From positions 7,046 to 71,045 of the forward strand of contig JAMCWG010000005.1 of the NCBI GenBank assembly GCA_023475235.1: a stretch of 64,000 nucleotides of DNA, given 5' to 3'. The notes beneath the pieces were generated by a model. The model saw only the letters and a program-made list of their open reading frames with translations, ran no database searches and was not told the DNA's origin. Of the stretch, positions 1 to 64,000 are shown piece by piece (positions within the stretch are counted from its first letter, which is position 1; every line of letters starts with the position of its first letter). This DNA is from Chloroflexota bacterium (lineage in GTDB: Bacteria > Chloroflexota > UBA6077 > FW602-bin22 > JAMCWG01). The translations under genes were made by a program, and so were the position numbers.

Positions 1-1200
1 ATGCTGAGTCATCCGAAGTCTGCCGCGAAAACGGACCTTCTGACGCTCGATTCCGCGACTGTCGTGGACGATTACACGGTCCGCTTGAACCTCAAGTCTC
101 CTCCGGCAGGCCTCCTGGAACGACTGAGCGACCTGAACACGCAGCATCGCACGGCGATGAGCTCTAAAGAGGCCGTGGACAAGAACGGCGAGGACTACAT
201 CAGCCGCCATCCCGTGGGAACGGGACCGTTCACCTTCGCCGAGTGGAAGACCGGCGAGAGCATGACGGTCAAGAAGTGGGACAAATACTGGGAGATGGGC
301 GAAGATGGGCAGCCGCTGCCCTATCTCGATAGCATCATCTTCCGCTGGGTGGCCGACAAGACCGTGAAGGCGGTGGAGATCCGCACCGGCAATTTGGATA
401 TCGTCGACGAGATCGATGCCAAAGACTTCGCCGCCATCAAAGCGTCGCCAGACCTCGAGTTCGTAGAGTATCCCTGGTCGTCGCAGGTGCAGTATCTCTT
501 CTTCAACATGCAGCAGCCACCCTTCGGTGGCAACGTGAAGCTGCGCCAGGCCGCCCTCTATGCCATCGACCACGAGAACATCGCCAAGACGGTAGGCCTC
601 GGTGCAGGCTACCCGGCCTACTACTTCTGGGGCAAGGGCACGCTGGGCTACGACGAGAGCCTCCCCCGGTACGGCTTCCAACCCGACAAGGCCAAGCAAC
701 TCGTCAAGGACGCCGGGTTCCCGAATGGCGTGGACGCGAACGCGACCCTCATCGCCCGCGAGCCGGACAATCGCACGGCGCAGGTGATCAAGAGCATGTG
801 GGATGCCGTGGGCATTCGCACCGTATTGGACCCGATCGAGCGGACCGCAGTAGTCGCCAAATGGCAAAAGGGCGACTTCGAGGTCGGACTGTCCGGACGA
901 GGCTGGGGAGAAATGGACCCCGACGGGTACTCCTACCGCTTGATCAAGGAGGGGTCATTCAACTTCGCCCAATGGGATGATGCGAATGTCACCCAATGCA
1001 TGGCCGATGGGCGAAACACTGCCGAAGAGGCGAAGCGAATAGAGATCTACAAACGGTGCCAGCAGATCATCTATGAGCAGGCCCCTTACGGCCAGAGCTG
1101 GTACTTCCCCAAGAACGTGGTGGTCAACAAGAAGGTCAAGGGGTGGCTCACCACCTGGCACGAGGGCGTTCGCCTGACCTACGCCTGGCTGGACAAGTAG
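1..1200 (+). CDS. ABC transporter substrate-binding protein, family 5 (peptide/nickel type), 5' end cut by window edge
   Basis: Open frame from base 1 to TAG at 1198-1200. Clear paralog of the complete SBP at 37450-39138 (KWDKYWEMGEDGQPLPYLD vs RFDGYWEKGEDGKPLPYID; KLRQAALYAIDHE vs KLRQAAAHAMNRD; C-terminal AWLDK vs VWLDN). Confidence 0.85.
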   Translation: MLSHPKSAAKTDLLTLDSATVVDDYTVRLNLKSPPAGLLERLSDLNTQHRTAMSSKEAVDKNGEDYISRHPVGTGPFTFAEWKTGESMTVKKWDKYWEMGEDGQPLPYLDSIIFRWVADKTVKAVEIRTGNLDIVDEIDAKDFAAIKASPDLEFVEYPWSSQVQYLFFNMQQPPFGGNVKLRQAALYAIDHENIAKTVGLGAGYPAYYFWGKGTLGYDESLPRYGFQPDKAKQLVKDAGFPNGVDANATLIAREPDNRTAQVIKSMWDAVGIRTVLDPIERTAVVAKWQKGDFEVGLSGRGWGEMDPDGYSYRLIKEGSFNFAQWDDANVTQCMADGRNTAEEAKRIEIYKRCQQIIYEQAPYGQSWYFPKNVVVNKKVKGWLTTWHEGVRLTYAWLDK

Positions 1201-1258
1201 CGAGTCATTCCGCCTGCTGTCGCCCTTTCGGGGGTGAGGCAAGCGGTCGAATCCTCAG

Positions 1259-1286
1259 CCCCTCGTCCTCCGTGGAGGACGAGGGG
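1259..1286. terminator. GC-rich hairpin between convergent genes (possible bidirectional terminator)
   Basis: CCCCTCGTCCTCC (1259-1271) is the exact reverse complement of GGAGGACGAGGGG (1274-1286). It lies between the SBP stop (1200) and the stop of the minus-strand oxidoreductase (1355). There is no strong T-tract. Confidence 0.4.
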
Positions 1287-1354
1287 TTGAAAGTCCCCTC
1301 CGGCTACCCGGGCAACTGCCCGCGATGCCTGTCGGCGAACGATTCGCCTCCGGC

Positions 1355-2794
1355 CTATGCCCTCGGCAGGGGCGGCTCGGGCTGGCCCGTCTCCTGGGCA
1401 GGGGCAGTCTCCACGTAGGCCCCCTGGGCCGCGAGTGCCTCTCGCAGGACCTGCACATTCAAGTTGCGTGGCAAGACGCCCTGCTTGGCCGACATCGTCG
1501 CCGCTATGCCCGCCGCCTGCCCGATGGCGGCTACCGTGGCCTGGTTGCGCACCGACCCCAGGGCGTAGTGGTCGCAGGAGACGGCGCGGCCGGCGATGAG
1601 CAGGCCGTCCACCCGCATGGGGACCAGACAGCGGTAGGGGATATCGTATGAGTCGCCCCCTTCGGTAAAGGTGAAGACGTGCGGCCCGCCTTTGGGGTCG
1701 TGGATATCCATCGGGTAGGCCCCCTTGGCGATGCAGTCGGCGAACTTTCGTCCCGCGATGACGTCTTCCCTGGTCAGAATGTACTCGCCGACGATGCGCC
1801 TGGCCTCGCGAATGCCGACCTGGGGCGCGGTCCACATCAGGTAACAGCTCTCGAAGCCGGGAACTTTCTCCTCCCGCAGTGCCTTGACCGCGGCGAAGGC
1901 TTTCTTCCGCTCTTCCATCTCGGCCCGCGTCAGGTCCTCGGGGCTGGTCGCGTCGATGCCCGTGGTGCGGGTGAGATTCAGCATCGCCTCGCCCTTGCGG
2001 AGGCCGCTGCACGCCAGGACGATCTCGCGCTCGGCGTCTTCCTCGCCCCCGAGGCGGGCGCTGACGCGGGCCTGGAACCCGAGCACCGATGGCTCTACTT
2101 CACCCAGGCGTGGCCCGATCTTGACCTTGTTGTGGGTGGTGCCCCAGCCCCGCAGAGCGGGATGGCCTGCCTTGAGCGCCGCCAGCGCGCGGTCCAGGTC
2201 CACATTGCCCACCTTGAACAGCAGGGTGACGTTCTGGACCTGGCCCTCCTCATCGCCGTACTGGAACTCGGCGCCGGCTGAGGAAGCAGCATCGCCATCA
2301 GCCGTCGCGTCGACCACGATATCGGCCACGAGATCGCGCCGGCCGGCCTTGGTCAAGACCCTGGCGCCGATCACCCGGCCGCCATCCATTATCGACTGAT
2401 CGAAGAATGTGTGAAGGAGCATACGCACGCCCGCCTCTTCGCACATCTTGATCAGCACATACTTGAGCGTCTCGTGGTCGTAGGGGACGCAGGAGTACTC
2501 GATGCCGGCTGGCGACCCGGGCCCCCACTGCATATGCCGCAAGTAGCCCGGCGAGCCGCCCTCGGCCACCAGCCGCTGCACGATCTCATCGGGAATGCCC
2601 CGGACGACAAGGTTCGCGTGCCCGTCCATAAAGCCGTGGTAGGGATTGCCGAAGGTCGACGTGCCGCCGAGAAAGCCGTAGCGCTCGATCAGCAGGGTAT
2701 CGGCTCCGGCGCGGGCCGCGGCGATAGCGGCCACGCACCCGGAGGTCCCGCCCCCGATCACGAGTACATCAGATGTCTGCTGCCTGGTGCTCAA
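1355..2794 (-). CDS. FAD-dependent oxidoreductase
   Basis: N-terminal dinucleotide-binding motif DVLVIGGGTSGCVAAIAAARAGADTLLIERYGFLGGT. The ORF extends to 2848, but the TTG at 2794 is preceded by AGAGGGA with a 5-nt spacer, so I prefer it. The start is uncertain. Confidence 0.8.
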   Translation of the reverse strand: MSTRQQTSDVLVIGGGTSGCVAAIAAARAGADTLLIERYGFLGGTSTFGNPYHGFMDGHANLVVRGIPDEIVQRLVAEGGSPGYLRHMQWGPGSPAGIEYSCVPYDHETLKYVLIKMCEEAGVRMLLHTFFDQSIMDGGRVIGARVLTKAGRRDLVADIVVDATADGDAASSAGAEFQYGDEEGQVQNVTLLFKVGNVDLDRALAALKAGHPALRGWGTTHNKVKIGPRLGEVEPSVLGFQARVSARLGGEEDAEREIVLACSGLRKGEAMLNLTRTTGIDATSPEDLTRAEMEERKKAFAAVKALREEKVPGFESCYLMWTAPQVGIREARRIVGEYILTREDVIAGRKFADCIAKGAYPMDIHDPKGGPHVFTFTEGGDSYDIPYRCLVPMRVDGLLIAGRAVSCDHYALGSVRNQATVAAIGQAAGIAATMSAKQGVLPRNLNVQVLREALAAQGAYVETAPAQETGQPEPPLPRA

Positions 2795-3129
2795 CTTGGT
2801 CCCTCTATTCGGGGCAGGCCCAGGCCTGCCTTCGCTGCTAGGTCTCACTCGCGTGCGGTGCCATATGCTTTACGGGCTTCGACCGGGCCGGTGGTCGCCG
2901 ACTGCCCTGTGGGAGATTATCACCATCCTCGTTGAGGGTGCAGGCATCCCGGCCATCGACATACTACGTCAGCGGCTCACCCCTGTCAACAGCTCGACAG
3001 GAGGGGATCCCGGAGCGCGAGAGGCCCAGAAAGCTATGGCCACGGCTCTGCCCCCGGGCAGGCTAAAGGGGAAACAAGCACATCCTGTTATCGAGGTGCT
3101 GCGCCAGCCCTGACGGCTCGAGATGGAGG

Positions 3130-5625
3130 CTACGGGGTCAGGGTGCCCAGGGTGACGAAGTCTGTGTCAAGGCCCGTCGCGGGCGCCAGGATGGGGACGC
3201 GCGCTCCGCTGCCGGCATCGTACATCCCGACGATGAAGGTAAGGCCGGCCGGAGCGTTCTCCGGCAGGGGAATGGCGTGCAGGTCCAGCACCTGCTGGCC
3301 GGCCCGCCAGGAAGCGGTGGGCTGGGTCCCACCTGCCGGCATCTCGTCCTGCTGCGCGACCACCTTCCCACCGGCATCCAGAAGCTGCACGAACACCGTG
3401 TAATCCTTGTCCACGGTAGTCGAAGGCTCCCACAGCAGCGCCACCAGAGCGTATTCTTGCCTGCCGCTGCTGCCCGCCGGCCGGTCATAACTGACGGTGG
3501 AGAACTGGTATCGCTGCAGACTGGCGAACCCGCCGAAGCCAGCCCCCAGGGGCAGCAGACTACCGTCCCCTCGCTGGGCATGGCGTCCTGGGAAGGCGTA
3601 CCGCATATAGCGCACCCGTCCGTACCAGGTGGTGTCCAGCAGGTAGCCGTGCTGCCTGAGCCATCCCTCGTAGCCGTTGCGCCCGCCGCCCGGCCGCTCC
3701 GGGGTGATATGCACCAACTGCGGCGCGGCCGGAGCGGCCCGCTCCACCTCGGACAGCAGCCAATCCAGCCGGTCCAGATCGCCCTGGCCCAGCGGCGACT
3801 GCTCGCCGCGGCCGACGACGGGGATGCGGGTCTTGTTCGTGTCCAGGAAGGCGTAGTTGTGGGTGTAGTCGGCGAACAGGACACCGGCTACGGCGGGCTC
3901 GCTGGCATGGAGGTTGGCGGCCAGGCCGAGGTAGTATTCCTCGACCGATGGGAAGCTGCGGCGGAGGGACACGTAGCCGCTCAGGAGAACGGCTACGGCA
4001 GTGACGGCCAGCAGCGCAGCCGCCGTGGCCCGTCGCCGCGGGCGGATGAGCGACAGGGTGGCTGCGGCCGCCAGGAGGCAGGACGCAGCCAGCAGGGCGA
4101 GCTGGGGCCAGTCCACGCCGCGGCCCGCGCCGGTGGAGCCGCCGGGCACCCACGCGAAATCAAGTGACCGAGGGCTGATGTATCGGATCTGATTTATCAG
4201 GGGCGAGTAACGCCAGTCGGTGAAGGTGATGCCGTGGACATCTGGGTCGATCTGGTCCTGGTCAGTTAGATACAGCCAGGGGTCGGCGGCAACGCCCAAT
4301 ACCTGCACGCCCACGCTGGCGGCCAGCAGAAGCCCGAAGCCGCCGAGCAGCAGAGGATCTCGCCTCTGCCAGAGGGCCTCCAGGACGGGCAGAAGGAGAA
4401 GGACACACAGGGGCATCGCCGGCACCAGGAACCGGGGACCCCAGCCCCAGCCGCCCCACCACACCCACCAGGCGGAGTAGGCAAGCAACTGAGCGACCAC
4501 CAGCGCCACGAGGAGGCTCCCGTCGCGGGAGTGGCGCCGGACGAAGGGCACGGCGCCAGCCACCGAGGCCAGCAGCACGGGGGAATAAAGGAAGACGCTG
4601 CGCCCGGGGGTGAGCAGCAGGCCCCGCAGGCCCTGCCATATCGGGTTGGAGAAGCCCTCGTAAGGCGCGTACCCCGTGTGGAGCAGGCTGCCGAACCTCA
4701 GGTAGTCGTACACCCCAACTGCGGCCAGGAACGGCAGGAACCCGAGGGCTGCCAGACCCACGGAGCGGGCCAGTCGTGCCCACCGGCCATCTCCCTCGCT
4801 GCGATGCACCCACACCAGATAGCCCAGGAAGAGAGGCACGACTAGGGCGTTGCTGGGCTTGACCCCGAAGGCCAGACCTAGGAACGCTCCCACCAGCAAC
4901 GCGTGCAGCCAGCGCCGCCCGTCTCGAGCGTAGCAGAGGGCCCAGTAGACGGCCACCAGCAGGAAGAGGCCGCTTTCAGGCTCCGAGTACAGGCGCTTGG
5001 CGAAGGCCCAGGCGATGGTGCCCAGACCGAAGACCAGCCCGGCAGACAGAGACACCGCGGCCGAGTACCCCAGGCGGCGACCGCACAGGAAGACCATCAC
5101 CCCCGTGAGGGCAGTCACCAGCGGGGAGATGAGGAGCACGGTCTGCACATTGCCGACGTTTCCCAGGAGCATGGCCAGCCAGTAGATGGGGACCGGCAGC
5201 AGGGCCTGCACCAGCCCATACTTGGAGTACTGGCGGCCGTCCAGCCCGTCCTCCCAGGGGCGTGCCTTGTCTACGCTGGCCAGCGCCTCTATGTCGAAGC
5301 GACCGTGCTTGGCGATGTTCTCGACGGAGGCGAAGACGATGCCCTCGTCGGCGTCGACGTGCATATAGGGGGAGCGGGTGAGGAAGTACACGCTGAGCAG
5401 GAGGAGGCCGAGCGCCAGCGCCAGGCGGACCGTGCCCCTCCACTGCGTCTCGCGGGCTGGCCTGGGTGCGGTGCCTATGCTCTCTTCGAGAAGGGCTGGC
5501 GCCGCGGGGCGACCACTCCCCTCGTCCTTATCCCTTGATCTCAGGCTTTCCCCTCGTGCGTACCCGCCCGGCCGACCTGAGGAAGTCCGCTCCGGAGGCG
5601 GTGCCGGGCCGGAGAATCGCCTCAT
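3130..5625 (-). CDS. Large polytopic membrane protein, GT-C / ArnT-PMT (GT39/GT83)-like glycosyltransferase with C-terminal soluble domain
   Basis: 831-aa ORF with many hydrophobic helices after an Arg/Pro-rich N-terminus. The first loop (RSPYMHVDADEGIVFASVENIAKHG) resembles the acidic loop of lipid-carrier-dependent glycosyltransferases. The true start is uncertain. Confidence 0.65.
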   Translation of the reverse strand: MRRFSGPAPPPERTSSGRPGGYARGESLRSRDKDEGSGRPAAPALLEESIGTAPRPARETQWRGTVRLALALGLLLLSVYFLTRSPYMHVDADEGIVFASVENIAKHGRFDIEALASVDKARPWEDGLDGRQYSKYGLVQALLPVPIYWLAMLLGNVGNVQTVLLISPLVTALTGVMVFLCGRRLGYSAAVSLSAGLVFGLGTIAWAFAKRLYSEPESGLFLLVAVYWALCYARDGRRWLHALLVGAFLGLAFGVKPSNALVVPLFLGYLVWVHRSEGDGRWARLARSVGLAALGFLPFLAAVGVYDYLRFGSLLHTGYAPYEGFSNPIWQGLRGLLLTPGRSVFLYSPVLLASVAGAVPFVRRHSRDGSLLVALVVAQLLAYSAWWVWWGGWGWGPRFLVPAMPLCVLLLLPVLEALWQRRDPLLLGGFGLLLAASVGVQVLGVAADPWLYLTDQDQIDPDVHGITFTDWRYSPLINQIRYISPRSLDFAWVPGGSTGAGRGVDWPQLALLAASCLLAAAATLSLIRPRRRATAAALLAVTAVAVLLSGYVSLRRSFPSVEEYYLGLAANLHASEPAVAGVLFADYTHNYAFLDTNKTRIPVVGRGEQSPLGQGDLDRLDWLLSEVERAAPAAPQLVHITPERPGGGRNGYEGWLRQHGYLLDTTWYGRVRYMRYAFPGRHAQRGDGSLLPLGAGFGGFASLQRYQFSTVSYDRPAGSSGRQEYALVALLWEPSTTVDKDYTVFVQLLDAGGKVVAQQDEMPAGGTQPTASWRAGQQVLDLHAIPLPENAPAGLTFIVGMYDAGSGARVPILAPATGLDTDFVTLGTLTP

Positions 5626-5681
5626 CTTAGCAAAGGCTACGCACTGCCGTCAAAGCCTGGACCGGTGTCTGCCGAGGGATG

Positions 5682-6494
5682 CTACGCCGCTCTCTCCGTG
5701 ACGATTGCCAGCTTGCGGACGCGCCGGGTGTGCAGCAGCTCGGCCCACCGCACGTCCGCAGCGATGGTCTCGTCGCACAGCGATGCCCCCACGCTCGCGG
5801 CGATCGCCCTTTGATGGCGCGCATACATCATGGCCAGGCGTCCAGCCATATCCGCGTGGGCCGCCGTGCAGTCCTCGAGCTGTCGCACCCGGAAGCACGA
5901 TGAGCGAAGAAGCGGCAGGAATTCGTCCTCGGGGACCAGCCAGATGCCGTCGCCGCCGGGCATTCGTGCTCGCTCCTCACGTGACAGCGGTCGCCCCTCC
6001 TCCAGGGTAAAGGCGAAGCGGCCGCCGGGACATAGCACGCCGGCCACCTCGTGAAGCAGCGCGGCCTTGTCTTCGAAGGCGAGGAACGTCTCGAGCAGGA
6101 GGACGACGTCGAACGCGGCCGCCAGGGGCAGCCGGAGGCCGTCGGCAACCAGGAAGTGGACGCGCCTGGTGAGGCCTGCGGCGCGGGCCGTGGAAGCGGC
6201 CAGGCGAATGCCCTGCGCGGAGAGGTCCACACCCACCACACGGCACCCCGTTTTCCGCGCTAGGTAGAGGGCGGGGCCGCCCGTGCCGCAGCACAGGTCC
6301 AGTACCAGCGACCCAGGCGTCACGTCTGCCGCTCGGGCCAGCGCTAGAATCTCGCCAGCCCTCATAAAGCTTTCCTGGCCGATGTGCTCGCCCTCGCCGT
6401 ATGCCGCATCGCGGGCCCGTCGAAGCGCCGCCATCGACTGGACCCGGAACGCATCGTACCATTCGGTGCTTCCGTGTTCTGGACGACCAACCAT
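5682..6494 (-). CDS. Class I SAM-dependent methyltransferase
   Basis: Motif I VLDLCCGTGGPALYLARKTGCRVVGVDLS and motif post-II DVVLLLETFLAFED. ATG at 6494. Confidence 0.8.
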   Translation of the reverse strand: MVGRPEHGSTEWYDAFRVQSMAALRRARDAAYGEGEHIGQESFMRAGEILALARAADVTPGSLVLDLCCGTGGPALYLARKTGCRVVGVDLSAQGIRLAASTARAAGLTRRVHFLVADGLRLPLAAAFDVVLLLETFLAFEDKAALLHEVAGVLCPGGRFAFTLEEGRPLSREERARMPGGDGIWLVPEDEFLPLLRSSCFRVRQLEDCTAAHADMAGRLAMMYARHQRAIAASVGASLCDETIAADVRWAELLHTRRVRKLAIVTERAA

Positions 6495-6604
6495 GTTCGT
6501 AGGGCTCGACCAGCCTTTATGGTCAGGCGAGCGAGGGACGCACAGAACGAATTCGCCTCGCCCGGTCAGCGTCGAAGTGCAATTGTGGGAATGCCATCTA
6601 TATC

Positions 6605-7987
6605 CTATACGGGAACGCCCCGGCTCAGCATCGCCCGGTAGTACAGCGCCTCGTACTTCCGGGCAGATGCCTCCCAGGAGAAGTCGCGCGCCATCCCGCG
6701 GCGAACGAGGGCCCGCCAGCCTTCCGCGTCACAGTACGCGTTCAGGGCGCGCTCCAGCGTCGCCTGCAGCGACCAGCTATCCGCCCGGTCGAAGACGAAG
6801 CCCGTCCCGCTGCCGGTGCTGTAGTCGATCACCGTGTCGTTCAGACCCCCCGTGCGACGGGCCACCGGGACGCAGCCGTAGCGCATGGCGATGAGCTGTC
6901 CCAGGCCGCAGGGCTCGAACCGCGAGGGCATCAAGAACATATCGCAGCCGCCGTAGATGAGCCGGGCCACGTCGTTGTCGAAGGCCAGGACGACTCCCAG
7001 GCGGTCCGGGAAGCGGGCGGCCATCTCCTGCAGTATCTGCACGTAGTGCTCCTCGCCCTGGCCCAGGACCACTACCCGCACGCGCCCCTGCTCCAGGAAC
7101 GGCGAGAGCGCCTCCAGGGACAGGTCGATGCCCTTCTGCTCCGTCAGGCGGCCCACAAATCCTATGGTAGGCAGCCGCGGCTCCGCTGGCAGGTGCACCC
7201 GCTTCAGCAACGCTCGCAGGTTGACCTCGCGGCGCTCGGTGCTCTGCGCATCGTAGTGGGCTGCGAGCGAAGGGTCGCGGATCGGGTCATACTCGTCGTA
7301 GTCCAGGCCGTTGACGATGCCTGCCAGGTCGTTCTCCCGCAGCCGCAGCAGCTTGTCCAGGCCCTCGCCGAACTCGGGCGTCAAGATCTCCCGAGCGTAG
7401 GTCTCGCTCACCGTGTTCACCAGATCGGCGTAATAGATGCCCTGGCAGAGGAAGTCGGTGAGCGGGTCCGGCCCGCGGTAGCGCAGGTTATGGATGGTGA
7501 GGAGGGAGGAGCAGCCCTGGTAGGCAGGGTCGGACCAGGCGCGATTGCGCAGGCCGAAGGCGAGCGGGGCGGTATGCCAGTCGTGGAGGTGGAGCATATC
7601 GGGGCTCCAGGCCAGGCGATTGGGCAGCTCCAGCACCACCTGCGAGAAGAACCAGTAGCGCTCCAGGTCGTCGGCCTGGCCATAGACCGAGGGCCGCCGG
7701 AAATATCGCGAGCTTTCCACCAGGTAAACGGTCACGCCGGCGTTGGTCGTCTTCCAGACAATGGCCTCTTCGGTATGCCCTAGCGTCGTTATGGGGATGG
7801 TGGCGGTCCAGTCGCCGGGCGGCTTTCGATCGCCGTGCAGGGGCGTCACCAGCCGGACATCGTGTCCCAGCGCGGCCAGCGCCTGGGGCAGCGAGCCGGC
7901 TACGTCGGCCAGCCCGCCCACTTTGGAGTAGGGGACTGCTTCTGCCGCCGCGAACAGCACGCGGGCAGTACGTCTATTATCAGTCAT
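6605..7987 (-). CDS. glgA: Glycogen (starch) synthase, GT5
   Basis: N-terminal RVLFAAAEAVPYSKVGGLADVAGSLPQAL is the canonical KxGGL-type motif. C-terminal FLMPSRFEPCGLGQLIAMRYG. SD GAGG lies upstream of the ATG. Confidence 0.9.
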   Translation of the reverse strand: MTDNRRTARVLFAAAEAVPYSKVGGLADVAGSLPQALAALGHDVRLVTPLHGDRKPPGDWTATIPITTLGHTEEAIVWKTTNAGVTVYLVESSRYFRRPSVYGQADDLERYWFFSQVVLELPNRLAWSPDMLHLHDWHTAPLAFGLRNRAWSDPAYQGCSSLLTIHNLRYRGPDPLTDFLCQGIYYADLVNTVSETYAREILTPEFGEGLDKLLRLRENDLAGIVNGLDYDEYDPIRDPSLAAHYDAQSTERREVNLRALLKRVHLPAEPRLPTIGFVGRLTEQKGIDLSLEALSPFLEQGRVRVVVLGQGEEHYVQILQEMAARFPDRLGVVLAFDNDVARLIYGGCDMFLMPSRFEPCGLGQLIAMRYGCVPVARRTGGLNDTVIDYSTGSGTGFVFDRADSWSLQATLERALNAYCDAEGWRALVRRGMARDFSWEASARKYEALYYRAMLSRGVPV

Positions 7988-8188
7988 AATGATATGCCTC
8001 GTTCAATTAAGTATGTACACCATCCCGCTGCGGGCTCGGCCCGCAGCGGCGAGCGGGACGATCGTGGTGAAGTGCTTTGCCAGGTTCGCTATATAGATTT
8101 CGCCTAACCTGTACCGCCCCCTCCAGTTGCTTACGACTTTTGTGTATGCTACGCTCAGGCGACTCTCCTATTCCGAGTGTTTCGGCTT

Positions 8189-9133
8189 CTACAGGCTAAG
8201 TGCTGCCAGAAGCGGGGATCTCGCCTCCAGGATCTGGTTCATGCTCCGCTCGCATCGGGACGATTCCTCTGTCCACTTCTCCACGTCAGCGAACCTCTTG
8301 GCTCGTTCCTGTTCCGCCTCGGCTAGCTTCTTTGCAGCCCTGTCGGCTTGCTCTGGTGGCACCGAGTCGGTAAGCTGACGCGCGTTCGCGATCTGCCTGT
8401 CGGCGTAAGCGAGTCTTCTCTGCGCGTCGCTCAGTTTCTCCGAGGCTTCCCTCCAAGAATGAGCCGCCTGAACTAGGTTTTCCTGAACCTGGCGGACATG
8501 GATCTCCCCCTCCAGGAGATGGTCATCTCGCTCTGCCTCGCTCGTCAGCCGGGAGACCTCAGAGTCCAGGCGGGTCGGGAGCTTGGGAAGGCTTGCCCCC
8601 AGACTTACCGCATTATTGTAGACAACAAGAGCCGGCGTTATGACGTCTAGCAGCTGGTCGCGTTGCTTGATCACCTTCTTCTGCGCGTCGATCAGCCGTC
8701 CCAGGGCTTTTGAGACTTCCATCTCCAGTGAGTACCGGTTAAGGGACTGGCCCTGCCCCGCGGTCGCCAATCGGGCCTTGAACTGGTTTCTCTCTTTCCC
8801 GAGTTCGGCAACTGCCTTGTCATAGTCCGATTGCCGGTCCTTGAGAGGTTTGACTGCCTCATCGATCTGCCGTTGGGCCACCCAGCGGGGATCGCGAACG
8901 AAGACCACCGTGACTTCCTTCTTGGACCTGCTGGCTCCGAACAGGAGACTGATGCCGCCCGTAAGAACGGCTCCGGTTACCGTCCGGCCGACATTGATGT
9001 GACTACCGACACTGGACGTGTCTTGGATCATCCAGCCGTGCTTCGTAACCTCCTCCAACTCTTTGCGAAGGGATTTCTCATCCTTGTAGGTGGCTGCATA
9101 GGTAGCGCGGTTCTTGTCATCGTACCAAGCCAT
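8189..9133 (-). CDS. Hypothetical protein: small N-terminal Gly-rich hydrophobic domain plus about 220 aa of predicted coiled coil
   Basis: ORF sits between the GH57 gene and glgA. The ATG at 9133 (MAWYDDK) is preceded by GGAGGGG with a 5-nt spacer. The C-terminal two thirds are heptad-like and rich in E/K/R/Q/L/A. I recognise no family. Confidence 0.6.
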   Translation of the reverse strand: MAWYDDKNRATYAATYKDEKSLRKELEEVTKHGWMIQDTSSVGSHINVGRTVTGAVLTGGISLLFGASRSKKEVTVVFVRDPRWVAQRQIDEAVKPLKDRQSDYDKAVAELGKERNQFKARLATAGQGQSLNRYSLEMEVSKALGRLIDAQKKVIKQRDQLLDVITPALVVYNNAVSLGASLPKLPTRLDSEVSRLTSEAERDDHLLEGEIHVRQVQENLVQAAHSWREASEKLSDAQRRLAYADRQIANARQLTDSVPPEQADRAAKKLAEAEQERAKRFADVEKWTEESSRCERSMNQILEARSPLLAALSL

Positions 9134-9167
9134 ATTCCCCTCCATCAGTTCACAGCGAGGGCAAGCA

Positions 9168-10853
9168 CTATGTTATGCCCTCGCGGCAGCGGAAGGCCCG
9201 GTAGTCTATATCAGGGAACAGCTTGTCCGCCTCGGCCACTTCCCGGGCCCAGACCAGATCGGCCTGGGACGCGTGAGGGGAATCGGCGATAGCCGCCAGC
9301 CGGTAGAAGCGGTCCAGGTGCCCTTGAAAGCGGGAGGCAGCGTACTCCGCTGCCTGGCCGGTGGTGATCAGGAAGGGCCAGTCGCTGGACTGGAGCAACA
9401 ATAGCTCGCGGGCCGCCTGCGCCAGCACCTCTGCCCTGGCGCCAGCCGGCATCCGCCGGTGCGTCGCGACCATCTCCTCCATACGCCGCTCCGCGTCGTG
9501 CACGAGGGGCCATATCCATTCGGTATCTACATTCAGCCAGGTGAAATGGGTACCTCCCTGTCCCCAGGAGCTCTCCGGCAGGGCCAGGACATCCTCCGGC
9601 GGATGGGCCTCCAGGTAGGCGCTGGCCGTGGTCAGCTCCACCACCTCGCTCTGGCAAAGGCGGCGCAGCGTCTGCTTCAGCCATTCCACCCCCTCAAACC
9701 ACCAGTGGCCGAACAGCTCCGTGTCGTACGCGGCGACGATGATGCCATGCTCGCCGCTCTCCTGCCTGAATTCGTGTAGCAATTCCTCCACCAGCGACGC
9801 GTAATGGGAGCTATGCCACGCCACCATGCTCATTGCGGCCTCGGGATGGTAGAAGTCCTTGTCCCCGAGATCGACCTCGGCGCCGGTGACCCGCCAGTAA
9901 TTGAGCCCGGAGCCGCCGTCCCGCTTGTGGAAGTCGCGGTACTGGAACTCGCCCGGATAGCCGTGCTGGGCCGACCACACCTGCATGCCGGTGCGGTTGT
10001 TGCGGCCTAGCACCGCCACTTCGGGCGACTGCACCCAGTAAGGTAGGTACGTCGTCTTGCGCGTCGGCTCCCGATAGCCGGCGATAGGCACCAGGTAGCG
10101 GCGAGGGATATCCCCGTAGGGGCCGATGGCGTCGCCGCGGGCCTTGCCCACCGGCTCGCCGCCCTCCACCGTGTGCGTCTCGGCGAAGAAGCATCCCAGG
10201 TCCTGCTCGGCCAGGAAGCGCTCGAGGCCGGGCTTCAGTATCCGCCGGCCCTCTTCCTCGGCATAGTAGGCCGGCCGGTAGGCGCACTCCGGCAGCCAGA
10301 TATCCCGGGGCGCCCGCCCCATAAGCCGCCGGTATGACTGGACTCCGACGGCCAACTGGCCGTGGATGGACGAATCGCGGCTTAACAGGGGCAGATAGCC
10401 GTGGGTGGCGGCGCTGGTCAGGACCTCGATGTAGCCTTCGTCTTGCAGGCGGCGGAAGGCGCCGACGATGTCGCCGCCGAAGCGGTCGGTGAAGCCGGCC
10501 AACAGCCGCTCGAAGTACGCGACGTAGAACGGCGCCAGCGACGAGCGGGGATCATCCGACGAGAACCGACGGGTGTCGCCCTCTGCCCGGCCCAGTTGCT
10601 CGTTCAGGTAGACCTGGAAGTGCGAAAGCACCAGTGGATCGGCCAGTTGCTCCATCAGGACGGGCGTTATGCCGAGGGTCAGGTGAAAGCGACAGCCTTC
10701 CTCCCGCAAATCGTAAAGTGCGTCCAGAAGCGGCAGGTAGCTCTCAGAAGCCGCCTGATGTATCCATTCTTCGCCGTGGGGCCAGCGGCCGGCCTGCCGG
10801 CAATAGGGAATGTGGCTGTGCAGAACGAACGTGAAAGCGCCCCGCCGTCCCAT
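9168..10853 (-). CDS. GH57-family 1,4-alpha-glucan branching enzyme
   Basis: N-terminus FTFVLHSHIPYCRQAGRWPHGEEWIHQAASESYLPLLDAL is typical of GH57 branching enzymes. Its ATG overlaps the glgC stop (TGATG). Confidence 0.85.
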   Translation of the reverse strand: MGRRGAFTFVLHSHIPYCRQAGRWPHGEEWIHQAASESYLPLLDALYDLREEGCRFHLTLGITPVLMEQLADPLVLSHFQVYLNEQLGRAEGDTRRFSSDDPRSSLAPFYVAYFERLLAGFTDRFGGDIVGAFRRLQDEGYIEVLTSAATHGYLPLLSRDSSIHGQLAVGVQSYRRLMGRAPRDIWLPECAYRPAYYAEEEGRRILKPGLERFLAEQDLGCFFAETHTVEGGEPVGKARGDAIGPYGDIPRRYLVPIAGYREPTRKTTYLPYWVQSPEVAVLGRNNRTGMQVWSAQHGYPGEFQYRDFHKRDGGSGLNYWRVTGAEVDLGDKDFYHPEAAMSMVAWHSSHYASLVEELLHEFRQESGEHGIIVAAYDTELFGHWWFEGVEWLKQTLRRLCQSEVVELTTASAYLEAHPPEDVLALPESSWGQGGTHFTWLNVDTEWIWPLVHDAERRMEEMVATHRRMPAGARAEVLAQAARELLLLQSSDWPFLITTGQAAEYAASRFQGHLDRFYRLAAIADSPHASQADLVWAREVAEADKLFPDIDYRAFRCREGIT

Positions 10854-12148
10854 CAGCCCGCAGCGCCGTAGCGGGTGAATACCTCTACGCCTCCAGCCAC
10901 CACCGTCTCTCCACTGCGCACGAGGTCGCGCGCGAAGTCCCCCTCACGGGCACCTGGCGTGACCTTGCAGTTGCGACCGATACGTACCCCGGCCGGGATG
11001 CGGGCCCGCTTCCCAACTAAAGTTATGCCCGTGGCAAGGTAGTTGGGCTCGTCGCGATTGGGAGTGAAGTCGTTGCCGAAGCCCAGGTGGGCGCCCGGTC
11101 CGATCCAGACTTCTTCGTCAATGATACATCGATCAATCACCGTCTCTTCACCTATCACAGAATCATCGAAGATGATGGAGTCTTCCACGACGGCGCCCTC
11201 CTGCACCACCACACCGGGGGATAGCACCGAGCGACGCACTTCGCCGTAGATGACGCAGCCATTGGACAAGAGACATTGGCCCACCTTCGCCCGGGGGCCG
11301 AGGCGCGCCGGGGGGCGCTCGACGTTCTTGGTACGCAGCAGCGCTTCCGGGTCGTGAAGGTCGAACTCCGGCCCGTCGTCCAGGAGGTCCATGTTCGCCT
11401 GCCAGTACGACTCTACAGTGCCAACATCCCGCCAGTAGCCGGGGAAGCGAAAGGCGAATACCCGATCGCGGTTGATCATAGCCGGAATGATGTCCCTGCC
11501 GAAGTCGTAGGAGGAGCGGCGGCGAATGTTTTCCTCCAGCCGGCTGATGAGCGTCTGGGGATTGAAGACGTAGATGCCCATCGAGGCCAGATTGGACTGC
11601 GGGTGGTCCGGCTTCTCGTGGAACTCTACCACCTGATCGGTATCATCCAGCGTCAGTATTCCGTAGCGGCTGGTCTCGTCCAGCGGCACCTGGACCACGC
11701 CGATGGTGAGGTCCGCTTCCTTGTAGCGATGGAACGCCAGCATCTCATCATACCGCATGCGGTAAACGTGGTCGCCGGCCAGGATCAGGATTTGCTCTGC
11801 CCGCTGCTCCCCGATGAAGTCCATGTTCTGGTAAACGGCATCGGCGGTGCCCTTGTACCAATCGGCGTAGTTTCGGGCACGATAGGGCGGCAGCAGCACT
11901 ACGCCCGCGTTGCTGCGGTCCAGGTCCCACGGCCTGCCGATGCCGATGTGCTCGGACAACGATCGAGGGCGATACTGTGTGAGCACGCCGACCTTGAGGA
12001 TACCGGAGTTAACACAGTTGCTCAGCGTAAAGTCGATGAGGCGGTACTTCCCGCCGAAACAGACCGCCGGCTTGGCCCGCTGCTCGGATAGAATGCTCAG
12101 ACGGTCCCCCTGCCCACCTGCCAGCACAAGCGCCAGTACGCGATCCAT
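10853..12148 (-). CDS. glgC: Glucose-1-phosphate adenylyltransferase
   Basis: LALVLAGGQGDRLSILSEQRAKPAVCFGGKYRLIDFTLSNCVNSGI nucleotidyltransferase motif plus a C-terminal left-handed beta-helix region. The ATG at 12148 is preceded by GGAGGT with a 7-nt spacer. The ORF extends to 12262, but that extension looks spurious. Confidence 0.9.
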   Translation of the reverse strand: MDRVLALVLAGGQGDRLSILSEQRAKPAVCFGGKYRLIDFTLSNCVNSGILKVGVLTQYRPRSLSEHIGIGRPWDLDRSNAGVVLLPPYRARNYADWYKGTADAVYQNMDFIGEQRAEQILILAGDHVYRMRYDEMLAFHRYKEADLTIGVVQVPLDETSRYGILTLDDTDQVVEFHEKPDHPQSNLASMGIYVFNPQTLISRLEENIRRRSSYDFGRDIIPAMINRDRVFAFRFPGYWRDVGTVESYWQANMDLLDDGPEFDLHDPEALLRTKNVERPPARLGPRAKVGQCLLSNGCVIYGEVRRSVLSPGVVVQEGAVVEDSIIFDDSVIGEETVIDRCIIDEEVWIGPGAHLGFGNDFTPNRDEPNYLATGITLVGKRARIPAGVRIGRNCKVTPGAREGDFARDLVRSGETVVAGGVEVFTRYGAAG

Positions 12149-12651
12149 CCTGGTTACCTCCATTCCCAAGCCAGGAGGTCGCAGCAAGTTTCCCTCTTGC
12201 ATCGGACACCTTATAGATGGACTTCCCGGCACGCGCGAACGCGCGTGCCCGCTACTGTTCACTGATCGGCTACCTCAGCAACAAAACAAAGCGAGGCACT
12301 GACTTATGCCTCGCTGTCAAACGCTTAGAAGCCCACCGCGTGCCCTGCGGGTCGGACCTTAGTGCTTGCCGACACTGGGGAACTGCCCTTCACGATCATC
12401 CTCACACCACAGCTTCACCAGGTCGGCTCGCAATCACTCAGGGCTGATGGCTGACCCGATTCCAAGATAGCACAGGCGCTTCACGGAGTCAACACCAAGT
12501 TAAAGTTGGGTTATGTGCCTACCATGTGTGCGCTTGTACCCTTAGCTCTGTGACCAAAGTGCTCGTTTACATGTTACATTCAGTTGGTGCGACCGCGTCC
12601 GCGCGCGTCGCACCAACCACAGCCAAAATGCCTTATAATATACCCCTGGCG

Positions 12652-12752
12652 CTGAACTCCCTTCTCCCCCCCCTGGGAGAAGGGTCGGGGATGAGGGTAG
12701 ATCGCCCTCACCCTAACCCTCTCCCAGAGGGAGAGGGAACCGTCATTGTTCA
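12652..12752. repeat. REP-like imperfect palindromic element made of three consecutive short hairpins
   Basis: Hairpins CCTTCTCCC/GGGAGAAGG, TGAGGG/CCCTCA and CCCTCTCCC/GGGAGAGGG, flanked by CTGAAC ... GTTCAG. Intergenic, between glgC and the MFS gene. Confidence 0.5.
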
Positions 12753-12889
12753 GGAATTGGTAAGGGCTAATGCTTTGGCAAGGAGACGATGCCTGGGCTT
12801 TAGCTGCTGTGCCGGCTTGACCGGCCGCCTGGCGAGGCAAAGCGCTCCCGGTGGGCAGCGGCGGGCAAATCCTTCGGGGAACGGCGAGG

Positions 12890-14203
12890 ATGGCAGAGGG
12901 CGTGACATGTGAACAAGAAGCGAGGCAACGGCTCGACCTCGCGTCGCTGGCACTCTGCCTGCTGGGCAACTTTCTTCTGCGGGGCGCGGCCGCCGCGGCG
13001 GGTACCCTCATCTCGCTACACCTGGCCTCGCTGCAGAGCTCGGGCGCCCGCGTGCCGGCGCAGGTGGTCGGGCTGGCCGCAATGTTCTTCTACTCAGCCG
13101 AGCTGGTCGGATCGCCGGCTTTCGGCACCCTCAGCGATGTCAAAGGACGCCGGCCCTTCATGGTGCTCGGCCCAGTCCTCGGCGGCGTGGCCGTCCAGTT
13201 CATCCTGCTTGCACCCACCATCCCTTTAGTGCTGCTGTCGCGTTTCTTACAGGGACTTTCCACGGCGAGCTCGGTCCCGTCCACCCTGAGCTATCTCTCA
13301 GCCGAGACCGCCCACTCGGAGAAGCTGCGCGGGCGGGTGATGAGCGCGTTTGAGGTGGCAACCATCATGGGAATAGCCAGCGGGTTCGCCACCGGCGGCA
13401 TCCTGTGGGACGCGCTCCATCATTCCGGCTTCGTGGCTGTGATCGGCATTTACGTTCTCAGCGGCCTGCTCCTATGGTCCGTCAGAGACAAGCGCGTCGT
13501 CGGCGTGGGCAGGCGGATAGTGGGACAATGGACCGCCGTCCTGCGGTCCACGTCGGCGCTGCGGCTGATTCCGGCCTGGGTATCCGTCAACGCTATCGTG
13601 GGGCTCTGGTTCAGCCAGCTAGACTTTCAGATGGGCAAGACCGACGACCCTAGCCAGCTACTGGTGGGAGGCTTCACGGGGCGGGAGATCGGCCTCTATA
13701 CCGCCGGCCTGGCCATGCTCTTCGTTATCGGCATCTCACTCTGGGCATTCGCCTTCGGACGTCTGCGCTCTACCCAGATAATGGCCATCGCCCTGGCCGG
13801 CCTCTTCGCCCTGGTGCTGGCGATGCTGCTCCTCAATCACTCCCCTGAAGGGGACAGTGCCCGCATACTGACACTGGTGGGCCTGGTATGCGCTGCTGTG
13901 CTGATTGTGAGCGGATTCACACCGGCGGCGTTGGTCTACCTGGGAGGGCTGGCCGAGGAGTGCCCCGGCATTCGGGGCAGTATAATGGGGCTGTACTCCG
14001 TCTTCCTCGGCGTCGGCCAGTTCGTCGGCAGCGGCGTCGGCGGGTTCTTCGCCGAATGGCGAGGCGTCGACGGGATGATCATTCTGACGGCCATCTTCGG
14101 GGCGATTGCTGCTATGTGCGTGGCAACGCTCATTCGCGGCGAGAACGCCAGCGGTGCAACCGTGTCCTTCGAGGCAGCCCCACTGCCGCCCGGCCGGCCC
14201 TGA
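12890..14203 (+). CDS. MFS transporter
   Basis: About 12 hydrophobic segments and an MFS signature-like loop GTLSDVKGRRPFMVLG. Start is ambiguous (GTG 12851 or ATG 12890). Confidence 0.75.
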   Translation: MAEGVTCEQEARQRLDLASLALCLLGNFLLRGAAAAAGTLISLHLASLQSSGARVPAQVVGLAAMFFYSAELVGSPAFGTLSDVKGRRPFMVLGPVLGGVAVQFILLAPTIPLVLLSRFLQGLSTASSVPSTLSYLSAETAHSEKLRGRVMSAFEVATIMGIASGFATGGILWDALHHSGFVAVIGIYVLSGLLLWSVRDKRVVGVGRRIVGQWTAVLRSTSALRLIPAWVSVNAIVGLWFSQLDFQMGKTDDPSQLLVGGFTGREIGLYTAGLAMLFVIGISLWAFAFGRLRSTQIMAIALAGLFALVLAMLLLNHSPEGDSARILTLVGLVCAAVLIVSGFTPAALVYLGGLAEECPGIRGSIMGLYSVFLGVGQFVGSGVGGFFAEWRGVDGMIILTAIFGAIAAMCVATLIRGENASGATVSFEAAPLPPGRP

Positions 14204-14229
14204 GGGACGGGTGTTCGGCCCGGTGTCTA

Positions 14230-16497
14230 TCAGCGCTCCCGGCGCGACCCTCGCCCCAGGCCCGGCGCCGTCGTTATCAGCAGCACGAGAAAGGCGCCCA
14301 GGCTGAGACCGGTGGCGAGCAGGCCCAGGCGAAAGGACAGAGGGTCGTAGGACATGACCAGGCGATGGGTGCCGGCGGGAAGCTCCACGGCCCGGAAGGC
14401 CAGGTCAGCACGATAGATGTCGACCGGCCGGCCGTCGAGGGTCGCCTGCCAGCCGGGATAGTATGCCTCGCTCAGCACCAGGATGCCGTCGTCGGTAGTC
14501 ATCGCCTCCAGATCGAGGCGTTGCGGGCCGTACTCCAGCCACCGCACCTGCTGGTCGCGCGGCCCGTCAGGACCGGTCACCGCCAGCCCCGGCTCTCTCT
14601 CTAGCACTGCGGTCTTGGCCGGATTGAACTGCCGCGCCAGCACTGCTTCCAGGGCGGCCGCATCGTCTTCGATGGCCCGCACATCCCGCACCACCCAGGC
14701 GCGGGGAAGGGGATACGCCATACGGTAGGTGTTGAGGTCGCCTTCCTGCCCGACGCGCTCGGTGCCCGCCCCCAGCTCGGACCTGGTGAGGATGTACTGC
14801 ACATTGAACAACTGCCAGAGGCGCCATTCCTGCTCGGAGGCCAGCAGCGGCAGTATCCAGCGGCTGACCATCGGGCTGTCGCCGGCCGGGTTCTGGATAC
14901 CCAGCAGGATGGCCTCGTTGGGGGCGAAGACCACCTGGTCGCCTGCCCGTACCCGGTAGGGCTGGCCAGCCTGGGGAAGGGCCGCCGCCGCGGCGACGGT
15001 GGCAGGCGATAGGTCGGGCGGGTGGGCGTCGAGGTTGTTCTGGCCGTTCACCACGAACAAGTCGATCCCGGCCAGCAGGACAAGGGCCGCGCCCTGGAGG
15101 CCGCGCCAGGGCGACGCTGGCCGCCACCAGAGGAGGGCGATGCTGACCAGGGCGAGCGGCAGGAAGAAGGCATAGACAGTGAAGAGATTGCGGGCGTCGG
15201 GCGACCCGCGGCCGATGGGTTCCATCAAGGCGGCCATAGCTGCCGCGCCCGCCAGCACCCCCAGTGCCGCCGCGAGCGCCCATCGGGTGGATAGGCTCTT
15301 CCCGGCGAAGAGGGCCGCGGCGCCGTAGCCGGCCAGCACCGCCCCCGCCAGGGAGAATAAGTATATAGCCCGCTCCTGGTCTTTGAAGAGAGCGAAGCCG
15401 GGAACGAAGCGATAGAGGGCCGTGAAGAGGGGGGTGCGGTCGCCGAGGGACATCACCAGGGCCAGCAGGCCGAGGCCGGCCCAGAAGCCGGCGGACCTTC
15501 CACGAGCGCGCATGGCCAGCAGGGCGACCGACAGCGCCAGTATGCCGATGTATGGTCCTCGCTCCGTCCGCCAGAGGGGCAGAAAGGTATTCAGTAGCGA
15601 AGCGTAGTCGTAGCCGTGGCCGGCGACGTGGTACGCCAGCGGCTCCCGGTTGGAGAGGGAGAGGAACTCGGCCGTGGGCAAGAGCTGTACGGCTGCGATG
15701 CCGGCGGCGAAGCCGAGGAGACCGGCCAGGCCCAGGGCGGCGCGCCGCAGTTCCAAACGCGCTCCCCAGGCGCGATAGGCGAAGTACGCCAGCGAGGCGT
15801 AGAATGCCAGCAGCCAGGTCTGAGGATGCCCGGCCAGCAGGGCTACCCCCAGGGCCACGCCGGCCGCCGCGTGCCATGCCGTCCGGCCGCGACTCCGACA
15901 GCCGCGCTCGATAGCGTACAATGCCAGCGGCAGCCAGATAGCGGTCTCCAATATAGGGAGCTGCTGCACCGGATAGGAGGTCAGGAAGCCCCCCATAGTG
16001 AAGGCGAGCCCTCCTACGACGCCCGCCAGCCGGCTACGGGCCAGCGTGTGCACCAGGAGATAAGTGAAGGTGGCGGCCAGGAGGAAGTCTCCGACGACCT
16101 GCCATTCCAGGGCCAGGAACGGCAGGCCCTGCCGGCCCGCCACCAGGCTTACCAGCAGCCCTAGGGGATAGAACACGGCCGTCTGGGGGTCGGCCTGGAA
16201 GGGATGGCCGGCGTAAATGTGGGGGTTCCACAGGGGGAAGCGGCCGGCGGCCAGCTCCCGGGCGGTGTAGACGTGGAACGGGTAGGCCTGGTGGGTGAAA
16301 TCGCCGGCGGCGATGTAGGAGCGCGCCGTCACATCTGGGGTGATGAGCGGCCAGAAGAAGGCCAGGACGGCGCTCCACAGCACGAACAACGGCGCCACCT
16401 CGACGATGGCCGCTCTGGCGCGGGAGCCGAGAGGCATGGACGGCGCGTCAGGCAAGGCGTGTCCCAGTCGAGTGGCTAACCACTGCTGCCCGTCCAC
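14230..16497 (-). CDS. YfhO-like polytopic membrane protein (putative glycosyl/glycopolymer transferase)
   Basis: 755-aa ORF. N-terminal pattern GDFTHQAYPFHVYTARELAAGRFPLWNPHIYAGHPFQADPQTAVFYPL is typical of the YfhO family. Many TM segments, then a C-terminal soluble domain and a final TM. Confidence 0.7.
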   Translation of the reverse strand: MDGQQWLATRLGHALPDAPSMPLGSRARAAIVEVAPLFVLWSAVLAFFWPLITPDVTARSYIAAGDFTHQAYPFHVYTARELAAGRFPLWNPHIYAGHPFQADPQTAVFYPLGLLVSLVAGRQGLPFLALEWQVVGDFLLAATFTYLLVHTLARSRLAGVVGGLAFTMGGFLTSYPVQQLPILETAIWLPLALYAIERGCRSRGRTAWHAAAGVALGVALLAGHPQTWLLAFYASLAYFAYRAWGARLELRRAALGLAGLLGFAAGIAAVQLLPTAEFLSLSNREPLAYHVAGHGYDYASLLNTFLPLWRTERGPYIGILALSVALLAMRARGRSAGFWAGLGLLALVMSLGDRTPLFTALYRFVPGFALFKDQERAIYLFSLAGAVLAGYGAAALFAGKSLSTRWALAAALGVLAGAAAMAALMEPIGRGSPDARNLFTVYAFFLPLALVSIALLWWRPASPWRGLQGAALVLLAGIDLFVVNGQNNLDAHPPDLSPATVAAAAALPQAGQPYRVRAGDQVVFAPNEAILLGIQNPAGDSPMVSRWILPLLASEQEWRLWQLFNVQYILTRSELGAGTERVGQEGDLNTYRMAYPLPRAWVVRDVRAIEDDAAALEAVLARQFNPAKTAVLEREPGLAVTGPDGPRDQQVRWLEYGPQRLDLEAMTTDDGILVLSEAYYPGWQATLDGRPVDIYRADLAFRAVELPAGTHRLVMSYDPLSFRLGLLATGLSLGAFLVLLITTAPGLGRGSRRER

Positions 16498-16509
16498 CCG
16501 CTCACCCGG

Positions 16510-17259
16510 CTAGTCCGGCCATCGCAGGCCCAAGCCGTCTCGCCGCAGGCTCTTGAAGGAGCCGCGGCCGATGATGATGTGGTCCAGAACCTTGATGTCG
16601 AGCTGCTTGCCCGCTTCTATCGCCTGGGCCGTGAGCCGCAGGTCCTCCGGCGAGGGCGTGGGGTCGCCGGAGGGATGGTTGTGGGCCAGGACCAGGCTCG
16701 GGCAATTCTGGCGGGCGGCGTCGCGGAATAGCTCGGCCATCCGCACCACGGCCCCGCTCACGTTGCCGCGGTAGACCGTAGGTCTATCCACTACCCGGTG
16801 CTTGTTGTCCAGCAGGACTACCTTGAGGCACTCCTGGTCCTCGTGCTCCAGGTCCAGCCGCAGCAGCTCGGCCACGTTCTCCGGAGAGCTGATAGCGTAG
16901 CTGCGGTCGGGAGCGGCCTCGACCTGCAGGCGACGGCCCAGCTCGAGGGCCGCCTTTACCTGAGCCACCTTGGCCGGGCCCAGTCCGGGCACGCCGTCGC
17001 ATAGTTCCTTGGTCGAGGCCTTCCGGATGTCGTCGAGGCGCCGGAAGTGACTGAGCAGCTTGCTCGCCATCTCGGTGACCGGCTGGCCGGGGATGCCGGT
17101 GCGAAGGATGATGGCCAGCAGCTCGGCGTTGGAGAGGGCGGCTGGCCCCTGCTCCAGGAGACGCTCCCGCGGGCGCTCTCCTGCCGGCATATCCTTGACG
17201 GTGTACCGGTACTCGGGTGCCTGCTCCCTCTCGCTGATACCCCGGCGCGGTCGTGGCAT
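16510..17259 (-). CDS. radC: RadC-family JAB-domain protein
   Basis: ERPRERLLEQGPAALSNAELLAIILRTG (HhH region) and JAMM motif LAHNHPSGDPTPSPEDL. AGGAGG SD lies 6 nt upstream of the ATG. Confidence 0.9.
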   Translation of the reverse strand: MPRPRRGISEREQAPEYRYTVKDMPAGERPRERLLEQGPAALSNAELLAIILRTGIPGQPVTEMASKLLSHFRRLDDIRKASTKELCDGVPGLGPAKVAQVKAALELGRRLQVEAAPDRSYAISSPENVAELLRLDLEHEDQECLKVVLLDNKHRVVDRPTVYRGNVSGAVVRMAELFRDAARQNCPSLVLAHNHPSGDPTPSPEDLRLTAQAIEAGKQLDIKVLDHIIIGRGSFKSLRRDGLGLRWPD

Positions 17260-17306
17260 TCTCGACCTCCTGAGAGCTTATGCTACTACTTTCACACTAG
17301 AACAGC

Positions 17307-17334
17307 TAGACACCCGCCCGCAAACTGGTATAAT
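17307..17334 (+). promoter_or_regulatory. Sigma-70-like promoter with extended -10
   Basis: TAGACA (17307-17312), 16-nt spacer, TGgTATAAT with TATAAT at 17329-17334. The ATG of the downstream small gene is at 17345, so the transcript would be nearly leaderless. Confidence 0.4.
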
Positions 17335-17344
17335 ACCCTTTGCT

Positions 17345-17578
17345 ATGGATAGGTTCGTCGAACTGGTAAAACGTCATCCGATGCTGACCGCCTGGGTGGC
17401 ACTCAGCATCGGAATGGTAGCTATCCTGCTATATACGGCCAAGGATGTGGAGCTGCTCCCCACTCAGCGACTGGCCCTGGTCCTGGCCACGATCGGCCTG
17501 GCCGGGGCATGCGTCTGGATACTGAGCTGGGACTCGGACGAGGACGCGTCTCCGGACGCCGGCGAGCCGCCCAAGTAG
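17345..17578 (+). CDS. Small membrane protein (two predicted TM helices), hypothetical
   Basis: MDRFVELVKRHPMLTAWVALSIGMVAILLY ... LALVLATIGLAGACVWILSW, with an acidic tail. The longer ORF from 17060 overlaps radC antisense and I reject it. Confidence 0.5.
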   Translation: MDRFVELVKRHPMLTAWVALSIGMVAILLYTAKDVELLPTQRLALVLATIGLAGACVWILSWDSDEDASPDAGEPPK

Positions 17579-17582
17579 CAGG

Positions 17583-18380
17583 CTAGCTCTCGATCCGCTC
17601 GATCCGGTAACGGAGCTTGCCGCCGGGGGTAACGACTTCCACCTCTTCGCCCGGCGCCCGGTCCAGGAGCGCTTTGCCCACGGGAGAGGCGATCGATATC
17701 TTCGCCTCGCGGGCGTTCGCCTCTCGGCTGTCCACCAGCATATAGGTGTGCTGGCGATTGCGCGCCAGATCGCAGACCACCACGCGGCTGCCGATTCCGG
17801 CCCGCTCTCGGTGAGCGCCGTTATCGGTTACCTCGGCGTGGCCGAGGACAGCCTCCAGCTCGCGGATGCGAGCCTCCACCAGCCCCTGGTGCTGCTTGGC
17901 GGCATCGTAACCGGCGTTCTCCCGGATGTCCTTGTCCAGGCGTGCGTTGTACAGGTCCTGAGCGACCTTGACCCGCTCCACTTTGACCAGGTGGTCGAGC
18001 TCCTCCCGCAGCTTGGCGTAGCCCTCAGCGGATAGCGACACCGTCTCGGGAACGACAGCCTCCGATCTGGCGTCCTGGTCCTTCTTCTTCGTGCGGGGAA
18101 CGCGCACGAACTTCGCCAGATTCTTGTCCAGGTATCCCTTGCTCTTCGCGAAGGTGAGCAGCGCTTTGAAGGGGACCAGGCGTTGGGCGGGCTGGGCACC
18201 CTCCGCCTCAACCTGGGCCTGGTATTTCTCCACATCCAGACCCCCAAAGCTCGAAAAAGGCCGATCAAGGCCGAACCACCGTACTATGCGGAGTATTTCT
18301 GGCTGCTGGATGGCGCGCTCCTGTGGGTCAAGGCTGGCGATGTACTGCGCCGCCACATCCGCAATGGTCATATCATACAT
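17583..18380 (-). CDS. GreA/GreB-family transcript cleavage factor with about 105-aa N-terminal extension
   Basis: C-terminal 155 aa: LSAEGYAKLREELDHL ... ENAGYDAAKQHQGLVEARIRELEAVL ... ISIASPVGKALL ... GEEVEV (GreA coiled coil plus FKBP-like domain). GAGGAGGA SD precedes the ATG at 18380. Confidence 0.8.
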   Translation of the reverse strand: MYDMTIADVAAQYIASLDPQERAIQQPEILRIVRWFGLDRPFSSFGGLDVEKYQAQVEAEGAQPAQRLVPFKALLTFAKSKGYLDKNLAKFVRVPRTKKKDQDARSEAVVPETVSLSAEGYAKLREELDHLVKVERVKVAQDLYNARLDKDIRENAGYDAAKQHQGLVEARIRELEAVLGHAEVTDNGAHRERAGIGSRVVVCDLARNRQHTYMLVDSREANAREAKISIASPVGKALLDRAPGEEVEVVTPGGKLRYRIERIES

Positions 18381-18439
18381 ATACTTTCCTCCTCTTGACT
18401 ATACGAATTATAGCCGAGACGAAGGCAGGCGGGCAATTG

Positions 18440-20398
18440 CTATGTGCGGGCAAGGCGAAACTGTGTCTGATACAACCGGGCGTAGAGGCCACCCTTCGCC
18501 AGCAGCTCGGCGTGCGTTCCCCGCTCCACCAGCCGGCCGTTGTCCAGCACCAGGATCACGTCGGCCGCCAGGACGGTGCTCAGCCGGTGGGCGATCACCA
18601 AGCTGGTTCGCCCGCGCATCACAAGCTGCAGGGCCGCCTGAATGAGCGCCTCGGACTGCGAGTCCAGTTGGGAGGTTGCCTCGTCCAACACCAGGATGGC
18701 CGGGTCCTTCAGGATGACGCGAGCAATCGCCACCCGCTGCTTCTCGCCGCCCGAGAGCCGGTAACCCCGCTCGCCGACCACCATGTCGTAGCCTTCGGGC
18801 AGGCTGGCGATGAGGTCATGGATGTTGGCAGCCCGGCACGCCTGCTCCAGCTCGGCCTGGCTCGCGCCCGGCTTAGCGTAGAGCAGGTTGGCGCGGATGG
18901 TGTCGTGGAAGAGATAGGTCTCCTGGGTGACCATCCCGATCTGGGCCGACAGCGACGCCAGGCTCAGGTCCCGCAGGTCGTGGCCATCCAGCTGGATGCG
19001 GCCGGCCGTCGGGTCGTATAGGCGCGGCAGAAGGTAGGTCACCGTGGACTTGCCCGCTCCGCTGGGGCCTACCAGCGCGGCCAACTGCCCTGGCTGTACC
19101 TCGAAGGAAACGCCCTCCAGCGCCCAGCGGGGCGTCCCGTTGTGCTCGGGGCCGTCGGGCTCGGAGCCATCGTGCTCGGCGTCAGCGGACCGGAGGTGCG
19201 CGAGGGGCACGGTGAGCGGGGGAAGCTCGCCGCTACGCCTGCTGCGCCTGATCTCTTCCAGCATCGCCCCCGGCACGCCCCGGGCCTCGGTGTAGCTGAA
19301 GTACACGTTCTCGAACCGGATGTGGCCCTGCACATTTCTCAGCGTGACCGGCTGCGGCGCCTCGCGAATCTCAGTGGGCAGGTCCAGCACCTCGAACACG
19401 CGCTCGAAGCTGACCATCGAAGTGACGAACTCCACCTGGGCGTTGGTCAGCGCCGTGAGCGGCCCGTACAGCTGGGTGAGATAGGCGGCGAAGGCCACGA
19501 TGGTGCCGACGGTGAACTCGCCCCGCAGCACCAGCACGCCGCCCAGCCAGAATACGACCGCCGTCCCCACCGCGCTCACCAGGCTGAGGCCCAGGAAGAA
19601 CCACCGGCCCACCAGCGCCTGCTCTATGCCGATGTCTCGCACCCGCAGGGCGCGCTGCCCGAAGCGCCCGTTCTCGTCCGACTCCCGGCCGAAGATCTTC
19701 ACCAGCAGCGCACCGCTGACGTTCAGGATCTCGTTCATCAAGGCGTTCATCTGCGCGTTGAGGTCGAGCTGCTCGCGGCGGATGCGCCGAAGGATGCGGC
19801 CCACGCGGCGGGTGGGGATTATGAACAGCGGCAGAATGGCGATGGCGATGAGGGTGAGGCGCCACTCCAGGGACAGCATAATGACCAGGGTCGCGCCGAG
19901 GGTGAAGGTATTGGAGATGATGTTCACCAGGGTGCTGGTGATGGCCTGCTGGGCGCCCACGACATCGTTGTTCAGGCGCGACATCAGCTCGCCAGTCTTC
20001 GTGTTGGTGAAGAAGCGGAGCGACATTCGCTGAAGATGGGCGAAGAGGGCGCGACGCAGGTCGCAGATGATGCCCTCGCCGATGCGAGCATTGAAGTACC
20101 GTTGGGCGACCCCCACGATGCCGCTCAAGAGAGGAATGCCGATCATCCCCAGGGCCAGCCAGTTCAGGAGGGTGTAATCGCCTTTCGGCAGCGCCTGGTC
20201 GATGAGGGCGCGGAAGAGGAGCGGCGGCACCAGGCTCAGCAAGGAAATGACGAAGATGGTCGCCAGCATAATGACGATTTGCAGGGTGTAGGGGCGGCTG
20301 TAGGCCCAGACGCGGCGCATCAGGGCGCGGTTGACCCTCGGCCGGTCACGCTCCTCGTCGTAGCGTATATAGGACCACCATCCGCTGCCGTTATGCAC
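18440..20398 (-). CDS. ABC exporter, fused permease/ATPase (MsbA/multidrug type)
   Basis: Six-TM domain followed by an NBD with Walker A GPSGAGKST, signature LSGGEKQR and Walker B ILVLDEATS. GTG start at 20398. Confidence 0.9.
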   Translation of the reverse strand: MHNGSGWWSYIRYDEERDRPRVNRALMRRVWAYSRPYTLQIVIMLATIFVISLLSLVPPLLFRALIDQALPKGDYTLLNWLALGMIGIPLLSGIVGVAQRYFNARIGEGIICDLRRALFAHLQRMSLRFFTNTKTGELMSRLNNDVVGAQQAITSTLVNIISNTFTLGATLVIMLSLEWRLTLIAIAILPLFIIPTRRVGRILRRIRREQLDLNAQMNALMNEILNVSGALLVKIFGRESDENGRFGQRALRVRDIGIEQALVGRWFFLGLSLVSAVGTAVVFWLGGVLVLRGEFTVGTIVAFAAYLTQLYGPLTALTNAQVEFVTSMVSFERVFEVLDLPTEIREAPQPVTLRNVQGHIRFENVYFSYTEARGVPGAMLEEIRRSRRSGELPPLTVPLAHLRSADAEHDGSEPDGPEHNGTPRWALEGVSFEVQPGQLAALVGPSGAGKSTVTYLLPRLYDPTAGRIQLDGHDLRDLSLASLSAQIGMVTQETYLFHDTIRANLLYAKPGASQAELEQACRAANIHDLIASLPEGYDMVVGERGYRLSGGEKQRVAIARVILKDPAILVLDEATSQLDSQSEALIQAALQLVMRGRTSLVIAHRLSTVLAADVILVLDNGRLVERGTHAELLAKGGLYARLYQTQFRLART

Positions 20399-20428
20399 GC
20401 TCGGTTAAATCCTCTTTCCTGTCAGCCA

Positions 20429-20457
20429 TTGTTTCCGGGTGCCCCTATCATTATAAT
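20429..20457 (+). promoter_or_regulatory. Candidate sigma-70-like promoter
   Basis: TTGTTT (20429-20434), 17-nt spacer, TATAAT (20452-20457), upstream of the 20519 gene. Confidence 0.35.
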
Positions 20458-20518
20458 ACGGCAGGTCATAATACAGCTAAACGTGCCAAATCCTGCGTCG
20501 ATGGGGGGGAATGCGGCG

Positions 20519-21094
20519 ATGCGCGAGGCGAAGACTCTATACTTCGACCGGCCCGGGCCGGCAAATACCCCGATCATCGTCAAGGCCGCTGTGGAGCGGG
20601 CCCTCGAGCTGGACATCGGGTACATACTGGTTGCTTCCAGCACGGGGGCCACGGCGCGACAGGCCCTCGCCGCCGGTGAAGCCGCCGGCTATCGGGGCCA
20701 GTGGGTGGTCATCGGCTCCCACGTCGGCTTCCGCGAGCCCGGCCGCAACCGGATGGACGCGGCCACCCGCCGAGAGCTCGAGGAGCGGGGCGTGCACGTC
20801 TTCTTCGGGACGCACGCCCTCAGCAGCGTCTCTCGCTCCTTCCGCCTGAAGTGGGGCGGCATCGATATGCTGGAGACCATCGCCGAGGTGCTGCGCCTCT
20901 TCTCGCCCGGCATCAAGGTATGCATCGAGATGTCGGTGATGGCGGCCGACGCCGGGCTGGTGCCGGTGGACCAGGACATCGTGGCCATCGCCGGGACCGG
21001 CGGCGGGGCCGATTCCTCGCTTGTCCTGCGCCCCGCCAACCAGAACCGCTTCTTCGAGCTGAAGATACGGGAGATCATCGGCAAGCCGCGCTAG
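20519..21094 (+). CDS. Pyruvate kinase alpha/beta (C-terminal) domain-like protein
   Basis: MREAKTLYFDRPGPANT ... VASSTGATA ... HALSSVSRS ... CIEMSVMAADAGLVP ... FELKIREIIGKP matches my memory of this small stand-alone family. Only the last 192 codons of the 650-aa ORF 19142..21094 are real. GGGGGGA SD precedes the ATG at 20519. Confidence 0.75.
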   Translation: MREAKTLYFDRPGPANTPIIVKAAVERALELDIGYILVASSTGATARQALAAGEAAGYRGQWVVIGSHVGFREPGRNRMDAATRRELEERGVHVFFGTHALSSVSRSFRLKWGGIDMLETIAEVLRLFSPGIKVCIEMSVMAADAGLVPVDQDIVAIAGTGGGADSSLVLRPANQNRFFELKIREIIGKPR

Positions 21095-21142
21095 AAGCGC
21101 CTGCAGCAGTAGTAACGACTTAAGTCTCTACTACCTTAGACC

Positions 21143-21529
21143 CTATTCCGGAAAGCCCTCTCCCTCGTAGAGGACATAGGTGGACATCGGCCGGGCCGTG
21201 GCGAAGACCGAAGCCGTGCGCAGCACACCCGGCCCTGTGTTCCGGACCTGGTGCTTGGAGCGGGCAGGCAGGAGAACGGCGTCGCCGGCCTTGAAGGGGG
21301 CCGTCTCGCCGTCCACCCAGGCTTCACCCTCGCCCTCAAGAATCAGCAGCACCTCCTCGACTTCGCCGTGGCCGTGGCAGGGGCGGACGGTGCTGTAGGG
21401 AGGGCAGGTCATGATGGCGATGCCGAGCTGCTCGGTGCCGATGGTCTCGGGGGTGGCCAGCCATTGCAGGTCGCGGCCGGGCAGCTTGGTGGGCGGTATG
21501 TCGGCCAGAGAGGCTACGCGTACGGGCAT
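21143..21529 (-). CDS. Cupin-domain protein
   Basis: 128 aa with cupin metal motif HGHGEVEEVLLILEGEG ... GDAVLLPARSKHQVRN. AAGGAG SD. Confidence 0.75.
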   Translation of the reverse strand: MPVRVASLADIPPTKLPGRDLQWLATPETIGTEQLGIAIMTCPPYSTVRPCHGHGEVEEVLLILEGEGEAWVDGETAPFKAGDAVLLPARSKHQVRNTGPGVLRTASVFATARPMSTYVLYEGEGFPE

Positions 21530-21643
21530 TGTCGTATGCTCCTTTCTGTATTGTTATCGAAGTGGCTGCCGTCACCGTGATGGCGGACCTGTTCGCCGCT
21601 ATGCGACCGTACATCGCCCCCGATGAAGCTTGACCAGCAGAGC

Positions 21644-22711
21644 TTATGCCGGGAAGGGCACCCCCAGCTCGTCCCCAAGCTCCACGAATTCCTTCACCAC
21701 CACAGCGGGCAGCGGTATGCCCTCCTTGAGCCGGCGGGCCGTGCTCTCGGCCTCGATCTCGCCGGGGATGTAAATGCGACTCACCCCCTCGGCCTTCGGC
21801 GATTCGTGAATCTCCCGAATTACCCTGTCCACCCGCCGCTTGAACTCCGCCGGGTCCATGAACGCGTCGACGGCGATGGCGCCGAAGAAAGATCCGACGC
21901 CGGTGGGCCGAGAGAAATCGTCGGCCAGTGCACCGCCCATATGGAAGCTGTAGTCGCCGCCGGTGAGGATGCCCGTGAGGAGATCGACCGCCAGGGCCAG
22001 GCCGTAGCCCTTGTAGCCGCCCAGTGGCTGTAGCAGTCCCTTCATCGCCTCGTGCGGGTCGGTAGTGGGACGGCCGGCGGCGTCGAAGGCCCACCCCGGA
22101 TCGAGCGGGATATTCTGCTTATCGTAGAGCACGATCCGCCCCCGGGCGACGGTGGTGGTAGCCATATCCAGCACCACCGAGCCTTCCTTGTCCCCCGGAA
22201 AGGCGATGGACAGCGGATTGGTCCCGAACATCGGCTGGCGGCCACCCCAGGGAGGGACGAACGCGGGGCTGTTGGTCATGGCGATGCCGATCTGGTCGTG
22301 GGCCAGGGCCATCATCGAGTAGTAGGCGGAGGCCCCGAAATGGTTGCTGTTGGTGACGCCGGCCACGGCGCAGCCGGTGCGGGCAGCCTTCTCGATGGCC
22401 ATCGTCATCGCCCGCTTGGACACCACCTGGCCGAGGCTGTTATGTCCATCCAGCAGCGCGACCGAGGGGCGGTCACTCGTCACCATGATCATAGTTTTCG
22501 CCCTTATCAGCCCGGCCTGGACCCGCTTCACGTAGACGCACAGCATACGCGTGACGCCGTGCGTGTCCACGCCGCGCAGATTGGCCTCGATCAGCGAGTC
22601 GGCCACCAGCGCGGCATCCTCCTGGCTCACCCCTACTTTCTCGAACACCGCCGCGGCGAAGGAGCGCAGCACCTCCGGCGGATACAACTTCCCTGATTCG
22701 ACACCGGGCAT
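21644..22711 (-). CDS. Ldh_2-family (malate/L-lactate/sulfolactate dehydrogenase type 2) oxidoreductase
   Basis: LRGVDTHGVTRM, NSNHFGASAYYS and PLGGYKGYGLAL are hallmark blocks of the family. AGGAGG SD. Confidence 0.85.
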   Translation of the reverse strand: MPGVESGKLYPPEVLRSFAAAVFEKVGVSQEDAALVADSLIEANLRGVDTHGVTRMLCVYVKRVQAGLIRAKTMIMVTSDRPSVALLDGHNSLGQVVSKRAMTMAIEKAARTGCAVAGVTNSNHFGASAYYSMMALAHDQIGIAMTNSPAFVPPWGGRQPMFGTNPLSIAFPGDKEGSVVLDMATTTVARGRIVLYDKQNIPLDPGWAFDAAGRPTTDPHEAMKGLLQPLGGYKGYGLALAVDLLTGILTGGDYSFHMGGALADDFSRPTGVGSFFGAIAVDAFMDPAEFKRRVDRVIREIHESPKAEGVSRIYIPGEIEAESTARRLKEGIPLPAVVVKEFVELGDELGVPFPA

Positions 22712-22958
22712 AGGATTTCCTCCTGGAAACGGCCGGGTGCGCCCGGCCCTATTCAGGGCTTAGCATACCATCTGCGACCCCTTCTGTGTAGGCTTCGGGG
22801 GATAATCCTTCTTGTGCGGGGGGTTAGGTCAGGCGGTAGCTTCGCCCGTCCACTGCCCGCCGTCCCGAACGCGTGTGGTACGATGGAGAGGAGTGGGGCG
22901 CAACCTGGATAGCCGGAAGAACCGTCGCCATGTTTTGGAGAGAGTATCTGAGGTCGCG

Positions 22959-24236
22959 GTGCTGAGGACACGCAAGTCGCTTGGCTGGGGACGCTGGGTG
23001 GAGCCCTGGTACCTAGCTTATGCCTTGCTGGGCGCGACGATGGCGGGCCTGGCGCCCATCCTGCTCCCGCTGGCCGTGAGCGGCGCGGGAGGCGCGGCTC
23101 AGGTGGGCATCGTGATGGGCGCCTTCAATATCGGCGGGCTGACTGCCCCGTTCTGGGGCACCATCGCCGACCGGTACCGCCGCCACCGGGGGCTGCTGAC
23201 CGGCGGTCTGCTGGCCAGCGGCCTGGGCCTCGCCGTCTTTCCTTTTGCCCAAGGCTCGGCGGCCTGGGTCGGACCGGTCCTCCTGCTGAGCGTCGGCACC
23301 GCCGGGGCCGCCACCGTCGCCAACCTCTTCGTGGTGGAGGCGCATCCCCAGGCCGAGTGGGACGAGCGCATCGGCTGGCTGCAGACATTCTACGGCGGCG
23401 GCCGCGTGGGAGGGCTGTTGCTGGCCGGAGCGCTCAGCCAGATCGACCTGCACGTCGGGCTGCTGGCCGGCGCCCTGCTGATGACACTGGGCGGCGTGAC
23501 GGGCTGGCTCACCGCTCGCACCCCGCCCGGACCCGGCGGGCCCCGGCCCCTGCTGCGGCAGGCCGCCCGGCACGGCGAATGTGCACCGGCCTCCCCTCAA
23601 TGCCTGTTCCATTACTTGAGATGGGAGACGGTGTTGCGCCTCGGCATGGTCTTGCGCTCCCCGTTCGGCCTATTTCAGCTCGTCTGGCTGGTGGCGGCGA
23701 CGGGCTCGACGGCTGTCTTCATCCTTTATCCGGTGCTGATGCAAGAGGTGTTCCGGATCGATCCCGGTCTCTCGTCCGACGCCTTCGCCCTGGCGCTGGC
23801 GCTGGGTCTCTTCCTCTACTCGCCGGCAGGCGGCTGGTCCGACCATTTCGGCGCGGCGCGGGTCCTCCGGGCTGCGCTGGGCGTGCGGCTGCTGGCCTTG
23901 CTGGGCTTGCTGTGGGTGGGCATACAGGCTGCCGGTGGCGCCGAGTGGCTGGCCCTGGTGGCTTTCTCCCTGGTCGTGCTCTCCTGGTCGCTGCTCGCCG
24001 TCAGCGGCATCGCGCTCGCGGCGAGGCTTTCACCCCTGGGAGAAGGGGAGGCGCTGGGAATTTTCAACGCCGTGACCGCTATTGCCGGAGTGGCGGGGGC
24101 GATAATGGGAGGGCTGGCCGCAGAATGGTGGGGGTACAACGCGGCGTCCGTCCTGGCCGTCGCCGGCGTTGGCTTGAGTCTGGCGCTGGCCTGGGCCATC
24201 CCGCCGGTCAAGGCCGGCGACGGATATATTGCGTGA
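22959..24236 (+). CDS. MFS transporter
   Basis: 12-TM-like hydrophobicity and GTIADRYRRHRGLL loop motif. The GTG at 22959 is preceded by GAGG. The ORF extends to 22812, but that N-terminus is Arg-rich and unlikely. Confidence 0.75.
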   Translation: MLRTRKSLGWGRWVEPWYLAYALLGATMAGLAPILLPLAVSGAGGAAQVGIVMGAFNIGGLTAPFWGTIADRYRRHRGLLTGGLLASGLGLAVFPFAQGSAAWVGPVLLLSVGTAGAATVANLFVVEAHPQAEWDERIGWLQTFYGGGRVGGLLLAGALSQIDLHVGLLAGALLMTLGGVTGWLTARTPPGPGGPRPLLRQAARHGECAPASPQCLFHYLRWETVLRLGMVLRSPFGLFQLVWLVAATGSTAVFILYPVLMQEVFRIDPGLSSDAFALALALGLFLYSPAGGWSDHFGAARVLRAALGVRLLALLGLLWVGIQAAGGAEWLALVAFSLVVLSWSLLAVSGIALAARLSPLGEGEALGIFNAVTAIAGVAGAIMGGLAAEWWGYNAASVLAVAGVGLSLALAWAIPPVKAGDGYIA

Positions 24237-24268
24237 GGGTCGTGCGACTGCCGGTAGTTGCACGACCC
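24237..24268. terminator. Hairpin between convergent genes (possible bidirectional terminator)
   Basis: GGGTCGTGC (24237-24245) pairs with GCACGACCC (24260-24268) around a 14-nt loop, followed by TT. Lies between the MFS stop and the NrfD-like stop. Confidence 0.4.
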
Positions 24269-24315
24269 TTAGCACGTGGCTGCTTCAGACCGGCACGATC
24301 GGCCCGATCGACAGG

Positions 24316-25638
24316 TCAAGACCTCTGGTACACGCTTGAAGGGATAGTCCGGTCGTCACTCGCGCGGCTCGATAGGCCAAGCTCCGGCGTGGCGACCGGG
24401 AATATCTTGGCAAATATCGCGAACAGCGCGAAGGGCATCGCCAGGATGGTGAGAGCGCCGAACAGGCCCTCCCGGTAGGTATCGATGTCGACGGGTATGA
24501 TGGGCAGGTCATAGTGCATGAACCCGGCAAACGACAATGAGAATGCCTGGCCGCCGATCACAACGTTCCACCTCATCATGAAGACGCCGAACAGGATCAG
24601 GGCCGTCCCCAGAATGGCCCGGCGTACGGTCAGCCGGGGGATGACCAGGAGGACAAAGGGGACCAGGTTCCCCAGGCCGTATTGCAGAATGAAGATGCTG
24701 GCGAAGTCCTTTCCGTAGATGACCTCACGGAGCACGTCCCACGACTTGACTGCCGTGTAGCCGCGGAAGATCAGGTCGAGGACCTCGAGGCTTATGGCGA
24801 TAATCAGGAAGAACAGCAGGTACTTCGCCGTCATCCGGATAACGTGTATCTCGACGCCCCCAATCTCGGCCCTGGACACGGTGGGATGCGTCTGCCGGTA
24901 CAACAGCGTATCCCTGCGGCGGGATGCCATGAACTTTCGGAACTCCATCATCACGATGTAGGTCAGCATGCAGAGGGCGATGCCGGAGACGATCGCCGAG
25001 CAAATGAAAATGACCGGCATAAGAGGCGTCATCCACAGGGCATTCGCCTTCACCGAGCCGAAGATGAAGCCGGCGTAGCCGTGAAGGAACAACGCCAGGG
25101 GGATGCCCGCCGCGGCCAGGACCTTGATCGCCCTCTCGTCCTTGTGCAGTGCTTCCTCGTCGATGTCGTACGATCCCAGGGTCAGGACGTTGTACAGGAC
25201 CATACCGAACACATCGCTGACGTTCTTGCTGGCCCTGTGCCTGAGCTTCAGGGCCATCTCCACCAGATGCCTCCGGTAGAGGAGCCATAGTTCTGACGCG
25301 ACGAGCGCGCTGTAGGAGAAGAACACGACGCCGAAGGCGGCGATGGCCGAGGTGAAATGCGGGGTGAGAAACACGTTGAAGCCGCGCTCGGGCTGCTGAA
25401 GGTGGAAGAGCAGCGGCATCGGCGCGGCCCCCAGCAGGGCGAACGAGAAGACCAGGGCGAACTGCGCCAGGTCTTTGAGCTGCTTGATGCCGAAGACGTG
25501 GTAAAGCGACGAAAGGACGAATGCCCCAGCAACGAGCCCCGTCATGAACGGGTACATCACGATCTGGATAGCCCAGTAAATATACTCGTTCGGGTAAACG
25601 AACAGTTCTTTTAATGTCCAAAGCTCTCCGTGGACCAT
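24316..25638 (-). CDS. NrfD/PsrC-family polytopic membrane (quinone-interacting) subunit
   Basis: 441 aa starting MVHGELWTLKELFVYPNEYIYWAIQIVMYPFMTGLVAG, with about 10 TM helices. AAGGAGG SD lies inside the end of the upstream FeS gene. The ORF extension to 25935 overlaps that gene and I reject it. Confidence 0.85.
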   Translation of the reverse strand: MVHGELWTLKELFVYPNEYIYWAIQIVMYPFMTGLVAGAFVLSSLYHVFGIKQLKDLAQFALVFSFALLGAAPMPLLFHLQQPERGFNVFLTPHFTSAIAAFGVVFFSYSALVASELWLLYRRHLVEMALKLRHRASKNVSDVFGMVLYNVLTLGSYDIDEEALHKDERAIKVLAAAGIPLALFLHGYAGFIFGSVKANALWMTPLMPVIFICSAIVSGIALCMLTYIVMMEFRKFMASRRRDTLLYRQTHPTVSRAEIGGVEIHVIRMTAKYLLFFLIIAISLEVLDLIFRGYTAVKSWDVLREVIYGKDFASIFILQYGLGNLVPFVLLVIPRLTVRRAILGTALILFGVFMMRWNVVIGGQAFSLSFAGFMHYDLPIIPVDIDTYREGLFGALTILAMPFALFAIFAKIFPVATPELGLSSRASDDRTIPSSVYQRS

Positions 25639-25640
25639 TG

Positions 25641-26429
25641 CTATCTGACCTCCTTGCTCAGGCCCAGGTAGTATGCCTGAGGCTTGGTGCCATACTCGTC
25701 CTTGAGCACCACGACCCGCTGCGTCATTATGGTCTTGGCGACGGGGTCGTTCGGGTCGTTGAGGTTCCCGAACTGGCGGGCGCCGAATGGACAGGCTTGA
25801 ACGCAGGCCGTCTTCAGCCCCTTGGTTATCCGGTGATAGCAGAAGGTGCATTTTCCGGCCGTGCGGGTGCGGGGATCGATGAACCTGGCCCCGTAGGGAC
25901 AGGCCATGATGCAGTAGCCGCAGCCGATGCACCACGACTTGTCCACCAGGACGACACCGTCAGGGGTCCGGTAGGTGGCGCCGACCGGGCACACCTGGAC
26001 GCACGGGGGGTTCTCGCAATGATTGCAGAGCTTGGGGACGAAGAATGCCTTCTTCGTGTCGCTCTTGTCCACCACCTGGTACTTTCCCATCCCGAGATCG
26101 ACCCGCTTGCTGGTGTAGCCGTCGCGGCCGGCCTTGGGTGAATCGGCGAACAGCTCCCCGCCGTTGGTCAGTATGTACCGTTCCACCCACGTGGGAGAAA
26201 TGTTCGCCTCGAAGGGCAGCCCATTCTCCAGCTTGCATGCCTTCACACACAGGCCGCAGCCAACGCACTTCGTGCTGTCGATCAGAAACGCCCAGCGGGC
26301 ATTCTTCTCAGGCTGAACTGCTGCGGCCAGGACCTTCCCCGGGTCCACCATCTCGATTGCTGCCAGGGATATCGCCGCGCCAGCAGCCCCTGCGAGGGAC
26401 GTCTTCAAGAACTCTCTTCTAGTGATCAT
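25641..26429 (-). CDS. Tat-exported 4x[4Fe-4S] ferredoxin-type subunit (NrfC/PsrB/DsrO-like)
   Basis: Twin-arginine leader MITRREFLKTSLAGAAGAA. Four Cys clusters: CVGCGLCVKAC, CNHCENPPCVQVCP, CIGCGYCIMACP, CTFCYHRI...ACVQACP. Confidence 0.9.
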   Translation of the reverse strand: MITRREFLKTSLAGAAGAAISLAAIEMVDPGKVLAAAVQPEKNARWAFLIDSTKCVGCGLCVKACKLENGLPFEANISPTWVERYILTNGGELFADSPKAGRDGYTSKRVDLGMGKYQVVDKSDTKKAFFVPKLCNHCENPPCVQVCPVGATYRTPDGVVLVDKSWCIGCGYCIMACPYGARFIDPRTRTAGKCTFCYHRITKGLKTACVQACPFGARQFGNLNDPNDPVAKTIMTQRVVVLKDEYGTKPQAYYLGLSKEVR

Positions 26430-26893
26430 TTCGCGGCCCCTGGTGCTGGAGAGTGTGGGTTATGGCAGGACGCGCAGTTGACGCCGGGGTTATGGTTGTC
26501 AGGGTCTATACCCTTGATGGCGCTTCTGCCGCTTAACGAGGCAGGAAGATCGGCGTGGCATCGGAGGCAGAGGTCCCGGCTCGTGTCGATGGTGAGCTTG
26601 GGCGGCTCAGACGGATGTTTGATAGCAGGACCGTGGCAATTCTCGCACTGAATGTTGGCGTGAAGGGATGAAGATACCTTCGAGGATTGTTCGGTGTGGC
26701 AACCCTGGCAGTACTCTCGCCCCTGGTACTTGACCTCGACGGACTTTGCCGCCTCCTCGCTGCTTTGGTCGTACCACCCGTATATGTATCCCCCGTCATA
26801 GACTCCGAAGCCCACCGGAACGGCGAAGATCCTTATCGCCAACACAATTGCCACCAGGGCAATAACGACCAGCAATGGTCTTAATACGTGCAT
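26426..26893 (-). CDS. Membrane-anchored tetrahaem cytochrome c (c3-like)
   Basis: N-terminal TM helix plus four CxxCH motifs: CQGCH, CENCH, CLRCH, CASCH. The stop overlaps the FeS gene start by 4 nt. GAGAGAGGG SD. Confidence 0.85.
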   Translation of the reverse strand: MHVLRPLLVVIALVAIVLAIRIFAVPVGFGVYDGGYIYGWYDQSSEEAAKSVEVKYQGREYCQGCHTEQSSKVSSSLHANIQCENCHGPAIKHPSEPPKLTIDTSRDLCLRCHADLPASLSGRSAIKGIDPDNHNPGVNCASCHNPHSPAPGAAK

Positions 26894-27085
26894 CGTTGAC
26901 CCTCTCTCAGTAGAACCGCGCTCCGCCGACCACGGCTGAACTCCGCCTTGCAGTGCGAGAAGTCTACACCCTTAATCGGTCCCCTGATGTGCGAAGCGGG
27001 GCTCCGAAGCTAGATTCGTGTGAATGTTCTCATCCACCCTCTTCGAACTGTTTTCCGTCATAACGACGGTTGGTTGTACGCCAGA

Positions 27086-27670
27086 CTACCAGGTCTCGCT
27101 GGGCCGTAAGGCTCCCGGGATGGGGCGCTTTGACGGGACACCCTTCTCGTTCGCGTTCACCTTCTGGCTGAGGAGCTCCCAGGTACCGTCGTTTGCCACG
27201 TTATGACAACTGAAGCAGCCCCCGTGGTACTCCTCGTTGAAAGGCGTGCTGAAGAGATGCGCCGGATGGACGATGTCTCGGAGGGAAAGGGGAGCGAAGG
27301 CGCCCTTTCCGACCTGGTCATCGACGCCCGGCTTATGGCACTGGAGGCAGTCCGCGACCCCCGACTGGAAATTCAGTGGTGCCCCTCCCGGCAGGGCCGC
27401 TGGATGCTGCTTCCCTTCACCACCGGCCGCGGTGCGCTCCTGGGCCTCCCAGAGCAGCGAGTACTTGCCATCGGCGTCGATACCACCCGCTATATGGCAG
27501 GCAGTGCATCCCCGGCGCGGTGCTTCGGCCGCATCGGCTGCTTGCGCGAGCTGGTCATCCGGGTTCTGGCCCGCCTCGTTGCCGGCCGCCACGCTGATCG
27601 CCAGGGCCAGGGCTGCCGCTAAACCTAGAGCCACGCCGACGACAATGAACTTTTGCCTACTTGTCAGCAT
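27086..27670 (-). CDS. Membrane-anchored trihaem cytochrome c
   Basis: N-terminal TM helix (FIVVGVALGLAAALALAISVAA) plus CTACH, CLQCH, CFSCH. The ATG at 27670 is preceded by GGAGGA; the TTG at 27682 overlaps that SD and I reject it. Confidence 0.8.
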   Translation of the reverse strand: MLTSRQKFIVVGVALGLAAALALAISVAAGNEAGQNPDDQLAQAADAAEAPRRGCTACHIAGGIDADGKYSLLWEAQERTAAGGEGKQHPAALPGGAPLNFQSGVADCLQCHKPGVDDQVGKGAFAPLSLRDIVHPAHLFSTPFNEEYHGGCFSCHNVANDGTWELLSQKVNANEKGVPSKRPIPGALRPSETW

Positions 27671-28261
27671 CGAATCCTCCAATGTTTTATGGGCTCTGAA
27701 TACGGTGACTCGTAGATGGCCTCACCCGAGGCCGTGCCTCGCCCGTCAGAGAGGTTGGGGAACACTCACCGAAGGCGCAACCGACGGCGCCAGGGCCGCC
27801 GGCGAGCACCACGGCCTTCCTCAGTTGTTCGCGGTGTCCCCAAGGCTCCAGTCCTCGTCAGTATGTACACCGGTGGCGGTCTCGATGCCTCACCCCCTTC
27901 CTGGCCGGGAATTACGGCGGCTCAGACCCATTGTGCGGCCTTGCGCTTACCGGCACGATGATGGCCCTGCTGCCGCCATCTGCTTGCCCGGCGGCGACGG
28001 CTCCAGGCTCTATACACATCAACCCTCCCAGCAACTTCCGACGCTGGGACAGCCGGTGTCGCCGGGTGCCCGGCCATTCCGCCAGGTGGCGCGAAACGCC
28101 GATTTAGACATAACTAAGCCGGTGTTTCATTCACCTCTCGGCCCTAGTTTAGGGGCTTTCGTGGTCTTTTAATATACGTCAGGTAGTGGAACCGAATCTG
28201 ATGACCGATGGAATATTGAGGAACAAACAGGGGAGCATGCCGTATACAAACAGTGTCATAT

Positions 28262-28281
28262 GTCCTCACATATGTGAGGAC
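28262..28281. promoter_or_regulatory. Perfect 20-bp palindrome (operator or terminator stem-loop)
   Basis: GTCCTCACATATGTGAGGAC reads identically on both strands. It lies 42 nt downstream of the response-regulator stop, at the start of the 640-nt gap before the cytochrome operon. Confidence 0.35.
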
Positions 28282-28322
28282 TACGTTACCCCATTTGATG
28301 GGGGGTATTTCGCCGCTTTCAA

Positions 28323-28982
28323 TCAGCTTTCGAGAATAATGAACCCACGCCGTATCGCGTACTTGACCAGCTCGGTCCGGCTGTGCAGACCCAGCTTCGC
28401 CATGATCCGGGCACGATGGCTCTGCACGGTGCTGACGCCGAGCTTCAAGACGTCGGCAATCTCCTGATTGCTGTGGCCCTCGGCGATGAGAGTCAGGACT
28501 TCCCGCTCCCGGTCGGTCAGGCCATCGTGCTGCTCCTGGTCGTGCTCATTTCCCACGCGCTCCAGGTAGTCGCTGAGGAGCTTCTTCGCCATAGAGGGAT
28601 AGAGGTATACGTTGCCCTGAGAGACGGCCCGCACGGCTGAGAGCAGCTCGTTGGCCGAGCCGCCCTTGACGAAGTAGCCGGATGCGCCGGCGTGGATCAT
28701 CTGAAAGAAGTACTCGTTGTTCTCGTGCATTGTCAGGACCAGGATCCTGACTTCGGGGACCTGATGCTTTATCTGCCGGGCGGCCTCCAGTCCACTCATG
28801 CCCGGCATAGTGATATCCATCATAACCACGTCTGGCTTGAGCTTCAGGGTCTTGGCAACGGTCTCCCGGCCTTCCCTGGCTTCCCCCACCACCTCGATAT
28901 CGGGCTGGCCGTCGAGGATCACGTGTAGACCCTCGCGGACGATGGAGTGATCATCAGCTATCAGAACCCGTATCTTGCCCAC
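28323..28982 (-). CDS. NarL/FixJ (LuxR-type HTH) response regulator
   Basis: Receiver domain IRVLIADDHSIVREGL ... PDVVMMDITMPGMSG. C-terminal LuxR HTH LTDREREVLTLIAEGHSNQEIADVLKLGVSTVQSHRARIMAKLG. The GTG at 28982 is preceded by AAGGAGGG with an 8-nt spacer. Confidence 0.9.
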   Translation of the reverse strand: MGKIRVLIADDHSIVREGLHVILDGQPDIEVVGEAREGRETVAKTLKLKPDVVMMDITMPGMSGLEAARQIKHQVPEVRILVLTMHENNEYFFQMIHAGASGYFVKGGSANELLSAVRAVSQGNVYLYPSMAKKLLSDYLERVGNEHDQEQHDGLTDREREVLTLIAEGHSNQEIADVLKLGVSTVQSHRARIMAKLGLHSRTELVKYAIRRGFIILES

Positions 28983-29034
28983 CGCAACAACCCTCCTTCT
29001 GGCCTTGTGCCGCTCCAAATGCCCCCCGCTCGTC

Positions 29035-31359
29035 TCACTGGAGCGAACTATCGAACGGGACCTCTACGGTTAGCCGCGTGCCGCGTCCCGGCTGCGACTT
29101 GATATCGAAAGTGCCGCCCAGCAGGGTGACCCTTTCCCGAATGCCCAGCAGCCCCAGCGACTGCGGACGGCTGCCGGGCCTCAGCACATCGTCGACGTCG
29201 AAGCCGCTGCCGTCGTCTTCGACCACGGTCGTTATCCTGCCGCTGCCCGCTTCCAGGCGGATATGGACGCGGCGGGCGCCGGCGTGCCTGGTAGTATTGT
29301 GAATCGCCTCTTGAACGATTCGAAACAGCGCCGTCTCTACGGAGGGGTCCAGCCGCCCGCCGATGCCCCCGGCCTCGAACTGAAGATGGATGCTGCGGGC
29401 GTCGAGGTAGCTTTGGGCGTAGGACCGGACGGCGGCCACCAGGCCCAGGTCATCGAGGACGGAAGGGCGAAGGCCCAACGTCAGCTTCCGGAGCTCGTCC
29501 AGGGCCTGTACAGCGCACGCCCTGGCGCTGGCCATCCGCTGCTTAAGCTGCGCTTGCCTCGTCGATATGGCCGCCTCCACGGACTCGATGTTCATTATCA
29601 GGCCGGTCAGCGTCTGCCCGAACTCGTCATGTAGCTCCCTGGCGATGCGCTTGCGCTCTTCCTCCTGAGCGCTGATGACCTTGCCCAGCAACTGGCCTCG
29701 CAGCTCCTCTTTCTCCCTCGCCTCCTCGTAAAGAATCGCGTTGTCGATTGCCAGGCCCATATGGTAGCCAACGGCATCGAGAATGGCAAGCTCGGTCGGG
29801 GTGATGTGCTCCTGATCGGAGTAGGCGATGTTCATAATGCCCATGACCCTCTCCTTCGACTTGAGGGGCACGCTTACGAAGCCGCCGATATCCTCTCCTG
29901 CCGCCCTGGCGTCGCTCAGCACGGAACATTGGTCGGCCTGGATGACTACCATCGTCCGCCCCGACTGCAGCGCCTGGTTGCAGGCGCAGGTGGAGTTAGA
30001 GTAGAGCGAATCCCGGCAGTTGAAGGCCGATAATGGGCCGGTCGAGCTAGTTATCTTGCACTCCTTTCGGTCCGGGTCTGTGAGGAACACGCAGCCCCCC
30101 TTCCCTCCGGTGACGTCCAAGACTTTGGCAATGGCAGTCGCCAGCACGTCTTCGAGCTTGAGCGACTGGCTGATGGCGACCGCGACCGAGTTGAGGGCGG
30201 AGAGGGCCTCGTTCCGCCTGACGAGCTCATCCCTCGACCTGGCCAGTTGCTGGGTCATCGTTCGAAACGCCGCGCTCAGCTGGCCTATCTCGTCGTGCCG
30301 CTCCAGGGGCATCGGCACGCTGAAGTCGCCCATAGCCAGCCGGGCCGAGCTGACGGTCAACTGCCGGATGGGCTTGACGATCCGCTGTGTCACGACCCAG
30401 GCCGCCAGAAGGCCGCTCACCAGCACGATTGTCCCCAGCAGAAGGAACCGCTGCTTCAATTGCTCTGCCGGGGCCAGGGCCTCCTCCTCGGCCTGCCGGA
30501 TGACCACGCCCCAGGACGCGGTGGACAGTGGAGCGAAGGCGAGGACGTCCTGGCGGCGCAGCGGCTGGTCTCCCGCCGTGTGGCAGCGGTGGCAGGTGCC
30601 CCGCGTCGCCTGGCCCTCCTGGATAAGCTGGGCGAAGCGGCCGGGGTGATCGCTCAGCTCAAAGGCCGCCGCGCGCTGCCCCGGCTCCGACCGGGCCAGG
30701 ACGACCCCGTTCTTGTCCACGATCTCGGTGTAGCCCGTCTTGCCGGGCGTTATCGGCTTGGTCAGCCCGCTGATGGTGGAGCGGCTGATGTCGATAAGGG
30801 AGCCCAGCGCGCCGATGCTGCGTCCATCGCCATCGAGTATCGGGGCCACGGCCATCACCACTGGCCCGTCAATTGAGAAGCGGGCCATCAGGCCGGACAC
30901 CATTGGCGACTTCGCCGCCAGAGCCTGTTTCACCTCCTGGTAATCGGACGTCCCCGGCTCGATGAGCGTGTTGTCTTCCGGGTCAACGGCGAGCAGTTGG
31001 CCGTCTCCGTCGAAGAGCAGCACATTTCGCACGGAAATCCCCGACTTGCCCAGCAGGGTCCGCAGGGAAGCGGCGACCGGCACGAATCGCCCGGTATCGG
31101 GAAGGCTGCCCCCAAAATCGGCGGCGTTCTCGAGCTGGACTTTGATGTAGGTCAGGGTCTCGTCGGTATGGCTGGCCACCAGCCGGGCCACGGTGAGCCG
31201 CTCATCGAGGGTCCGCTCGGTGCTGGCGTCGATGGACTGCATGCCCAGGAAGCCGAACAAGCCCAGTCCGATAACCAGTCCTACTAAAACGGCGAGGCCA
31301 ACTTTCTTCTGCAGGGTTGATTGGCCCAGGAAAGGCATAGAGGAAAACGCTACGGCCAT
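29035..31359 (-). CDS. Sensor histidine kinase: TM, extracytoplasmic Cache-like domain with CxxCH, TM, HAMP, GAF, HisKA_3, HATPase
   Basis: Two TM helices flank a domain of about 290 aa. HAMP (IVKPIRQLTVSSARLAMGDF), GAF, H-box ARELHDEFGQTLTGL (NarX/DesK type) and G-boxes DDGSGF / GLLGIRERV. The ATG at 31359 is preceded by GGGGAGAG. Confidence 0.85.
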   Translation of the reverse strand: MAVAFSSMPFLGQSTLQKKVGLAVLVGLVIGLGLFGFLGMQSIDASTERTLDERLTVARLVASHTDETLTYIKVQLENAADFGGSLPDTGRFVPVAASLRTLLGKSGISVRNVLLFDGDGQLLAVDPEDNTLIEPGTSDYQEVKQALAAKSPMVSGLMARFSIDGPVVMAVAPILDGDGRSIGALGSLIDISRSTISGLTKPITPGKTGYTEIVDKNGVVLARSEPGQRAAAFELSDHPGRFAQLIQEGQATRGTCHRCHTAGDQPLRRQDVLAFAPLSTASWGVVIRQAEEEALAPAEQLKQRFLLLGTIVLVSGLLAAWVVTQRIVKPIRQLTVSSARLAMGDFSVPMPLERHDEIGQLSAAFRTMTQQLARSRDELVRRNEALSALNSVAVAISQSLKLEDVLATAIAKVLDVTGGKGGCVFLTDPDRKECKITSSTGPLSAFNCRDSLYSNSTCACNQALQSGRTMVVIQADQCSVLSDARAAGEDIGGFVSVPLKSKERVMGIMNIAYSDQEHITPTELAILDAVGYHMGLAIDNAILYEEAREKEELRGQLLGKVISAQEEERKRIARELHDEFGQTLTGLIMNIESVEAAISTRQAQLKQRMASARACAVQALDELRKLTLGLRPSVLDDLGLVAAVRSYAQSYLDARSIHLQFEAGGIGGRLDPSVETALFRIVQEAIHNTTRHAGARRVHIRLEAGSGRITTVVEDDGSGFDVDDVLRPGSRPQSLGLLGIRERVTLLGGTFDIKSQPGRGTRLTVEVPFDSSLQ

Positions 31360-31603
31360 GGCTCTCCCCACATTCTCTTGCCACCTTATCGCACCACTAT
31401 GCCGGTACGTAAAACCAGTACCTGCGGTGCAACCAACCATCGAAGCGCAAGGCCCTTACACTAGCGGTAGCTTACCGCAACAGAGTGAATGTGTCCATAT
31501 CCCGGCGGGAGAAAGCTCCACCAAACACCCGATGCCGGTGCCTTCGGGCGTCTAGCAGCCCTCCAGAAGAGGCCTGCCCAAGGAGAGGCCGGGCTTCTCC
31601 GGT

Positions 31604-31999
31604 TTATGCTCTCTCCAGCATCGCCTTCATCGGCTGCCAGTAGTAGTCGTTCCAGGCCCGCAGGACGCTGTCGTAGCAGTTATGCGGCACGCCCGACTGG
31701 GTGAAGGTGAGGCGGGTGCCGCCCGGCACAACCTCCAGCAGGAAAGTGGCCCTGGAGTAGTGGCCCGCGGGCCAATCTGCGGAGCGCCAGGACTGGACGA
31801 TCTGCTTGTCCGGCGTCAGCTCGCGGTTGGTGCCGGTGATATCGCCGTCATAGACGGTGAAGTCGCCGCCCACCTCGCGGCTGATCACGGCCACGCTGCA
31901 AGTGAAGGCGGAATGCTTCTCGGAATCCATCAGGGCCTCGTAGACCTCATGCGGCCTCGCCCGAAAGGTTATTGATTGGCGAATGGTCCTGGTCCTCAT
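31604..31999 (-). CDS. SRPBCC / Aha1-domain (activator of Hsp90 ATPase homolog 1-like) protein
   Basis: 131 aa. The pattern ITFRARPHEVYEALMDSEKHSAFT ... LTFTQSGVP ... WNDYYWQPMKAML is typical of the AHSA1/SRPBCC family. Confidence 0.75.
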   Translation of the reverse strand: MRTRTIRQSITFRARPHEVYEALMDSEKHSAFTCSVAVISREVGGDFTVYDGDITGTNRELTPDKQIVQSWRSADWPAGHYSRATFLLEVVPGGTRLTFTQSGVPHNCYDSVLRAWNDYYWQPMKAMLERA

Positions 32000-32214
32000 C
32001 TTTCCTCGCTATTCCTTGCCTGTCTTACTTACCCAAGCAAGTATGTTGATCACACTTACCTGATTATGTTTGGTACAAGGCAGGCGGCCAATGGTGCCGC
32101 CCGGAATGTCACTCGCCTAGGCACCATCGTCGTTTCGCGGCCGCGTCCCGTCGGGCCGTGGTCGATGGCGATCATAGTATCATCCACTGCCTAGGCAGGG
32201 TGCAAGCCCGGCCC

Positions 32215-32388
32215 CAGGGCCTTTTCAAAGTCCGTTGATCCTGCTGCCCGTGGGGCTTACCTCACCCCCCGGCCCCCTCTCCGCGCGCGGAGAGGGGGTG
32301 GCCGAAGGCCAGAGGTGAGGTAAACTACCGCTGGCAAGGCAACCGAAGCGCTGTGTGATTCCTGGCTGGCAACTTTGAAAAGGCCCAA
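32215..32388 (+). mobile_element. MITE-like hairpin element, copy A
   Basis: CAGGGCCTTTTCAAAGTC ... AACTTTGAAAAGGCCCAA terminal inverted repeats. Inner inverted repeat GCTTACCTCACC / GGTGAGGTAAAC. Apical perfect palindrome CCCCCTCTCCGCGCGCGGAGAGGGGG. Collinear with copies at 46208 and 50663. Confidence 0.6.
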
Positions 32389-32520
32389 CCGTCCCCACAC
32401 CCCGCTTGTAGGCCGGACCTTGCCGCCGGAGTTGACAGGACAGCGGCAAAAGGGAAGGTACATCCCTCGGCACGAAGAGCAGCACCGGTCGAGCCTTACC
32501 CTACGGCCTCTCCTGTTAGG

Positions 32521-32531
32521 GCAAGTCAAAC
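32521..32531. repeat. Left copy of 11-bp direct repeat GCAAGTCAAAC bracketing the two-gene cassette
   Basis: Identical 11-mer at 34198-34208. The left copy lies 16 nt beyond the stop of the 32547..33416 gene. Confidence 0.6.
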
Positions 32532-32546
32532 GCCAGTCAAGACCGG

Positions 32547-33416
32547 CTATAGCTCATATATGACAACGAAGTTGGCCCCGTCGCTTCCCGACTGCTGTCG
32601 AATTCTAACACCACACAACGCCTCGATTATCCAGCTTCTCATTACGGAGCAGATGTTAGGATACCGATTGCGCAAGCCCATCAATTTCGCGACGTCGCCC
32701 GAGCGCACCTGCAGGGTCTTCCTCCCTGCCTTCCTGGCTTCGGCCACTAGTTCGTCCCGGATGAACTTCCTAATTGCGTCTGCTTGACCACCAGTCTGAG
32801 ACGGGAGCTGCCTATCAGGCGGCTGGCCCTTCGAAACCGTGGTGCGATGGTTTTCGAGGAGACTCGTGTCGCCAAGCTGTAATTTCTCCTGCGGTTCTTC
32901 TGGTAACAGCACAACAGCCACTCCCTCAAGTTTATCTGCATAACGATTCTTCAGGATTGCAAAAGTATTTCTGTCTGTAACGAAGAAGTACCTGAAACTT
33001 GCTTTGCACGCAGCCAGTTTTTCCAAATCCCGAGTTACTGATGCTCTCTGGTTGGCCCCAAAATCCGTTACACCATATGGTACAGTCGTTTTCACCTCTG
33101 CTATCACTCGTTCTCCGTTGGAGGCCAGTTCGTCTATATCTAAGCCTGGAGCACCCTGGAGTTTGGCATCGATATCGAACGCGGGCAAGTCGTGGCGTGA
33201 CATCAAGAACTGCTTCGCCATTAGGCACGCGGCGAAGCTAACGTCATTGTCGAAGTTCCCCAAGAGCCGCTTAATGGCCGCCAAGTAGTGGAACCAGTAG
33301 TCACAATCGGCCTGCTGTTCATCCAGATGATTCGCCATAAGAAACTCCGAAAGCTGCCGCAGCTTGCCGGATATTGTTGTCAAGCGATTGCTTTCGCCAG
33401 GTGTTCGACTTATCAT
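32547..33416 (-). CDS. Hypothetical protein with PD-(D/E)xK-like (restriction-endonuclease-fold) motif and a small basic C-terminal domain
   Basis: 289 aa. ATG preceded by GGAGGA with a 5-nt spacer. Candidate catalytic pattern GLDIDELASNGERVIAEVKT (D ... E-x-K) followed by the hydrophobic strand YFFVTD. Low-GC codon usage. Confidence 0.6.
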   Translation of the reverse strand: MISRTPGESNRLTTISGKLRQLSEFLMANHLDEQQADCDYWFHYLAAIKRLLGNFDNDVSFAACLMAKQFLMSRHDLPAFDIDAKLQGAPGLDIDELASNGERVIAEVKTTVPYGVTDFGANQRASVTRDLEKLAACKASFRYFFVTDRNTFAILKNRYADKLEGVAVVLLPEEPQEKLQLGDTSLLENHRTTVSKGQPPDRQLPSQTGGQADAIRKFIRDELVAEARKAGRKTLQVRSGDVAKLMGLRNRYPNICSVMRSWIIEALCGVRIRQQSGSDGANFVVIYEL

Positions 33417-33452
33417 AGCTCTCCTCCTTTCGATCGATATGCCTATCGCGCG

Positions 33453-34157
33453 TTAGCTCCCAAACGTGGGCTTCGCCCTCTTTAGAAAAGCTTTCTCAGC
33501 GTTTCTTGTCAACCTAGCCATGACGAGTGCGTCCAGCCTTGACGAGAGTCGGTTCCACAACTTGAAGCAATGCACGTTGCCTGCCGGGTCTTCGGCATGT
33601 CGAACACGGACAACGAGCACATAGTCATCCAACAACAAATTCGTGCTCCCGTCGCCGACAATCTCACTTAGCCCGCTTCGGTAGAAATCTGGCCGTATAA
33701 CGAATGCTCTCGGCGTTTGTACCGTTTCGTCTTTTCTCTTGGCGATGATCGCTATGTTCTGCGGTCGCAATCTGGTAACAATAATGCTTCTGGCTGCTGC
33801 TTTGTGCTCCGGTGTCATCACGCTTCGGATATGTTCATTCCATATGAACTCAAACGGTCTCCCGTCGAAACTGTTTTCCCAGTCGGTGCCAATCTGATTA
33901 TAAAAAAGGGCATCAACCATGCATTGCTCGACGATTCCCCTTACGTGAGCATCTACTACAGGTCCCCACCAAGGAGTGTCGCCAAGCGAAACGATTATGT
34001 CCCACCGCCTCTGGCCGTCCTCATCCCCAGTGCTCTTGCAGTTCAGGATAATGGGAGGAAATCTCATACGACTCGCCACCAGTCTTCTGGGTATTTCCCA
34101 TCCGACAACGCCAGCGAAGAACACGACCACTGAAGGCAACCAATTTGCCCAATCCAC
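33453..34157 (-). CDS. Hypothetical protein with N-terminal transmembrane/signal-anchor helix
   Basis: The GTG at 34157 is preceded by GGAGGTG with a 4-6 nt spacer. N-terminus (M)DWANWLPSVVVFFAGVVGWEIPRR. I recognise no domain. The ORF as tracked begins at TTG 34184, which overlaps the putative -10 box. Confidence 0.55.
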   Translation of the reverse strand: MDWANWLPSVVVFFAGVVGWEIPRRLVASRMRFPPIILNCKSTGDEDGQRRWDIIVSLGDTPWWGPVVDAHVRGIVEQCMVDALFYNQIGTDWENSFDGRPFEFIWNEHIRSVMTPEHKAAARSIIVTRLRPQNIAIIAKRKDETVQTPRAFVIRPDFYRSGLSEIVGDGSTNLLLDDYVLVVRVRHAEDPAGNVHCFKLWNRLSSRLDALVMARLTRNAEKAFLKRAKPTFGS

Positions 34158-34183
34158 GGGGCACCTCCGCTCGAAGTGCCCCA

Positions 34184-34192
34184 ACTATACCA
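34184..34192 (-). promoter_or_regulatory. Extended -10 promoter element (TGgTATAGT) for the cassette
   Basis: The minus strand reads TGGTATAGT about 27 nt upstream of GTG 34157, just inside the right direct repeat. Confidence 0.35.
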
Positions 34193-34197
34193 TCATT

Positions 34198-34208
34198 GCA
34201 AGTCAAAC
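34198..34208. repeat. Right copy of 11-bp direct repeat GCAAGTCAAAC
   Basis: Identical to 32521-32531. Lies between the cassette promoter and the stop of the FGGY kinase gene (34239). Confidence 0.6.
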
Positions 34209-34238
34209 CGATAGGCATATTGATCGATTATGCTGCGA

Positions 34239-35822
34239 CTAGAGAACTCTTCCCGCATTTGACCGCACCTCCGCCAGGGCGCGGAACTGGTCCTGCAGCG
34301 CCCAGTAGGCATCTATGTCAATCTTGTAGAGTCTGTCGTAGAGAGCGTGCTCCGCCTCGCGCGGCGCGTACCCCTCGGCCGGCTCCACCTTCGAGCGGAT
34401 GGCCGCCAGGTCGGGCTGCATCCCCTGGGAGACCATCGCCAGGAAGGCGGCGCCGAAGGCCGAGGCTTGCTCCGTCCTGATCGTTTGCAGTTCCATGCCG
34501 AGCACATCGGCCAGCATCTGCACCCACAGCTTCGAGTGGGTGAACCCGCCTGTCGCCCGCACCTCCACCGGCGCGCCGGTAACGTCGATGAGCGCGTCGA
34601 CGATGCTCCGCATCCGGTAGCACACCCCCTCCAGCGTTGCCCGCAGGATGTGCTTGCGCCCGTGGGCCATCGTCAGGCCCAGCAGGACGCCGCGGGCGTC
34701 GGCGTTCCAGTAGGGGGCGCGCTCGCCGGTGAGCAGCGGCAGGAAGATAAGCCCTTCGCTGCCCGGGGGCACCTCCGCCGCCCATGCCTCCATCATCTCC
34801 CGCGGCCGTGGGGGCTCGCCGCCCGTAGCCTTCCGCAGATCGGCCAGCCAGCCCCAGTCCCAGAAGTTGTCCTGGATCCACTGGTGGATGAGCCCGCCGT
34901 TGTTGATGGCCGCCCCGATCACCCAGCGGCCGTCGGCCAGGTAGTAGCACCAGGTACGGCCCTGCGCGTCGGTGCGCGGCTCCCTCGCCATCACCCGGGC
35001 GGCGCCGCTGGTGCCGATCATCACCGTCATCTGCCCGGCGTCCACCGTGCCCGTGCCCAGGGACGAGAGGACGCCGTCGCCCGCGCCGAGGACCACGGCG
35101 GTATCCGGCAACAGGCCCATCGCATCGACGTATTCCTGCTTCATTCCTCGCAGTGCAGTCCGCCCCTCGACGGGCTCGCTCAGCCTCTCGGGGCCGATGC
35201 CGGCCAGGGACAGCATCTCGTCGTCCCAACACAGCTTGTGGGTGTCCAGCAGGCCAGTCGCCGAGGCCACCGACAGGTCGACCACGAAGCGGCCGAAGAG
35301 GCGATGGATGATGTACTCCTTGACCGAGATGAACCTGGCAGCCTTCTTGAAGACTTCCGGCTCCGTCTCGCGCAGCCAGGCGATCTTCCACGGCAGGTAC
35401 ATCGGGTGGATGGGGCAGCCCGTGCGAGCATAGACGGCCTGTGCGTCGACCACCTTCCTGGCCTCCTCCGCCTGCCTGCCGGCGCGCGTGTCGGCCCAGG
35501 TGTTGGCCCTCGTCAGCGGGTTGCCGGCCGCGTCGACGGCAAGCATCCCGTGGAAGATCGCGCTGATGCCGAGGGCGCGCACCTGCCCCGGCCGCGCCTG
35601 CGCCGCGTCTACCGCCTGGCGCACGGCCTTCAGGACAGCCGCGAAGATGGCGTCGGGATCCTGCTCCGCCCAACCGGGGCGGGGGAAGAGATGCGGGTAC
35701 TCGCCGGCAGCCTCGGCTAGCTGGCGGCACTCGCCGTCGAAGACCACGGCCCGGCAGCCGGACGTGCCGATGTCCAGGCCGATGACGTAGCCGGTGCGAT
35801 CAGGGCTGGGAAATGTAGTCAA
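34239..35822 (-). CDS. FGGY-family carbohydrate kinase (gluconokinase/xylulokinase-like)
   Basis: YVIGLDIGTSGCRAVVFD (phosphate-1), LGAGDGVLSSLGTG, ATGGFTHSKLWVQMLADVLG. TTG start preceded by GGGGGAAGGA. Confidence 0.9.
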   Translation of the reverse strand: MTTFPSPDRTGYVIGLDIGTSGCRAVVFDGECRQLAEAAGEYPHLFPRPGWAEQDPDAIFAAVLKAVRQAVDAAQARPGQVRALGISAIFHGMLAVDAAGNPLTRANTWADTRAGRQAEEARKVVDAQAVYARTGCPIHPMYLPWKIAWLRETEPEVFKKAARFISVKEYIIHRLFGRFVVDLSVASATGLLDTHKLCWDDEMLSLAGIGPERLSEPVEGRTALRGMKQEYVDAMGLLPDTAVVLGAGDGVLSSLGTGTVDAGQMTVMIGTSGAARVMAREPRTDAQGRTWCYYLADGRWVIGAAINNGGLIHQWIQDNFWDWGWLADLRKATGGEPPRPREMMEAWAAEVPPGSEGLIFLPLLTGERAPYWNADARGVLLGLTMAHGRKHILRATLEGVCYRMRSIVDALIDVTGAPVEVRATGGFTHSKLWVQMLADVLGMELQTIRTEQASAFGAAFLAMVSQGMQPDLAAIRSKVEPAEGYAPREAEHALYDRLYKIDIDAYWALQDQFRALAEVRSNAGRVL

Positions 35823-35989
35823 GTGTCCTTCCCCCTGTTTGAATGGTGTTTGCCAGTGGCGTCTGTCATCGTTTAGTAGACTGTATTATCAAGGGCTGGC
35901 AACGTCAAGAAGCCGCAATGAGCCATCAGTGATACAATTTTCTTAATGATAGCCGTCGCGCCGGGCAACGGAGGGAGGGCAGTACCACT

Positions 35990-36547
35990 ATGATGCCAAT
36001 CGGTCCGCTGATGATTGAGCACCGGCTCATCGAGCGCGTGATGCCTCTCATCGAGGCAGAGCTGGGCCGGATGGCCGAAGTCAAGCGGCTGGATATAGCC
36101 TTCGTCGCAACTATCGCCGATTTCTTCCGCACTTACGCCGAAGCTCTCCATTTTGGGAAGGAGGAGGGCATTCTTTTCCCCACCCTCGGCAAGAAGGACC
36201 TCTTCCCGGACCACAGGAGGATTATGGACGAGCTGATAAGCGAGCACGCCATCGCCCGGCGCGAGGTGGCCCAAATGATCGAAGGAAAGGACAGCTACGC
36301 GCAGGGCAACGCTGCCGCGCTGGATGACGTCTCGGTGGCAATGCGGGGCATCGTCGGCCTCTACCCGGCGCACCAGCAGAAGGAGGACAAGACCTTCTTC
36401 TTTCCGGCGATGGGATATCTCAGTAAGGACGAGCAGGACAGGATGCTCCAGGAGTTCTGGGAGTTTGACCGAAGGGTCCTCCACGACAAGTACAAGAAGA
36501 TAGTGGAGGACCTGCGGAACTGGCCGGGACCTGGTCTGGCTGTGTGA
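35990..36547 (+). CDS. Hemerythrin-like (HHE cation-binding) domain protein
   Basis: PIGPLMIEHRLIERV ... HFGKEEGILFP ... ELISEHAIAR ... with repeated H/E metal ligands. GGAGGGAGGG SD. Confidence 0.75.
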   Translation: MMPIGPLMIEHRLIERVMPLIEAELGRMAEVKRLDIAFVATIADFFRTYAEALHFGKEEGILFPTLGKKDLFPDHRRIMDELISEHAIARREVAQMIEGKDSYAQGNAAALDDVSVAMRGIVGLYPAHQQKEDKTFFFPAMGYLSKDEQDRMLQEFWEFDRRVLHDKYKKIVEDLRNWPGPGLAV

Positions 36548-36577
36548 CGGCGATGTCCAGGGCGCACAGCCCCGCCG

Positions 36578-37138
36578 CTACTTGTTCTTCGAGAAGCCGT
36601 TGACGCCGATGGCCTGCCCGACGGTCCGATATTCCTGCTCGCATACGCCCATCGGCTGAAGCTTGGTGAAATCCCAGCGGCCCCGCTCGTCCAGGCGATC
36701 CTCGTCGATGTGGATCGCTACTGCCTGGACGATAAACAGGTCGTGGCTCCCCAGGTGTAGCTTGTGCTCCAGCACGCATTCGATGTTCACCGGGCACTCG
36801 GCGATCAAGGGCGCCTTCACTTTCTCGGCCTTGGCCATCGTCAGCTTGGCGGCGGCGAACTTGTCGGTGTCGCGTCCCGACGTGTTCCCGCAGAAGTCGG
36901 CGGCCCACAGATGGTCGACATCGGGGATATTCAGCACGCACTCGCCGGCGTTGGTGATGCCGGGGTTAGAATAGCGACTGGGCCGGATCGCCAGGCCGAA
37001 CTTCGGGGGATCGCCGCATACCACGCCGACGCCCGCCAGCGTGACGATATTCGGCTTGCCCTGCCCGTCCAGGTAACTGACCATAATCACCGGCTTGGGA
37101 AAAATCCCGGTACGCAGACCCTGTAACTTCTTACCCAC
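36578..37138 (-). CDS. Flavin reductase-like (FMN-binding split-barrel) protein
   Basis: PKPVIMVSYLDGQGKPNIVTLAGVGVVCGDPPKFGLAIRPSRYS pattern. AAGGAGG SD before the GTG at 37138. Confidence 0.75.
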   Translation of the reverse strand: MGKKLQGLRTGIFPKPVIMVSYLDGQGKPNIVTLAGVGVVCGDPPKFGLAIRPSRYSNPGITNAGECVLNIPDVDHLWAADFCGNTSGRDTDKFAAAKLTMAKAEKVKAPLIAECPVNIECVLEHKLHLGSHDLFIVQAVAIHIDEDRLDERGRWDFTKLQPMGVCEQEYRTVGQAIGVNGFSKNK

Positions 37139-37292
37139 ACCAGACCTCCTTGCCGAACTTGTCCAAGGCTGTGTCCATTGTTGGCCGGCAACACTGGTGC
37201 GACGCCGCGCCCTTCGCCGTAGCCGCCCAATTCCTGTGCCTTGGGAATGTTGCGAGGCTGATTATAAGGCTCCTCTGCTCACTTGGGCAATA

Positions 37293-37321
37293 TTGACAGC
37301 GAGGGCTGCCAACCCTATTAT
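37293..37321 (+). promoter_or_regulatory. Near-consensus sigma-70-like promoter
   Basis: TTGACA (37293-37298), 17-nt spacer, TATTAT (37316-37321), about 130 nt upstream of the SBP start. Confidence 0.5.
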
Positions 37322-37449
37322 TCGGCAATCCCCAGGTAGTCTACGGAAGGAAGGAGGACGAGGAGGCGCACAGGGATATAGTTACAGGCTGCCACCCGGC
37401 AAAGCAGACGACGCCAACGCACAAGAAGAAAGCTTAGGAGAGGAGAGAA

Positions 37450-39138
37450 GTGTCTCGGTTGATGTGGAAGCTTATCCCGCTGGCAGTGGTTGCCAGCCTG
37501 ATGGCTGCCTGCACGGCGGTTGCCCCTTCAGCAACGCCAGCCAAGCCGGCCGCCTCAACGGTAGCACCAACGGTCGCCGCCACAACCGCTCCCAAGGCCG
37601 AAGCGGCCACTCCGAAACCGGCGGCACCAACCCCGACACCGGCCCCGAAGATCAAGCGGGGCGGCACGCTCCGGGTCGCCGAGGAGGAACATATTCCCCA
37701 CCTCGATCCGTATCTTTCGGCATCCGCCCACCGCGGTGTGTACGGGCTGGTCTACAATTCACTGGTGCGCCGTAACCTGTCTGATCCCAACACCGGCAAG
37801 TTTGAGGTGCAGCCGGCGCTGGCCGAATCCTGGCAGGTCGTCGACCCCACGACGGTGGTCTTCAAGCTGCGCAAAGGCGTGAAGTTCCACGATGGCTCCG
37901 ATTTCGATGCAGAAGTGGCCAAATGGAACCTCGACCGGATGGCCAAGAATCCGCAGTCGGTGGCCAAGGATGTGGTGGAATCCATCGAGCAGGTGGAAGT
38001 GGTGGACAAGGACACCATCAAGCTCCACCTGAAAGCTCCATCCGCCTCCCTCCTCGTGATGCTCACTCCCGGTGGCTCGGCCGGTCGCTCCCGCATCGTC
38101 TCGAAGGCGGCGGTGGAGAAGCTGGGGGACCAGGAGTTCGGCCGCGCGGGGATTGGCTCCGGGCCGATGCGGGTGACCAAATGGGTGCCTGACGACCGCG
38201 TTCTGATGGAGCGCTTCGACGGCTACTGGGAGAAGGGCGAGGACGGTAAGCCCCTGCCCTACATCGACGCGGTGGTGGACCGCTTCATACCCGATCCCAC
38301 GACGATTCTGGCGGAGCTAAGGGTAGGAACGATCGATCTGACCGACCGCATCGACGTCAAGGACGTGACGACGGTCAAGTCGGCGTCGAATCTCGTCTAC
38401 TGGGAGATACCCTGGGGCGGCGTGGGCACCTACCTGGGCATAAACGCCCAGCAAGGTCCTTTCGCCAGCAACCTCAAGCTTCGCCAGGCAGCCGCGCACG
38501 CAATGAATCGGGACGCGATGGTCAAGACCCTGCTCTACGGCATCGGCGGGCCCCTTTACTGGCCATGGGCAAAAGGAGACCTGGGATACGACGAAAGCTC
38601 GCCGTACTACAAGACCGATCCGGCCCGTGCCAAGCAACTGGTGAGCGAGGCCGGCTACCCCTCGGGCATCGACGCGCGTCTGATGATTTATGGTCCGCCG
38701 ATCCGGCTCCGCAATGCGGAGATGATGAAGCAAATGCTGGACGACGTGGGTATCCGCACCACGATCGACAACTTTGAGCGGCTGGCATGGATCAACAAAG
38801 CACGCACGCGTGAGGGGTGGGACCTGCTGCTGGTCGCGTTCGATATATTCCCCGACCCTGACGGCCACTCACGCAATCTGACCACCACCGGCCTGGGCAA
38901 TTGGACCGGACAGCAAAATCCCGAAATGGACAAGTGTATGGCCGCAGGGCGCTCCAGCTACGACCCGAAGCAGCGGCACGAGGCGTACAAGCGATGCAGC
39001 GATGTCATCTACAATGACGCCTACTTCACCACGCTGTGGCTCCTGCCCCATAACTTCGTCTTTCAGAAGAACGTTAAAGGCGTCACGATGGAATACTACC
39101 GGATGTGGGACGCCAAGTACGTCTGGCTGGACAACTGA
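37450..39138 (+). CDS. ABC transporter substrate-binding protein, family 5, lipoprotein-type
   Basis: Signal/lipobox LAVVASLMAAC, Ala/Pro/Thr linker, then an SBP_bac_5-like body. Paralog of the truncated gene at 1-1200. Confidence 0.9.
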   Translation: MSRLMWKLIPLAVVASLMAACTAVAPSATPAKPAASTVAPTVAATTAPKAEAATPKPAAPTPTPAPKIKRGGTLRVAEEEHIPHLDPYLSASAHRGVYGLVYNSLVRRNLSDPNTGKFEVQPALAESWQVVDPTTVVFKLRKGVKFHDGSDFDAEVAKWNLDRMAKNPQSVAKDVVESIEQVEVVDKDTIKLHLKAPSASLLVMLTPGGSAGRSRIVSKAAVEKLGDQEFGRAGIGSGPMRVTKWVPDDRVLMERFDGYWEKGEDGKPLPYIDAVVDRFIPDPTTILAELRVGTIDLTDRIDVKDVTTVKSASNLVYWEIPWGGVGTYLGINAQQGPFASNLKLRQAAAHAMNRDAMVKTLLYGIGGPLYWPWAKGDLGYDESSPYYKTDPARAKQLVSEAGYPSGIDARLMIYGPPIRLRNAEMMKQMLDDVGIRTTIDNFERLAWINKARTREGWDLLLVAFDIFPDPDGHSRNLTTTGLGNWTGQQNPEMDKCMAAGRSSYDPKQRHEAYKRCSDVIYNDAYFTTLWLLPHNFVFQKNVKGVTMEYYRMWDAKYVWLDN

Positions 39139-39164
39139 GACTACGCTCGCGGCGCGAGACTGAC

Positions 39165-39198
39165 GGGGCGCGCTACACTGGCGCGCCCCGCTGTTTTC
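39165..39198 (+). terminator. Rho-independent terminator
   Basis: GGGGCGCGC (39165-39173), 7-nt loop, GCGCGCCCC (39181-39189), then GCTGTTTTC. Lies 27 nt after the SBP stop. Confidence 0.65.
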
Positions 39199-39324
39199 AG
39201 TAGTAAGCGCCATCCCCGGCCTTGCCCGCCTCCGGGCAAAGAATTGACCCTGCACCTCACCGGCCCTAAACTGGAAGGTGGGAACATTTGCTGGCCCGGC
39301 AGCGTCTAACCAGGAGAGGCACCA

Positions 39325-40359
39325 GTGGAGGTACGCGGTGGAGGTGACAACTTGAGCAAACGGTCGACGGTATGCCTGATAGTCTTTCTTGTCGTGCTTG
39401 TAGCTGGTGCGGCTGCCTACGCCGCGGGGAACAGCCTCGGCTTGGGGCCGGCGCTGGCCCAGGGGCCAGATGAGTCGCCGCTGCTGGAGCTGGCCCAGCG
39501 CCTGCTGGCGCCGCCGCTCCCCGGCCCCTTCGGCCAGCCCCAGGCCATTCAACTCATGCCCGGCCAGTTGCCTGCCGGCCTGCCACTCGACGTGCCCGTG
39601 CCCCCGGGCGCGACCACTATCGGCAGCGCCGTCCACACTACGGGCGACCGGACCTCCAGCGTAGACGTGCTGTTCGATATGCCCGGAGATAGCGCGAGCC
39701 TGCTTGCCTTCTATCAGCAGGAGCTCCCGGCCAGAGGGTGGAATCCTGCCCCCGCTGCCACAGCCGCGCCCCACGGCTTCCAGTCGCCGCAGCCGGTGGT
39801 GAACCGCTCCTTCTGCCAGAGCCCGACAGGCCCGTGGCTGTCGGTGAGCATCTACCCCAAAGTCAGCGGGCCTAACGACGTCCGCCTCCACCTGGACCCC
39901 GTCAACCCCGGTCCCTGCGGCCAGCTCGGGCCGCTGCCCAGCAGGCTGCCGCCGGGTGCAGACCTGGTGCCGCCGCTGTACCCACCCAGCGGCGTGCCCC
40001 TGCAGACCTTTGGCAGCGGGATAGGGCCCGGCCGATGGGGGTCGGACGCCATAGCCGAAACGGGCCAGGACGTGGCCGCCCTGGAGGCCGGCTTCGCCCG
40101 CCAGCTCCAGGCTGCCGGATGGTCGCGGACCGCTGGCCGGGCCGACGGGCCGCTGGCATGGAGCACCTGGACAGTGCCCGGCGACGGAGGCTGGCAGGGG
40201 TTCCTCTACGTGCTACAGGAGCCGGGCACCAACCGGCGCTCGATGCACGTGCACGTGGAATCAGCCACCGCACCCTTCGGCCCGACCGGGCCGCTGCCGG
40301 CGCCGCAAGCGCCACCGGCGCCTCCGACCGCACCGCCGCCTGCCCCTGCAATGCCCTAA
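39325..40359 (+). CDS. Hypothetical secreted/membrane-anchored protein with Pro-rich tail
   Basis: GTG preceded by GGAGAGG. N-terminal anchor VCLIVFLVVLVAGAAAYAA. C-terminal PAPQAPPAPPTAPPPAPAMP. I recognise no family. Confidence 0.5.
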   Translation: MEVRGGGDNLSKRSTVCLIVFLVVLVAGAAAYAAGNSLGLGPALAQGPDESPLLELAQRLLAPPLPGPFGQPQAIQLMPGQLPAGLPLDVPVPPGATTIGSAVHTTGDRTSSVDVLFDMPGDSASLLAFYQQELPARGWNPAPAATAAPHGFQSPQPVVNRSFCQSPTGPWLSVSIYPKVSGPNDVRLHLDPVNPGPCGQLGPLPSRLPPGADLVPPLYPPSGVPLQTFGSGIGPGRWGSDAIAETGQDVAALEAGFARQLQAAGWSRTAGRADGPLAWSTWTVPGDGGWQGFLYVLQEPGTNRRSMHVHVESATAPFGPTGPLPAPQAPPAPPTAPPPAPAMP

Positions 40360-40502
40360 AGCCCGATGACGGAATAGCGCCGCTGCCGGTGCGCCTGGAC
40401 ATACGGCCGGCCTGATTCACAGGCGGCCCGGGTGCTGCCACGCAGGTGGCTCCATCCCGGGCCGTCACCCGTCTATTCAGTCCTCAGGGCAGAGGACCCT
40501 GC

Positions 40503-42599
40503 TCAAGGGCTGCAGGTGGAGACGTACAGGCTCCCCGAGTACGTGCTCACTGGCATATTCAGAGGCGGCTGGATGAAGAAGCTCATGGCGGCCGTCTGGC
40601 CTGGCACCAGGTACTTGGTGAAGCATTGGAGCTGGCCCGCCTTGAAGCCCAGTCCCTCGCCGAAGAATTGAGAACGGAAGTCTGTTACCCTTTGCACGCC
40701 CGATACGTCTACCATCGCGTTGAAAGTCAGGCCCGGCCGGAATGGCACGTTCCCGAGATTCCTGATGGTGGGCCGGCCGTCGTTGAGCACGAATAGATTG
40801 TCCCCAACGATGTTTGAGGACGCTGCTGGCAGCACCTTGCCGAAATCCACGGTATTGAAATCGAGATCGAACGCGATCAGGCCCAGGTAGACGAAGCCGG
40901 TAGATGTTCTGGATACTTCGACACCGCTCGCATCGGTAAGCACGACGTCGACGCTGTAGTTATCCGGCGGGGCGTAGCTTTCCAGCCCAAATGTCGCCCC
41001 ATACATTACGGACGTGCGCATCTTGAGCGAATCATTGATCGCGCTGGCCTGCGCTGCCGTCAGCAGCCCGGAGCCCACAGCACTATTCAATGCGCTATCA
41101 ATCACGCTGGTGTCGGCCACCGGCCTGAAGGAAAGCGTGGCGATCTTGGTCCCGGTCCCATACGCGACGCGCCCCGAAAGGGCAGGCATCGTATCCGTGA
41201 TGGCCGCGCTCCTTCCAGACATATCCAAAACTACCCAGGCGTTCGCCTCTCGGGTGGCGCCCATACGCGGCGTTATCTGAATGCCGGAGGTAACGGGATC
41301 GTCGTCCGGCGTTACCCAGGCTGATCCGATCTTCGGCGGTCCAGGAGTGAGCGTAACCGTTGGGGTCACATCCGGCGTGACGGTGCCCGTCGGGCTGGAC
41401 GTCGAGGTGGCAGTCGCTGTTTGGGTCGAAGTCGGCGTGGATGTGGGCGAGGCCGTGGCCGTCGTGCTGGGAGTGGGCGAGAATGTGCCCGTGGCGCTGG
41501 GCGTGGGCGAGCTCGTCGCCGTATCGGTAGGGCTGGGCGTTGGCGTCGACGTCGGGTTGGGCGTCGACGTGGGCGTCGGCGTGTCAGTTGGCAGCGGCGT
41601 CGGCGTATCGCTTGGGACCGCCGTTGGTGTGTCCGTAGGCAGGGGCGTCGGGGTTGACGTATCGGTTGGACCAGGCGTCGGCGTCGACGAGGGCGTGCCC
41701 GGCGGCGTTAGCGTCGACGTCGGCGTCGCGGTGGCAGTGCTCGTGGAGGTGGGCGCAGGCGGGAGGGTCGGCGTAGCGGAAGGCACCTGGGTGGCCGTCG
41801 AGGTGGGAGTTGCCACAACCGTGGCGGTCGCCGTGCTCGAAGGGACCGGGGTCGGCGTGGCCGTAGCCAGGCCGACAAGCCCGGACACGGGTGTGCTCGT
41901 CGGCGAGCCTGCCGGGTCGGGCGGTAGGGTAGCCGTCACGCTGATCTCCACCGTCGCGGTAGTTGTGCTCTCCGGGGAAGCCTGGGGCGTCGCTGTAGAG
42001 TCAGAAGGGAGCGTAGCCGTGGGCGTGAGGCTTGCACTGGCCGTCGCGCTCGGCGTCGGAGTCGCTCCCGCCCCGACCTTCGTGGGCGTCCCGGTAACGC
42101 AGGGGGTGGGCGTGGCGGCGGTCCCTTTGGGGACGGTCGCCGTAGGGCTGGGCGTGCTGCTGGAGCAGGGTGTGGGTGTGACGGTGGGAGTCGTTGTCAC
42201 GGTGGCTGCCGGAGTCGTCATCACGGTGGCCGTGGGAGTTGTGGCGGCCTTGACAGTACCGGTAGCGCTCGGCGTAGAGGCAGATACGACGCTGCCGGTG
42301 GGGATGCTTGTGGGGCTGCTCGCGGGCTTGGACGTGGCGGTGGCGGCGCGCGCCGCGGTCTTCGTGGCTGCGGGAGGAGAAGTCGCGCTCGGCGCGGTCG
42401 TAGCTGGGGCCGTGGCCGCCGCCTGCTGCCTGTCCGCCGCTAGGCGTGGCACCGCTGGCGTCGGGCTCCTCGCGACGGCGTCCGCCGCGGCAACGGCGGG
42501 GAAATCGGTGAGAGCCATCAGCGCGGGGAGGGCGGCTGCCGTCACGAATGCCAGCACGGTGGCCAAGCCAAGCAGCCAATTCACGCTTTTCCTATTCAT
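40503..42599 (-). CDS. Secreted surface protein: signal peptide, about 380-aa Thr/Pro/Ser/Ala-rich stalk, then C-terminal two-domain region paralogous to 44111..45115
   Basis: Signal peptide ending AVAAAD. Low-complexity PT stalk. The C-terminal about 270 aa aligns with the 334-aa protein (LDFNTVDFGKVLPA vs IDFTVVDYGSILPG; RPTIRNLGNVP vs KPTVWNRGNNP; FFIQPPLNMPVSTYSGSL vs FSIHAPSNAPQDAYTGTM). Confidence 0.7.
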   Translation of the reverse strand: MNRKSVNWLLGLATVLAFVTAAALPALMALTDFPAVAAADAVARSPTPAVPRLAADRQQAAATAPATTAPSATSPPAATKTAARAATATSKPASSPTSIPTGSVVSASTPSATGTVKAATTPTATVMTTPAATVTTTPTVTPTPCSSSTPSPTATVPKGTAATPTPCVTGTPTKVGAGATPTPSATASASLTPTATLPSDSTATPQASPESTTTATVEISVTATLPPDPAGSPTSTPVSGLVGLATATPTPVPSSTATATVVATPTSTATQVPSATPTLPPAPTSTSTATATPTSTLTPPGTPSSTPTPGPTDTSTPTPLPTDTPTAVPSDTPTPLPTDTPTPTSTPNPTSTPTPSPTDTATSSPTPSATGTFSPTPSTTATASPTSTPTSTQTATATSTSSPTGTVTPDVTPTVTLTPGPPKIGSAWVTPDDDPVTSGIQITPRMGATREANAWVVLDMSGRSAAITDTMPALSGRVAYGTGTKIATLSFRPVADTSVIDSALNSAVGSGLLTAAQASAINDSLKMRTSVMYGATFGLESYAPPDNYSVDVVLTDASGVEVSRTSTGFVYLGLIAFDLDFNTVDFGKVLPAASSNIVGDNLFVLNDGRPTIRNLGNVPFRPGLTFNAMVDVSGVQRVTDFRSQFFGEGLGFKAGQLQCFTKYLVPGQTAAMSFFIQPPLNMPVSTYSGSLYVSTCSP
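41327..42467 (-). repeat. Low-complexity Thr/Pro/Ser/Ala-coding region (degenerate short tandem repeats)
   Basis: The translation is almost only T, P, S, A, with reiterated units such as PTDTPTP, TSTPTP and TATATS. The antisense strand yields a spurious Gly/Val-rich ORF. Confidence 0.7.
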
Positions 42600-42684
42600 C
42601 CGATCTCCACAACTCTCTTCTTTGGCCGAAAGGCCCTCCCTTGTTCTCGGCTAGGCGAGCTGACGATACGCATCGTACTCCGCA

Positions 42685-43986
42685 TCAGGCCACGCGGCCG
42701 CTCTTTGCCCGCCGCCCCAGCATTAAGAAGACGCCGATGATGAGGGCCAGCACGGCGATCCCTTCCACCGAAGCCAGCATAATCCACGTGTTGCTGCTCG
42801 ATACTTCTTTTGCCTGGGTCGGTTGCAGGGCCTCCTCGACCGGCACCGCCTTGAAGGAGAGTTCCCTCGCGCTGGTCAGCTTGCCGCCGTAGTCCACCTG
42901 CGCACTTATGGAATAATTCCCGGGCTCCTCCAGCTTGAAGTAGGACACGAGCTGGCCCAACTGGTTCTTGAGGACCGATAGCCCGCGGCTCTCCAGGATG
43001 CCGACGAGGACGCCATCCCGCCGGATCTCGCCGACCAGGGTGGCCGGCGTCTCGATCTGCCCGGTGTTCGCGAAGGTGGCCGCGATTTTCAAGACGTTGC
43101 CCACCACCGGCATTCCCTCGCTGGTCAGCTCTCTAAGCTCGCCAGCCCTGGTCAGCGTGCCTATGGGTAGCAGCTTGAAATTGACGTCCTCCTGGGCGAT
43201 GACCTCCTCTGGCCCGTTGGACGAGCCGGCTATCGATACCTTCACCTTGGCCACGTAATCGCCGGCGCGCCAGCCCACGGTATCCGCGTCGATGTGAATC
43301 AGCTCCAACGAGTCCGGCTTGACTGTCGTGCTATTGTGCTCGTATTTCCCGGCAGGCAAGGTGCCCTCATATATTTCGGCTGTGAGCCTCGGCTTCACCG
43401 CTACGTTGCCCTTGTTGCTGACACCAGCGGTCAGCCGGACCGGATAGTTCACCTCTGTGTCGGGTGCGGTGATTCCCTCGGCGGTGGCCCTCAGAATCTG
43501 GTTCCCCGTAACCTCGACTCTCACTCTGGCCTGTGCCTGGATGGCGACCGTCTGTCCCTGTTGATCTTCCGTTTTGCCCGTCGCTTTGGGGAGCTCAACC
43601 GGGGCGGTCGTCACGAGGATCCTGGCCTCGTAGGTGCCATTTGCCGCTTGTTGGGGAATGTTGAAGCGGGCCACGAGCTGTTTATTTCCGCTGGGAGGGA
43701 CGGTCACGCGCTGGATAGGGGTAGGGGAATCGGGCTTCTCGTAGAAACGGATCCAGGCGCCCCCTTCCCCAGAGGTGCTCAACGTGTAACTGGTCTCCTG
43801 CGGCTCCGGGTTCAGTACCATCACAACTTTGTCGTACTCGGCGCCCCTCAGCGCTTGGTAGAGCTCGATGCTGGCCGGGGCCACCCCGACGCCCGCGGCC
43901 GATGCCGGCGCCACAAGGAGAAGGCCGTTTCCGAGAAGCAGGAAAATCACCATTGCAGTTATCGCCGTCAGTTTCCACACACCCAT
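42685..43986 (-). CDS. Cell-surface protein with signal peptide, tandem Ig-like (beta-sandwich) domains and C-terminal TM anchor
   Basis: Signal peptide LLVAPASAAG. Repeated strand patterns (VTVPPSGNKQLVARFNIPQQAANGTYEARILVTT). C-terminal anchor IAVLALIIGVFLMLGRRAKSGR. The architecture resembles COG1470/NEW3-type or DUF916/DUF3324-type proteins; this is an inference. Confidence 0.65.
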   Translation of the reverse strand: MGVWKLTAITAMVIFLLLGNGLLLVAPASAAGVGVAPASIELYQALRGAEYDKVVMVLNPEPQETSYTLSTSGEGGAWIRFYEKPDSPTPIQRVTVPPSGNKQLVARFNIPQQAANGTYEARILVTTAPVELPKATGKTEDQQGQTVAIQAQARVRVEVTGNQILRATAEGITAPDTEVNYPVRLTAGVSNKGNVAVKPRLTAEIYEGTLPAGKYEHNSTTVKPDSLELIHIDADTVGWRAGDYVAKVKVSIAGSSNGPEEVIAQEDVNFKLLPIGTLTRAGELRELTSEGMPVVGNVLKIAATFANTGQIETPATLVGEIRRDGVLVGILESRGLSVLKNQLGQLVSYFKLEEPGNYSISAQVDYGGKLTSARELSFKAVPVEEALQPTQAKEVSSSNTWIMLASVEGIAVLALIIGVFLMLGRRAKSGRVA

Positions 43987-44110
43987 GTCGCGACATCCTC
44001 CCTGTCAAAGTATCTTGAAGCCGGAGGCTATGCGCGCCATCCAGCGCGCATAGCCTTCTCACCTACTGGCAACTCATTGCCTAAATGCTCTATCCTGCCC
44101 CGGTCGGTGA

Positions 44111-45115
44111 CTATGGATCCTCTACAATCGTAATGGTCATCGTGCCCGTGTACGCATCCTGGGGTGCGTTGGAGGGCGCATGAATCGAGAAGTCGATCTG
44201 GGTCGGATTGCACGGTTGGAGCTTGCCATCCGGCGTAACTACCTGGCTGGCGTAGTAGGTCTTCGGAGTGGGGCTGAGACTCGACAGCATCACGTCAAAT
44301 ACAGTGATCACCTTAGTGTACGTGATGCCTGTCATCGGGCTGCTGACGATGTTCAGCGCCCCCGGGTTGTTGCCCCTGTTCCATACCGTCGGCTTGTCGA
44401 CGGTGGTGAAATCGCCGTCGCCTGACTTCCACTTGTCCACGCCGGGCAGGATAGAGCCGTAGTCTACCACAGTGAAGTCGATGGCCAGCGACACGATGCT
44501 ATCGATCATGATGTAGTTTGTCTTCGAGCCGGTCGCGCCCTGGTTGTTGGTTACGGTGGCGACTATCTTGTACTTGCCGGAGAGCTGGTGGACGTCATAG
44601 TCGAAGCACCCTTTGTACGCCAGCGCCTCGAACTTCAAGATCTCCTCGTCGATCTCGGTCTTCTGGGCGGACGTCATCTGCCCGCTGTTCACCGCGGCCG
44701 TCTTGGCGGCCTCGATTGCCACCGTGTCGGTCACATTGACCATGTGTACCTGGATCTTGAACTTGGTCGGAGGATCCTCACCAGGCGTGGCCGGCTCCCA
44801 AACGTCGAAGAACACGCCGGAGATGTTGGCGATACCCATCGTATCGGTGACCACAGCCCAGACGCAGACATCGGCGGGGTTGGGATAGGCTGGGGGAACG
44901 AAGACCGGCGGGATACCGACGCCTGGCAGGCTCATGTCATGCGAAGGCAGCTCCCATTTCGCCTTAATGCCGGGCTTCGCCCCGTCTCCGGTTATCTGCG
45001 CCGTAGTGGTTACCTTCTGGGTGGGCACAGGGGGGTCGGCTGCTGCCGGTAGCGATGTCAGCAACATAGCCAGCACCGCCAGCAGCGCGAACGGTATCAA
45101 TAACCGCTTTTTCAC
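44111..45115 (-). CDS. Secreted beta-rich protein, paralog of the C-terminal region of 40503..42599
   Basis: GTG preceded by GGAGAG. Signal peptide LLTSLPAAAD. Paralogy blocks as listed for 40503..42599. Confidence 0.7.
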   Translation of the reverse strand: MKKRLLIPFALLAVLAMLLTSLPAAADPPVPTQKVTTTAQITGDGAKPGIKAKWELPSHDMSLPGVGIPPVFVPPAYPNPADVCVWAVVTDTMGIANISGVFFDVWEPATPGEDPPTKFKIQVHMVNVTDTVAIEAAKTAAVNSGQMTSAQKTEIDEEILKFEALAYKGCFDYDVHQLSGKYKIVATVTNNQGATGSKTNYIMIDSIVSLAIDFTVVDYGSILPGVDKWKSGDGDFTTVDKPTVWNRGNNPGALNIVSSPMTGITYTKVITVFDVMLSSLSPTPKTYYASQVVTPDGKLQPCNPTQIDFSIHAPSNAPQDAYTGTMTITIVEDP

Positions 45116-46207
45116 TTGAGACTCTCCTTTAAGTAAGTTTGTAGTCTTTCCTGGGCCAGAGTCAGACCTTCCTTAGACTGTGGGGGCCATTGCCCCGACA
45201 GCACGGATGTGGCATAATAGCCATCGGGCTTGGGCAGGCTACTGTGCCTCCTTGTCCGGGGTCCTGGCAGGTCATCCCTGTCAGGACCTTTCTACGCGGT
45301 CAGGACAATCAAACGCACCACCTCCCTTCGGTGGCACCAGCGAGCGGCACTAGCTAAGTAAAGCCCGGCTCAGGTTGCGCTGGACCGGGCTTGGTGTTAG
45401 CATAGGAACTGGAACCGGTGTGCACGCACCTGGTACCATAGTCCCGTATGGTCTCGCCACCATCCGGGACCATTTTTTGGCCTTGACGGACTTACTCGGG
45501 CTCTTCCTCCCCGAGCAAAACACAAAGTGCCAACTTGCCCTGCCAATGGAGGCTCAAGTTGGCACTGCTTGTGTCATAGGTCACCCCACGGACATCGACC
45601 GACTACCAATACTGCTGTCGGCGTGGCCTACGCTTTCTTGCTTTCGCAAGCACCGCCGGCTTGCACCAGCCTGCCCGCCAATCGGGGAATGGCGAGCGAC
45701 GCCCGGTTTTTTGGCGGCACCTATCCCGTCGACGAAAAATGGGGGGCACAACGAGCTTAGATAACCCTATCAATCCCCAGACCCGGCTGCACGCCGGCAA
45801 GATGCTCCGAACACAAGACTAATACCAAGTCTGTTGCTGTCAGGTGCATCTGAAGTCGACAGGGCATTGGAGGAGTGAGACGCGCCCTAGGCTTGACTAA
45901 GGTCTTCGCTACGCTGGCCTCGCTGACCAACGCGAGGATAGTCAATCGAACCGGCTTCTCTTTGTCCATTGTACCCCGGCTCAAAATGGCTGTAACGAGT
46001 ATTATTCCACGTTTCGTCTGCCTGAATTCTGACGCGTTTCATATGCTATTTATTCCCGGCACGTTGCGGTACTCTTCCGCCATTCCTCATAGGCAATCCC
46101 CGCAATGCCTGGGGATTCCTCACGCGGAGCAGGCACGCACGCTGGGTGGATGGACCTTTAGTTGGGGCAGGCCAGGTTTTCTGCCGCGGCTCTATCTTTT
46201 CTCAAAC

Positions 46208-46380
46208 TAGGGCCTTTTCAAAGTCCGCTGATCCGGCTGCTCGTGGGGTTTACCTCACCTCCGGCCTTCGGCCACCCCCTCTCCGCGCGCGGAGAGGGGG
46301 CCAGGGGGTGAGGTAAACTGCCGTTGGCAAGGCAACCCAAGCGCTGTCTGATTCCCGGCTGGCGACTTTGAAAGGCCCTG
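46208..46380 (+). mobile_element. MITE-like hairpin element, copy B, with 9-bp target-site duplication
   Basis: TAGGGCCTTTTCAAAGTC ... GACTTTGAAAGGCCCTG termini. Flanked by TTCTCAAAC at 46199-46207 and 46381-46389. Confidence 0.7.
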
Positions 46381-46556
46381 TTCTCAAACAAAGGGCGCCT
46401 GCCCCGCCAGCGAAGCAAGCTGACCACCGATGTCGGGCTATTGAGCCAAGGGCTGGATGGCTTAACGCGCTACTGTAGCTGGATGGCGGAGCTCGCTGGC
46501 CGGAGCACCAGCTCCCGGCGACCAGGCTCGCACCGCGCGGGCACAACCGAAGACCA

Positions 46557-46925
46557 TCAAACCCGGCAAATGCACTGGTTGACCAGCCTGAGCAGCTCGT
46601 CCAGGTCGAAGGGCTTGGCCAGGACGGCGTAGGGGTCGATCTCTGCGGCGCAAAAGGCAGGATTGCTCGTGGCCGTGATGACGATGATGGGCGCATGTGG
46701 CCCCGGCAGCCGTTTGTACACGCGCGAGAATTCCCATCCATCCATAACAGGCGTGCGAAGGTCGAGCAGAATCAGGTCGGGCTGCCACTCCTCGATAATA
46801 TCGAGTGCGGCTTTGCCGTGCACGGCAGTCATGACCTCGTAGCCCTCGTCGGCCAAGGCCAACTCGACGAACTCTCGGATGCTCTCATCGTCATCAACAA
46901 CCAGTACATGCATTGGTGAATTCAC
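46557..46925 (-). CDS. Single-domain response regulator (CheY-like receiver)
   Basis: VLVVDDDESIREFV ... DLILLDLRTPVMDG ... IIVITAT. The start overlaps the kinase stop (TAGTG). Confidence 0.9.
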   Translation of the reverse strand: MNSPMHVLVVDDDESIREFVELALADEGYEVMTAVHGKAALDIIEEWQPDLILLDLRTPVMDGWEFSRVYKRLPGPHAPIIVITATSNPAFCAAEIDPYAVLAKPFDLDELLRLVNQCICRV

Positions 46926-49900
46926 TAGTCTCCCCTTTCGTCTCCCCTCGCGTGGCCCTCTCCTTGGGCCATTGTGTGGCCTCCCCCCTCAGCGCCGGCA
47001 GTGTCGTCGAGCGCGTCATCGGCCGAGCAGCCGGCAGATTCATATCCCACCGGCAGATTGACGACGAAGCGCGTCCCGCCTTCGATAGGAAACTCAGCCT
47101 CAATGCTGCCGCCGTGGAGATTCACGATCTGACGGCTGATGAACAGCCCCAAGCCCATGCCTCCCAGGCGATGGGCCGCGTGCGCCTGGTAGAAGCGGTC
47201 AAAGATGCTTTTCCGATGCTCTGGGGGAATGCCAATGCCGTGGTCGGTCACCGACATGCGCAGGGTTTCAAGGCTTGACGCCGCCAATTCGACATCGATC
47301 GGCCCGCCATTCGGACTGTACCGGATAGCATTGTCTATCAGATTGGTTACCACTTGCTCGATGCGCAACGGGTCCACAAATGCCGGCAGGGAGGACGGAG
47401 CACGCACACCGATGTCGTGCACATTGGTGGTTGCCTGCGCTGCGGCTGCCACCCCCTTGACCAGGGCCACCAGATCGGTATCCTGCCGGTCAAGAGACAG
47501 CTTCCCCGCCTCGATACGCGAGACATCGAGCAGGTGGTATGTCAGACGAGTCAGCTTGTCCGACTGCTTGTCGATGGTGTCCAGCGCCCGCCGCATCCGA
47601 TGCGGGTCGACTACGCCGCAGTTGCCCATCTGATGTATCATAAGCTGGGCGAAGCCCCGCAGGCTGGTCACCGGCGTCTTGAGCTCGTGGGCCGCCACGG
47701 AGAGGAATTCGTCACGGGCTCGAATCGCCTCCTGGGCTTGCCGGTAAAGCCGGGCATTGTCGATCGCGGTCCCACAGCGGCGGGCCACGTCCTCCATTAT
47801 GGCCAGATCAGGTGCCCCGTATCGGCGCCCGGAAGACATCGACGCGATGGAGATGATTCCAACCGTATCTCCCCGGACGGTAATGGGCACGACGATGTAC
47901 GAGATGTGCCCCATTTCACGGACTGCCCGAAGGTGGTCTGCATCCTCGATTGCGGCCTCCAAGGCTGAATCGGAGACCTCCGTGACGAGGACCGGCTGGC
48001 CGGTGCGCAGCGCTTTCGCATACGAGCTTTCTCCGCTCTCGTCCAGGCAGTACCGACAATAGGTCTCGCGCGCCAGTTCCTCCACCGAGCTATCATGAAT
48101 GACCGAGGCAACCAGGCGCGGCGGGCCGTTCTCCGGGACGATGTCGACGGCGCACCAGTCGGCGATGGTGGGCACGGCGAGATGGGCCACACTGGCGAGT
48201 ATGGTCTCGTCATCCAGCGAGCTGGAGAGTTGCTTGCTCGCTTCCGCCAGGAAGCGCTGCGCATCCTCTGCCCGTTTGCGCTCGGTGACATCGCGAGAGA
48301 TGCCGCCGAGCATAAATCCTTGCTCGGTCCTGACCGGAAAGGTCATCGACTGCAGCACGCGCCGCTCGCCATCCGAACGCTCAAGCTCTCGCTCCACGAG
48401 CTGGCCCAGCCACGGTCCTCGTCCGGTCCTCAACGCTTCCAAGATCTCGCCTTTGATTCGCTCGTACAATTCCGGTCGTTTCTTGTCGCCGGAAGCTACC
48501 TGGAATTGCACATCCCAGAGCGGCCGGCCCAGTACCTCGGCCTTTCTTAACCCGGAGAGCTGCTCCTGGCCCTCGTTCCATTCCACGATCAGGCCCTGCT
48601 CATCCACCAGGACGATCCCATCCTCTGACCGCTCGACGATACTCCGGAACTTTTGCTCCGACTGCCGCAGCGCTTCCTCGGCACGCTTGCGCTCGGTGAT
48701 GTCCGTCAGCAGCGACACCACGCCGGCGATGGTACCGTCGGCGTCGCGGAGCGGCGCGGCGCTAATGGCTATGATCAGCCGGGTCCCGTCGGGATGCTCG
48801 AAGGCCTGCTCGAAGCCGTAAATCGGCTTGCCCGTTCTTAAGACCCGGACGAAGGGATGGTCACTCTCTACCAGCGGCTTGCCTTCCACGGTGGTGTTTT
48901 TCCAGGTGACGTTGCTGTGGGTCCTTTTGACGATCTCAGCACGCGGAAGGCCAAGAATCCTTTCGGCGGCAGCGTTCACCAGCGTTATCTGCCCATCGCG
49001 GCTGAAGGTGACCACGCCGTCGGTCATCGTCTCGAACATGCTGGTCAGTTGCTCTTCGCCCTCGCGCAGGGCCCTCTCCGCACGCTGGAGCTCGGTGATG
49101 TATCCCTCACGCTGGTCCTCGCTGGCCTGAATTTCCGAGGCCATCCGGTTGAAAGCATCGGCCAGTTCCTCCAGCTCGGTTGGCCCGGTAACATCCACTT
49201 TGCCGGCGAGCTCGCCCTGCCCGATAGCCAGAGCATGCCGTCGAAGACGCCTCATCGGGACGGTGAGATTTCGGCTTATGATCATCGCGGCGATTCCGCC
49301 CAGGACCGCGGTGAGAATGATCAGGCCGACGTCTCTCCACAGGTCTTGCAGTACCGGACCGACAGCCTCCTGCTCCGGCCGGCTGGCTATCGCCACCCAG
49401 CCGATGGAGCGGATGGGCACTTGCCCGGCAATCTGCTTTCGCTCGTCAGGCATCAAGACGAGGGCCCCGCTGTACTCCTGGCCGGCCAGGGCCTGAGCGA
49501 TCCGCGGCTCAGCTTCAAGCACATTGCGTTTTTCCCATGGCAGGTCGACCTCGGGGTAGCGGTACACAAGCTGGCCTTGCCGATCGATGATGGAAAGGGA
49601 GCCCTGCCCGGCCCTCGCCAGGCCAAGCACCTCGGCTAGATGGGTTGGCTCCACTTCAGCAAGTAACACGCCCTGCAGCAAGCCTTTTTCATCACGCATA
49701 CCGGTGGCGATATGGAACCTTGGCTCGCCGGCCGACCTCGACAGCGATAGATCGCTCACGACCCAGTCCTGTCCATCGAGGATTCCCTTGAGATAGGGGC
49801 GGTCGGTGATCTTGGTGCCGGTGACAATGGAGCCGGTAGACGCGATGACGCGGCCATCAGAGTCTGCCCAGCTATAGCTGAGGATCGAGGGATACCCGCG

Positions 49901-50272
49901 TGCGCTTTCGGCGAGGAGCCGGTTCATCTCTGCGGGCGAAGGCGGGTGCGGCGAAGTAAACGCCAGGCCGATAGCCAACTGCTGATGCAAGACATCTCGA
50001 ATATACGCATCGAAGGTTGCGGCCACCGCCCGGGCTAGCTCGACGTTCTCCCTGTGCTCTGTAGCGAGCCTTGTATTGAAGGAGCTGTAGTAGATAAGCC
50101 CCTGAACGAGCAGGACCGGCCCTAGCAGAACGAGCAGCAGGAGGAACAGCGTTCCCTGAATACTGTCGAAGAAGAACTGACCAACTCTGCCCCCTGGTGC
50201 TCCAGGCAGTCTGTTGTCGTGCGGCGTAGTGGGTAGATTGTGCTGGCCGATCTGAGGCGCTTCACTTCCCAT
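46925..50272 (-). CDS. Multidomain sensor histidine kinase (TM, Cache-like, TM, HAMP, PAS, PAS, GAF, HisKA, HATPase)
   Basis: H-box FLSVAAHELKTPVTSL, N-box VVTNLIDNAIRYS, G-boxes DHGIGI / GMGLGLFISRQIV. Two PAS-like blocks and one GAF-like block. The ATG at 50272 is preceded by GGTGAGGA. Confidence 0.9.
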   Translation of the reverse strand: MGSEAPQIGQHNLPTTPHDNRLPGAPGGRVGQFFFDSIQGTLFLLLLVLLGPVLLVQGLIYYSSFNTRLATEHRENVELARAVAATFDAYIRDVLHQQLAIGLAFTSPHPPSPAEMNRLLAESARGYPSILSYSWADSDGRVIASTGSIVTGTKITDRPYLKGILDGQDWVVSDLSLSRSAGEPRFHIATGMRDEKGLLQGVLLAEVEPTHLAEVLGLARAGQGSLSIIDRQGQLVYRYPEVDLPWEKRNVLEAEPRIAQALAGQEYSGALVLMPDERKQIAGQVPIRSIGWVAIASRPEQEAVGPVLQDLWRDVGLIILTAVLGGIAAMIISRNLTVPMRRLRRHALAIGQGELAGKVDVTGPTELEELADAFNRMASEIQASEDQREGYITELQRAERALREGEEQLTSMFETMTDGVVTFSRDGQITLVNAAAERILGLPRAEIVKRTHSNVTWKNTTVEGKPLVESDHPFVRVLRTGKPIYGFEQAFEHPDGTRLIIAISAAPLRDADGTIAGVVSLLTDITERKRAEEALRQSEQKFRSIVERSEDGIVLVDEQGLIVEWNEGQEQLSGLRKAEVLGRPLWDVQFQVASGDKKRPELYERIKGEILEALRTGRGPWLGQLVERELERSDGERRVLQSMTFPVRTEQGFMLGGISRDVTERKRAEDAQRFLAEASKQLSSSLDDETILASVAHLAVPTIADWCAVDIVPENGPPRLVASVIHDSSVEELARETYCRYCLDESGESSYAKALRTGQPVLVTEVSDSALEAAIEDADHLRAVREMGHISYIVVPITVRGDTVGIISIASMSSGRRYGAPDLAIMEDVARRCGTAIDNARLYRQAQEAIRARDEFLSVAAHELKTPVTSLRGFAQLMIHQMGNCGVVDPHRMRRALDTIDKQSDKLTRLTYHLLDVSRIEAGKLSLDRQDTDLVALVKGVAAAAQATTNVHDIGVRAPSSLPAFVDPLRIEQVVTNLIDNAIRYSPNGGPIDVELAASSLETLRMSVTDHGIGIPPEHRKSIFDRFYQAHAAHRLGGMGLGLFISRQIVNLHGGSIEAEFPIEGGTRFVVNLPVGYESAGCSADDALDDTAGAEGGGHTMAQGEGHARGDERGD

Positions 50273-50662
50273 TATAGTCCTCACCTGAATGGCCCTTCGG
50301 GAGCGTCACAGGAGTCGTTGGCGCACGGCAATCCAGGTGTCTATGTAGTCTTTGTGCCTCTGTGAGCTCTACTTATCGGCCTAGTAGAGCCAGCGAGCAA
50401 TTAGCAGCGCGCCAAACTAGTATCGGACTTATGCGCCGTGTAGTCAAGGCCTATGCAATTCGCTTATTGGCGACCCAGCGGTCCGCGCCGCGGTGAAATG
50501 CTATTGGGTGCCCTGGCTGGCCCGACTCCCGGCCACCGGGAAGCCCGCCGGGCCAGCTATACGCCGGGTAATCTGCTTTCGCAACGGGCTGATGGCGTCT
50601 TTTTTGCCGCCTAGACTATAGTAGCCGCGCGAGCCGTTGTCAAGAACAAACACGGCCCGGCA

Positions 50663-50955
50663 CAGGGCCTTTTCAAAGTCCGCTGACCCGGCTGCTCGTG
50701 GGGTTTACCTCACCCCCGGCCTTCGGCTTTGCCCCTCGCCAGTCGCCAGACCCGCCATCCTCACCAGCAGTCAAAGAAGGCGACCCCTCGCCACGGCGAG
50801 AGTGCCGCAGGCATCTTGGCGGGAGGCGAGTCGCCTTCGGAGACCTCTCCGAGCGCGGAGATGGGGCGGCCGAAGGCCGAGGGTGAGGTAAACTGCCGTT
50901 GACAAGGCAACCCAAGCACCGTCTTGTTCCTGGCTGGCGACTTTGAAAGGCCCTA
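50663..50955 (+). mobile_element. MITE-like hairpin element, copy C, with 10-11 bp target-site duplication and about 120-nt apical insertion
   Basis: Same termini as copies A and B. Flanked by (A)CGGCCCGGCA at 50652-50662 and 50955-50965. There is extra sequence between the GGCCTTCGGC and GCCGAAGGCC arms. Confidence 0.7.
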
Positions 50956-51195
50956 CGGCCCGGCAACCGCGTTGACGAAAGCGAGAGCGTACCGTAGGAT
51001 GGAATTGAGTGGGCTGATAGCCAGCCCAGGGCAGTGCAGTGCAGAAACCGACTGTCCGTCGCCACTCGCCTCGGTGGCGATGCAGCCACACTCTGGGACC
51101 AGTGGGAGACCGACCTGCCACGACTATGCTGGCTTCGCTCCCCTGGCAGGCCAGCGATAATCGCTTGTGAGGCAGTTAGGGGGAGGGTTGACGAT

Positions 51196-52419
51196 ATGAG
51201 TGATGGCCATGTTCGGATGTACGGCACTACCTGGTGCATCGGCTGCAAGCGGGCCAGGAAGTTCTTCGGCGAGCGTCGGGTGCCATACGAGTTCATCGAC
51301 GTCGAGGCAGACCCGGAGGCCCTGCACGTCGTCGAGGAGGCGACCCACGGCAGGCGGACCATCCCCACCATCTTCTTGCCGGACGGATCGGTGCTCATTG
51401 ATCCATCGAATACGGAGCTTGCCGAAAAGCTGGAGCTTAAGACACGCCCCGAGTGTCTGTTCTACGACCTGGTAATCATAGGCGGCGGCCCCGCAGGGCT
51501 GACTGCCGCTATCTACACGGCCCGTGAGGGCATCGAGACGCTGCTCGTCGAGAAGAGCAGCTTTGGCGGCCAGCCGGGGAGCACGGAGCGCATCGACAAC
51601 TTCCCCGGGTTCCCGGAGGGAATCGGGGGCGCCGACTTCGTCGAGAGGCTCGTGGAGCAATGCCGGCGCTATGGCGCCGAGCTGGTTTCGGCCACCGAAG
51701 CGGTGGCGATCGGTGCCGACGGGAACGAGCGCTGGGTCAAGCTGGCGAGCGGCACCGAGGTACGGTGCTGGGCAGTGCTTATCGCCGTAGGATCGCTGTA
51801 CCGCCATCTGGGGGTACCCGGCGAAGAGCAGTTCCTCGGCTCCGGGATCCATTTCTGCGCTACCTGCGACGGGCCGTTCTACCGGGGGAAGGAAGTCCTG
51901 GTCGTGGGCGGGGGCAACACCGCGGTGCAGGCAGCGATATTCCTCACCAAGTTCGCCAGCAGAGTGCTCTTGGTCACCCACGGCTCCGACCTCAGCGCTA
52001 GCAAGATCGTCCAGGAAGCTGCCTTCCGTCTGCCCAAGATCGAAGTGATCTACGACAACGATATCGACGAGTTCCGGGGCGATGGGCGTCTCAACACTGT
52101 AGTACTGCACAACGTTAAGACGGGGCACCGGCGAGAGATACACCCGGATGGCGCGTTTGTGTTCATCGGCCTGCAGCCCAATACCGACTGGCTGAAGGGG
52201 ACGATCGAGCTCGACGAGGCTGGCTTCATCGTCACCAGTCAGATCATGCAGACCAATCTTCCCGGCGTGTTCGCGGCGGGCGACGTCCGCTCAGGCAGCA
52301 CCAAGCAACTGGTGAGCGCCGCGGGCGAGGGCGCCACGGCCGCACTGATGGCCCGGCAGTACCTACAGCAGGTGAAGGTCGTGCCCGTCCCCGAGGTCGT
52401 GCCGGTCCCGGTGGTATAA
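51196..52419 (+). CDS. trxB: Glutaredoxin-like domain fused to thioredoxin-disulfide reductase
   Basis: N-terminal 80 aa: MYGTTWCIGCKRARKFF ... TIPTIFLPDGS (thioredoxin fold, CxxC). Then DLVIIGGGPAGLTAAIY, redox-active CATCDG, and VVGGGNTAVQAA. GGGAGGG SD before the ATG at 51196. Confidence 0.85.
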   Translation: MSDGHVRMYGTTWCIGCKRARKFFGERRVPYEFIDVEADPEALHVVEEATHGRRTIPTIFLPDGSVLIDPSNTELAEKLELKTRPECLFYDLVIIGGGPAGLTAAIYTAREGIETLLVEKSSFGGQPGSTERIDNFPGFPEGIGGADFVERLVEQCRRYGAELVSATEAVAIGADGNERWVKLASGTEVRCWAVLIAVGSLYRHLGVPGEEQFLGSGIHFCATCDGPFYRGKEVLVVGGGNTAVQAAIFLTKFASRVLLVTHGSDLSASKIVQEAAFRLPKIEVIYDNDIDEFRGDGRLNTVVLHNVKTGHRREIHPDGAFVFIGLQPNTDWLKGTIELDEAGFIVTSQIMQTNLPGVFAAGDVRSGSTKQLVSAAGEGATAALMARQYLQQVKVVPVPEVVPVPVV

Positions 52420-52685
52420 AGGGCCATCCCATCTAGTACGCGTGTCTGCCTCGACAAGGACAGGGTGATCAACGGGTGCCCCGCAGACGGGAACATAGCA
52501 GGATATCGGATGATTGAGCCGTCGAGGGCTCGAGGGCGGCTGGCAATTGGTGAGGGCATTGGTCAGGGAAGCCGCGATCTGGGTGAGGATTCGCCTGCGC
52601 ACGAGCAGTCTCAACAGAGGTGAGAGGCAGATGTGCTAAGGTGGCAGGCACAAGCCGATGGTGAACACGATATGAGGGAGAGAGT

Positions 52686-53843
52686 ATGAGAGCAAAGGTG
52701 GCGCTGGCCGATTGCGCGGACTACGACCTGGACCGCGTCTATGCCGCAGTCAAATGTTCCCTGGAAGAGATCGGGGGAATGGAGGCATTCGTCCGGCCCG
52801 GCCAGCGGGTCTTGCTCCAGGTCAACCTTATCTCGCCGCGCCCCGCAGAGGACGCGGTGTGCACCCATCCCAGCATCGTGAGAGCAGCGTGCCGGCTGGT
52901 CGGCGAGGCCGGCGGCATACCGTCGGTCGGGGGCAGCGCGGGCGGCTCGGCCTATCATCGTACCCGCCGCGTCCTGCAGGTATCGGGGATCGCCGCCGCG
53001 GCGGCGGAGGAAGGCGTGGAGGTCCTCGACTACGACGAGATGGATGGACAGGACGTCTCGTCGGACGGCGCGGTCATGCAGAGCATACATATCGCCAAGC
53101 CCGTCCTGGATACCGACGTGCTCATCACGCTGCCCAAGATGAAGACCCACAGCGTGACGCTCTTGACCGGCGCCGTCAAGAATCACCTGGGCACACTGCC
53201 GGGGGCACGCAAGGCCGAGCTGCACCGCCGCTTTCCCGCTCCTGAGCAATTCAGCCAGGCGCTGGTCGACATCTATGCCGCCGCGACGCCCCATCTGACG
53301 ATCATGGACGCCGTCGACGGCATGGACGGCAACGGGCCGACGGCCGGGCGCGTTCGCCACGTGGGGCTGGTGGCGTCGAGCGCCGACAGCGTGGCACTGG
53401 ACACCGTGATGTGCGCCGTTTGCGGCATAGACCCCAAGTGGGTCTTCACCGGCATCGCCGCACACAAGCGAGGGCTGGGCGTGGGTTCGCTCGAGGAGAT
53501 CGAGGTGGTAGGTACACCGTTGGATGCGGCCAGAGGCCGCGTCCGCCCCTTCGCCTACCCGATGACCTACCGCTTGTTTGCCCACTCGTGGGTCCCAGAA
53601 GGAGGACGGCGCATCGCTGGGCAATACCTCGGCGGGTCTCCCTCGCCAATCGTCATCTCCAGTAAATGCAACGGCTGTCAGACGTGCATCCGGAGCTGCC
53701 CGGCGCAGGCGATGGCTATGGTGAATAACAAGGCCAGCATCGAGCAGAAGAAGTGCATCAGTTGCTTCTGCTGCCACGAGCTGTGCACCCAGCAGGCCAT
53801 CGGCATCAAGGTGCCTTTTCTCTGGCACTTATTCCGGGCCTGA
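52686..53843 (+). CDS. DUF362-domain protein with C-terminal 2x[4Fe-4S] ferredoxin domain
   Basis: The N-terminal and central region matches my memory of DUF362 (KVALADCADYD ... VNLISP ... THP ... LPKMKTH). C-terminal CNGCQTCIRSCP and CISCFCCHELC. Confidence 0.8.
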   Translation: MRAKVALADCADYDLDRVYAAVKCSLEEIGGMEAFVRPGQRVLLQVNLISPRPAEDAVCTHPSIVRAACRLVGEAGGIPSVGGSAGGSAYHRTRRVLQVSGIAAAAAEEGVEVLDYDEMDGQDVSSDGAVMQSIHIAKPVLDTDVLITLPKMKTHSVTLLTGAVKNHLGTLPGARKAELHRRFPAPEQFSQALVDIYAAATPHLTIMDAVDGMDGNGPTAGRVRHVGLVASSADSVALDTVMCAVCGIDPKWVFTGIAAHKRGLGVGSLEEIEVVGTPLDAARGRVRPFAYPMTYRLFAHSWVPEGGRRIAGQYLGGSPSPIVISSKCNGCQTCIRSCPAQAMAMVNNKASIEQKKCISCFCCHELCTQQAIGIKVPFLWHLFRA

Positions 53844-53883
53844 GCACTCGCGGATGGCAGTTGGCCGGAAACGGCGACGGGCG

Positions 53884-54957
53884 CTACGTGCCGATCAGGA
53901 GAATCTCCTCGGAATCCCCGTTGGTGGACAGCGCATACTTGTACTGCCCGAGGCGCTCCACCCGCACTTTGCCCCTGAACTGGCATAGCAGGGACACGAG
54001 CTCCGCTTCGGCGGGAATGCCATCGCTTCGATAGGACACCACGATGATGCTTTTCCGGTATCGCTCAAACAAGCGACCGAAGGCGGCGTAAATCTGGCGC
54101 TTGCCGGCCCACTCGTTTGGCTGCGGCAGCAGGCGTCGGTGCTTCGACCGATGATCGATGCGACTCGCCCACTCGTCGTACATCGTGAGGCCTTCTAGGA
54201 AGTGATAGAACGCCAGGTAATCGACGGCCGTCCCCCGCCGTGAGATGTAGGGCGGATCGACGTACACCAGATCGTAGTCGCCAGGGACGGCAGCAGCATC
54301 GCAACACAAGGCGCGATTGCTCTCCCCGTTGTCGAAGACGGCCCGATTGGCCTCCTGCACGAAGGTGCGGAACCACGCCTCGAAGGGCCGCTCCCAGCTC
54401 GCCTTGTTCCCGAATGACCGCTCGACTTCGGCGGTGCGGATGTACAAGTTCTTCCTGTGGAACAGGTTGTACGGCCGCTTGATGATGCACGCCTGGCATA
54501 GAGCGAAGAAGGCCAGGGCATGCTTGTATGGGTCGGCGAGGTGGCGGATATTGGGGGTGGTCTGATCGACCCAGGCGTTCTCCTCATCGGTAAAGTAGAT
54601 GCCGGGAAAGGTATCCTGGACGAAGCGTGGGTAGGCTATCCCCGGGTGCCGCTGGAGGAGCCAGTCGACTTCGTCGGGGGACAAGCGCGTGGCACTGTTC
54701 TCGACGAGGGCCAGACCGGCGTAGTAGTTGAAACGGAGCAGGTCATTGTAGGTCACCCGCTTGCCTTCCCGCTTCAGACGATGGGCCACCGCGCCGGTGC
54801 CGCCGAACGCGTCCAGGCAGGTAGTGAAATTGAGGCCGGCGATCTGCTGCCAGATCCAGTCGGCCAGCTTCGCCTTGCTGCCCTGGTAGCGGGTGGAGGG
54901 AAACGCGGGAGCCGGCCCGGTGGCCAGCGGAGCCCGGCTGGCAGCGTCGCTACTCAT
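53884..54957 (-). CDS. D12-class (Dam-like) N6-adenine DNA methyltransferase
   Basis: RYQGSKAKLADWI (motif X-like), DAFGGTGAV (FxGxG, motif I), VYVDPPY (motif IV). Confidence 0.85.
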   Translation of the reverse strand: MSSDAASRAPLATGPAPAFPSTRYQGSKAKLADWIWQQIAGLNFTTCLDAFGGTGAVAHRLKREGKRVTYNDLLRFNYYAGLALVENSATRLSPDEVDWLLQRHPGIAYPRFVQDTFPGIYFTDEENAWVDQTTPNIRHLADPYKHALAFFALCQACIIKRPYNLFHRKNLYIRTAEVERSFGNKASWERPFEAWFRTFVQEANRAVFDNGESNRALCCDAAAVPGDYDLVYVDPPYISRRGTAVDYLAFYHFLEGLTMYDEWASRIDHRSKHRRLLPQPNEWAGKRQIYAAFGRLFERYRKSIIVVSYRSDGIPAEAELVSLLCQFRGKVRVERLGQYKYALSTNGDSEEILLIGT

Positions 54958-54978
54958 TCTCTATGCTTGGGCCTTATC

Positions 54979-55311
54979 TTACTTCTCGACGGGATAGCCG
55001 CGCTTCGTCCACTCCTCCATACCGCCCTCCATATTGTACACTTCCTCCCAGCCGAGAGCGCACACCATCTCGGAGGCGGCGGCGCTGCGGATGCCCGCAG
55101 CACAGACCATAATCATGGGCTGGTCAAGGCTGAGCTCGGCCGCGCGGGCAAGCACTGTGCCGAGGGGCACCAGCCGGGAGCCGGCGATATGCCCCGCGGC
55201 GTATTCGTGCTGCTCGCGCACGTCCACCACCTGCACGCAGGCCTTGTCGATCATCTCCTTCGCTTCGTCAACGCCGATTCGCCAGAACGGCTCCTGAGGG
55301 TCCCTCTTCAT
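54979..55311 (-). CDS. Rhodanese-like single-domain sulfurtransferase
   Basis: VDVREQHEYAAGHIAGSRLVP ... active-site loop MVCAAGIRSAAA ... GGMEEW. Start is ambiguous (ATG 55311 or TTG 55338). Confidence 0.85.
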   Translation of the reverse strand: MKRDPQEPFWRIGVDEAKEMIDKACVQVVDVREQHEYAAGHIAGSRLVPLGTVLARAAELSLDQPMIMVCAAGIRSAAASEMVCALGWEEVYNMEGGMEEWTKRGYPVEK

Positions 55312-55481
55312 CTTCCCCCTTTCCTGGTCCGGCAACAACAGACCGAAAGCTCCGTGCTGCCGGCCCTTGATGCGACGCCCACTCTTCCGGGCACGCTCGC
55401 CGGCACATCACGGATTGCCATGTATTATAGCACCTCGATCCGCTGTAGCATCCACCGAAGCCGGACCTGCACTTGGCGGCG

Positions 55482-56366
55482 TCACCCCTTCACGGCGCCT
55501 GCCGTCAGGCCGGTGACCACATAGCGTTGAGCGAGGATATACAGCAATACGATGGGCACCGACATGATCAGGGACCCGGCGGTGAGCTGATTCCATACGA
55601 ACACGTCGGCTGCGATCAGGCCCGCCAGCCCCACCGGGGCCGTGGTGATCGCCGCCGTACGGATGAACACCAGGGCGAACAGGAAATCGTTCCAGGACAA
55701 CGTGAATGTGAAAATGGCAGAGGCCACCACCCCAGGCAGGGCCAGCGGCATCACAATGCGCATCAGGGCCTCGACGCGCGATGCTCCGTCCACCAGGGCC
55801 GCCTCCTCCAGGTCCACCGGGATGGTCTGGAAGTACCCCTTCAGCATCCAGGTAGCGAACGGCACCGTGAAAGTCAGGTGGGCAAGAATGAGCGAAGCGT
55901 AGGTGTCCATCAGGCCCAAGTTGGCCACGATGAGGTACATCGGAATGAGAAGGAGCGTAGCGGGCACCAGGTACACGAAGAAGACCGCTCCTGAAAGAAA
56001 ATCGCGGCCGGGGAATCGCAATCGCGTCAAGCTGTAGGCGCCGAACGAGGAGATGAGCAGGCTGATCAGGGTGGTCAAGCCGGCCACGAGGAAGCTGCTG
56101 CCAAGCTGGTTCCCAAAAGGCGTCTGCTCGAACAGCTTGGAGTAGCCACTCAGCGTCGGTTCCTTGGGCCAGAAGGAGGGAACGTTGACATACATCTCCT
56201 TGTCCGGCTTGAAGGACGTGATGACCATCCAGTACACCGGGAAGAGGACGAGTACCAGGACCACCAGCAGTATGGCCAAGGCCAGGAGTCGCTGCAATTG
56301 CTGTTGCCGGCGATAGCCGATGAGCAGGCGGGGACTGGAATCTATACGCGCTTTCACAGCCATCAT
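55482..56366 (-). CDS. Carbohydrate ABC transporter permease (MalG-like)
   Basis: Six TM segments and EAA-like loop DLEEAALVDGASRVEALMRIVMPLALPG. Confidence 0.9.
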   Translation of the reverse strand: MMAVKARIDSSPRLLIGYRRQQQLQRLLALAILLVVLVLVLFPVYWMVITSFKPDKEMYVNVPSFWPKEPTLSGYSKLFEQTPFGNQLGSSFLVAGLTTLISLLISSFGAYSLTRLRFPGRDFLSGAVFFVYLVPATLLLIPMYLIVANLGLMDTYASLILAHLTFTVPFATWMLKGYFQTIPVDLEEAALVDGASRVEALMRIVMPLALPGVVASAIFTFTLSWNDFLFALVFIRTAAITTAPVGLAGLIAADVFVWNQLTAGSLIMSVPIVLLYILAQRYVVTGLTAGAVKG

Positions 56367-57364
56367 CGTTCCTCCGCTCTAGACAAGGTCCGCACCAACA
56401 GGAAGATGAGCACCACCACCAGCGGCACCAGCGCCACCGATACGGCCACGCCCTTGCCAAGCTCCAACGAGAGGAAGGCTGCCCGGTAGGTCAATACCGG
56501 TAAGACGGTCGTCGCCGTAGATGGCCCACCCTGCGTCATCACCCAGATGAGGGTGAAGTCGTTGATAGTCCAGATCGCCGATAACAGCGAGGTCACGGTC
56601 AGCACCGGGATAATGCCGGGGATCGTGATGTGCCAGAATCGGTCTATGGCTGAGGCCCCGTCGACGCTGGCCGCCTCGTGCAGCTCCTGGGAGATGCTCT
56701 GTAGCCCGGCCAGGAGGCAGATAGCGAAGAAGGGGAAGCCCCTCCAGATGTTCACGCCGGTCACGGCCCAGAGGGCCAGGTCCGGGCTGCTCAGCCAGTT
56801 GATGTTAGTGGTTATCAGGTGCAACTGGCGAAGAACGTAGTTGAAGACGCCGTACCCGCCGCTCAGCATCCACATAAAGGTGAGGGCGCTGGCGACGGTG
56901 GGCAGTGCCCAGGGGAGGATAACGACGCCCCGCAGGAAAGAGCGTATCGGCAGGCGCTGGTTCAGAATCAAGGCAACCATTAAGCCCAGGCTCACCTTCC
57001 CCGCTTGCGCGACAAGGGTGTAGAGCACGGTGATGAACACGGAGTGCCGGAAGATGGGGTCCTTGACGCTATCGATGTAGTTGCCCAGCCCAATAAACGG
57101 CGCTTCCTGGACGCCGATTAGCTTCCAGTGAAGGCTCTGCCAGATTGCCAGGACGAATGGATACCCGACCAACCCGAGGAGCAGGACGACAATGGGAAGG
57201 ACCAGCAGATATCCCAGCCCGGCATCACGAGGCAGGCGGTAAGCACGCCATCCAAACAGGCGAGATGGCATAACAGTAACAGGAGTCTGAGTGTCGAGAT
57301 TCACCGATCTCTCCTCCTCTTTTCTCGCTCTATGGCCCGGCACTTCAGGCCCCGTCTGTGGCAT
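56363..57364 (-). CDS. Carbohydrate ABC transporter permease (MalF-like)
   Basis: EAA loop ELHEAASVDGASAIDRFWHITIPG. 4-nt overlap with the downstream permease. The start is uncertain (M1 at 57364 or M32 at 57271). Confidence 0.85.
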   Translation of the reverse strand: MPQTGPEVPGHRARKEEERSVNLDTQTPVTVMPSRLFGWRAYRLPRDAGLGYLLVLPIVVLLLGLVGYPFVLAIWQSLHWKLIGVQEAPFIGLGNYIDSVKDPIFRHSVFITVLYTLVAQAGKVSLGLMVALILNQRLPIRSFLRGVVILPWALPTVASALTFMWMLSGGYGVFNYVLRQLHLITTNINWLSSPDLALWAVTGVNIWRGFPFFAICLLAGLQSISQELHEAASVDGASAIDRFWHITIPGIIPVLTVTSLLSAIWTINDFTLIWVMTQGGPSTATTVLPVLTYRAAFLSLELGKGVAVSVALVPLVVVLIFLLVRTLSRAEER

Positions 57365-57471
57365 CCCCGAAGCGAAGGACCCGGCCGGTGCCGTTGTTAC
57401 TTTAGGTGGGGCTGCGATAAGAGCCCCACCTAATCAAACACCGTATCAGCGAGAGGCAAGCGGTCTCTCAC

Positions 57472-58881
57472 TCAGCCACGCTTCTTATATTTCTCCACCA
57501 TAGCATCGGCCTTCTTCTGCATCTCGTCTAAGGCCTGTTCGGGCGTCCATTTGTCCACGACTACCCGCTGGATGGCCTGGCCCATATGGTTGTTCTCGAT
57601 GAGCAGCAGCTCGCCAATGGCGGGGTGGTTGGTGCCCGGCCAGTACTGCGGCTGAACGAGCGGCATAACCCGCTCGCCGATGGCCTTCATCCAGCGGTCC
57701 TGCTTGAAGAAGTCCATCTTGAGGTACTTGTTTCGGGGCGGCCAGAACTGTCCGGCGGCGGTCTTCAAGTAGTTCTCGTAGTAGCTCCCCGAGAACAGGG
57801 CCGATACTACTTTCTTGGCCAGGTCGACGTCCTTCGTGGTATTGAAGATGCAGTAGGCCAGGCCACCGGCCACCGCCACCTCCTTGCCGGCCGGGCCTTT
57901 GGGGATGGGTCCCAGGTCGGTGTTCTCCAGCAGGTCGGTCATCTTGTCGCCGCGCATCTTGGCCACGATGCTGCCGGTATTGACGACGGAGGCGACCCGT
58001 CCACTCAGGTAGGCGGTGTTATTGCCACTGTCATCCCACTCCACCGCATCCGGGGGAGTAAGGCCGTTCTTATGGAGATCGGTAACCCACTTGAGGGCAG
58101 CAGCATTCTCTTTGGTGTTACAGGTGATTTTGTCGTCCTTGGTCTGCCACGCGCCGCCGAAAGACCACAGGAACCCGATGAAATTGCCTTCAGCATCCGA
58201 GCGGTTCATCTGGAAGCCGAACGCGTAGAAATTGTTCTTGGGATCGTTCACTTTCTGGCCGGCAGCCAAGAGGTCGTCGAGGGTTTTCACCGGCACATCA
58301 TACCCGGCGGCCTTGTATTTATCGATGCGGTAGTGAAGGGGCCAGGGGTACGCCCCGGTGGGAATGGACCACTGCTTGCCCTGGATGGTGACCATCGTGT
58401 CGCCGAACGGAAGCCAGCCTTCCCCCTCTTTACCAAGCTCGGCATAGACATCCGAGACGTCGGTCAGTATGCCCAGCCCCTGGTAGTTGGCCACTGCTCC
58501 CTGGTCGAGCTTGGCGATGTCGGGCAGCTTCTTGGACTCTATGGCTGCCGCCCATCTGGCGGAGGTAGCCTGGCTTTGCGGTAGGTCTTCCAGGGTGATC
58601 TTGACGTTCAGCTTGGCGCCGATCTCGTCGAGAGCCTTATGGAGATAAGGGTTGTGCTCCTCCATGTACTCCTTGGTGGCCCAGACCGTGAGCTCCTTGG
58701 CCCCTCCAGCGGGAGCACCCGCGGCAGGGGACGCTGCTGTACCCGGTGCCCCGGCGGGCGCCTGCGGCGTACCGGCACACGCCGCAAGCAGGGGCGATGC
58801 TGCAACCAGGCCGCTGGCGACGGCAGCGGCCTTGATGAAGTCGCGACGCGTAACGCGTCTACCAGACAATGACTTTGCCAT
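57472..58881 (-). CDS. Sugar ABC transporter substrate-binding protein (family 1), Tat/lipoprotein-type leader
   Basis: RRVTRRDFIKAAAVASGLVAASPLLAAC leader. The ATG at 58881 is preceded by GGGGGAG with a 6-nt spacer. Confidence 0.9.
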   Translation of the reverse strand: MAKSLSGRRVTRRDFIKAAAVASGLVAASPLLAACAGTPQAPAGAPGTAASPAAGAPAGGAKELTVWATKEYMEEHNPYLHKALDEIGAKLNVKITLEDLPQSQATSARWAAAIESKKLPDIAKLDQGAVANYQGLGILTDVSDVYAELGKEGEGWLPFGDTMVTIQGKQWSIPTGAYPWPLHYRIDKYKAAGYDVPVKTLDDLLAAGQKVNDPKNNFYAFGFQMNRSDAEGNFIGFLWSFGGAWQTKDDKITCNTKENAAALKWVTDLHKNGLTPPDAVEWDDSGNNTAYLSGRVASVVNTGSIVAKMRGDKMTDLLENTDLGPIPKGPAGKEVAVAGGLAYCIFNTTKDVDLAKKVVSALFSGSYYENYLKTAAGQFWPPRNKYLKMDFFKQDRWMKAIGERVMPLVQPQYWPGTNHPAIGELLLIENNHMGQAIQRVVVDKWTPEQALDEMQKKADAMVEKYKKRG

Positions 58882-59418
58882 CTGTCTCTCCCCCTTCATC
58901 TTAAGAAACCTATCAGACAATCATGGGATAAACAAAGACTGTAAACAGCCATCGTAGCTGGTCGCGCCGCGTCGCTCTTTGCATCTGCTCTGATGCGCTA
59001 GACCGTTGGCTCAAACCTCTACATGAACGGACCTACATCGACTCGTATCCTCCTTTGAACAACCGCTCGCAAGACGTGCCGGCACATCATCAAGGGGAAT
59101 GTGGGCAAAGAAACAGAAGAGAGGACCGCCAGCACTGCTCGCGTGTGGGCGTTCGGCTCGCAATACCGGTTGCTATGAACACGAATGAACCGCAACCTCT
59201 ATCCTACGCCAAAGGCACCTGTCAGCCGAGTGCCACCCCGCACTACTTGCAGTCGCCGTTGAGTAAGAGGAATTATATGAAGTACTGGTTTAGAAGTCAA
59301 GGGCTGCCGGTTGGCCCGAAGCAATGATGGTTGCATCTAGGATACATATTAAGCATGCTCCAGGCTCGCAGCCCGTCGAGCCCCGCTCGCCGGATGCCGG
59401 AGCGCCCCATGCGGAGGC

Positions 59419-61176
59419 CTACTCCGGCCGAAGGTGCAGTTCCTTAAGGCGGCCCTTCGTCACCGGCGCAGGCGTCCCGGTCATGGGGTCTTGAGCGCTC
59501 TGGGTCTTGGGGAAGGCCATCACCTCCCGGATGTTGTCGGCACCGGCCAGCAGCATCACCAGCCGGTCGATGCCGGGGGCGATGCCGCCGTGCGGGGGCG
59601 TCCCGTACTCGAAGGCTTCCAGCAGGTGGCCGAACATCGCGCCGGCGTCCTCGTCGGTCATCCCCAGCAGCCTGAATACCTTCTCCTGCAGCTCGCGCTT
59701 GTGGATACGGATGCTGCCGCCGCCCACCTCGTAGCCGTTGCAGACGATGTCGTACTGCTTGGCCCGGACCCTGGACGGGTCGGTGTCGAGCAGGGGCAGG
59801 TCTTCGTCCATCGGCGAGGTGAAGTGGTGGTGCTTGGCCTGATAGTGGCCCTCGTCGGCATTCCACTCGAACATCGGCATCTCCAGCACCCAAGCGAAGG
59901 CCAGCACGTTCCTGTCCATAAGGTCCAGGCGCCGGCCGATCTCCAATCGCATCTCGGCCATCACCTCGGCTACCTTCGCCGGCTGATCGGCCACCATCAG
60001 GACCAGGTCGCCGTCGCCGGCCTCCAGGCGCTCGCGAATGGCCTGGACCTGTCCCTCGCCGAGGTGGCGGGCGATCGGCGAGCGGACGCCGCCGGGGGTG
60101 AACGCGACGGTGAGCATCCCCCTGGCTCCCAGGCCGGTGGCGAACCGGGTCAGATCGTCCAGCTCACGACGGGTGAGCGATGCGCCGCCCGGATACCGCA
60201 CGGCCACGGCCTGCCCGCCCTGCTCGATCACCGAAGTCAGCGGCGCAAAGCTGCTGGCGAGAACGATGTCCGAAAGGTCGCTCAGCGGCAGGCCGAAGCG
60301 CAAGTCGGGCTTGTCGCATCCGTACCTGGCCATCGCCTCGGCGTACGTCAGCCGGGGGAACGGCTTCGCCAGAATGCGCTTATCGGTCAGGCATTCGGCC
60401 AGCCCGGTGAAGAGGCCCTCCGTCAACTGAAGTATGTCCTCCTGGTCCACGAAGGACATCTCCAGGTCGAGCTGGGTGAACTCCGGCTGGCGGTCGGCCC
60501 GCTGGTCCTCGTCGCGGAAGCAACGGGCGATCTGGAAGTAGCGCTCGAAGCCGGCCACCATCAGCAGTTGCTTGAACTGCTGTGGCGACTGGGGCAGGGC
60601 GTAGTACTGGCCGGGGTAGAGGCGGCTGGGCACCAGGAACTCGCGCGCTCCGCCCGGCGTCTCCTTGACCAGAATGGGCGTCTCGATCTCCACAAAGCCA
60701 CGCGCACGCAGCCAATCGCGAATGAACTGGACAGTGCGAGACCGCAGAAGTATGTTGTCGCGCATGCGCTCCCGCCGCAGGTCGAGGTAGCGATAGCGCA
60801 GGCGCAGGAACTCGTCGATGTCGACCTCCTCGTTGATGTAGAAGGGAGGCGTCTTGGCCGGGTTGAGGACCTGGGCCTCGCGCACGGCGACTTCCACCTC
60901 GCCGGTAGCCAGGTTGGGATTGGCGGTCTCGGGCGGACGCTTGACGACCTCTCCCTTCACCACCAGCACGTACTCCGGCCGGGCCTCCTCCGCCACCTGA
61001 TGGGCAGCCGGCGATATCTCCGGGTTGAACACCAACTGGACGATGCCCGTCCGGTCACGCAGGTCGATGAAGATTAGACCGCCGTGGGCGCGACGCCGGT
61101 GCACCCAGCCGGCCAGATTAACTTCGACGCCGGCATCGTGCAGGCGCAGATCGCCGCAGTTGTGAGTCTTGAGCAC
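59419..61176 (-). CDS. aspS: Aspartate--tRNA ligase
   Basis: [22 protein letters not shown] (OB anticodon-binding domain). Class II motifs [20 protein letters not shown] and GGGSIRIH ... [15 protein letters not shown]. Confidence 0.95.
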
Positions 61177-61272
61177 TATCCCCTCCTAGAAGACCGTGAC
61201 GCTGAAAGCCATTATACCCCCTGACGCGAGAGATGTCACATCGCATCGTTGGCCAGAGGCGGCAATTTGCGC

Positions 61273-61301
61273 TTGACACCCAATTTGGAAGGTGCGAGAA
61301 T
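61273..61301 (+). promoter_or_regulatory. Candidate sigma-70-like promoter for the oxidoreductase operon
   Basis: TTGACA (61273-61278), 17-nt spacer, GAGAAT (61296-61301). This would give a leader of about 200 nt. Confidence 0.35.
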
Positions 61302-61508
61302 GACCGTTGGATTGTCAGACAGCCAAGGACGTTTTCTGCCCGGTCCTGTTTGTACCTGTTCAACTGCGTTCCGTGCGGTAAATGCACCGGGTCTGCACAC
61401 TGCAGCGACTCCACGAGCCTATGCTCCGCGAGCGTGAGACCGCGGGCTTGCGACAGCGGTGTCGCCGGCAATCGTTTGCGAACAATCGTTTATAGGAGAA
61501 GAGAGGCT

Positions 61509-62072
61509 ATGCTAGAAATCAGATGGCACGGTAGGGGAGGCCAGGGAGCCGTGACCGCTGCCAAGATGCTGGCAGCGGCGGCCCTGCGCCAGGGCAAGCA
61601 GTTTCAGGCCTTCCCCGAATACGGGCCGGAGCGTCGGGGCGCCCCCGTACAGGTGTTCACCCGCATCAGCGACGAGCCGGTGCGCACCTTCTCGTATATC
61701 ACCGAACCGAATATGATCGTGATACTCGACCCCAACCTCATCGGCAAGGTACCGGTGACCGATGGGCTCACCGAGGACGGCGTCGTAGTGGCCAACTTCA
61801 AGGGCACACCCGACGAGCTGCGGAAGACTATGGGCATCAAGGGCCGCAAGCTGTACACCGTGGACGCTACCGGCGTGGCGATGCGCACGATGGGCCGGGC
61901 CATCACCAACACCCCGATGCTGGGCGCGGTGGTCAGGGCCAGCGGCGCCGTAACCCTGGACCAAGCCCTGGAGGAGGTCCGCCACGTCTTCGAGGACCGC
62001 TTCGGCCCCAAGGTGGCCGAGGCCAACGTCGAGGCGGTGAAGGTGGCCTACGAGGAGACCCAGGGCGAATGA
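61509..62072 (+). CDS. porG: Pyruvate/2-oxoacid:ferredoxin oxidoreductase gamma subunit
   Basis: MLEIRWHGRGGQGAVTAAKMLAAAAL ... FPEYGPERRGAP. GGAG SD. The longer ORF from 61233 is rejected. Confidence 0.85.
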   Translation: MLEIRWHGRGGQGAVTAAKMLAAAALRQGKQFQAFPEYGPERRGAPVQVFTRISDEPVRTFSYITEPNMIVILDPNLIGKVPVTDGLTEDGVVVANFKGTPDELRKTMGIKGRKLYTVDATGVAMRTMGRAITNTPMLGAVVRASGAVTLDQALEEVRHVFEDRFGPKVAEANVEAVKVAYEETQGE

Positions 62073-62102
62073 CGATAGCAGTCCAAGGAAGGAGATATAG
62101 TT

Positions 62103-63299
62103 ATGGCAACTAAGACGGCCAACCGCATCGCGGTAACGGGCAACGCCGGGGTCGCCCAGGCCATGCGCCAGATTCGCCCGGACGTGGTGGCGGCCTACCC
62201 GATCACGCCGCAGAGCGATGTCGTTGAGGAGTTCTCCACCTTCGTGGCCGAAGGGACCGTGCCTACGGAGTTCCTGCCCGTGGAGAGCGAGCACAGCGCC
62301 CTCAGCGCCTGCGTGGGCGCGTCGGCGGCCGGCGCCCGCGTAATGACGGCCACCTCTTCCCAGGGCCTCGCCTACATGTGGGAAGTGCTGTACATCGCCG
62401 CCGGCAATCGCTGCCCCATCGTGATGATCAACGTCAACCGGGCACTGTCGGCCCCCATCAACATCCACTGCGACCACTCCGACTCGATGGGCACGCTGCA
62501 CAGCGGCTGGATCCAGTTGTACTGCAAGAACGCCCAGGAGGGCTACGACTCGACCATTATGGCCGTCCGCATCGCCGAGCACCCCGACATCCAGTTGCCG
62601 GTGATGGTCTGCTACGACGGCTTCATCGTCAGCCACGGCATCACCTCGCTGGAGATGGTGGACGACGAGGAAGTGGCCAGCTTCATCGGCACCCGCAAGC
62701 CGCCCTACTCCCTGCTCGACGCCGAGCACCCCATCAGCATGGGGAACCTGGCCTTCACCGACTACTATATGGAGGTGAAGCGCCAGCAGGCCGAGGCAAT
62801 GCGCCACGCCCCGCGCGTGATTCAGGAAGTGCAGGAGGAGTTCGGCAAGCTGACCGGCCGACATTACGGGATGTTCGAGACCTACCGGCTGGACGACGCC
62901 GATTTCGTCCTCGTGGCCCTGAACTCGACGGCCAGCACGTCCGAGATCGTGGTCGACGAGCTGCGCGGCAAGGGGGTGAAGGCCGGCATCCTGCGGCCAC
63001 GCGTGATGCGCCCCTTCCCGTGGCAGGAGATCGCCCAGGCCCTCTCCAGGGCCAGTGCCGTGGCCGTGCTTGACCGTGCCCAGTCGCCGGGCGGCAACGG
63101 CGGGCCGCTGGCCATCGAGGTCCGCTCCGCCCTGTACGAGCTGGAGCGCCGGCCCAGGATGATCAACGGTATCTACGGCCTGGGCGGACGCGACATCCTT
63201 ATGAGCGATATCCGCTCCGTGTACGACCGCTTGCAGAAGCTGGCGGAAGGCCGCGGCCCAAGCGAGTTCGAGTTCTACTTGGGCGTGAGAGGAGACTAG
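62103..63299 (+). CDS. porA: Pyruvate/2-oxoacid:ferredoxin oxidoreductase alpha subunit
   Basis: GNAGVAQAMRQIRPDVVAAYPITPQSDVVE ... ESEHSALSACVGASAAGARVMTATSSQGL. AAGGAG SD. Confidence 0.9.
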   Translation: MATKTANRIAVTGNAGVAQAMRQIRPDVVAAYPITPQSDVVEEFSTFVAEGTVPTEFLPVESEHSALSACVGASAAGARVMTATSSQGLAYMWEVLYIAAGNRCPIVMINVNRALSAPINIHCDHSDSMGTLHSGWIQLYCKNAQEGYDSTIMAVRIAEHPDIQLPVMVCYDGFIVSHGITSLEMVDDEEVASFIGTRKPPYSLLDAEHPISMGNLAFTDYYMEVKRQQAEAMRHAPRVIQEVQEEFGKLTGRHYGMFETYRLDDADFVLVALNSTASTSEIVVDELRGKGVKAGILRPRVMRPFPWQEIAQALSRASAVAVLDRAQSPGGNGGPLAIEVRSALYELERRPRMINGIYGLGGRDILMSDIRSVYDRLQKLAEGRGPSEFEFYLGVRGD

Positions 63300-63305
63300 A
63301 GAATA

Positions 63306-64000
63306 ATGTCAGTAAATCTTAAAGAGCTTTCCCTTAAGCAAGAGACCCTGGCCTCCGGCCATCGCCTTTGCGCCGGCTGCGGCATCGGGACCATCGTTCG
63401 CATGCTGACGCACGCCTGCGACTATCCGCTGGTGGTCGCCAACGCCACCGGCTGCTGCGAGGTGAGCACGACGGTGTACCCCTACACGGCGTGGCGCTCC
63501 TCGTGGATCCACAACGCCTTCGAGAACGCTTCGGCCACTATCTCCGGCGTGGAGGCGGCGTACAAGTCGCTTCGCCGGCAGGGCAAGCTGGACCAGGAGT
63601 TCCGCTTCATGGCCATCGGCGGCGACGGCGGCACCTTCGACATCGGCATACAGTCGCTGTCGGGTGCCCTGGAGCGCGGCCACCGCTTCGTCTATGTGTG
63701 CTACGACAACGAGGCGTACATGAACACGGGCATTCAGCGGTCCAGCGCGACGCCGCTGGGCGCCAACACGACCACCAGCCCGGTGGGCAAGGTGATCCCC
63801 GGCAAGTCCCGCAACCGCAAGAACCTGACCGAGATCGTGGTGGGCCATCGCATCCCGTATATAGCGCAGGCCTCGCCCAGCAACTGGCGTGACCTCATCC
63901 GCAAGGCCCGTAAGGCATTCGAGACCGACGGGCCGGCGTTCCTCAACATCCTCCAGCCCTGCGTCCCCGGCTGGCGGTACGAGCCCAACCAGAGCATCGA
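63306..64000 (+). CDS. porB: Pyruvate/2-oxoacid:ferredoxin oxidoreductase beta (TPP-binding) subunit, 3' end cut by window edge
   Basis: Not in the supplied ORF track because no stop falls within the window. My hand translation from ATG 63306 gives MSVNLKELSLKQETLASGHRLCAGCGIG ... AIGGDGGTFDIGIQSLSGA ... VCYDNEAYMNTGIQRSS, which is the TPP-binding GDG...N motif. Confidence 0.85.
   Translation, partial: MSVNLKELSLKQETLASGHRLCAGCGIGTIVRMLTHACDYPLVVANATGCCEVSTTVYPYTAWRSSWIHNAFENASATISGVEAAYKSLRRQGKLDQEFRFMAIGGDGGTFDIGIQSLSGALERGHRFVYVCYDNEAYMNTGIQRSSATPLGANTTTSPVGKVIPGKSRNRKNLTEIVVGHRIPYIAQASPSNWRDLIRKARKAFETDGPAFLNILQPCVPGWRYEPNQSI

Follow-up and report, generated by a model that had tools for sequence, protein, structure and literature searches.

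The sensor histidine kinase described here is a membrane-bound, two-pass protein from an uncultured member of the Chloroflexota. Its extracytoplasmic double-Cache domain contains a CxxCH motif of the kind that attaches haem c. Sequence comparisons suggest that the kinase is probably one member of a large family of haem sensors, undescribed in the literature searched, that switches on neighbouring respiratory cytochrome genes. The gene lies in a window of 64,000 nucleotides, the whole stretch of DNA that was analysed, and the coordinates of its domains and of the adjoining genes are collected in Table 1.

Pfam searches combined with hydropathy analysis gave the domain order TM1, dCache_1, TM2, HAMP, GAF, HisKA_3 and HATPase_c. 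The dCache_1 match (PF02743) spans residues 75–314 and scored 59.2 bits (61.9 in a second run) against a cut-off of 45. Exactly two hydrophobic segments are present, residues 47–65 and 332–350, with flanks that fit the positive-inside rule. Given that these are the only two transmembrane segments, and that a HAMP domain follows the second, the ~264 residues between them, motif included, are extracytoplasmic. The preliminary description had two transmembrane helices bracketing a Cache-like domain of about 290 residues with an outward-facing motif; the helices, the domain and the side of the membrane stand, and only the size was set slightly too high. Because homologues begin ~34 residues later than the longest open reading frame, translation probably starts at M28 (nt 31359) or M35 (nt 31338), and the M28 codon is preceded by a GGAG-like sequence. 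Within the HisKA_3 domain, H604 sits in an ELHDE box, and this H-box, the HATPase_c domain and an adjacent receiver–GerE regulator are the features of a HisKA_3/NarL-type pair.

Table 1. Features of the kinase gene, its product and the neighbouring genes (positions within the window).
Feature	Position	Strand	Details
Sensor histidine kinase gene	29035..31440	-	longest ORF, 801 aa; ORF list, translation and Pfam
TM1	31246..31302	-	residues 47-65; Kyte-Doolittle peak 2.61; charge N-side +2/0, outer side 2+/4-
Extracytoplasmic double-Cache (dCache_1) sensor domain	30451..31242	-	residues 67-330; Pfam, model and Foldseek
Membrane-proximal Cache module	30481..30744	-	residues ~233-320; TGYxEIVD, SDH(265), CHxCH, WGVxIRQ(R315)
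H265 (SDHPGRF)	30646..30648	-	95% in haem group, 88% in non-haem relatives
CHRCH (C283-H287), candidate covalent haem c attachment site with H287 as putative proximal ligand	30580..30594	-	sequence
R315	30496..30498	-	92% in motif-bearing vs 8% in motif-less members
TM2	30391..30447	-	residues 332-350; Kyte-Doolittle peak 2.49; cytoplasmic flank +3/0
HAMP domain	30244..30393	-	residues 350-399; Pfam PF00672, E 2.8e-14
Cytoplasmic GAF domain	29743..30159	-	residues 428-566; Pfam GAF_2/GAF
HisKA_3 dimerisation/phosphoacceptor domain	29455..29658	-	residues 595-662; Pfam PF07730, E 1.1e-17
HATPase_c catalytic domain	29050..29337	-	residues 702-797; Pfam PF02518, E 9.5e-15
NarL/LuxR-type response regulator, receiver and GerE helix-turn-helix, cognate	28323..29018	-	Pfam Response_reg E 1e-27, GerE E 4e-20
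640-nt spacer without ORF between two-component pair and cytochrome operon	27683..28322	-	ORF list
Membrane-anchored trihaem cytochrome c, 3 CxxCH	27086..27682	-	translation; weak cytochrome Pfam matches
Tetrahaem cytochrome c, c3/c7/NrfB-like, 4 CxxCH	26426..26893	-	Pfam Paired_CXXCH_1, Cytochrom_c3_2
NrfC/DsrO/TtrB-like 4Fe-4S protein, Tat signal	25641..26429	-	Pfam Fer4_11, TAT_signal
NrfD/PsrC-type integral membrane quinone-interacting subunit	24316..25935	-	Pfam NrfD, E 1.8e-35, residues 117-465

The reverse complement of positions 30580–30594 reads TGC CAC CGC TGC CAC and encodes C283-H284-R285-C286-H287. The surrounding peptide, QEGQATRGTCHRCHTAGDQP, is identical to that quoted earlier, and the location of the motif near the end of the extracytoplasmic sensor domain was borne out by sequence, reading frame and Pfam. 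Sequence and topology together place a CxxCH on the side of the membrane where c-type attachment occurs. A single CxxCH was present at the equivalent position in all 120 homologues retrieved by a word-indexed search, and an index-free search with HMMER across 1.84 billion representatives added a further 145 cluster representatives, 117 of which, at 28–53% identity, have the motif in the same column. In total, 239 of 263 non-fragment family members, spanning 28–59% identity, carry it in that alignment column; all members of the kinase family come from uncultured, metagenome-assembled genomes. The comparison of orthologues thus came out as the preliminary description had predicted, with both cysteines and the histidine invariant down to ~28% identity.

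When a tree was inferred with the motif columns left out, the distribution of the motif required six changes; shuffled labels needed 22.6 on average, and none of 500 shuffles gave a value as low. The non-haem relatives are thus clustered on this tree. With Cys and His at their usual frequencies, a hand calculation gives a probability of ~1e-3 that a domain this large contains a CxxCH by chance. A few relatives have lost or degraded the motif, such as P0149 with CHRCR, as would be expected if it were an accidental or vestigial sequence without function. Such an origin is nevertheless very improbable given that the motif persists across so diverged a family while neighbouring loop residues vary, and a chance motif was rejected as in practice refuted by this conservation.

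The AlphaFold model of the sensor shows a canonical double Cache of two PAS-like modules (pLDDT 87.5). The best Foldseek matches were the dCache domains of PctA, TlpA, Mlp37 and rpHK1S-Z16, with an E-value of 5e-11 to PctA and TlpA. In the membrane-proximal module, strands were modelled at fragment positions 203–208, 212–216, 245–250, 263–270 and 276–283, and a helix at 232–241. The motif occupies the end of β3’ and the β3’–β4’ loop of this module and adjoins the helix leading into TM2. Model confidence is lowest just after the motif (pLDDT 57 at fragment residues 251–260), where no helix is predicted. The loop that bears the motif is 27 residues long and thus ~3 residues longer than the 24 of non-haem relatives, and this near-equality in length suggests that no cytochrome-like insert was imported. 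The proximal module is also the most conserved part of the sensor, with nearly all invariant residues at 235–320. The PAS-type domains of Geobacter, cited earlier as the established precedent, are a different family: the present sensor is a dCache_1 domain whose membrane-proximal module holds the motif.

Four residues, R315, D264, E239 and H284, are conserved in motif-bearing members only. From this pattern R315 is a candidate partner for a haem propionate. H265, placed by the model in the β2’–α’ loop, is the best candidate for a distal ligand or pocket residue, although it is similarly conserved in motif-less relatives. Among the 239 motif-bearing members H284 is retained in 96%, giving the consensus C-H-x-C-H.

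CxxC is a classic disulfide and metal-binding motif, and the site could instead be free of haem, acting as a reversible disulfide redox switch or, with H284 and H287, as a metal site at which Cu or Zn is the sensed ligand. The conservation of H284 fits a metal site, as C-H-x-C-H offers four potential metal ligands, and the near-equal loop length in non-haem relatives is likewise compatible with the absence of haem. However, a histidine follows the second cysteine in all 239 motif-bearing members, in which C283, C286 and H287 are present by definition of the group; this fits haem c attachment, whereas a CxxC disulfide would not need the histidine. The group-specific R315 suits a propionate partner, and the motif shares the β3–β4 position of the proven haem c Cache domains, lying in topologically the same place as in sCache_heme (10.64898/2026.02.01.703092).

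The genetic capacity for haem attachment bears on the same choice. Matches to PF01578 (CcmC/CcmF/CcsA) and PF05140 (ResB) were absent from the bacterium’s own assembly, which is 74.8% complete, and this too would suit a haem-free site. Of 21 genomes from the same order, 19 have PF01578, and the bacterium is assumed to encode a maturation system in the portion of its genome that the assembly lacks. All six same-order genomes that encode the kinase family have PF01578, and one that lacks PF01578 (G008) also lacks the family, although a co-occurrence test, run across relatives and the class, is powerless when 19 of 21 genomes are positive. The kinase family shows tight linkage with genes for c-type cytochromes and with lineages that have Ccm/Ccs, and any exported, accessible CxxCH is a substrate of System I or System II. 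Taken with the invariant histidine and R315, these observations make a haem-free CxxCH unlikely, and covalent attachment of haem c is preferred.

Attached haem might still serve only as a structural or electron-relay cofactor, with the real signal bound in the variable distal Cache pocket and the GAF domain possibly adding a cytoplasmic redox input. In the characterised dCache_1 receptors PctA, Mlp37 and Tlp3 it is the distal module that binds ligand. The GAF domain carries five cysteines (C450, C475, C485, C487 and C505) that behave as all-or-none: of 150 full-length relatives, 63 have all five and 74 have none. The chloroplast sensor kinase CSK, a histidine kinase, and its cyanobacterial homologues, likewise redox-linked and with conserved GAF cysteines, sense redox state through a GAF-bound Fe–S cluster (PMC6949291). 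By analogy the five-cysteine GAF domain may bind such a cluster, although the likeness to CSK is limited to the GAF domain, was drawn at the level of the GAF fold only, and leaves a cluster here as something we infer. Against a merely auxiliary haem, conservation is much stronger in the proximal module than in its distal counterpart, the reverse of what is seen in ligand-diversified dCache receptors; the motif lies beside the output helix; and family members of ~600 residues that have no GAF domain retain the CxxCH. An arrangement in which the haem is present without being the sensor is therefore considered quite unlikely, and sensing at the haem itself is favoured.

The position of the kinase upstream of a multihaem cytochrome/NrfCD operon, noted previously, was upheld: downstream lie a NarL/GerE regulator, two cytochromes, NrfC and NrfD. 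In NCBIfam searches the NrfC-like protein scored 195 bits against DsrO (cut-off 200) and 203 bits against TtrB. As the longest nrfD reading frame overlaps nrfC, the true nrfD start is probably further downstream. In 51 of the 67 related loci, the gene directly after the kinase encodes a regulator. Among the 39 loci with enough sequence, 17 have an NrfC-like gene on the same strand no more than 8 kb downstream, compared with an expectation of ~1.2% derived from the eight NrfC-like ORFs of the own genome; as the loci are phylogenetically non-independent, the binomial p-value makes this linkage look stronger than it is. Four of the six ORFs with at least three CxxCH motifs in the own genome adjoin kinases of the same family. 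A close paralogue of the trihaem cytochrome adjoins a non-haem relative of the kinase on another contig (C63). Overall, the genome encodes at least six multihaem cytochrome ORFs.

The spacer between the two-component pair and the cytochrome genes is presumed to be the promoter/operator region. It contains a 20-bp perfect palindrome at 28262–28281 that is found nowhere else in the genome, so that no regulon motif can be derived from it. A scan of the spacer for a σ70 consensus found none, and promoter and operator were not identified by this means. A terminator scan returned a single weak terminator-like site, inside the regulator gene. The 640-nt gap and the missing promoter and operator signals weigh against the proposed control of the cytochrome genes.

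Taken together, it is likely that a haem c dCache_1 kinase senses at its haem and controls the downstream cytochrome/NrfCD module through the NarL-type regulator. One c-type haem would be bound covalently in the dCache_1 domain, with C283 and C286 as attachment points and H287 as ligand, in the β3–β4 loop of the membrane-proximal module beside the helix into TM2. The trigger could be oxidation or reduction of the haem by the extracytoplasmic electron-transfer chain, or the gain or loss of NO, O2, sulfide or nitrite; we lean slightly towards redox state as the signal over gas or anion binding. The change at the haem would shift the output helix and be passed through TM2, HAMP and GAF to the HisKA_3/HATPase core, which would phosphorylate the adjacent NarL-type regulator. 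The putative targets of the regulator are the trihaem and tetrahaem cytochromes, NrfC and NrfD, which would form a quinone-linked redox module. If so, the system would give a handle on the regulation of NrfCD/cytochrome modules, which are poorly understood, in uncultured subsurface Chloroflexota, and would place a sensing cofactor in the membrane-proximal dCache module, the role of which is still debated.

NarX/NarQ–NarL type systems control anaerobic respiratory operons, and the present pair resembles them in its HisKA_3 and HATPase_c core, its NarL/GerE regulator and the adjacent respiratory redox genes. The NCBIfam NarQ and NarX models gave partial matches to the kinase core with scores far below their equivalog cut-offs, and a search for an NCBIfam model specific to the sensor found none. 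NarX and NarQ differ in sensing nitrate and nitrite through a four-helix periplasmic domain (P-box) rather than through a Cache domain or haem. The sensor also resembles the cofactor-free dCache_1 receptors (PctA/B/C, Mlp37, Mlp24, Tlp3, TlpA, KinD and rpHK1S-Z16), which have the same fold, Pfam family and position between transmembrane helices and gave the best Foldseek (E 1e-10 to 1e-12) and sequence-profile matches. The ligands of these receptors are amino acids, amines or organic acids, bound non-covalently and in most cases by the distal module, and the receptors have no CxxCH, whereas in the kinase described here it is the proximal module that is conserved and carries the haem-attachment motif.

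Among the extracellular sensors of bacteria, Cache domains form the largest family and, to our knowledge, were thought to be free of cofactors until the sCache_heme preprints of 2026. The sCache_heme family (Cache_heme, DUF3365, Tll0287-like, PF11845) includes GSU0582 and GSU0935 of Geobacter sulfurreducens, Tll0287 of Thermosynechococcus and a Cache_heme–HAMP NO receptor of Pseudomonas azotoformans (10.64898/2026.02.01.703092; 10.64898/2026.05.25.727664). Its members number in the thousands, and many are kinase fusions (10.64898/2026.02.01.703092), which contradicts the earlier view that haem c sensors are rare in kinases. Its domains consist of a single Cache module and are reported to be rare or absent in Chloroflexota (10.64898/2026.02.01.703092; 10.64898/2026.05.25.727664). 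PF11845 gave no match to the whole kinase (E ≤ 0.01) or to the sensor or proximal module (E ≤ 10), a six-frame search of the genome with PF11845 returned nothing at the kinase locus, and the family profile did not match 5B82, 3B47 or 3B42. Membership of sCache_heme/PF11845 was rejected on the lack of a profile match and on the double rather than single Cache seen with Pfam, the model and Foldseek.

The authors of these preprints argued for a single entry of haem c into the Cache fold, via a cytochrome-derived insert, and regarded evolution of CxxCH in situ as unlikely (10.64898/2026.02.01.703092; 10.64898/2026.05.25.727664). With the present family, covalent haem c may have been recruited to the Cache superfamily a second time and independently. 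The CxxCH would have arisen in an existing loop of the dCache_1 proximal module, without a cytochrome-derived insert, and would have founded a large family of extracytoplasmic haem sensors (nearly all found members being Chloroflexota) that governs NrfCD/cytochrome modules, one subfamily, including the gene described here, having added the five-cysteine GAF domain as a possible Fe–S site. We hold this full scenario tentatively, at slightly under even probability. Were it true, the kinases with the five-cysteine GAF domain would weigh the redox state outside the membrane against that inside, and the family would be a tractable system for how a ligand sensor turns into a cofactor sensor. A dCache_1 family that has haem-free sister clades and carries its CxxCH in a loop already there beforehand would then be a natural counter-example to a single, cytochrome-derived entry.

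In sCache_heme the CxxCH lies in a short α-helical insertion between β3 and β4; here it occupies the same inter-strand place, β3’–β4’, in the low-confidence, helix-free and slightly longer loop described above. The two groups share an extracytoplasmic Cache fold, a strictly conserved CxxCH between β3 and β4 (here in 120/120 and 117/145 homologues), and a transmembrane helix and HAMP domain leading to outputs that include histidine kinases, and both are probably redox or gas sensors. The kinase described here is set apart by its double Cache with the motif in the proximal module, the lack of a predicted α-helical insert, the consensus C-H-x-C-H and its Chloroflexota host.

The motif of the kinase is encoded by the codons TGC CAC CGC TGC CAC, the reverse complement of positions 30580–30594 of the window, and reads C283-H284-R285-C286-H287 within the 801-residue longest ORF (29035–31440, minus strand; residues numbered from its first ATG). 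This ATG lies approximately 34 residues ahead of the starts of homologues, and M28 has a GGAG-like sequence in front of it; translation therefore probably begins at M28 or M35. The sequence of the kinase core is intact in its H-box (ELHDE, H604) and in its N and G boxes. A hydropathy scan gave exactly two transmembrane segments, residues 47–65 and 332–350, with basic flanks at the N-terminus (QKK) and after TM2 (QRIVKPIRQ, followed by the HAMP domain) and acidic residues on both outer flanks. By these features residues 67–330, the motif included, lie outside the cytoplasmic membrane, the side on which haem c is attached. The preliminary description had placed CHRCH in an extracytoplasmic sensor domain and named a cytoplasmic position as grounds for abandoning its reading; the placement holds, although the domain is nearer 264 than the proposed 290 residues.

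Domains of the kinase (Pfam) and features downstream of it
Feature	Kinase residues	Window position	Strand	Remark
dCache_1	75–314		-	59.2 bits against a cut-off of 45
HAMP	350–399		-	
GAF	428–566	29743–30159	-	
HisKA_3	595–662		-	
HATPase_c	702–797		-	
NarL/GerE response regulator		28323–29018	-	follows the kinase on the same strand
Spacer without ORF				640 nt after the regulator, before the trihaem cytochrome
Membrane-anchored trihaem cytochrome		27086–27682	-	after the spacer
Tetrahaem c3/c7-like cytochrome		26426–26893	-	
NrfC/DsrO/TtrB-like 4Fe-4S protein		25641–26429	-	Tat signal
NrfD-type membrane subunit		24316–25935	-	

A word-indexed search queried with the sensor region listed 120 homologues of 38–59% sensor identity. 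All 120 have CxxCH once, at the equivalent position, and, wherever a source is named, derive from Chloroflexota or Dehalococcoidia metagenome-assembled genomes. Because such a search is open to shared-word bias, it was repeated index-free with HMMER against 1.84 billion cluster representatives, giving 862 proteins at E ≤ 1e-3, of which 382 passed E ≤ 1e-10 and 116 passed E ≤ 1e-30. Among the best 150 of these matches, CxxCH is present in 117 of the 145 new representatives. Aligned to the family HMM, 239 of 263 non-fragment sequences have C..CH in identical columns, with the consensus C-H-x-C-H; the cysteines, whose conservation in orthologues had been put forward as a check, are thus conserved. 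On a tree computed without the motif columns, motif presence requires six changes, at least three of them forced by well-supported branches; shuffled labels averaged 22.6 changes, and none of 500 shuffles came as low. This small number of changes indicates that the motif is inherited in large clades with few losses, such as the CHRCR of relative P0149. That the motif is functionless is extremely improbable.

In motif-less relatives the loop at this position is acidic, variable and nearly equal in length, with a median of 24 residues between the equivalents of I273 and A301 versus 27 in motif-bearing members. Residues conserved only in the motif-bearing group are R315 (92% versus 8%), D264 (91% versus 21%), E239 (82% versus 17%) and H284, whereas H265 of the SDHPGRF stretch is kept in both groups (95% motif-bearing, 88% motif-less). 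At the position of H284 (window 30589–30591, minus strand), the first variable residue of the motif, 96% of motif-bearing members have His and the others Tyr, Phe, Asn or Thr. From its place in a CxxCH turn, H284 cannot approach the iron of its own haem on the distal side; it could ligate the haem of the partner protomer in a kinase dimer, bind a propionate or join in ligand chemistry. A metal or disulfide site of Cys and His without haem is an unlikely alternative, given that the second Cys is followed by His in all motif-bearing members, that R315 is specific to the motif-bearing group, and that the family is linked to cytochrome genes.

An AlphaFold2 model of residues 35–345 (82-sequence alignment; fragment numbering plus 34 gives protein numbering) reached a mean pLDDT of 87.5 and a pTM of 0.83. 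It consists of a long TM1/stalk helix, a membrane-distal and a membrane-proximal PAS-like module and, after the last strand, a C-terminal helix running into TM2. The proximal module comprises strands at fragment residues 203–208, 212–216, 245–250, 263–270 and 276–283 and a helix at 232–241. The motif (fragment 249–253) starts at the end of β3' and runs into the β3'–β4' loop, which has the lowest confidence of the model (pLDDT 57), as would be expected if a cofactor were missing from it. In the PDB, Foldseek matched the model best, with E-values down to 6e-12, to the cofactor-free dCache domains of PctA/B/C, TlpA, Mlp37, Mlp24, Tlp3, KinD and rpHK1S-Z16, the same proteins that are found by the family sequence profile. 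Nearly all invariant residues of the sensor sit in the proximal module, the reverse of the pattern in ligand-diversified dCache receptors, where the distal pocket senses.

The order of genes in the window bears out the proposal that the kinase lies upstream of a multihaem cytochrome/NrfCD operon. This module (24316–27682, minus strand) has no adjacent catalytic subunit, and a trihaem cytochrome upstream recalls the DsrJOP layout; the Fe-S subunit scored 195 bits against DsrO, just under the equivalog cut-off of 200, and 203 bits against TtrB. Within the spacer, 42 nt past the regulator stop codon, lies a perfect 20-bp palindrome, GTCCTCACATATGTGAGGAC (28262–28281), which may serve as the stem of a terminator or as a NarL-type operator; a second copy was absent from the genome with three mismatches allowed.

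Four homologues on long contigs follow the same logic, with kinase and GerE regulator preceding NrfC, NrfD and a cytochrome, a class I cytochrome c, or NrfC, NrfD, a molybdopterin oxidoreductase and a multihaem cytochrome. A scan of GTDB species genomes yielded 70 loci of the kinase family, all Chloroflexota (Dehalococcoidia, Anaerolineae and others) save three labelled 'uncultured bacterium' and one labelled Sphingomonadaceae. The latter (L077, on the 112-kb metagenome-assembled contig JBLNDL010000014.1) encodes a CYDCH member and could reflect a mis-binned contig or horizontal transfer. The motif is present in 67 of the 70 loci, and in 51 of these 67 the regulator is directly downstream of the kinase. 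In the 39 loci where downstream sequence extends for 5 kb or more, 17 have a NrfC-like gene, and 10 an ORF with at least three CxxCH, within 8 kb on the same strand. The expected NrfC-like rate is approximately 1.2% per locus, from eight such ORFs in the 2.85 Mb genome of the window; the nominal binomial p of ~1e-22 is inflated by kinship among loci, although the enrichment is still large.

This genome encodes three paralogues with CHRCH, on contigs C165, C100 and C113, and, on C63, one relative that lacks the motif; four of its six ORFs with at least three CxxCH adjoin kinases of the family. The paralogue on C100 (4059–10874), with a HisKA-type core, is divergent from a pentahaem cytochrome, an 825-residue Tat-signal protein, presumably a molybdopterin oxidoreductase, and a NrfC-like gene. 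On C63 (1361–7187) the motif-less kinase precedes a NarL-type regulator and a trihaem cytochrome closely paralogous to that of the window (E = 2e-84), and linkage to respiratory cytochrome modules is therefore a property of the wider kinase family, including a member lacking the motif.

Neither PF01578 (CcmC/CcmF/CcsA) nor PF05140 (ResB) had a match in the assembly, which is 74.8% complete in 196 contigs. Despite this, the genome contains at least six multihaem cytochrome ORFs, whose products would be useless without maturation, and of 21 genomes from its order, 19 have PF01578. The maturation genes therefore most likely lie in the missing quarter of the genome, which is an assumption.

Motif conservation, topology and the cytochrome/NrfC linkage together support the earlier reading of a haem-c sensor kinase tied to a respiratory module, with the haem itself predicted. 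The sensor domain would thread the membrane unfolded, leaving CxxCH accessible to a cytochrome c maturation system, and H287 would become the proximal ligand. The haem would occupy a proximal-module pocket formed by the β2'–α' loop (H265, D264), the β3'–β4' loop and strand β5', with R315 a plausible propionate partner. Because this predicted pocket adjoins the helix continuing into TM2, HAMP, GAF and the HisKA_3 core could receive a change of redox state or of ligand directly, in the form of a piston or scissor movement. Once phosphorylated, the NarL-type regulator would act on the spacer that precedes the cytochrome operon. The favoured signal is the redox state of the extracytoplasmic electron-transfer chain, since the family is wired to cytochromes and varied quinone-linked NrfCD modules rather than to one substrate-specific reductase. 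Nearly as likely, by analogy, is NO, shown to be a ligand of the Pseudomonas azotoformans Cache_heme receptor, or another small ligand (10.64898/2026.02.01.703092; 10.64898/2026.05.25.727664). Sensing by another element of a haem-bearing protein is improbable. The GAF domain carries five cysteines (C450, C475, C485, C487 and C505, in ...GGC..., FNC, CAC and QCS) on an all-or-none basis: of 150 full-length relatives, 63, every one a HisKA_3 kinase, have all five and 74 have none. They may form a metal or Fe-S site on the cytoplasmic side; the chloroplast sensor kinase CSK and its homologues in cyanobacteria are known to hold an Fe-S cluster in their GAF domain (PMC6949291).

The sCache_heme (Cache_heme) family (DUF3365/Tll0287-like, PF11845), defined by two 2026 preprints, includes GSU0582, GSU0935, Tll0287 and the P. 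azotoformans NO receptor; its members have a single Cache module with CxxCH on a short helical insertion between β3 and β4, and are reported to be rare or absent in Chloroflexota (10.64898/2026.02.01.703092; 10.64898/2026.05.25.727664). At E ≤ 10, PF11845 matched neither the whole kinase sensor nor its proximal module alone, and the family profile matched none of 5B82, 3B47 and 3B42; membership of the sensor in sCache_heme was rejected on these grounds. A profile search of the genome gave no PF11845 members. The literature searched yielded only the sCache_heme work, both for a haem-bearing double-Cache domain and for a Chloroflexi histidine kinase with CXXCH in its sensor domain, and contained no description of a Chloroflexota haem-c dCache_1 family. 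A double Cache with haem is described in neither of the two preprints. Evolution of CxxCH in situ within a Cache scaffold has been argued to be unlikely (10.64898/2026.02.01.703092). Here, the motif-less sister loop is only approximately three residues shorter, which points to an origin in situ or through a very small replacement. The kinase sensor is probably a haem-c Cache sensor of a Chloroflexota family. It shares with sCache_heme the inter-strand position of the motif and would share the haem-c Cache principle, but differs from that single-module family in having a dCache_1 scaffold whose proximal module bears the motif.

Follow-up and report, generated by a model that had tools for sequence, protein, structure and literature searches.

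A foreign two-gene island in a Chloroflexota genome and its predicted PD-(D/E)xK nuclease of an unnamed, mobile family

Some type IV (modification-dependent) restriction enzymes are built from a reader domain and a PD-(D/E)xK nuclease, as in Mrr, which joins a winged-helix Mrr_N to Mrr_cat, and in MspJI. In McrBC, which is composed of the AAA_5 GTPase McrB and of McrC (PF10117), the N-terminal, non-ATPase part of the characterised McrB binds the DNA target. We analysed a 64-kb stretch of a poorly sampled Chloroflexota genome (contig JAMCWG010000005.1, from here on the window), in which two genes, ORF-A and ORF-B, lie between two copies of an 11-bp direct repeat (Table 1). ORF-B resembles the type IV enzymes in that a predicted PD-(D/E)xK catalytic domain is fused to a small DNA-binding-type domain in one polypeptide, with no cognate methyltransferase nearby, and its family likewise occurs in defence islands by GmrSD, McrBC-like, BREX and R-M genes. 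It differs from Mrr and MspJI in the order of its parts, the nuclease coming first and the accessory domain last, in the accessory domain itself, which comes from a different, unnamed fold family, and in its sequence, which matches neither Mrr_cat nor Mrr_N nor any model of Pfam, PADLOC or NCBIfam. With McrBC it has the small McrB N-terminal-type domain in common, but it possesses neither the AAA+ motor nor a McrC partner (the AAA_5 and PF10117 models do not match ORF-B either), and cutting would fall to its own fused nuclease domain. The type II restriction endonuclease EcoO109I (PDB 1wtd) is the top Foldseek match to ORF-B and shares the topology of the PD-(D/E)xK core, yet this is a weak match (E = 0.02, TM about 0.3, 14% identity), and both the window and the single-gene cassettes of the family lack a partner methyltransferase.

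Experiments have shown that small phage-defence genes are stored in integron cassettes (bioRxiv 10.1101/2024.07.02.601719). These bacteriophage-resistance integron cassettes (BRiCs) are the same type of vehicle as the cassettes that carry short-form members of the ORF-B family, whereas the window copy has neither attC nor integron. No sign was found that any described BRiC belongs to the ORF-B family, and the word 'nuclease' is absent from the text of that paper.

The reading that we favour, with moderate confidence, is that the two genes form a foreign mosaic island, in which ORF-B is a stand-alone, type IV-like core and ORF-A a passenger or local recruit.

Table 1 Features of the island and its immediate surroundings (positions refer to the window)
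Feature	Position	Strand	Remark
MITE-like repeat	32216..32385	.	One of three window copies; neighbour of the island, outside it
Left direct-repeat copy GCAAGTCAAAC	32521..32531	.	16 nt downstream of ORF-B stop
Small hairpin GCCGGTCTTGACTGGC directly after ORF-B stop	32532..32547	-	Terminator-like candidate; fold z-score -1.4
ORF-B, 289 aa, M1531_00320	32547..33416	-	Nuclease domain, disordered linker, small C-terminal domain
ORF-B residues 211-289, alpha/beta winged-helix-like C-terminal domain	32550..32786	-	Homologous to residues ~105-185 of McrB-like AAA_5 ATPases
ORF-B residues 1-172, three-helix N-terminal region and PD-(D/E)xK core	32901..33416	-	Common to all three family architectures
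Catalytic motif GLD(93)ID ... VIAE(107)VK(109)TT	33090..33140	-	Family alignment
ORF-B Shine-Dalgarno site GGAGGAG	33421..33427	-	Sequence
19-nt inverted repeat, arm 1 TCGATCGATATGCCTATCG	33430..33448	.	In the 36 nt that separate ORF-A from ORF-B
ORF-A, 234 aa, M1531_00325, GTG start (not ATG)	33453..34157	-	N-terminal hydrophobic helix, then beta-sandwich-like domain
ORF-A residues 4-28, predicted membrane-anchor helix (WLPSVVVFFAGVVGW then RR)	34074..34148	-	Kept in homologues; predicted topology
10-bp hairpin in ORF-A leader	34158..34182	-	3' arm holds Shine-Dalgarno sequence GGAGGUG directly before GUG start
Extended -10-like element TGGTATAGT	34184..34192	-	Upstream of ORF-A; candidate promoter for both genes
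Right direct-repeat copy GCAAGTCAAAC	34198..34208	.	41 nt upstream of ORF-A GTG; 31 nt downstream of FGGY kinase stop
19-nt inverted repeat, arm 2 CGATAGGCATATTGATCGA	34209..34227	.	18/19 complementary to arm 1; abuts right direct-repeat copy

The original prediction described two co-directional minus-strand genes within a foreign segment of low GC content, and both points hold. The gene starts agree with the NCBI calls. GC content between the repeats is 0.52 compared to 0.63-0.69 in the flanking genes, and GC at third codon positions (GC3) is 0.586 in ORF-B and 0.574 in ORF-A compared to 0.82-0.90 in the flanking genes. On one side the segment adjoins the 3' end of an FGGY sugar kinase gene, on the other the region upstream of an SRPBCC gene. 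The neighbouring genes in the window encode the kinase, the SRPBCC protein and a histidine kinase; there is no adjacent methyltransferase gene, and the island does not lie in a defence island. A MITE had been placed immediately past the left repeat. This MITE-like repeat is real, with further copies at 46209-46378 and 50664-50953, but it ends about 135 nt away from the island.

The direct repeat around the two genes is perfect, as had been stated, and the 11-mer occurs exactly twice in the window even if one mismatch is allowed. At both island ends the identity stops after 11 nt, and a longer, degenerate repeat was ruled out by alignment of the flanks, which returned the 11-mer and nothing more. 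The chance of a shared 11-mer between these two flanks is 0.0023 by shuffling and 0.004 by an analytical estimate, and 10 of 1243 placements shared an 11-mer when the same geometry was slid along the real window; this range of about 0.002-0.008 includes the value of about 0.002 given at the outset. Since the window holds 331 direct pairs of 11-mers spaced 0.5-5 kb apart, the repeat is notable only through its coincidence with the composition boundary. The two copies probably mark where the insertion joins its surroundings, having arisen by duplication of the target or having served as microhomology for integration, and after allowing for the freedom in flank choice the match could be a coincidence at a level of about 1%. 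For an insertion of this kind, the empty-site allele would read ...CCTGTTAGG-GCAAGTCAAAC-CGATAGGCATATT... with one copy of the 11-mer, and the single-copy junction expected at the uninserted site is CCTGTTAGGGCAAGTCAAACCGATAGGCATATTGATCGA.

An empty site was not found. Among 185,579 species genomes the FGGY kinase has no relative closer than 48% identity, a search for exact copies of the SRPBCC protein gave none, and two other contigs with ORF-A represent the same locus (99.8-100% identity). One of these two contigs begins inside the right repeat; its interpretation as a strain breakpoint was dropped, the contig being a short and probably low-coverage fragment. The sequences of the 11-mer and of the 19-nt inverted repeat were absent from every other fetched locus. 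Scans of the whole window revealed no tRNA or tmRNA and no Rfam match. No recombinase is encoded between the two repeats, the island contains no transposase-like ORF, and no terminal inverted repeat joining its two ends was found. Covariance models for attC (R1 and R2), which pick up 22-28 attC sites when run on homologous loci, reached a best E value of 0.16 in the window, even with filters switched off over 31500-34700. Within ORF-B, a weak R''/R'-like pair (32603-32661) was rejected as attC, its E value of about 0.4-0.8 being insignificant.

The only significant inverted repeat that was found, with arms of 19 nt, brackets ORF-A alone. This arrangement bears on an alternative which we regard as unlikely, namely that the 11-bp repeat is coincidental and that the segment arrived by an unrelated route, for instance by homologous recombination that replaced a variable intergenic stretch, or in two consecutive insertions of which the later one brought in ORF-A between its inverted repeats. 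The right repeat copy is situated just inside the segment bounded by the inverted repeat, which is awkward for target duplication in a single event, and the low-GC tract continues beyond this copy to the kinase stop codon (0.43 over 34209-34238). Island ends lacking recombinase, attC and terminal inverted repeat, as well as the abundance of comparable 11-mer pairs, are also consistent with such a route. Against it stand the low probability of a shared 11-mer in these two specific, short flanks and the position of both copies, which lie within about 15-40 nt of where the coding sequence of the foreign segment ends on either side.

Strong Shine-Dalgarno sites had been predicted for both genes and are present, GGAGGTG for ORF-A and GGAGGAG for ORF-B. 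Of the predicted own promoter, the extended -10 element exists, but no properly spaced -35 hexamer accompanies it and a consensus scan did not list it. The hairpin in the ORF-A leader folds with -20.9 kcal/mol (z -2.9). At the other end of the island the left direct-repeat copy forms the T-rich tail of the hairpin that follows the ORF-B stop, which makes the whole element terminator-like.

For ORF-B, the restriction-endonuclease-like D...ExK pattern noticed earlier was substantiated by an alignment of 14 family members, in which D93, D95, E107 and K109 are invariant. The AF2 model (pLDDT 83.6) shows an alpha-beta-beta-alpha-beta-alpha-beta core, with D93/D95 and E107/K109 on the strands 94-97 and 103-109. 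Nearly all of the best Foldseek matches in the PDB are PD-(D/E)xK enzymes, besides EcoO109I also Card1, SfsA, NucS, ACE1, Cdn1 and AF1548; as these matches are weak, the fold assignment leans mainly on the motif. Profile searches of PDB sequences gave nothing meaningful for ORF-B and yielded spurious matches only (azurin and designed repeat proteins). Neither protein matched Pfam, PADLOC, NCBIfam or PHROGs, and no family of PADLOC-DB v2 was hit at E ≤ 1 by either of them, in line with the initial statement that no named system could be assigned. By its sequence ORF-B is a PD-(D/E)xK nuclease of an unnamed family, with predicted activity.

The C-terminal domain of ORF-B matches a McrB-like AAA_5 ATPase that adjoins McrC (BLASTP E = 3e-10), and hhalign gave a probability of 98.3% for its homology to the N-terminal region of McrB-like proteins. 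The domain is also found in genes annotated as 'AAA family ATPase' on 90 plasmids. A Klebsiella plasmid example was confirmed as AAA_5 plus McrC, and pairing with McrC was seen in both examples checked (n=2). Homology of the domain to DUF7662 was ruled out (hhalign probability 0.1). The relationship to the McrB-like N-terminal region suggests that ORF-B is a stand-alone, type IV-like restriction nuclease. As the homologous McrB-like domain has neither a characterised function nor a Pfam model, the notion that it reads modified DNA is an analogy.

The ORF-B family comprises about 50 protein clusters and 77 metagenome loci, with members of 175-300 aa. Three architectures were found, in which the nuclease core carries the McrB-type N-domain at its C-terminus, carries DUF7662 at its N-terminus, or stands alone. 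No neighbour family is conserved across 67 loci, and an all-against-all BLAST of 237 neighbouring ORFs revealed no recurring family except in near-identical contigs. The GC content of the family gene is below that of its flanks in 15 of 16 loci. Direct repeats of at least 11 nt surround the gene in 4 of 51 loci, compared to 0.33 expected; three of the four (L106, L140, L154) are attC sites, as are two shorter repeats (L108, L113). With covariance models built in this study, attC arrays were detected around the gene in L106, L107, L108, L113, L132, L140, L141 and L154. Short-form homologues in eight metagenome loci are single-gene cassettes, which hold the nuclease ORF alone next to canonical attC sites (R'' GCCTAAC ... 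R' GTTAGGC). The family gene is a solitary, mobile gene and in these eight loci a bona fide integron cassette.

Members of the family have defence genes as neighbours in a number of loci. In L001 these are GmrSD/HEC-05 together with a type III methyltransferase and restriction endonuclease, in L004 integrases, a GmrSD-like gene and a Mokosh-like helicase-PLD, in L005 pAgo and an MBL-fold gene, and in L175 NERD, SLFN and BrxA/BrxB. Further loci contain Mrr_cat and UvrD, BrxL, AbiEi, TIR or a second GmrSD. Housekeeping genes are found beside the family as well (carboxyl transferase, IMPDH, ABC permease, aminotransferase, CorA). In this respect the initial interpretation is supported, the nuclease family being strongly associated with defence islands and integron cassettes; the two-gene system is not supported. 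With neither attC, recombinase nor tRNA in the window and no empty site found, ORF-B is a plausible candidate for defence by a single gene.

Instead of a defence enzyme, ORF-B could also be a toxin or a selfish nuclease, akin to homing endonucleases or solitary restriction genes. Mobility and AT-richness would then reflect self-propagation, and the 11-bp duplication would stem from repair of the enzyme's own staggered cut. The low gene GC, several insertions between housekeeping genes, the absence of a recombinase from the island and the direct repeat that flanks it would all suit such an element. Nevertheless we consider it quite improbable: where mobility is clearest, attC sites make up the flanking repeats, and these cassettes are moved by an integron integrase and not by the nuclease; island ends and repeat sequences differ between loci; and the ORF-B family is missing from collections of phages and viruses, which are rich in homing endonucleases.

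ORF-A has only five remote relatives among 1.84 billion representative proteins. The first product had been described as having an N-terminal transmembrane helix and no recognised domain, which agrees with the helix prediction and with the empty database searches; a structure model of moderate quality (pLDDT 70) places the helix at residues 7-30. Foldseek yielded generic beta-sandwich or C2-like matches only, with E values of at least 0.02. No relatives were detected in phage and viral collections, although the ORF-A alignment was too divergent for scanning viral contigs. According to the model, ORF-A is an orphan beta-sandwich protein with a predicted membrane anchor.

A genuine two-component defence or abortive-infection system, with ORF-A as membrane-anchored sensor or effector and ORF-B as nuclease, which the original prediction had proposed as a module, is very improbable, since the close spacing behind one promoter-like element, the nearly identical GC and GC3, the common direct repeat and a leader hairpin that might reflect strict regulation of what may be a toxic product are opposed by the absence of ORF-A relatives from 85 ORF-B family loci (tblastn with six ORF-A family proteins) and of ORF-B relatives from three ORF-A family loci, by single-gene integron cassettes of the ORF-B family, by the separate inverted repeat that sets ORF-A apart and by the lack of PADLOC matches. 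The co-occurrence check suggested along with the module was run in this way and gave the outcome that had been named as refuting it: in none of these loci does either family have the other as a neighbour. Here the two genes are probably paired by chance, while the common GC content and the apparent single promoter are compatible with the two genes acting together in this genome.

In the favoured reading, a mosaic island with ORF-B at its core, 32521-34208 would be a small insertion, gained by horizontal transfer, with two unrelated genes. ORF-B would be its functional part, with family members that move as single genes. The C-terminal domain would, by analogy, detect some property of foreign DNA, most probably a modified base, after which the nuclease domain would cut this DNA with no need for a cognate methyltransferase. 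ORF-A would be a passenger or a locally recruited gene with its own 19-nt inverted repeat and with a leader hairpin that may occlude its Shine-Dalgarno site. The extended -10 element that precedes ORF-A probably drives transcription of both genes. A more far-reaching version is tentative and rather doubtful: the ORF-B family would constitute unrecognised single-gene, methyltransferase-independent restriction nucleases with interchangeable accessory domains, spread by cassettes and defence islands; the window copy would have entered an intergenic region among housekeeping genes independently of a recombinase, duplicating 11 bp, and ORF-A may be a lineage-specific, membrane-tethered modulator.

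As the wider claim of a new two-gene system was not upheld, the importance of the locus is moderate. If ORF-B acts as proposed here, its family would be one of small restriction-type nucleases that work alone and have escaped annotation, with no model in Pfam, PADLOC or NCBIfam. The family connects integron cassettes from environmental bacteria with the defence islands of Firmicutes and Chloroflexota, and it offers a handle on an uncharacterised McrB-like N-terminal domain that is common on plasmids of Klebsiella and E. coli. The size of the family is small enough for direct testing in heterologous hosts.

The segment between the two copies of the 11-bp direct repeat GCAAGTCAAAC (32521-34208, here called the island) is a real foreign mini-island. 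It was predicted to hold two co-directional low-GC genes, and this was borne out: with one mismatch allowed the repeat occurs exactly twice in the window, and alignment of the flanks showed that the identity stops at 11 nt. Composition clearly marks off the island from its neighbours, with a GC content of 0.52 between the repeats (neighbouring genes 0.63-0.69) and GC3 values of 0.586 for ORF-B, the nuclease gene, and 0.574 for ORF-A, the gene of a predicted membrane-anchored protein (neighbouring genes 0.82-0.90). The starts of both genes are those called by NCBI for this Chloroflexi MAG; a gap of 36 nt separates the genes and each is preceded by a Shine-Dalgarno site. For ORF-A the predicted coordinates and Shine-Dalgarno site were confirmed, while the start codon had to be corrected to GTG.

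Features of the island, its surroundings and selected loci (L numbers) with relatives of ORF-B or of its C-terminal domain
Feature	Location	Strand	Remarks
Direct repeat, left copy	window, 32521-32531
Direct repeat, right copy	window, 34198-34208
ORF-B	window, 32547..33416	-	289 aa; NCBI M1531_00320
ORF-A	window, 33453..34157	-	234 aa; NCBI M1531_00325
19-nt inverted repeat, first arm	window, 33430-33448		in the ORF-A/ORF-B gap
19-nt inverted repeat, second arm	window, 34209-34227		abuts the right direct-repeat copy
ORF-A leader hairpin	window, 34158-34182	-	10 bp; -20.9 kcal/mol, z -2.9
MITE-like repeat, ~170 nt	window, 32216-32385; 46209-46378; 50664-50953		three copies
FGGY kinase gene	window, 34239-35822		right flank
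MBL-fold gene and ORF-B homolog	L005, 600-5278; L007, 442-1812		unrelated contigs
DUF1659 gene	L001, 5537-5758; L174, 5894-6037		Moorella/Neomoorella
McrBC-like system	L169, 5689-9800		plasmid NZ_CP102668
McrBC-like system	L173, 4677-8137		plasmid NZ_CP023417
Hairpins around nuclease gene	L103, 1612-1623; 2307-2318		AT-rich contig

Direct pairs of an 11-mer are in themselves nothing unusual: 331 of them lie 0.5-5 kb apart in the window. For these two short flanks the chance of a shared 11-mer is 0.0023 by shuffling and 0.004 analytically, and the same geometry slid along the window gave one in 10 of 1243 cases. The repeat could be a target duplication, the trace of a single crossover at microhomology, or chance, and we regard coincidence as unlikely. 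No recombinase or transposase is present in the island and no inverted repeat links its ends; scans of the window revealed no tRNA and no Rfam family. The MITE noted beside the left repeat copy is a real repeat, yet it ends about 135 nt away and is not immediately adjacent. Its termini are GTTTACCTCACC...GGTGAGGTAAAC with a palindrome inside, and the third copy contains additional internal sequence. The flanking FGGY kinase shares no more than 48% identity with its closest relatives in 185,579 species genomes; sampling of the host lineage is thus very poor, a limit on all comparative tests of the island. A look-up of the SRPBCC protein encoded on the left side gave no match, and the only other contigs with ORF-A represent the same locus.

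ORF-B matches no model in Pfam, PADLOC, NCBIfam or PHROGs, and only 14 relatives were found among 5.8 billion proteins searched. A profile search extended the family to 49 clusters, and a metagenome scan added 77 loci. Invariant in the family alignment are D93 and D95 (GLDID) as well as E107 and K109 (AEVKTT), which by sequence together form a textbook PD-(D/E)xK motif, so that the earlier assignment to this superfamily was right; a GNxDND...LMAK helix is also conserved. In a confident AlphaFold model built on the family alignment (pLDDT 83.6), a helical N-terminal region and an alpha/beta nuclease core are joined by a disordered linker (176-208) to a small alpha/beta C-terminal domain (211-289). 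The top Foldseek matches in the PDB are mostly PD-(D/E)xK enzymes (EcoO109I, Card1, SfsA, NucS, ACE1, Cdn1, AF1548) with weak scores (best E = 0.02, TM ~0.3), so that it is mainly the invariant motif that supports the superfamily assignment. The family, unannotated but of a recognisable kind, has three main architectures: nuclease plus C-terminal domain (~290 aa, the form in the window), nuclease alone (~175 aa, the commonest form in metagenomes) and an N-terminal DUF7662 followed by the nuclease (~288 aa, Bacillaceae). Homology between the C-terminal domain and DUF7662 was rejected, as no relationship was detectable.

Over 74 residues, the C-terminal domain of ORF-B shares 35% identity with a 933-aa AAA_5 ATPase from a Sphingobium plasmid (its residues 105-178; pairwise E = 3e-10); the gene of this ATPase is followed by a gene for McrC (PF10117). 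With the Sphingobium fragment as query, the domain was found in genes annotated as 'AAA family ATPase' on 90 plasmids (61 from Klebsiella); the Klebsiella example checked encodes AAA_5, then McrC. Comparison of the two domains by hhalign gave a probability of 98.3% with a query profile that includes the Sphingobium fragment. The McrBC-like systems on these plasmids share a domain with ORF-B in the N-terminal region of McrB, for which there is no Pfam model. Where McrBC systems have been characterised, DNA is read by the N-terminal part of McrB. One plasmid record wrongly labels the McrC gene as an 'IQ calmodulin-binding-domain protein'.

Perfect direct repeats of at least 11 nt surround the gene in 4 of 51 non-redundant ORF-B-family loci (0.33 expected), and in every bracketed locus the downstream copy lies 0-17 nt from the stop codon. 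Three of the four (L106, L140, L154) are integron attC sites, as are shorter repeats in L108 and L113, bounded by R'' (GCCTAAC or GTCTAAC) and R' (GTTAGGC or GTTAGAC) and containing paired L''/L' boxes. The repeats of L103 were rejected as attC sites; they are a pair of AT-rich hairpins sharing the near-palindromic 12-mer TACGAAATTCGT, with different outer stems. Covariance models built from the sites at ORF-B-family loci revealed attC arrays flanking the nuclease gene in eight metagenome contigs with canonical sites (L106, L107, L108, L113, L132, L140, L141, L154), the short-form nuclease forming one cassette per array. The short form thus recurs as an integron cassette of a single gene. Experimental work has demonstrated small phage-defence genes in integron cassettes (bioRxiv 10.1101/2024.07.02.601719). 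The window gave no attC site with the same covariance models, also when the filters were switched off for 31500-34700; the best match (E = 0.16) fell on the MITE hairpin.

The neighbours of ORF-B-family genes are not conserved between loci, and in 15 of 16 loci the gene is lower in GC than the sequence around it. Defence genes are often found beside family members: GmrSD/HEC-05 and a type III methyltransferase with restriction subunit in Moorella (L001), a GmrSD-like gene, a Mokosh-like helicase-PLD and four tyrosine recombinases in L004, pAgo and an MBL-fold gene in L005, AbiEii on a Rhizobium plasmid (L170), NERD, SLFN, a SWI2/SNF2 helicase and BrxA/BrxB in Lysinibacillus (L175), and at various other loci Mrr_cat with UvrD, BrxL, AbiEi, TIR and a second GmrSD. 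Further copies lie between plain housekeeping genes. An MBL-fold (Lactamase_B_2/RMMBL) protein of 457-541 aa without PADLOC match precedes long-form homologs in two contigs, in one of them with pAgo close by. Upstream of the homolog, both Moorella/Neomoorella genomes carry a small DUF1659 gene, which probably reflects lineage synteny and not a functional link.

By these comparisons ORF-B most likely acts alone, as a nuclease akin to type IV restriction enzymes: target DNA would be chosen by the small C-terminal domain, which McrB-like proteins also have, and cut by the PD-(D/E)xK domain. This reading fits the lack of a methyltransferase, the single-gene cassettes and the company of defence genes. 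We infer that ORF-B is an active nuclease, that it depends on DNA modification and that it serves in defence, which makes it a candidate for a single-gene defence nuclease. That it is instead a selfish nuclease or a toxin appears quite improbable.

The original prediction combined both genes into a two-gene defence or toxin module and named missing co-occurrence as one refuting outcome. Exactly this was found: no ORF-A relative is present at 85 ORF-B-family loci and no ORF-B relative at the three ORF-A-family loci (L009-L011). ORF-A and ORF-B do not belong together and are not a new two-gene system, a real one being very improbable. A word-indexed search with ORF-A matched only ORF-A itself; when 1.84 billion representative proteins were scanned exhaustively with HMMER, five true relatives emerged (29-40% identity), and ORF-A was not found in phage and plasmid collections. 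All full-length relatives have an N-terminal hydrophobic helix, then RR, then a beta-rich domain. The ORF-A model, of moderate quality (pLDDT 70), resembles a beta sandwich with generic structural matches only. A 19-nt inverted repeat (18/19 complementary) encloses ORF-A, its candidate promoter and the right 11-mer copy. The motif occurs only twice in the window (0.02 expected) and inverted repeats of at least 14 nt arose in 0.015% of trials with shuffled flanks, making chance highly unlikely; relatives of ORF-A elsewhere have no comparable repeat. It could represent the ends of a nested element, paired operators or an inversion site, and by separating ORF-A from ORF-B it is consistent with a mosaic origin of the island. 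The predicted leader hairpin has as its 3' arm the Shine-Dalgarno site that immediately precedes the GUG start, and burial of this site hints at restrained translation, possibly a translational brake. ORF-A is probably a passenger. Most notable is the ORF-B family itself, with its modular build, its carriage in integron cassettes and its link to the uncharacterised N-terminal domain of McrB.

Follow-up and report, generated by a model that had tools for sequence, protein, structure and literature searches.

The window analysed here, a stretch of 64,000 nucleotides from a Chloroflexota bacterium (contig JAMCWG010000005.1), contains on its minus strand three co-directional ORFs, named here A, B and A', whose limits agree with those of the original prediction:

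44111-45115, minus strand: gene A, ORF of 334 aa with a GTG start
42685-43986, minus strand: gene B, ORF of 433 aa
40503-42599, minus strand: gene A', 698 aa, running from a signal or anchor at the N-terminus through a Thr/Pro stalk to the A module at the C-terminus

As had been predicted, each gene has its own purine-rich SD sequence, located 6-8 nt 5' of the start, and each of the three products has an export signal at its N-terminus, these signal peptides being called from hydropathy and AXA sites only. The intergenic regions are short (124 bp between A and B, 85 bp between B and A'), and no terminator-like sites were found within the three-gene module. None of the three proteins reaches a Pfam or NCBIfam threshold, in accordance with the earlier view that they could be placed in none of the families it listed. 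A gene for an SBP_bac_5 solute-binding protein is found near the module in the window and in the closest relative, locus L001.

The non-coding region preceding gene A was initially described as 1.1 kb long, but it measures ~1.44 kb, from the stop of the upstream response-regulator gene at 46557 to the start of A at 45115. No convincing promoter or terminator signal exceeding shuffles was found in this gap, and an Rfam search of the window returned no family. Only the ~150 bp next to gene A are conserved with L001:

45124-45271, minus strand: segment adjoining gene A, kept in L001 (77% over 84 nt and 92% over 24 nt)

This segment likely corresponds to the promoter and 5' leader of gene A. Genes with a REC domain occur within ~2 kb upstream in 7 loci. 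A conserved dedicated regulator was considered and rejected, since the REC domain of the window shares just 26-30% identity with the REC-only proteins found in L002 and L003.

Protein A is composed of a signal peptide (residues ~1-26, PAAA|D), an N-terminal segment (~27-47) and the A module, which comprises two beta-sandwich domains, D1 (~48-205, with a two-helix insert at 131-160) and D2 (~206-334). Its AF2 model has a pLDDT of 91.3, and both domains are modelled as a monomer at pLDDT >90. The segment ~27-47 is conserved but modelled with lower confidence: T37 is nearly invariant in the family alignment of 28 sequences, while the model shows no secondary structure there (pLDDT 55-72). Searches of Pfam and NCBIfam gave nothing for A or A', and the A-family profile had no significant match among PDB sequences. 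The Foldseek search of the A model against PDB and BFVD retrieved only generic tandem-Ig matches with TM of 0.2-0.3 and no specific relative.

The same module is found at the C-terminal end of A', preceded by a long stalk:

40518-41369, minus strand: A module (D1 and D2) of A', residues ~411-694, aligned to A-family HMM positions 31-315 (E 9e-45; BLASTP E 1e-16)
41355-42479, minus strand: stalk of A', residues 41-415 (375 residues), low complexity, T+P+A+S 79%

The paralogy between A and the C-terminus of A', claimed before from pairs of shared motifs, is clear in the BLASTP alignment (24% identity over 211 aa) as well as in the HMM match, and all the motif pairs quoted are present. The stalk, for which 380 aa had been given, is made of T (31%), P (19%), A (15%) and S (14%), and short imperfect tandem repeats are observed in its DNA.

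Protein B has the organization of a type-I membrane protein: behind the signal peptide (ASA|AG) come three Ig-like domains (D1 28-160, D2 167-273 and D3 282-381), then a linker, the TM helix and a basic tail. The AF2 model (pLDDT 82) contains three beta-sandwich domains and a C-terminal helix, so that the repeated beta-sandwich units, C-terminal anchor and positive tail described for the middle gene are borne out by structure prediction and hydropathy. D2 and D3 are related to each other with a 97.8% probability in hhalign, and the single C-terminal TM helix followed by a basic tail is kept across the B family. Two features of B are relevant below:

42703-42789, minus strand: TM helix of B, residues 400-428, followed by the basic tail RRAKSGRVA (hydropathy and AF2 model)
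43549-43596, minus strand: loop in D1 of B, residues 131-146, Gly/Glu/Lys/Thr-rich, pLDDT <50, of variable length in the family

When 177,635 PDB sequences were searched with the B-family profile, the sole significant match was the Enterococcus faecium EfmWxLIP1 (9i25_C, 9i1y_A; E 1.2e-4). The match spans the D1/D2 boundary of B, and the matched EfmWxLIP1 fragment corresponds to Pfam WxLIP_PGBD plus WxLIP_HBD; the loop 131-146 falls in the part of B that aligns with the end of the PGBD. In hhalign, the B family aligned to seven annotated WxLIP proteins with a probability of 95.1% (E 3e-8), the single B domains reaching only 23-37%; the controls gave 2.9% (reversed) and 1.8% (A family). In Foldseek, WxLIP (9i1y/9i25) is the first bacterial match of B (E 1e-9), and the best matches overall are HYDIN-type tandem Ig arrays. 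The identity between B and WxLIP is 18%. Both proteins also share their overall build, in which a signal peptide and Ig domains are followed by a linker, a TM helix and a basic tail. Neither DUF916 (PF06030, WxLIP_PGBD) nor DUF3324 (PF11797, WxLIP_HBD) was detected in B of the window at E<=1 or in 17 family members at E<=0.01. The only Pfam match of the window B is FixG_C, below the cut-off (E 0.0087), and within the 17 family members CARDB was found in 6 (best E 3.8e-6), FixG_C in 7 and HYDIN_VesB_CFA65-like_Ig in one. A search of a word-indexed database with the B-alignment profile did not reach beyond the single-sequence search. Taken as profiles and folds, these data indicate that B is homologous to WxLIP at the superfamily level, remotely.

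The same relationship is not found between the A module and the WxL domain. No Pfam match to the WxL domain (dual Trp-x-Leu motif, PF13731) exists in A or A', and the domains of the A module aligned to seven WxL proteins with <1% probability in hhalign; local and global runs, for single domains as for whole proteins, were negative, and the A module is not a WxL domain. The whole A protein gave 24-43% for a short signal-peptide/N-terminal-strand stretch only (24.5% over 16 columns). The 50 best Foldseek matches of the A model do not include the WxL chain 9i25_A. A small WxL protein searched by phmmer against PDB had no match either, and 9i25_A was found, weakly, by a WxL profile only. Thus, the analogy to WxL/DUF916-DUF3324 loci raised in the original prediction stands for the Ig-like protein and for the layout of the locus, but not for the partner domain.

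The order of the genes is conserved in related genomes, which were scanned with narrower alignments than the full family alignments. In every locus with enough downstream DNA (~20 loci), A is directly followed by B, and this adjacency spans Anaerolineae, Dehalococcoidia and Chloroflexia with different flanking genes. In about two thirds of the evaluable loci, the gene after B encodes a large protein with the A module at its C-terminus (the window, L002, L007, L008, L013, L014, L015 and L034). In L012 this place is taken by a diverged A-like gene, and in L004, L006, L029 and L036 the third gene is missing or different. The families therefore do co-occur outside the window, and the three-gene order expected from the original prediction is largely kept. 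The named hosts are almost all Chloroflexota, and a B-like protein was also found in a Thermoplasmatales MAG.

The A-module family comprises ~1,300 clusters at 50% identity. Among 13 long representatives, 10 end no more than 29 residues past the module, and the N-terminal parts of long members vary (BNR, vWA-like, jelly-roll-like, or no Pfam match). The cargo on A-module clusters includes protease, sialidase-like, vWA, PKD and beta-helix domains. With its C-terminal position and variable N-terminal cargo, the A module appears to behave as a docking module.

We suggest, with slightly better than even confidence, that A, B and A' form a non-covalent cell-surface display complex organized like the WxL clusters of Bacilli. 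B would be exported and remain tethered to the cytoplasmic membrane through its C-terminal helix, with the three Ig-like domains outside; D1-D2 would derive from a common stock with the DUF916-DUF3324 pair of WxLIP, and D3 would be a duplicate of D2. A would be secreted as a protein made only of the A module, and A' would bear the same module behind its 375-residue stalk. In this proposal, A and A' would both be bound by B through their A modules and retained at the cell surface, with a function in display or adhesion. The binding may occur by addition of a beta-strand from the disordered D1 loop of B to the partner, and residues 131-146 are the candidate strand. This mode is predicted for WxLIP, whose disordered hairpin would insert into WxL (PMC10599100). 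The stalk of A' would project outward, and in relatives its place would be taken by enzyme or adhesin domains. Alternatively, the N-terminus of A', which is long and hydrophobic, could remain uncleaved as an anchor, and this would reverse the proposed topology.

The conserved N-terminal segment of A around T37, without modelled secondary structure, would also suit a different reading, in which A and A' are subunits of a fibre, pilus or sheath polymerising by donor-strand exchange and B is a membrane-tethered chaperone or platform. The archaic Csu pili chaperone-subunit complex (6fjy_B) is among the Foldseek matches of A, but this match is generic (TM 0.29-0.33) and occurs amid many tandem-Ig matches. 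Likewise, three genes with TasA/SipW-type N-termini lie just downstream of the module in L002, but no usher, sortase or SipW-like gene was found among the called genes adjoining the module in the loci examined. The PapD-like chaperones, TasA and SCPU/DUF4402 pilins proposed as candidate relatives have no counterpart in Pfam searches. PapD-like chaperone, TasA/Peptidase_M73 and SCPU/DUF4402 families gave no match for A, B or A'; this extends, for PapD and usher, to the window neighbours and the called genes of related loci, for Peptidase_M73 to the 28 members of the A family, and for SCPU/DUF4402 to E<=1 in the window and E<=0.1 in family members. Both A domains are complete in the monomer model, and the enzyme-like cargo of long family members is more in keeping with a docking module than with a subunit of a polymer. 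The assembly of a fibre or sheath, as originally envisaged, is left with nothing pointing to polymerisation, and we regard it as unlikely.

An S-layer-like envelope, with B as a membrane-anchored stalk comparable to archaeal S-layer glycoproteins and A/A' forming or decorating the lattice, seems slightly less probable again. The plan of B (an Ig array plus a C-terminal TM) and the S-layer protein 7ptp_A at rank 31 in Foldseek agree with it, but that match is generic and weaker than WxLIP, to which the sequence profile of B is specific. The Thr/Pro-rich stalk could carry glycosylation, and the B-like protein of the Thermoplasmatales MAG also speaks for this reading. On the other hand, the family is patchy and the content of the loci variable, unlike a core envelope component, and no evidence of lattice-forming contacts was found. 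The least probable reading, that these are functionally independent secreted Ig-like proteins (e.g. accessories of polymer degradation or uptake) with a coincidental likeness to WxL loci, could draw on the generic nature of all Foldseek matches of A and on the SBP_bac_5 gene nearby in the window and L001, but the transporter gene is not kept in other loci, the A module recurs downstream of B, and A and B are strictly adjacent across three classes despite differing flanks.

To our knowledge, the way in which proteins are attached to the surface of Chloroflexota (Anaerolineae, Dehalococcoidia, Chloroflexia) is largely unknown, and the envelope architecture of the phylum is debated; peptidoglycan, the ligand of the shared domain in WxL clusters, is lacking in some Dehalococcoidia, a point against the WxL-like reading. 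The locus described here offers a concrete candidate, a membrane-anchored WxLIP homologue with two partners sharing a new docking module. More tentatively, the A module and the WxLIP-like B may constitute a widespread surface-holding system of Chloroflexota, and possibly of some archaea, related to the Firmicute WxL system as its evolutionary sister, with another beta-sandwich module in the position of WxL. If this were true, the ~1,300 A-module clusters would represent the displayed surface proteome of a phylum with a poorly understood envelope. The WxL systems of Bacilli have been studied for adhesion and virulence, and the kinship of B extends the WxLIP superfamily far beyond Bacilli; the locus suggests that a plan in three parts (small partner, anchor, and large partner with cargo) predates the WxL domain or is more general than it. 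In practice, a model of the unannotated A-module family would annotate many hypothetical proteins of metagenomes, and the family could serve as a surface-display scaffold in Chloroflexota.

Several known systems resemble parts of this locus. Chaperone-usher and Csu pili and the TasA/camelysin fibres share with it secreted beta-sandwich subunits with a conserved N-terminal strand together with an Ig-like accessory protein. The module differs from them in having no usher, no PapD-like or Peptidase_M73 match and no SipW. The accessory protein B is TM-anchored instead of periplasmic, and the A subunits model as complete folds. Compared with TasA/camelysin, the signal peptides of the module end in AXA, and TasA-like N-termini are seen only in the unrelated downstream genes of L002. 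The archaeal S-layer glycoproteins (e.g. 7ptp) likewise combine an Ig array and a Thr-rich region with a membrane anchor at the C-terminus, but beyond the weak generic Foldseek match they show no sequence relation, and there is no evidence of a lattice. Some members of the B family match Ig-like families of the CARDB / NEW3 / FixG_C / HYDIN-ASH type, a group that takes in COG1470-like membrane proteins. These are generic folds with no implied function, the window B lies below their thresholds, and CARDB/HYDIN-type families account neither for the conserved partner genes nor for the specific WxLIP match in the PDB.

The closest comparison is with the WxL clusters of Lactobacillales and Bacillales, which contain a small WxL protein, WxLIP (DUF916-DUF3324-TM) and a large WxL protein, and include the csc clusters of L. 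plantarum (PMC10599100, PMC9772566). Literature searches returned no paper describing WxL-like loci in Chloroflexi and none about the 9i25 structure. The differences are considerable. The partner in our locus is a module of ~290 residues with two beta-sandwiches and without W-x-L motifs, B contains a third Ig domain, missing from WxLIP, through duplication of the HBD-like domain, an LPXTG protein is absent, and the cargo in this window is a Thr/Pro stalk alone. The present hosts belong to the Chloroflexota, while Firmicutes account for >91% of WxL sequences (PMC9772566). On the other hand, three secreted proteins are encoded in both, and the order A, B, A' reproduces that of small partner, Ig/TM protein and large partner, annotated WxL loci being ordered as small WxL, DUF916/DUF3324 and large WxL. 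The shared domain makes up the entire small protein and is C-terminal in the large one (in the window and 8 related loci), as the WxL domain always is in large WxL proteins (PMC9772566), and the large proteins bear variable N-terminal cargo in both. The Ig protein of WxL clusters, which likewise ends in a TM helix and a basic tail, is a remote homologue of B. Considering gene order, domain position and the kinship of the anchor together, the trio probably encodes a cell-surface complex with the layout of WxL clusters, found in an unrelated phylum and using a previously undescribed partner domain instead of WxL.

The three co-directional minus-strand genes, referred to as A, B and A', form a real, conserved module. 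Their ORFs agree exactly with the coordinates of the original prediction:

44111-45115, minus strand, gene A, ORF of 334 aa
42685-43986, minus strand, gene B, ORF of 433 aa
40503-42599, minus strand, gene A', ORF of 698 aa

As had been claimed, each gene is preceded by its own SD. The intergenic spacings are 124 and 85 bp, and no terminator-like sites were found within the module. The proposed paralogy between A and the C-terminus of A' is supported by BLASTP (E 1e-16) and by the family HMM, whose match in A' (E 9e-45) spans almost the entire A module, the two-beta-sandwich unit common to both proteins. Residues 41-415 of A', its stalk, consist of Thr, Pro, Ala and Ser in 79% of positions. A long antisense ORF (41281-42654, plus strand) was rejected as a gene, being a mirror of the low-complexity coding region of A'. 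Such Gly/Val-rich long ORFs opposite Thr/Pro-rich coding sequence are found both here and in the related locus L001 (10522-11187, minus strand), where the gene caller of the public assembly took antisense ORFs in place of the true third gene, in what looks like an annotation artefact. This third gene, cut by the contig end, encodes a signal peptide, a T/P-rich region and a cohesin-like stretch.

Every ORF in 30 related loci was searched with the A- and B-family HMMs. The predicted gene order recurs in them: a small A is immediately followed by B in every locus with sufficient downstream sequence (about 20), and a large protein with a C-terminal A module comes after B in the window and seven others (L002, L007, L008, L013, L014, L015 and L034). 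A diverged A-like gene occupies the third position in L012, and the third gene is different or missing in L004, L006, L029 and L036. Where hosts are named, they are MAGs of Anaerolineae, Dehalococcoidia, Tepidiformaceae and Chloroflexia, and the flanking genes vary from locus to locus. Directly downstream of the trio, L002 (12412-15471) contains three paralogous genes (321, 311 and 346 aa) whose N-termini resemble TasA/SipW-type signals (AxFxDIExSQxNxFxTGSLDLKV), with a weak Peptidase_M73 match (E 0.008) as their sole Pfam support; in this genome, the module may have a further surface-fibre-like gene set as its neighbour. In a Thermoplasmatales MAG contig (L016:22-4351), a partial B-like gene encodes a C-terminal Ig domain and a TM helix that continue into a long tail rich in Lys; next comes a 1,157-aa coiled-coil protein, with no A-family gene downstream. 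The gene may be a relative of B in an archaeon, or the contig may have been binned wrongly.

No Pfam or NCBIfam family was found at threshold for A, B or A'. The AlphaFold2 model of protein A is confident (pLDDT 91.3, from a 28-sequence alignment). Behind the signal peptide it shows a conserved N-terminal segment, modelled less confidently, and then two beta-sandwich domains, the first with a two-helix insertion. Foldseek of this model against PDB and viral models returned generic tandem-Ig matches only (TM 0.2-0.3), and the A-family profile had no match among PDB sequences. In the family alignment (A1), T37, K53, E55, D91, K120, Q177, D213, N246, N249 and C302 are near- or fully invariant, and a His just before Q177 is largely conserved. 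These polar residues, which are scattered across the A module, could mark the binding site of a ligand, or else an intramolecular cross-link as in domains of Gram-positive adhesins.

The A-module profile recovers 1,302 cluster representatives (50% identity) at E<=1e-3, of which 491 also pass E<=1e-30. We surveyed the size and cargo of the 144 top representatives, excluding the A-family proteins from the first search: 131 are small and 13 long. The long members carry BNR, vWA-like or jelly-roll-like parts, NosD/PKD/SLT/C13 combinations, or nothing recognisable, and in 10 of the 13 the protein ends within 29 residues of the A module. A module that serves for docking or anchoring would be expected to show this pattern of varied cargo and mostly C-terminal position. 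The three exceptions are P0073, with a caspase-like Peptidase_C14 domain C-terminal to the module, P0133 (1,681 aa), which has partial A modules together with a NosD beta-helix and PKD, SLT and C13 peptidase domains, and P0153 (1,594 aa), with a long uncharacterised region after the module.

Protein B (model pLDDT 82) is predicted to comprise three Ig-like domains, a linker, a TM helix (400-428) and a basic tail, with a disordered loop (residues 131-146) in the first domain. Domains 2 and 3 arose by tandem duplication (hhalign 97.8%). Among 177,635 distinct PDB sequences, the only significant match of the B-family profile (E 1.2e-4) is EfmWxLIP1 of Enterococcus faecium (9i25_C, 9i1y_A), which aligns across the boundary of domains 1 and 2 through a fragment corresponding to Pfam WxLIP_PGBD and WxLIP_HBD. 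For comparison, plasmid records supplied seven proteins annotated as DUF916/DUF3324 and seven small WxL proteins. The hhalign probability between the B family and WxLIP is 95.1% (E 3e-8), against 2.9% in the reversed-sequence control and 1.8% for the A family. In Foldseek, WxLIP is the first bacterial match of B (E 1e-9), ranked behind HYDIN-type Ig arrays. The identity is 18% and single domains reach only 23-37% hhalign probability; the relationship is probably one of remote, superfamily-level homology, rather than Pfam membership. In hhalign, the second A-module domain (residues 200-334 of A) also aligns with domain 1 of B (residues 28-162) at 84% probability and E 7.6e-6 over 74 columns; partner module and anchor protein may have inherited an Ig-like domain from a common ancestor.

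The non-coding region upstream of gene A measures about 1.44 kb instead of the 1.1 kb first estimated, and only its last ~150 bp are conserved with the nearest relative, L001. Its non-conserved portion contains nested inverted repeats (46211-46378), with 15-nt arms at 46211-46225 and 46364-46378 around 46248-46262 and 46304-46318, and possibly represents a small element of palindromic or MITE-like type. Response-regulator genes lie up to about 2 kb upstream of the module in seven loci. In the window, a REC-only regulator is encoded upstream together with a large dCache-HAMP-PAS-GAF histidine kinase (46557-50284). REC-only genes directly precede gene A in L002 (6159-6557) and L003 (7331-7720), their products being 51% identical to each other and seemingly without the phospho-acceptor Asp (DLIVMAE). 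A single orthologous regulator was rejected, since the window REC is only 26-30% identical to these two. On the other side of the trio, a convergent ORF (39325-40359, plus strand) encodes a 344-aa protein that is rich in Pro, starts with a hydrophobic segment and lacks a Pfam match. It may be an additional envelope protein; no other locus showed it beside the module. Elsewhere in the window are a D12-class N6-adenine DNA methyltransferase gene (53884-54957, minus strand) and an adjoining 405-aa ORF (52611-53828) lacking a Pfam match.

The best-supported reading of the trio is a WxL-like surface complex. B would be anchored in the membrane and would hold the A module of both A and A', possibly by strand insertion between B and its partner, with the stalk or cargo presumably directed outward at the cell surface. 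A donor-strand fibre has less support, as does an S-layer-like envelope. The same applies to three unrelated secreted proteins. The anatomy of the genes, the paralogy, the conserved order, the link from B to WxLIP and the pattern of cargo are shown by the analysis; binding of A by B, insertion of a strand and location at the surface are inferences.

Typical WxL clusters encode three proteins: a small WxL protein consisting of the WxL domain alone, a WxLIP ending in a C-terminal TM helix, and a large WxL protein with variable domains first and the WxL domain always C-terminal (PMC10599100, PMC9772566). In an AlphaFold prediction, a disordered WxLIP hairpin enters WxL as a strand (PMC10599100). 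The annotated WxL loci that we examined have the order small WxL, WxLIP, large protein. The A module was rejected as a WxL domain, with no Pfam match and hhalign below 1% over the domains; the only resemblance is short, non-significant and at the N-terminal strand, and the WxL chain 9i25_A is absent from the top 50 structural matches of the A model. Our literature search found no paper on such loci in Chloroflexi. The trio has the same gene order and logic as WxL clusters, the A module standing where WxL would be. It is best read as a novel version of the WxL/WxLIP type, in a different phylum and with an undescribed partner domain family.

Follow-up and report, generated by a model that had tools for sequence, protein, structure and literature searches.

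A family of probable ISAs1-derived MITEs in a Chloroflexota genome, lying in a promoter register that is shared with autonomous ISAs1 elements

We report that a Chloroflexota MAG (2.85 Mb in 196 contigs, 63.6% GC, 75% complete) carries a family of short repeats that are very probably MITEs with ISAs1 termini, moved in trans by an ISAs1 transposase and inserting in a fixed register with promoters. The family is documented by its termini, its target-site duplications and its copy number, by an IS partner whose family could be assigned, and by a positional rule that was measured against controls and found again in two replications. Three copies (A, B and C) lie in the window, i.e. the whole 64-kb stretch of DNA that was analysed; their features, and those of the autonomous partner, are collected in Table 1.

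Copy B has inverted termini of 17/18 bp and an exact 9-bp duplication (TTCTCAAAC) on its two sides. A first-pass annotation made from the letters of the window had described these termini, an inner repeat, a GC palindrome, an asymmetry of 22 nt between the arms and a clean 9-bp duplication, and each of these could be reproduced at its coordinates; the 5′ arm measures 52 nt and the 3′ arm 74 nt. The element folds as one long hairpin (z = −7.9 as DNA and −7.0 as RNA), and none of 200 shuffled sequences folded as well. Its 5′ terminus equals the termini of L016, an ISAs1 element from Ktedonobacteria, except at base 1 (T vs C), and its target is a portion of the T-tail of a terminator-like hairpin. 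The annotation was also right in placing the three copies between genes and in the same orientation, in a window devoid of transposases: all three are on the plus strand between Pfam-recognisable genes, and no transposase was found within the 64 kb. Pfam recognises nothing in the ORFs that overlap copies B and C, and these ORFs were judged to be GC-rich artefacts.

Table 1. Coordinates of the three MITE copies, their parts and neighbouring sites (positions in the window), and of the autonomous IS (positions on C11)
Feature	Coordinates	Strand	Remarks
MITE copy A	32215-32388	+	174 nt; without clean duplication
MITE copy B	46208-46380	+	173 nt; arms match family profiles (nhmmer E 4e-18 and 1e-21)
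Copy B, 5′ terminal inverted repeat TAGGGCCTTTTCAAAGTC	46208-46225	+	ISAs1 type, YAGGG start
Copy B, 3′ terminal inverted repeat GACTTTGAAAGGCCCTG	46364-46380	+	lacks one A of the family consensus
Copy B, target-site duplication TTCTCAAAC, left	46199-46207	not assigned	9 bp
Copy B, target-site duplication TTCTCAAAC, right	46381-46389	not assigned	9 bp
Copy B, inner inverted repeat GGTTTACCTCACC / GGTGAGGTAAAC	46247-46259 / 46307-46318		
Copy B, apical GC palindrome	46275-46300		
Copy B, captured REP-like palindrome ACCTCACC...GGTGAGGT	46247-46318	+	mirror form relative to copy A
Copy B, GGCCTTCGGCC mini-hairpin within the palindrome	46263-46273		
Terminator-like hairpin of upstream kinase/receiver operon	46392-46420	-	
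MITE copy C	50663-50955	+	293 nt; centre enlarged by ~120-nt hairpin module
Copy C, flanking repeat ACGGCCCGGCA	50652-50662 and 50955-50965		10-11 bp; 1-nt boundary ambiguity
Promoter-like site at copy C 5′ tip	50643-50615	-	TTGACA (50643-50638), 17-nt spacer, TATAGT (50620-50615)
Promoter-like site at copy C 3′ tip	50972-51000	+	TTGACG, 17-nt spacer, TAGGAT
Autonomous IS	C11:11655-12927		1273 bp; perfect 20-bp termini TAGGGTCATGTCAAAGTCAG; one 395-aa ORF

Profile searches with both arms place copy B in a family of ~45–50 copies genome-wide (44–47 5′ arms and 40–43 3′ arms). At least 13 contig ends stop within a copy, so the family evidently breaks the assembly. Copies range from 154 to 590 nt, which keeps them below the ~600 bp taken as the limit for a bacterial MITE, lack coding capacity and bear 18-bp terminal inverted repeats (YAGGGCCTTTTCAAAGTC) at both ends. 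For 27 copies both ends are assembled, and in 18 of these exact direct repeats of ≥8 bp adjoin the termini, as compared to none of 135 controls in which one boundary was shifted; the duplications, whose absence from other copies the first-pass annotation had considered damaging to its transposon reading, are therefore a property of the family. The mode is exactly 9 bp (11 of the 18), and apparent duplications of 10–11 bp are within boundary jitter. By crude gene calls, 26 of the 27 complete copies fall between genes, although coding sequence makes up ~81% of the genome. A terminal extension module of ~60 nt, of which there are 23 copies, likewise ends in YAGGG and shows 9-bp duplications, as does a diverged TTTTCATTGTC subfamily. 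Apparent co-variation from arm to arm (CCACC with TGACG vs CCGCT with TGGCG) was traced to linkage within subfamilies and does not represent base-pair compensation. The nearest genomes available for comparison belong only to the same order; exact-protein look-ups for two flanking genes came back empty, neither species-representative genomes nor JGI metagenomes contained the MITE arm pattern, and the pattern for the left flank of copy B had no match in metagenomes.

The proposal that a non-autonomous element had been inserted by a transposase gains support from the genome-wide duplications and from an ISAs1 partner in the same genome: the IS on contig C11 has matching termini and encodes an ISAs1 transposase (NCBIfam NF033564, 175 bits vs a cut-off of 70, covering positions 2–311 of 314; Pfam DDE_Tnp_1_assoc, PF13808, 65 bits). 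A sequence search returned no solved structure for this protein, and its closest relatives come from Chloroflexota MAGs. The IS is the sole full copy in the assembly, and C54 holds the relic of a second, internally deleted ISAs1. Six MITE copies, several with intact duplications, carry the IS-type left terminus (TAGGGTCATGTCAAAGTC, 18 of 18 positions) paired with a MITE-type right terminus; the remaining copies share the terminus of the C11 IS at 15 of 18 positions, the majority MITE terminus thus differing at three. Past the right terminus the similarity between MITE and IS continues subterminally. At one locus a MITE and the IS stand in tandem in a single 9-bp target (GCGGCCGGT–MITE–GCGGCCGGT–IS–GCGGCCGAA), and the C11 IS's own flanking repeat matches at 7 of 9 positions. 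Relative to its homologues, the C11 transposase has two in-frame insertions formed by small GC hairpins, and within a conserved motif it shows a Leu-to-Pro change; it may therefore be inactive, to judge from its sequence.

The termini of MITE and IS begin with TAGGG or CAGGG, are 18–20 bp long and conform to the type YAGGG...CAAAGTC. Related IS elements of other Chloroflexota have YAGGGNNNNNTCAAAGTC termini of the pattern YAGGG...TCAAAGTC, and the termini of L016 are those of the MITE consensus; duplications are 9–10 bp among the ISAs1 relatives (9 bp in L011, from Chloroflexota), within the 8–10 bp that characterise the family. All of this agrees with the ISAs1 family (ISAs1, IS1358, the E. 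coli H-repeat/ISEc1 and ISArsp11), in which YAGGG termini of 18–20 bp, shared with the MITE, and duplications of 9–10 bp are common, and in which a full element of 1.2–1.3 kb has a single DDE transposase (NF033564). Inverted repeats of 14–22 bp starting with CAGGG and direct repeats of 10 bp are described for ISAs1 (PMC11946415), and the left inverted repeat of ISArsp11 (CAGGGCTGATGCAAAGTCG, with a 10-bp direct repeat) is close to the termini found here (PMC6305408). The MITE departs from the family in having no transposase and, in its place, a REP-like palindrome.

This centre of the MITE is a captured REP-like palindrome, ACCTCACCCCC...GGGGGTGAGGT, that is independent of the arms: it also stands alone in the source genome, and genomes of the order and class to which this one belongs, which have no MITE arms, carry it many times, at some places in tandem. 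Its interior spans 42–477 nt and is built of mini-hairpins such as CTCGCC-NNN-GGCGAG, of which ~400 are scattered over the genome; the ~120-nt hairpin module in copy C is likewise present elsewhere. The centre would be dispensable for movement, and it may grow and shrink by gain and loss of mini-hairpins, giving the observed range of copy lengths.

To describe the insertion sites we read the flanks of 78 MITE ends outward from the element tip, promoters here being consensus-word matches only. TTG begins at offset 16–19 in 36 of the 78 ends, where ~4 would be expected from the intergenic density of TTG, and a match to TTGACA at five or more of six positions occurs at these offsets in 21 ends vs 0.7 expected. 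When the flanks are aligned on TTG, positions +23 to +28 read T-A-n-a-a-T, i.e. a −10 box after a 17-nt spacer (TAnnnT signal 17 nt after TTG); such a box co-occurs in 18 of the 36 TTG-bearing ends, as compared to 6.4 expected from hexamer-matched intergenic controls. These ends mostly face the 5′ end of the next gene (28/35, 80%), the start codon being at a median distance of 147 nt from the tip, and the intergenic context is divergent for 10 of 21 copies vs 19% expected. Taking either signal (TTG at 16–20 nt and/or a −10 box at 39–44 nt), 51 of the 78 ends are in register (10–18 in shifted controls), 21 of 22 elements have at least one such end, and there are 19 complete promoters in register (0–2 in controls). 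The two ends of the MITE behave alike. Copy C sits between two promoter-like sites, both directed outward, one from the 5′ tip to a kinase operon, with its −35 beginning 19 nt from the tip, and one from the 3′ tip to an oxidoreductase gene. Copy B is an exception to the register, a scan for consensus words having found no promoter in register on either side of it. The duplicated 9 bp (GC 61%) yielded no consensus of their own. We also considered a hybrid promoter formed from the TTGACA/TTGAAA of the terminus and a −10 in the flank, and rejected it: this would need a −10 at offset 9–14, and the boxes are at 40–44.

The same register recurs in 62 autonomous ISAs1 elements from other bacteria. 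A first set comprised 37 elements from Chloroflexota, Acidobacteriota, Proteobacteria, Truepera and others, at loci retrieved by their transposase and with boundaries taken from the YAGGG termini (22 with exact 9–10-bp duplications); a second set added 25 elements from other Chloroflexota genomes with no overlap with the first. TTG falls at offsets 18 and 19 in nine flanks each of the 72 in the first set, vs ~1.1 per offset elsewhere, and at 17–20 in 15 of the 49 flanks in the second, vs ~2.9 expected. By the either-signal measure, 40/72 ends of the first set (shifted controls 8–14) and 27/49 of the second (5–10) are in register, with at least one such end in 31/35 and 21/24 elements, respectively, and in 73 of 81 elements over the MITE set and both IS sets. 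Complete promoters in register number 12 and seven in the two IS sets, as compared to 0–2 in controls. Perfect examples are TTGACA-N17-TATAAT at L015 and at L109, and TTGCAT-N17-TATAAT at L111. Across the three sets, 124 ends have no TTG at 16–20, and here strong −10 boxes (TATAAT matched at five or more of six positions, including the A of position 2 and the T of position 6) give 25 hits at offset 40–44 vs ~0.5 per offset elsewhere, many of them extended (TGnTATAAT). Because the −10 keeps its register even when the −35 is missing, the promoter as a whole appears to set the position. The inner parts of the termini differ among the ISAs1 clades examined, so the target word is not simply a copy of the terminus. 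A last set from Bacteroidota and Cyanobacteria, seeded from a Dyadobacter ISAs1, gave weak signals, with many unreliable boundaries in AT-rich cyanobacterial loci; there, the Bacteroidota −7 box TAnnTTTG appears at offset 37–41 in four of 15 ends and once elsewhere, at boundaries that are partly unreliable, a slight hint that copies in this phylum follow its own box.

We infer mobilisation in trans with cut-and-paste chemistry as follows. The MITE would be a non-autonomous deletion derivative that has kept the 18-bp terminal inverted repeats of an ISAs1-family IS, and an ISAs1 DDE transposase, acting in trans, would bind both termini, excise the element and insert it through 9-bp staggered cuts, a stagger that is proposed as the cause of the 9-bp duplication. 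The candidate source of transposase is the IS on C11; alternatively, the enzyme may have come from a relative whose termini match exactly and which is lost or missing from the assembly. The tip would land ~18 nt upstream of the −35 and ~41–42 nt upstream of the −10 of sigma-70-type promoters directed outward, which corresponds to ~−54 from the predicted transcription start, the duplicated 9 bp then representing about −54 to −46 of the promoter, the zone of the distal UP element in E. coli. Since autonomous ISAs1 elements of several phyla share the register, it is probably a property of the transposase family.

Two other accounts of the element itself deserve mention. The first-pass annotation had raised the possibility that the asymmetric structure encodes a small RNA, and one might go further and regard the repeats as copies of a gene for a small or cis-regulatory RNA, and not as transposons. 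In favour of such a reading are a strong fold (z = −7) and conserved arms, yet no Rfam family scored at its gathering threshold, relaxing the limit to E = 1 brought up only matches expected by chance, and when 12 aligned copies were checked for covariation with RNAalifold the covariation term was −0.15 kcal/mol, with double changes in three of 52 pairs. A centre that ranges so widely in length argues against a conserved RNA, a consensus scan found no promoter or terminator word within the element, the copies point both ways with respect to adjacent genes, and the duplications, together with an IS of identical terminus type, account for the copies; we consider an RNA gene family very improbable, and this part of the annotation was not supported. 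Still more remote is the idea that a RAYT (Y1) transposase mobilises the whole element as a palindrome of REP/REPIN type. It draws on the abundance of the REP-like centre on its own in the source genome and its relatives, but REPINs make no target duplication, while the 9-bp duplications seen here lie outside ISAs1-type termini, and no Y1 transposase (PF01797) was found in the 75%-complete assembly. On these two grounds we have ruled it out for the element as a whole.

As to what sets the register, we put the chances at about even that the cue is RNA polymerase sitting at the promoter. This is favoured because −35 and −10 each suffice, because complete promoters are enriched and because the register holds across differing termini. 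In its fuller form, in which ISAs1 transposases and their MITEs would read the promoter-bound holoenzyme or its distortion of the DNA, place the tip at ~−54 and follow the promoter type of the host (−35/−10 in most phyla, −33/−7 in Bacteroidota), the idea falls slightly short of an even bet. A transposase might instead read TTG- and TAnnnT-like words beside the 9-bp target directly, with RNA polymerase uninvolved, promoters then being hit because such words occur in them. Several IS families do favour targets like their own ends, IS30 and IS911 among them, and the termini of the Chloroflexota clade hold an outward TTGACA- or TTGAAA-like hexamer 9–14 nt from the tip, so that a DNA-binding domain may favour a TTGACA-like word. 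We regard direct reading as the main competitor, though a rather unlikely one: the register stays constant while terminus sequences differ between ISAs1 clades, apart from the hexamer the flanks show no likeness to the termini, ends without TTG keep a −10, often extended, at 40–44, complete promoters exceed what the hexamer predicts, and in Bacteroidota the host-specific −7 box lies at 40–41 in three to four of 15 ends, these being small numbers. It is also conceivable that insertion is essentially random in intergenic DNA and that later selection for harmless or useful sites produced the register; insertions in genes are certainly removed by selection, and the copies are indeed intergenic, many of them in divergent promoter regions. 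Selection, however, cannot produce a window of 3–5 nt, nor can it account for the MITE and the IS in tandem in an identical 9-bp target, and the register is common to elements with unrelated terminal sequences across phyla; we hold this explanation to be improbable.

In the literature searched we found no description of an ISAs1-derived MITE or of an ISAs1 target rule. Such MITEs seem to be undescribed, and insertion in register with promoters, which the MITE and the examined ISAs1 elements have in common, is new as far as we found. Bacterial MITEs derived from other IS families are well known (Correia elements, Nezha, and IS630-, IS5- and IS1-derived forms), and the present family resembles them in being short, non-coding, multi-copy and intergenic, with termini shared with an IS, duplications and a hairpin over the whole element; it differs in its ISAs1 parent, in a centre made of a separately mobile or expandable palindrome array, and in its fixed promoter register. 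Integration in register is known from Ty3 and Ty1 (upstream of Pol III genes), Tf1 of S. pombe (Pol II promoters), group IIC introns (after terminators), and IS1397/ISKpn1 and IS621 (REP sequences). Like all of these, the elements examined here find a safe place to land at an exact spacing from a landmark of transcription or from a structured motif between genes; those systems are retroelements, introns or other IS families, and as far as we found none of them is a bacterial DDE IS registered at ~−54 of sigma-70-type promoters.

Taken alone, the MITE is an ordinary kind of object that explains many contig breaks in the source MAG. If the target rule is true, promoters guide a widespread IS family to its landing sites to within a few nucleotides, which would offer a mechanistic reason for the tolerance of ISAs1 elements and would predict regulatory rewiring, with activator and UP-element sites cut away from core promoters. 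It might further serve as a computational promoter marker for uncultured phyla without transcriptomes, and as a natural system for promoter-directed DNA insertion; if RNA polymerase is what is read, ISAs1 targeting would parallel that of Ty3/Ty1 in a bacterial DDE system. The rule is open to direct testing by standard transposition assays. A promoter rule that held for the whole family would be at odds with a large survey that found an excess of ISAs1 between convergent genes (PMC9208149), and under selection a Frankia ISAs1 element is reported to have jumped into the coding sequence of pyrF (PMC11946415).

The inner palindrome and its mini-hairpins have counterparts of their own. REP/BIME sequences and the Rickettsia palindromic elements are known GC-rich intergenic palindromes, and the sequences described here are similarly GC-rich, intergenic, partly tandem and variable, some of them being in-frame within genes. 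They differ from REPs, for which a survey is available (PMC3733652), in that no RAYT was found and there are no GTAG/CGTC tags, and in the ISAs1 termini and duplications of the MITE as a whole. Among the genes that contain in-frame mini-hairpins is the transposase of the C11 IS. In the window, the centre of copy B is the mirror of that of copy A, positions 43–111 of copy A matching the minus strand of copy B at 97%.

Nested REP-like palindromes of the form CCCTCACCC..CCCTCTCCC-NNN-GGGAGAGGG..GGGTGAGGG, which also make up the centre of the MITE, are scattered throughout the source MAG (G000). They are composed of mini-hairpins with CTCGCC, GTCGCC, TCTCCC or CCCGCC stems; genome-wide we count 409 such hairpins in 246 clusters, 199 of which lie away from any MITE arm. 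The palindrome core is also plentiful in three related genomes, G001, G005, and G039, drawn from G000's own order and class, and in places it forms 45-51-bp tandem arrays. Our search of the 75%-complete G000 assembly found no RAYT gene.

The mini-hairpin units also occur within coding sequence, as in-frame insertions recalling the Rickettsia palindromic elements. Two are found in the transposase gene of the ISAs1 element that is the candidate autonomous partner of the MITE (C11:12230-12560), encoding two peptides that no aligned homologue has: APPEAGVLRH, which follows the DAL motif, and SPWRPVASGGL, which precedes WPG. A further such insertion, in an IS110-type transposase (C169:17897-17911), is possibly the VARGDSPRR peptide directly C-terminal to the DEDD domain. 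Another may be present at a G001 locus (L092, C252:2100-2500), where an ORF of nucleotide-cyclase-type appearance contains two to three copies of the G000-type palindrome unit, followed immediately by ..GIGIATGPVVAGNVGG... Seven paralogous G000 ORFs, which are possibly solute-binding proteins, share a ..PRPGESPVAT.. motif right before the mature domain, and have N-terminal linkers rich in Ala and Pro. In all seven the motif is encoded by a GAGTCGCC-NNN-GGCGAC hairpin, and what is conserved may be either a peptide signal or a nucleic-acid hairpin.

Coordinates of palindromes, elements, and associated features
Feature	Source	Position	Strand
REP-like palindrome example	Window	12663-12734	
REP-like palindrome example	G000	C63:44803-44915	
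REP-like palindrome example	G000	C163:1217-1411	
REP-like palindrome example	G000	C66:12654-13130	
Terminator-like hairpin, receiver/kinase operon	Window	46392-46420	-
Second MITE subfamily	G000	C112:39124-39348, C72:6134-6424, C67:42442-42961	
PRPGESPVAT ORFs	G000	C43:13678, C77:14235, C87:4649, C93:6297, C112:68871, C122:7488, C123:13998	
ISAs1 loci with TAnnTTTG	Hymenobacter, Saccharicrinis, Bacteroidota MAGs	L134, L150, L152	

Among the MITE copies in the window, the target of copy B, TTCTCAAAC, falls within the T-tail of the terminator-like hairpin of a receiver/histidine-kinase operon; the insertion site of copy B is therefore a terminator tail and not the neighbourhood of a promoter. 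Copies B and C flank this operon in direct orientation (46208-50955) and have separate duplications, so that they represent independent insertions; recombination between them could remove the operon. Copy A (32215-32388), the one without a clean duplication, is separated by 130 nt from a low-GC two-gene island (32521-34208). The promoter-like flank of copy A is several nucleotides out of register, as if rearranged.

G000 also carries a diverged second MITE subfamily, in which TTTTCATTGTC replaces TTTTCAAAGTC and which bears a terminal extension module of ∼60 nt (TAGGGCCTGCTCTTAAAATAGCG...; 23 copies of the module). Some copies of this subfamily or its module likewise show 9-bp duplications. 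Remnants of another ISAs1 element, a distant relative, lie at C54:14020-14450; an internal deletion has joined its N-terminal DPRR motif region to its C-terminal HWxIEN region, and the relic looks like an intermediate en route to a MITE.

The −7 promoter box TAnnTTTG is specific to the phylum Bacteroidota. In the flanks of Bacteroidota ISAs1 copies it occurs at an offset of 40-41 nt from the tip of the IS, the position taken by the −10 box in other phyla, although numbers are small and some boundaries unsure.
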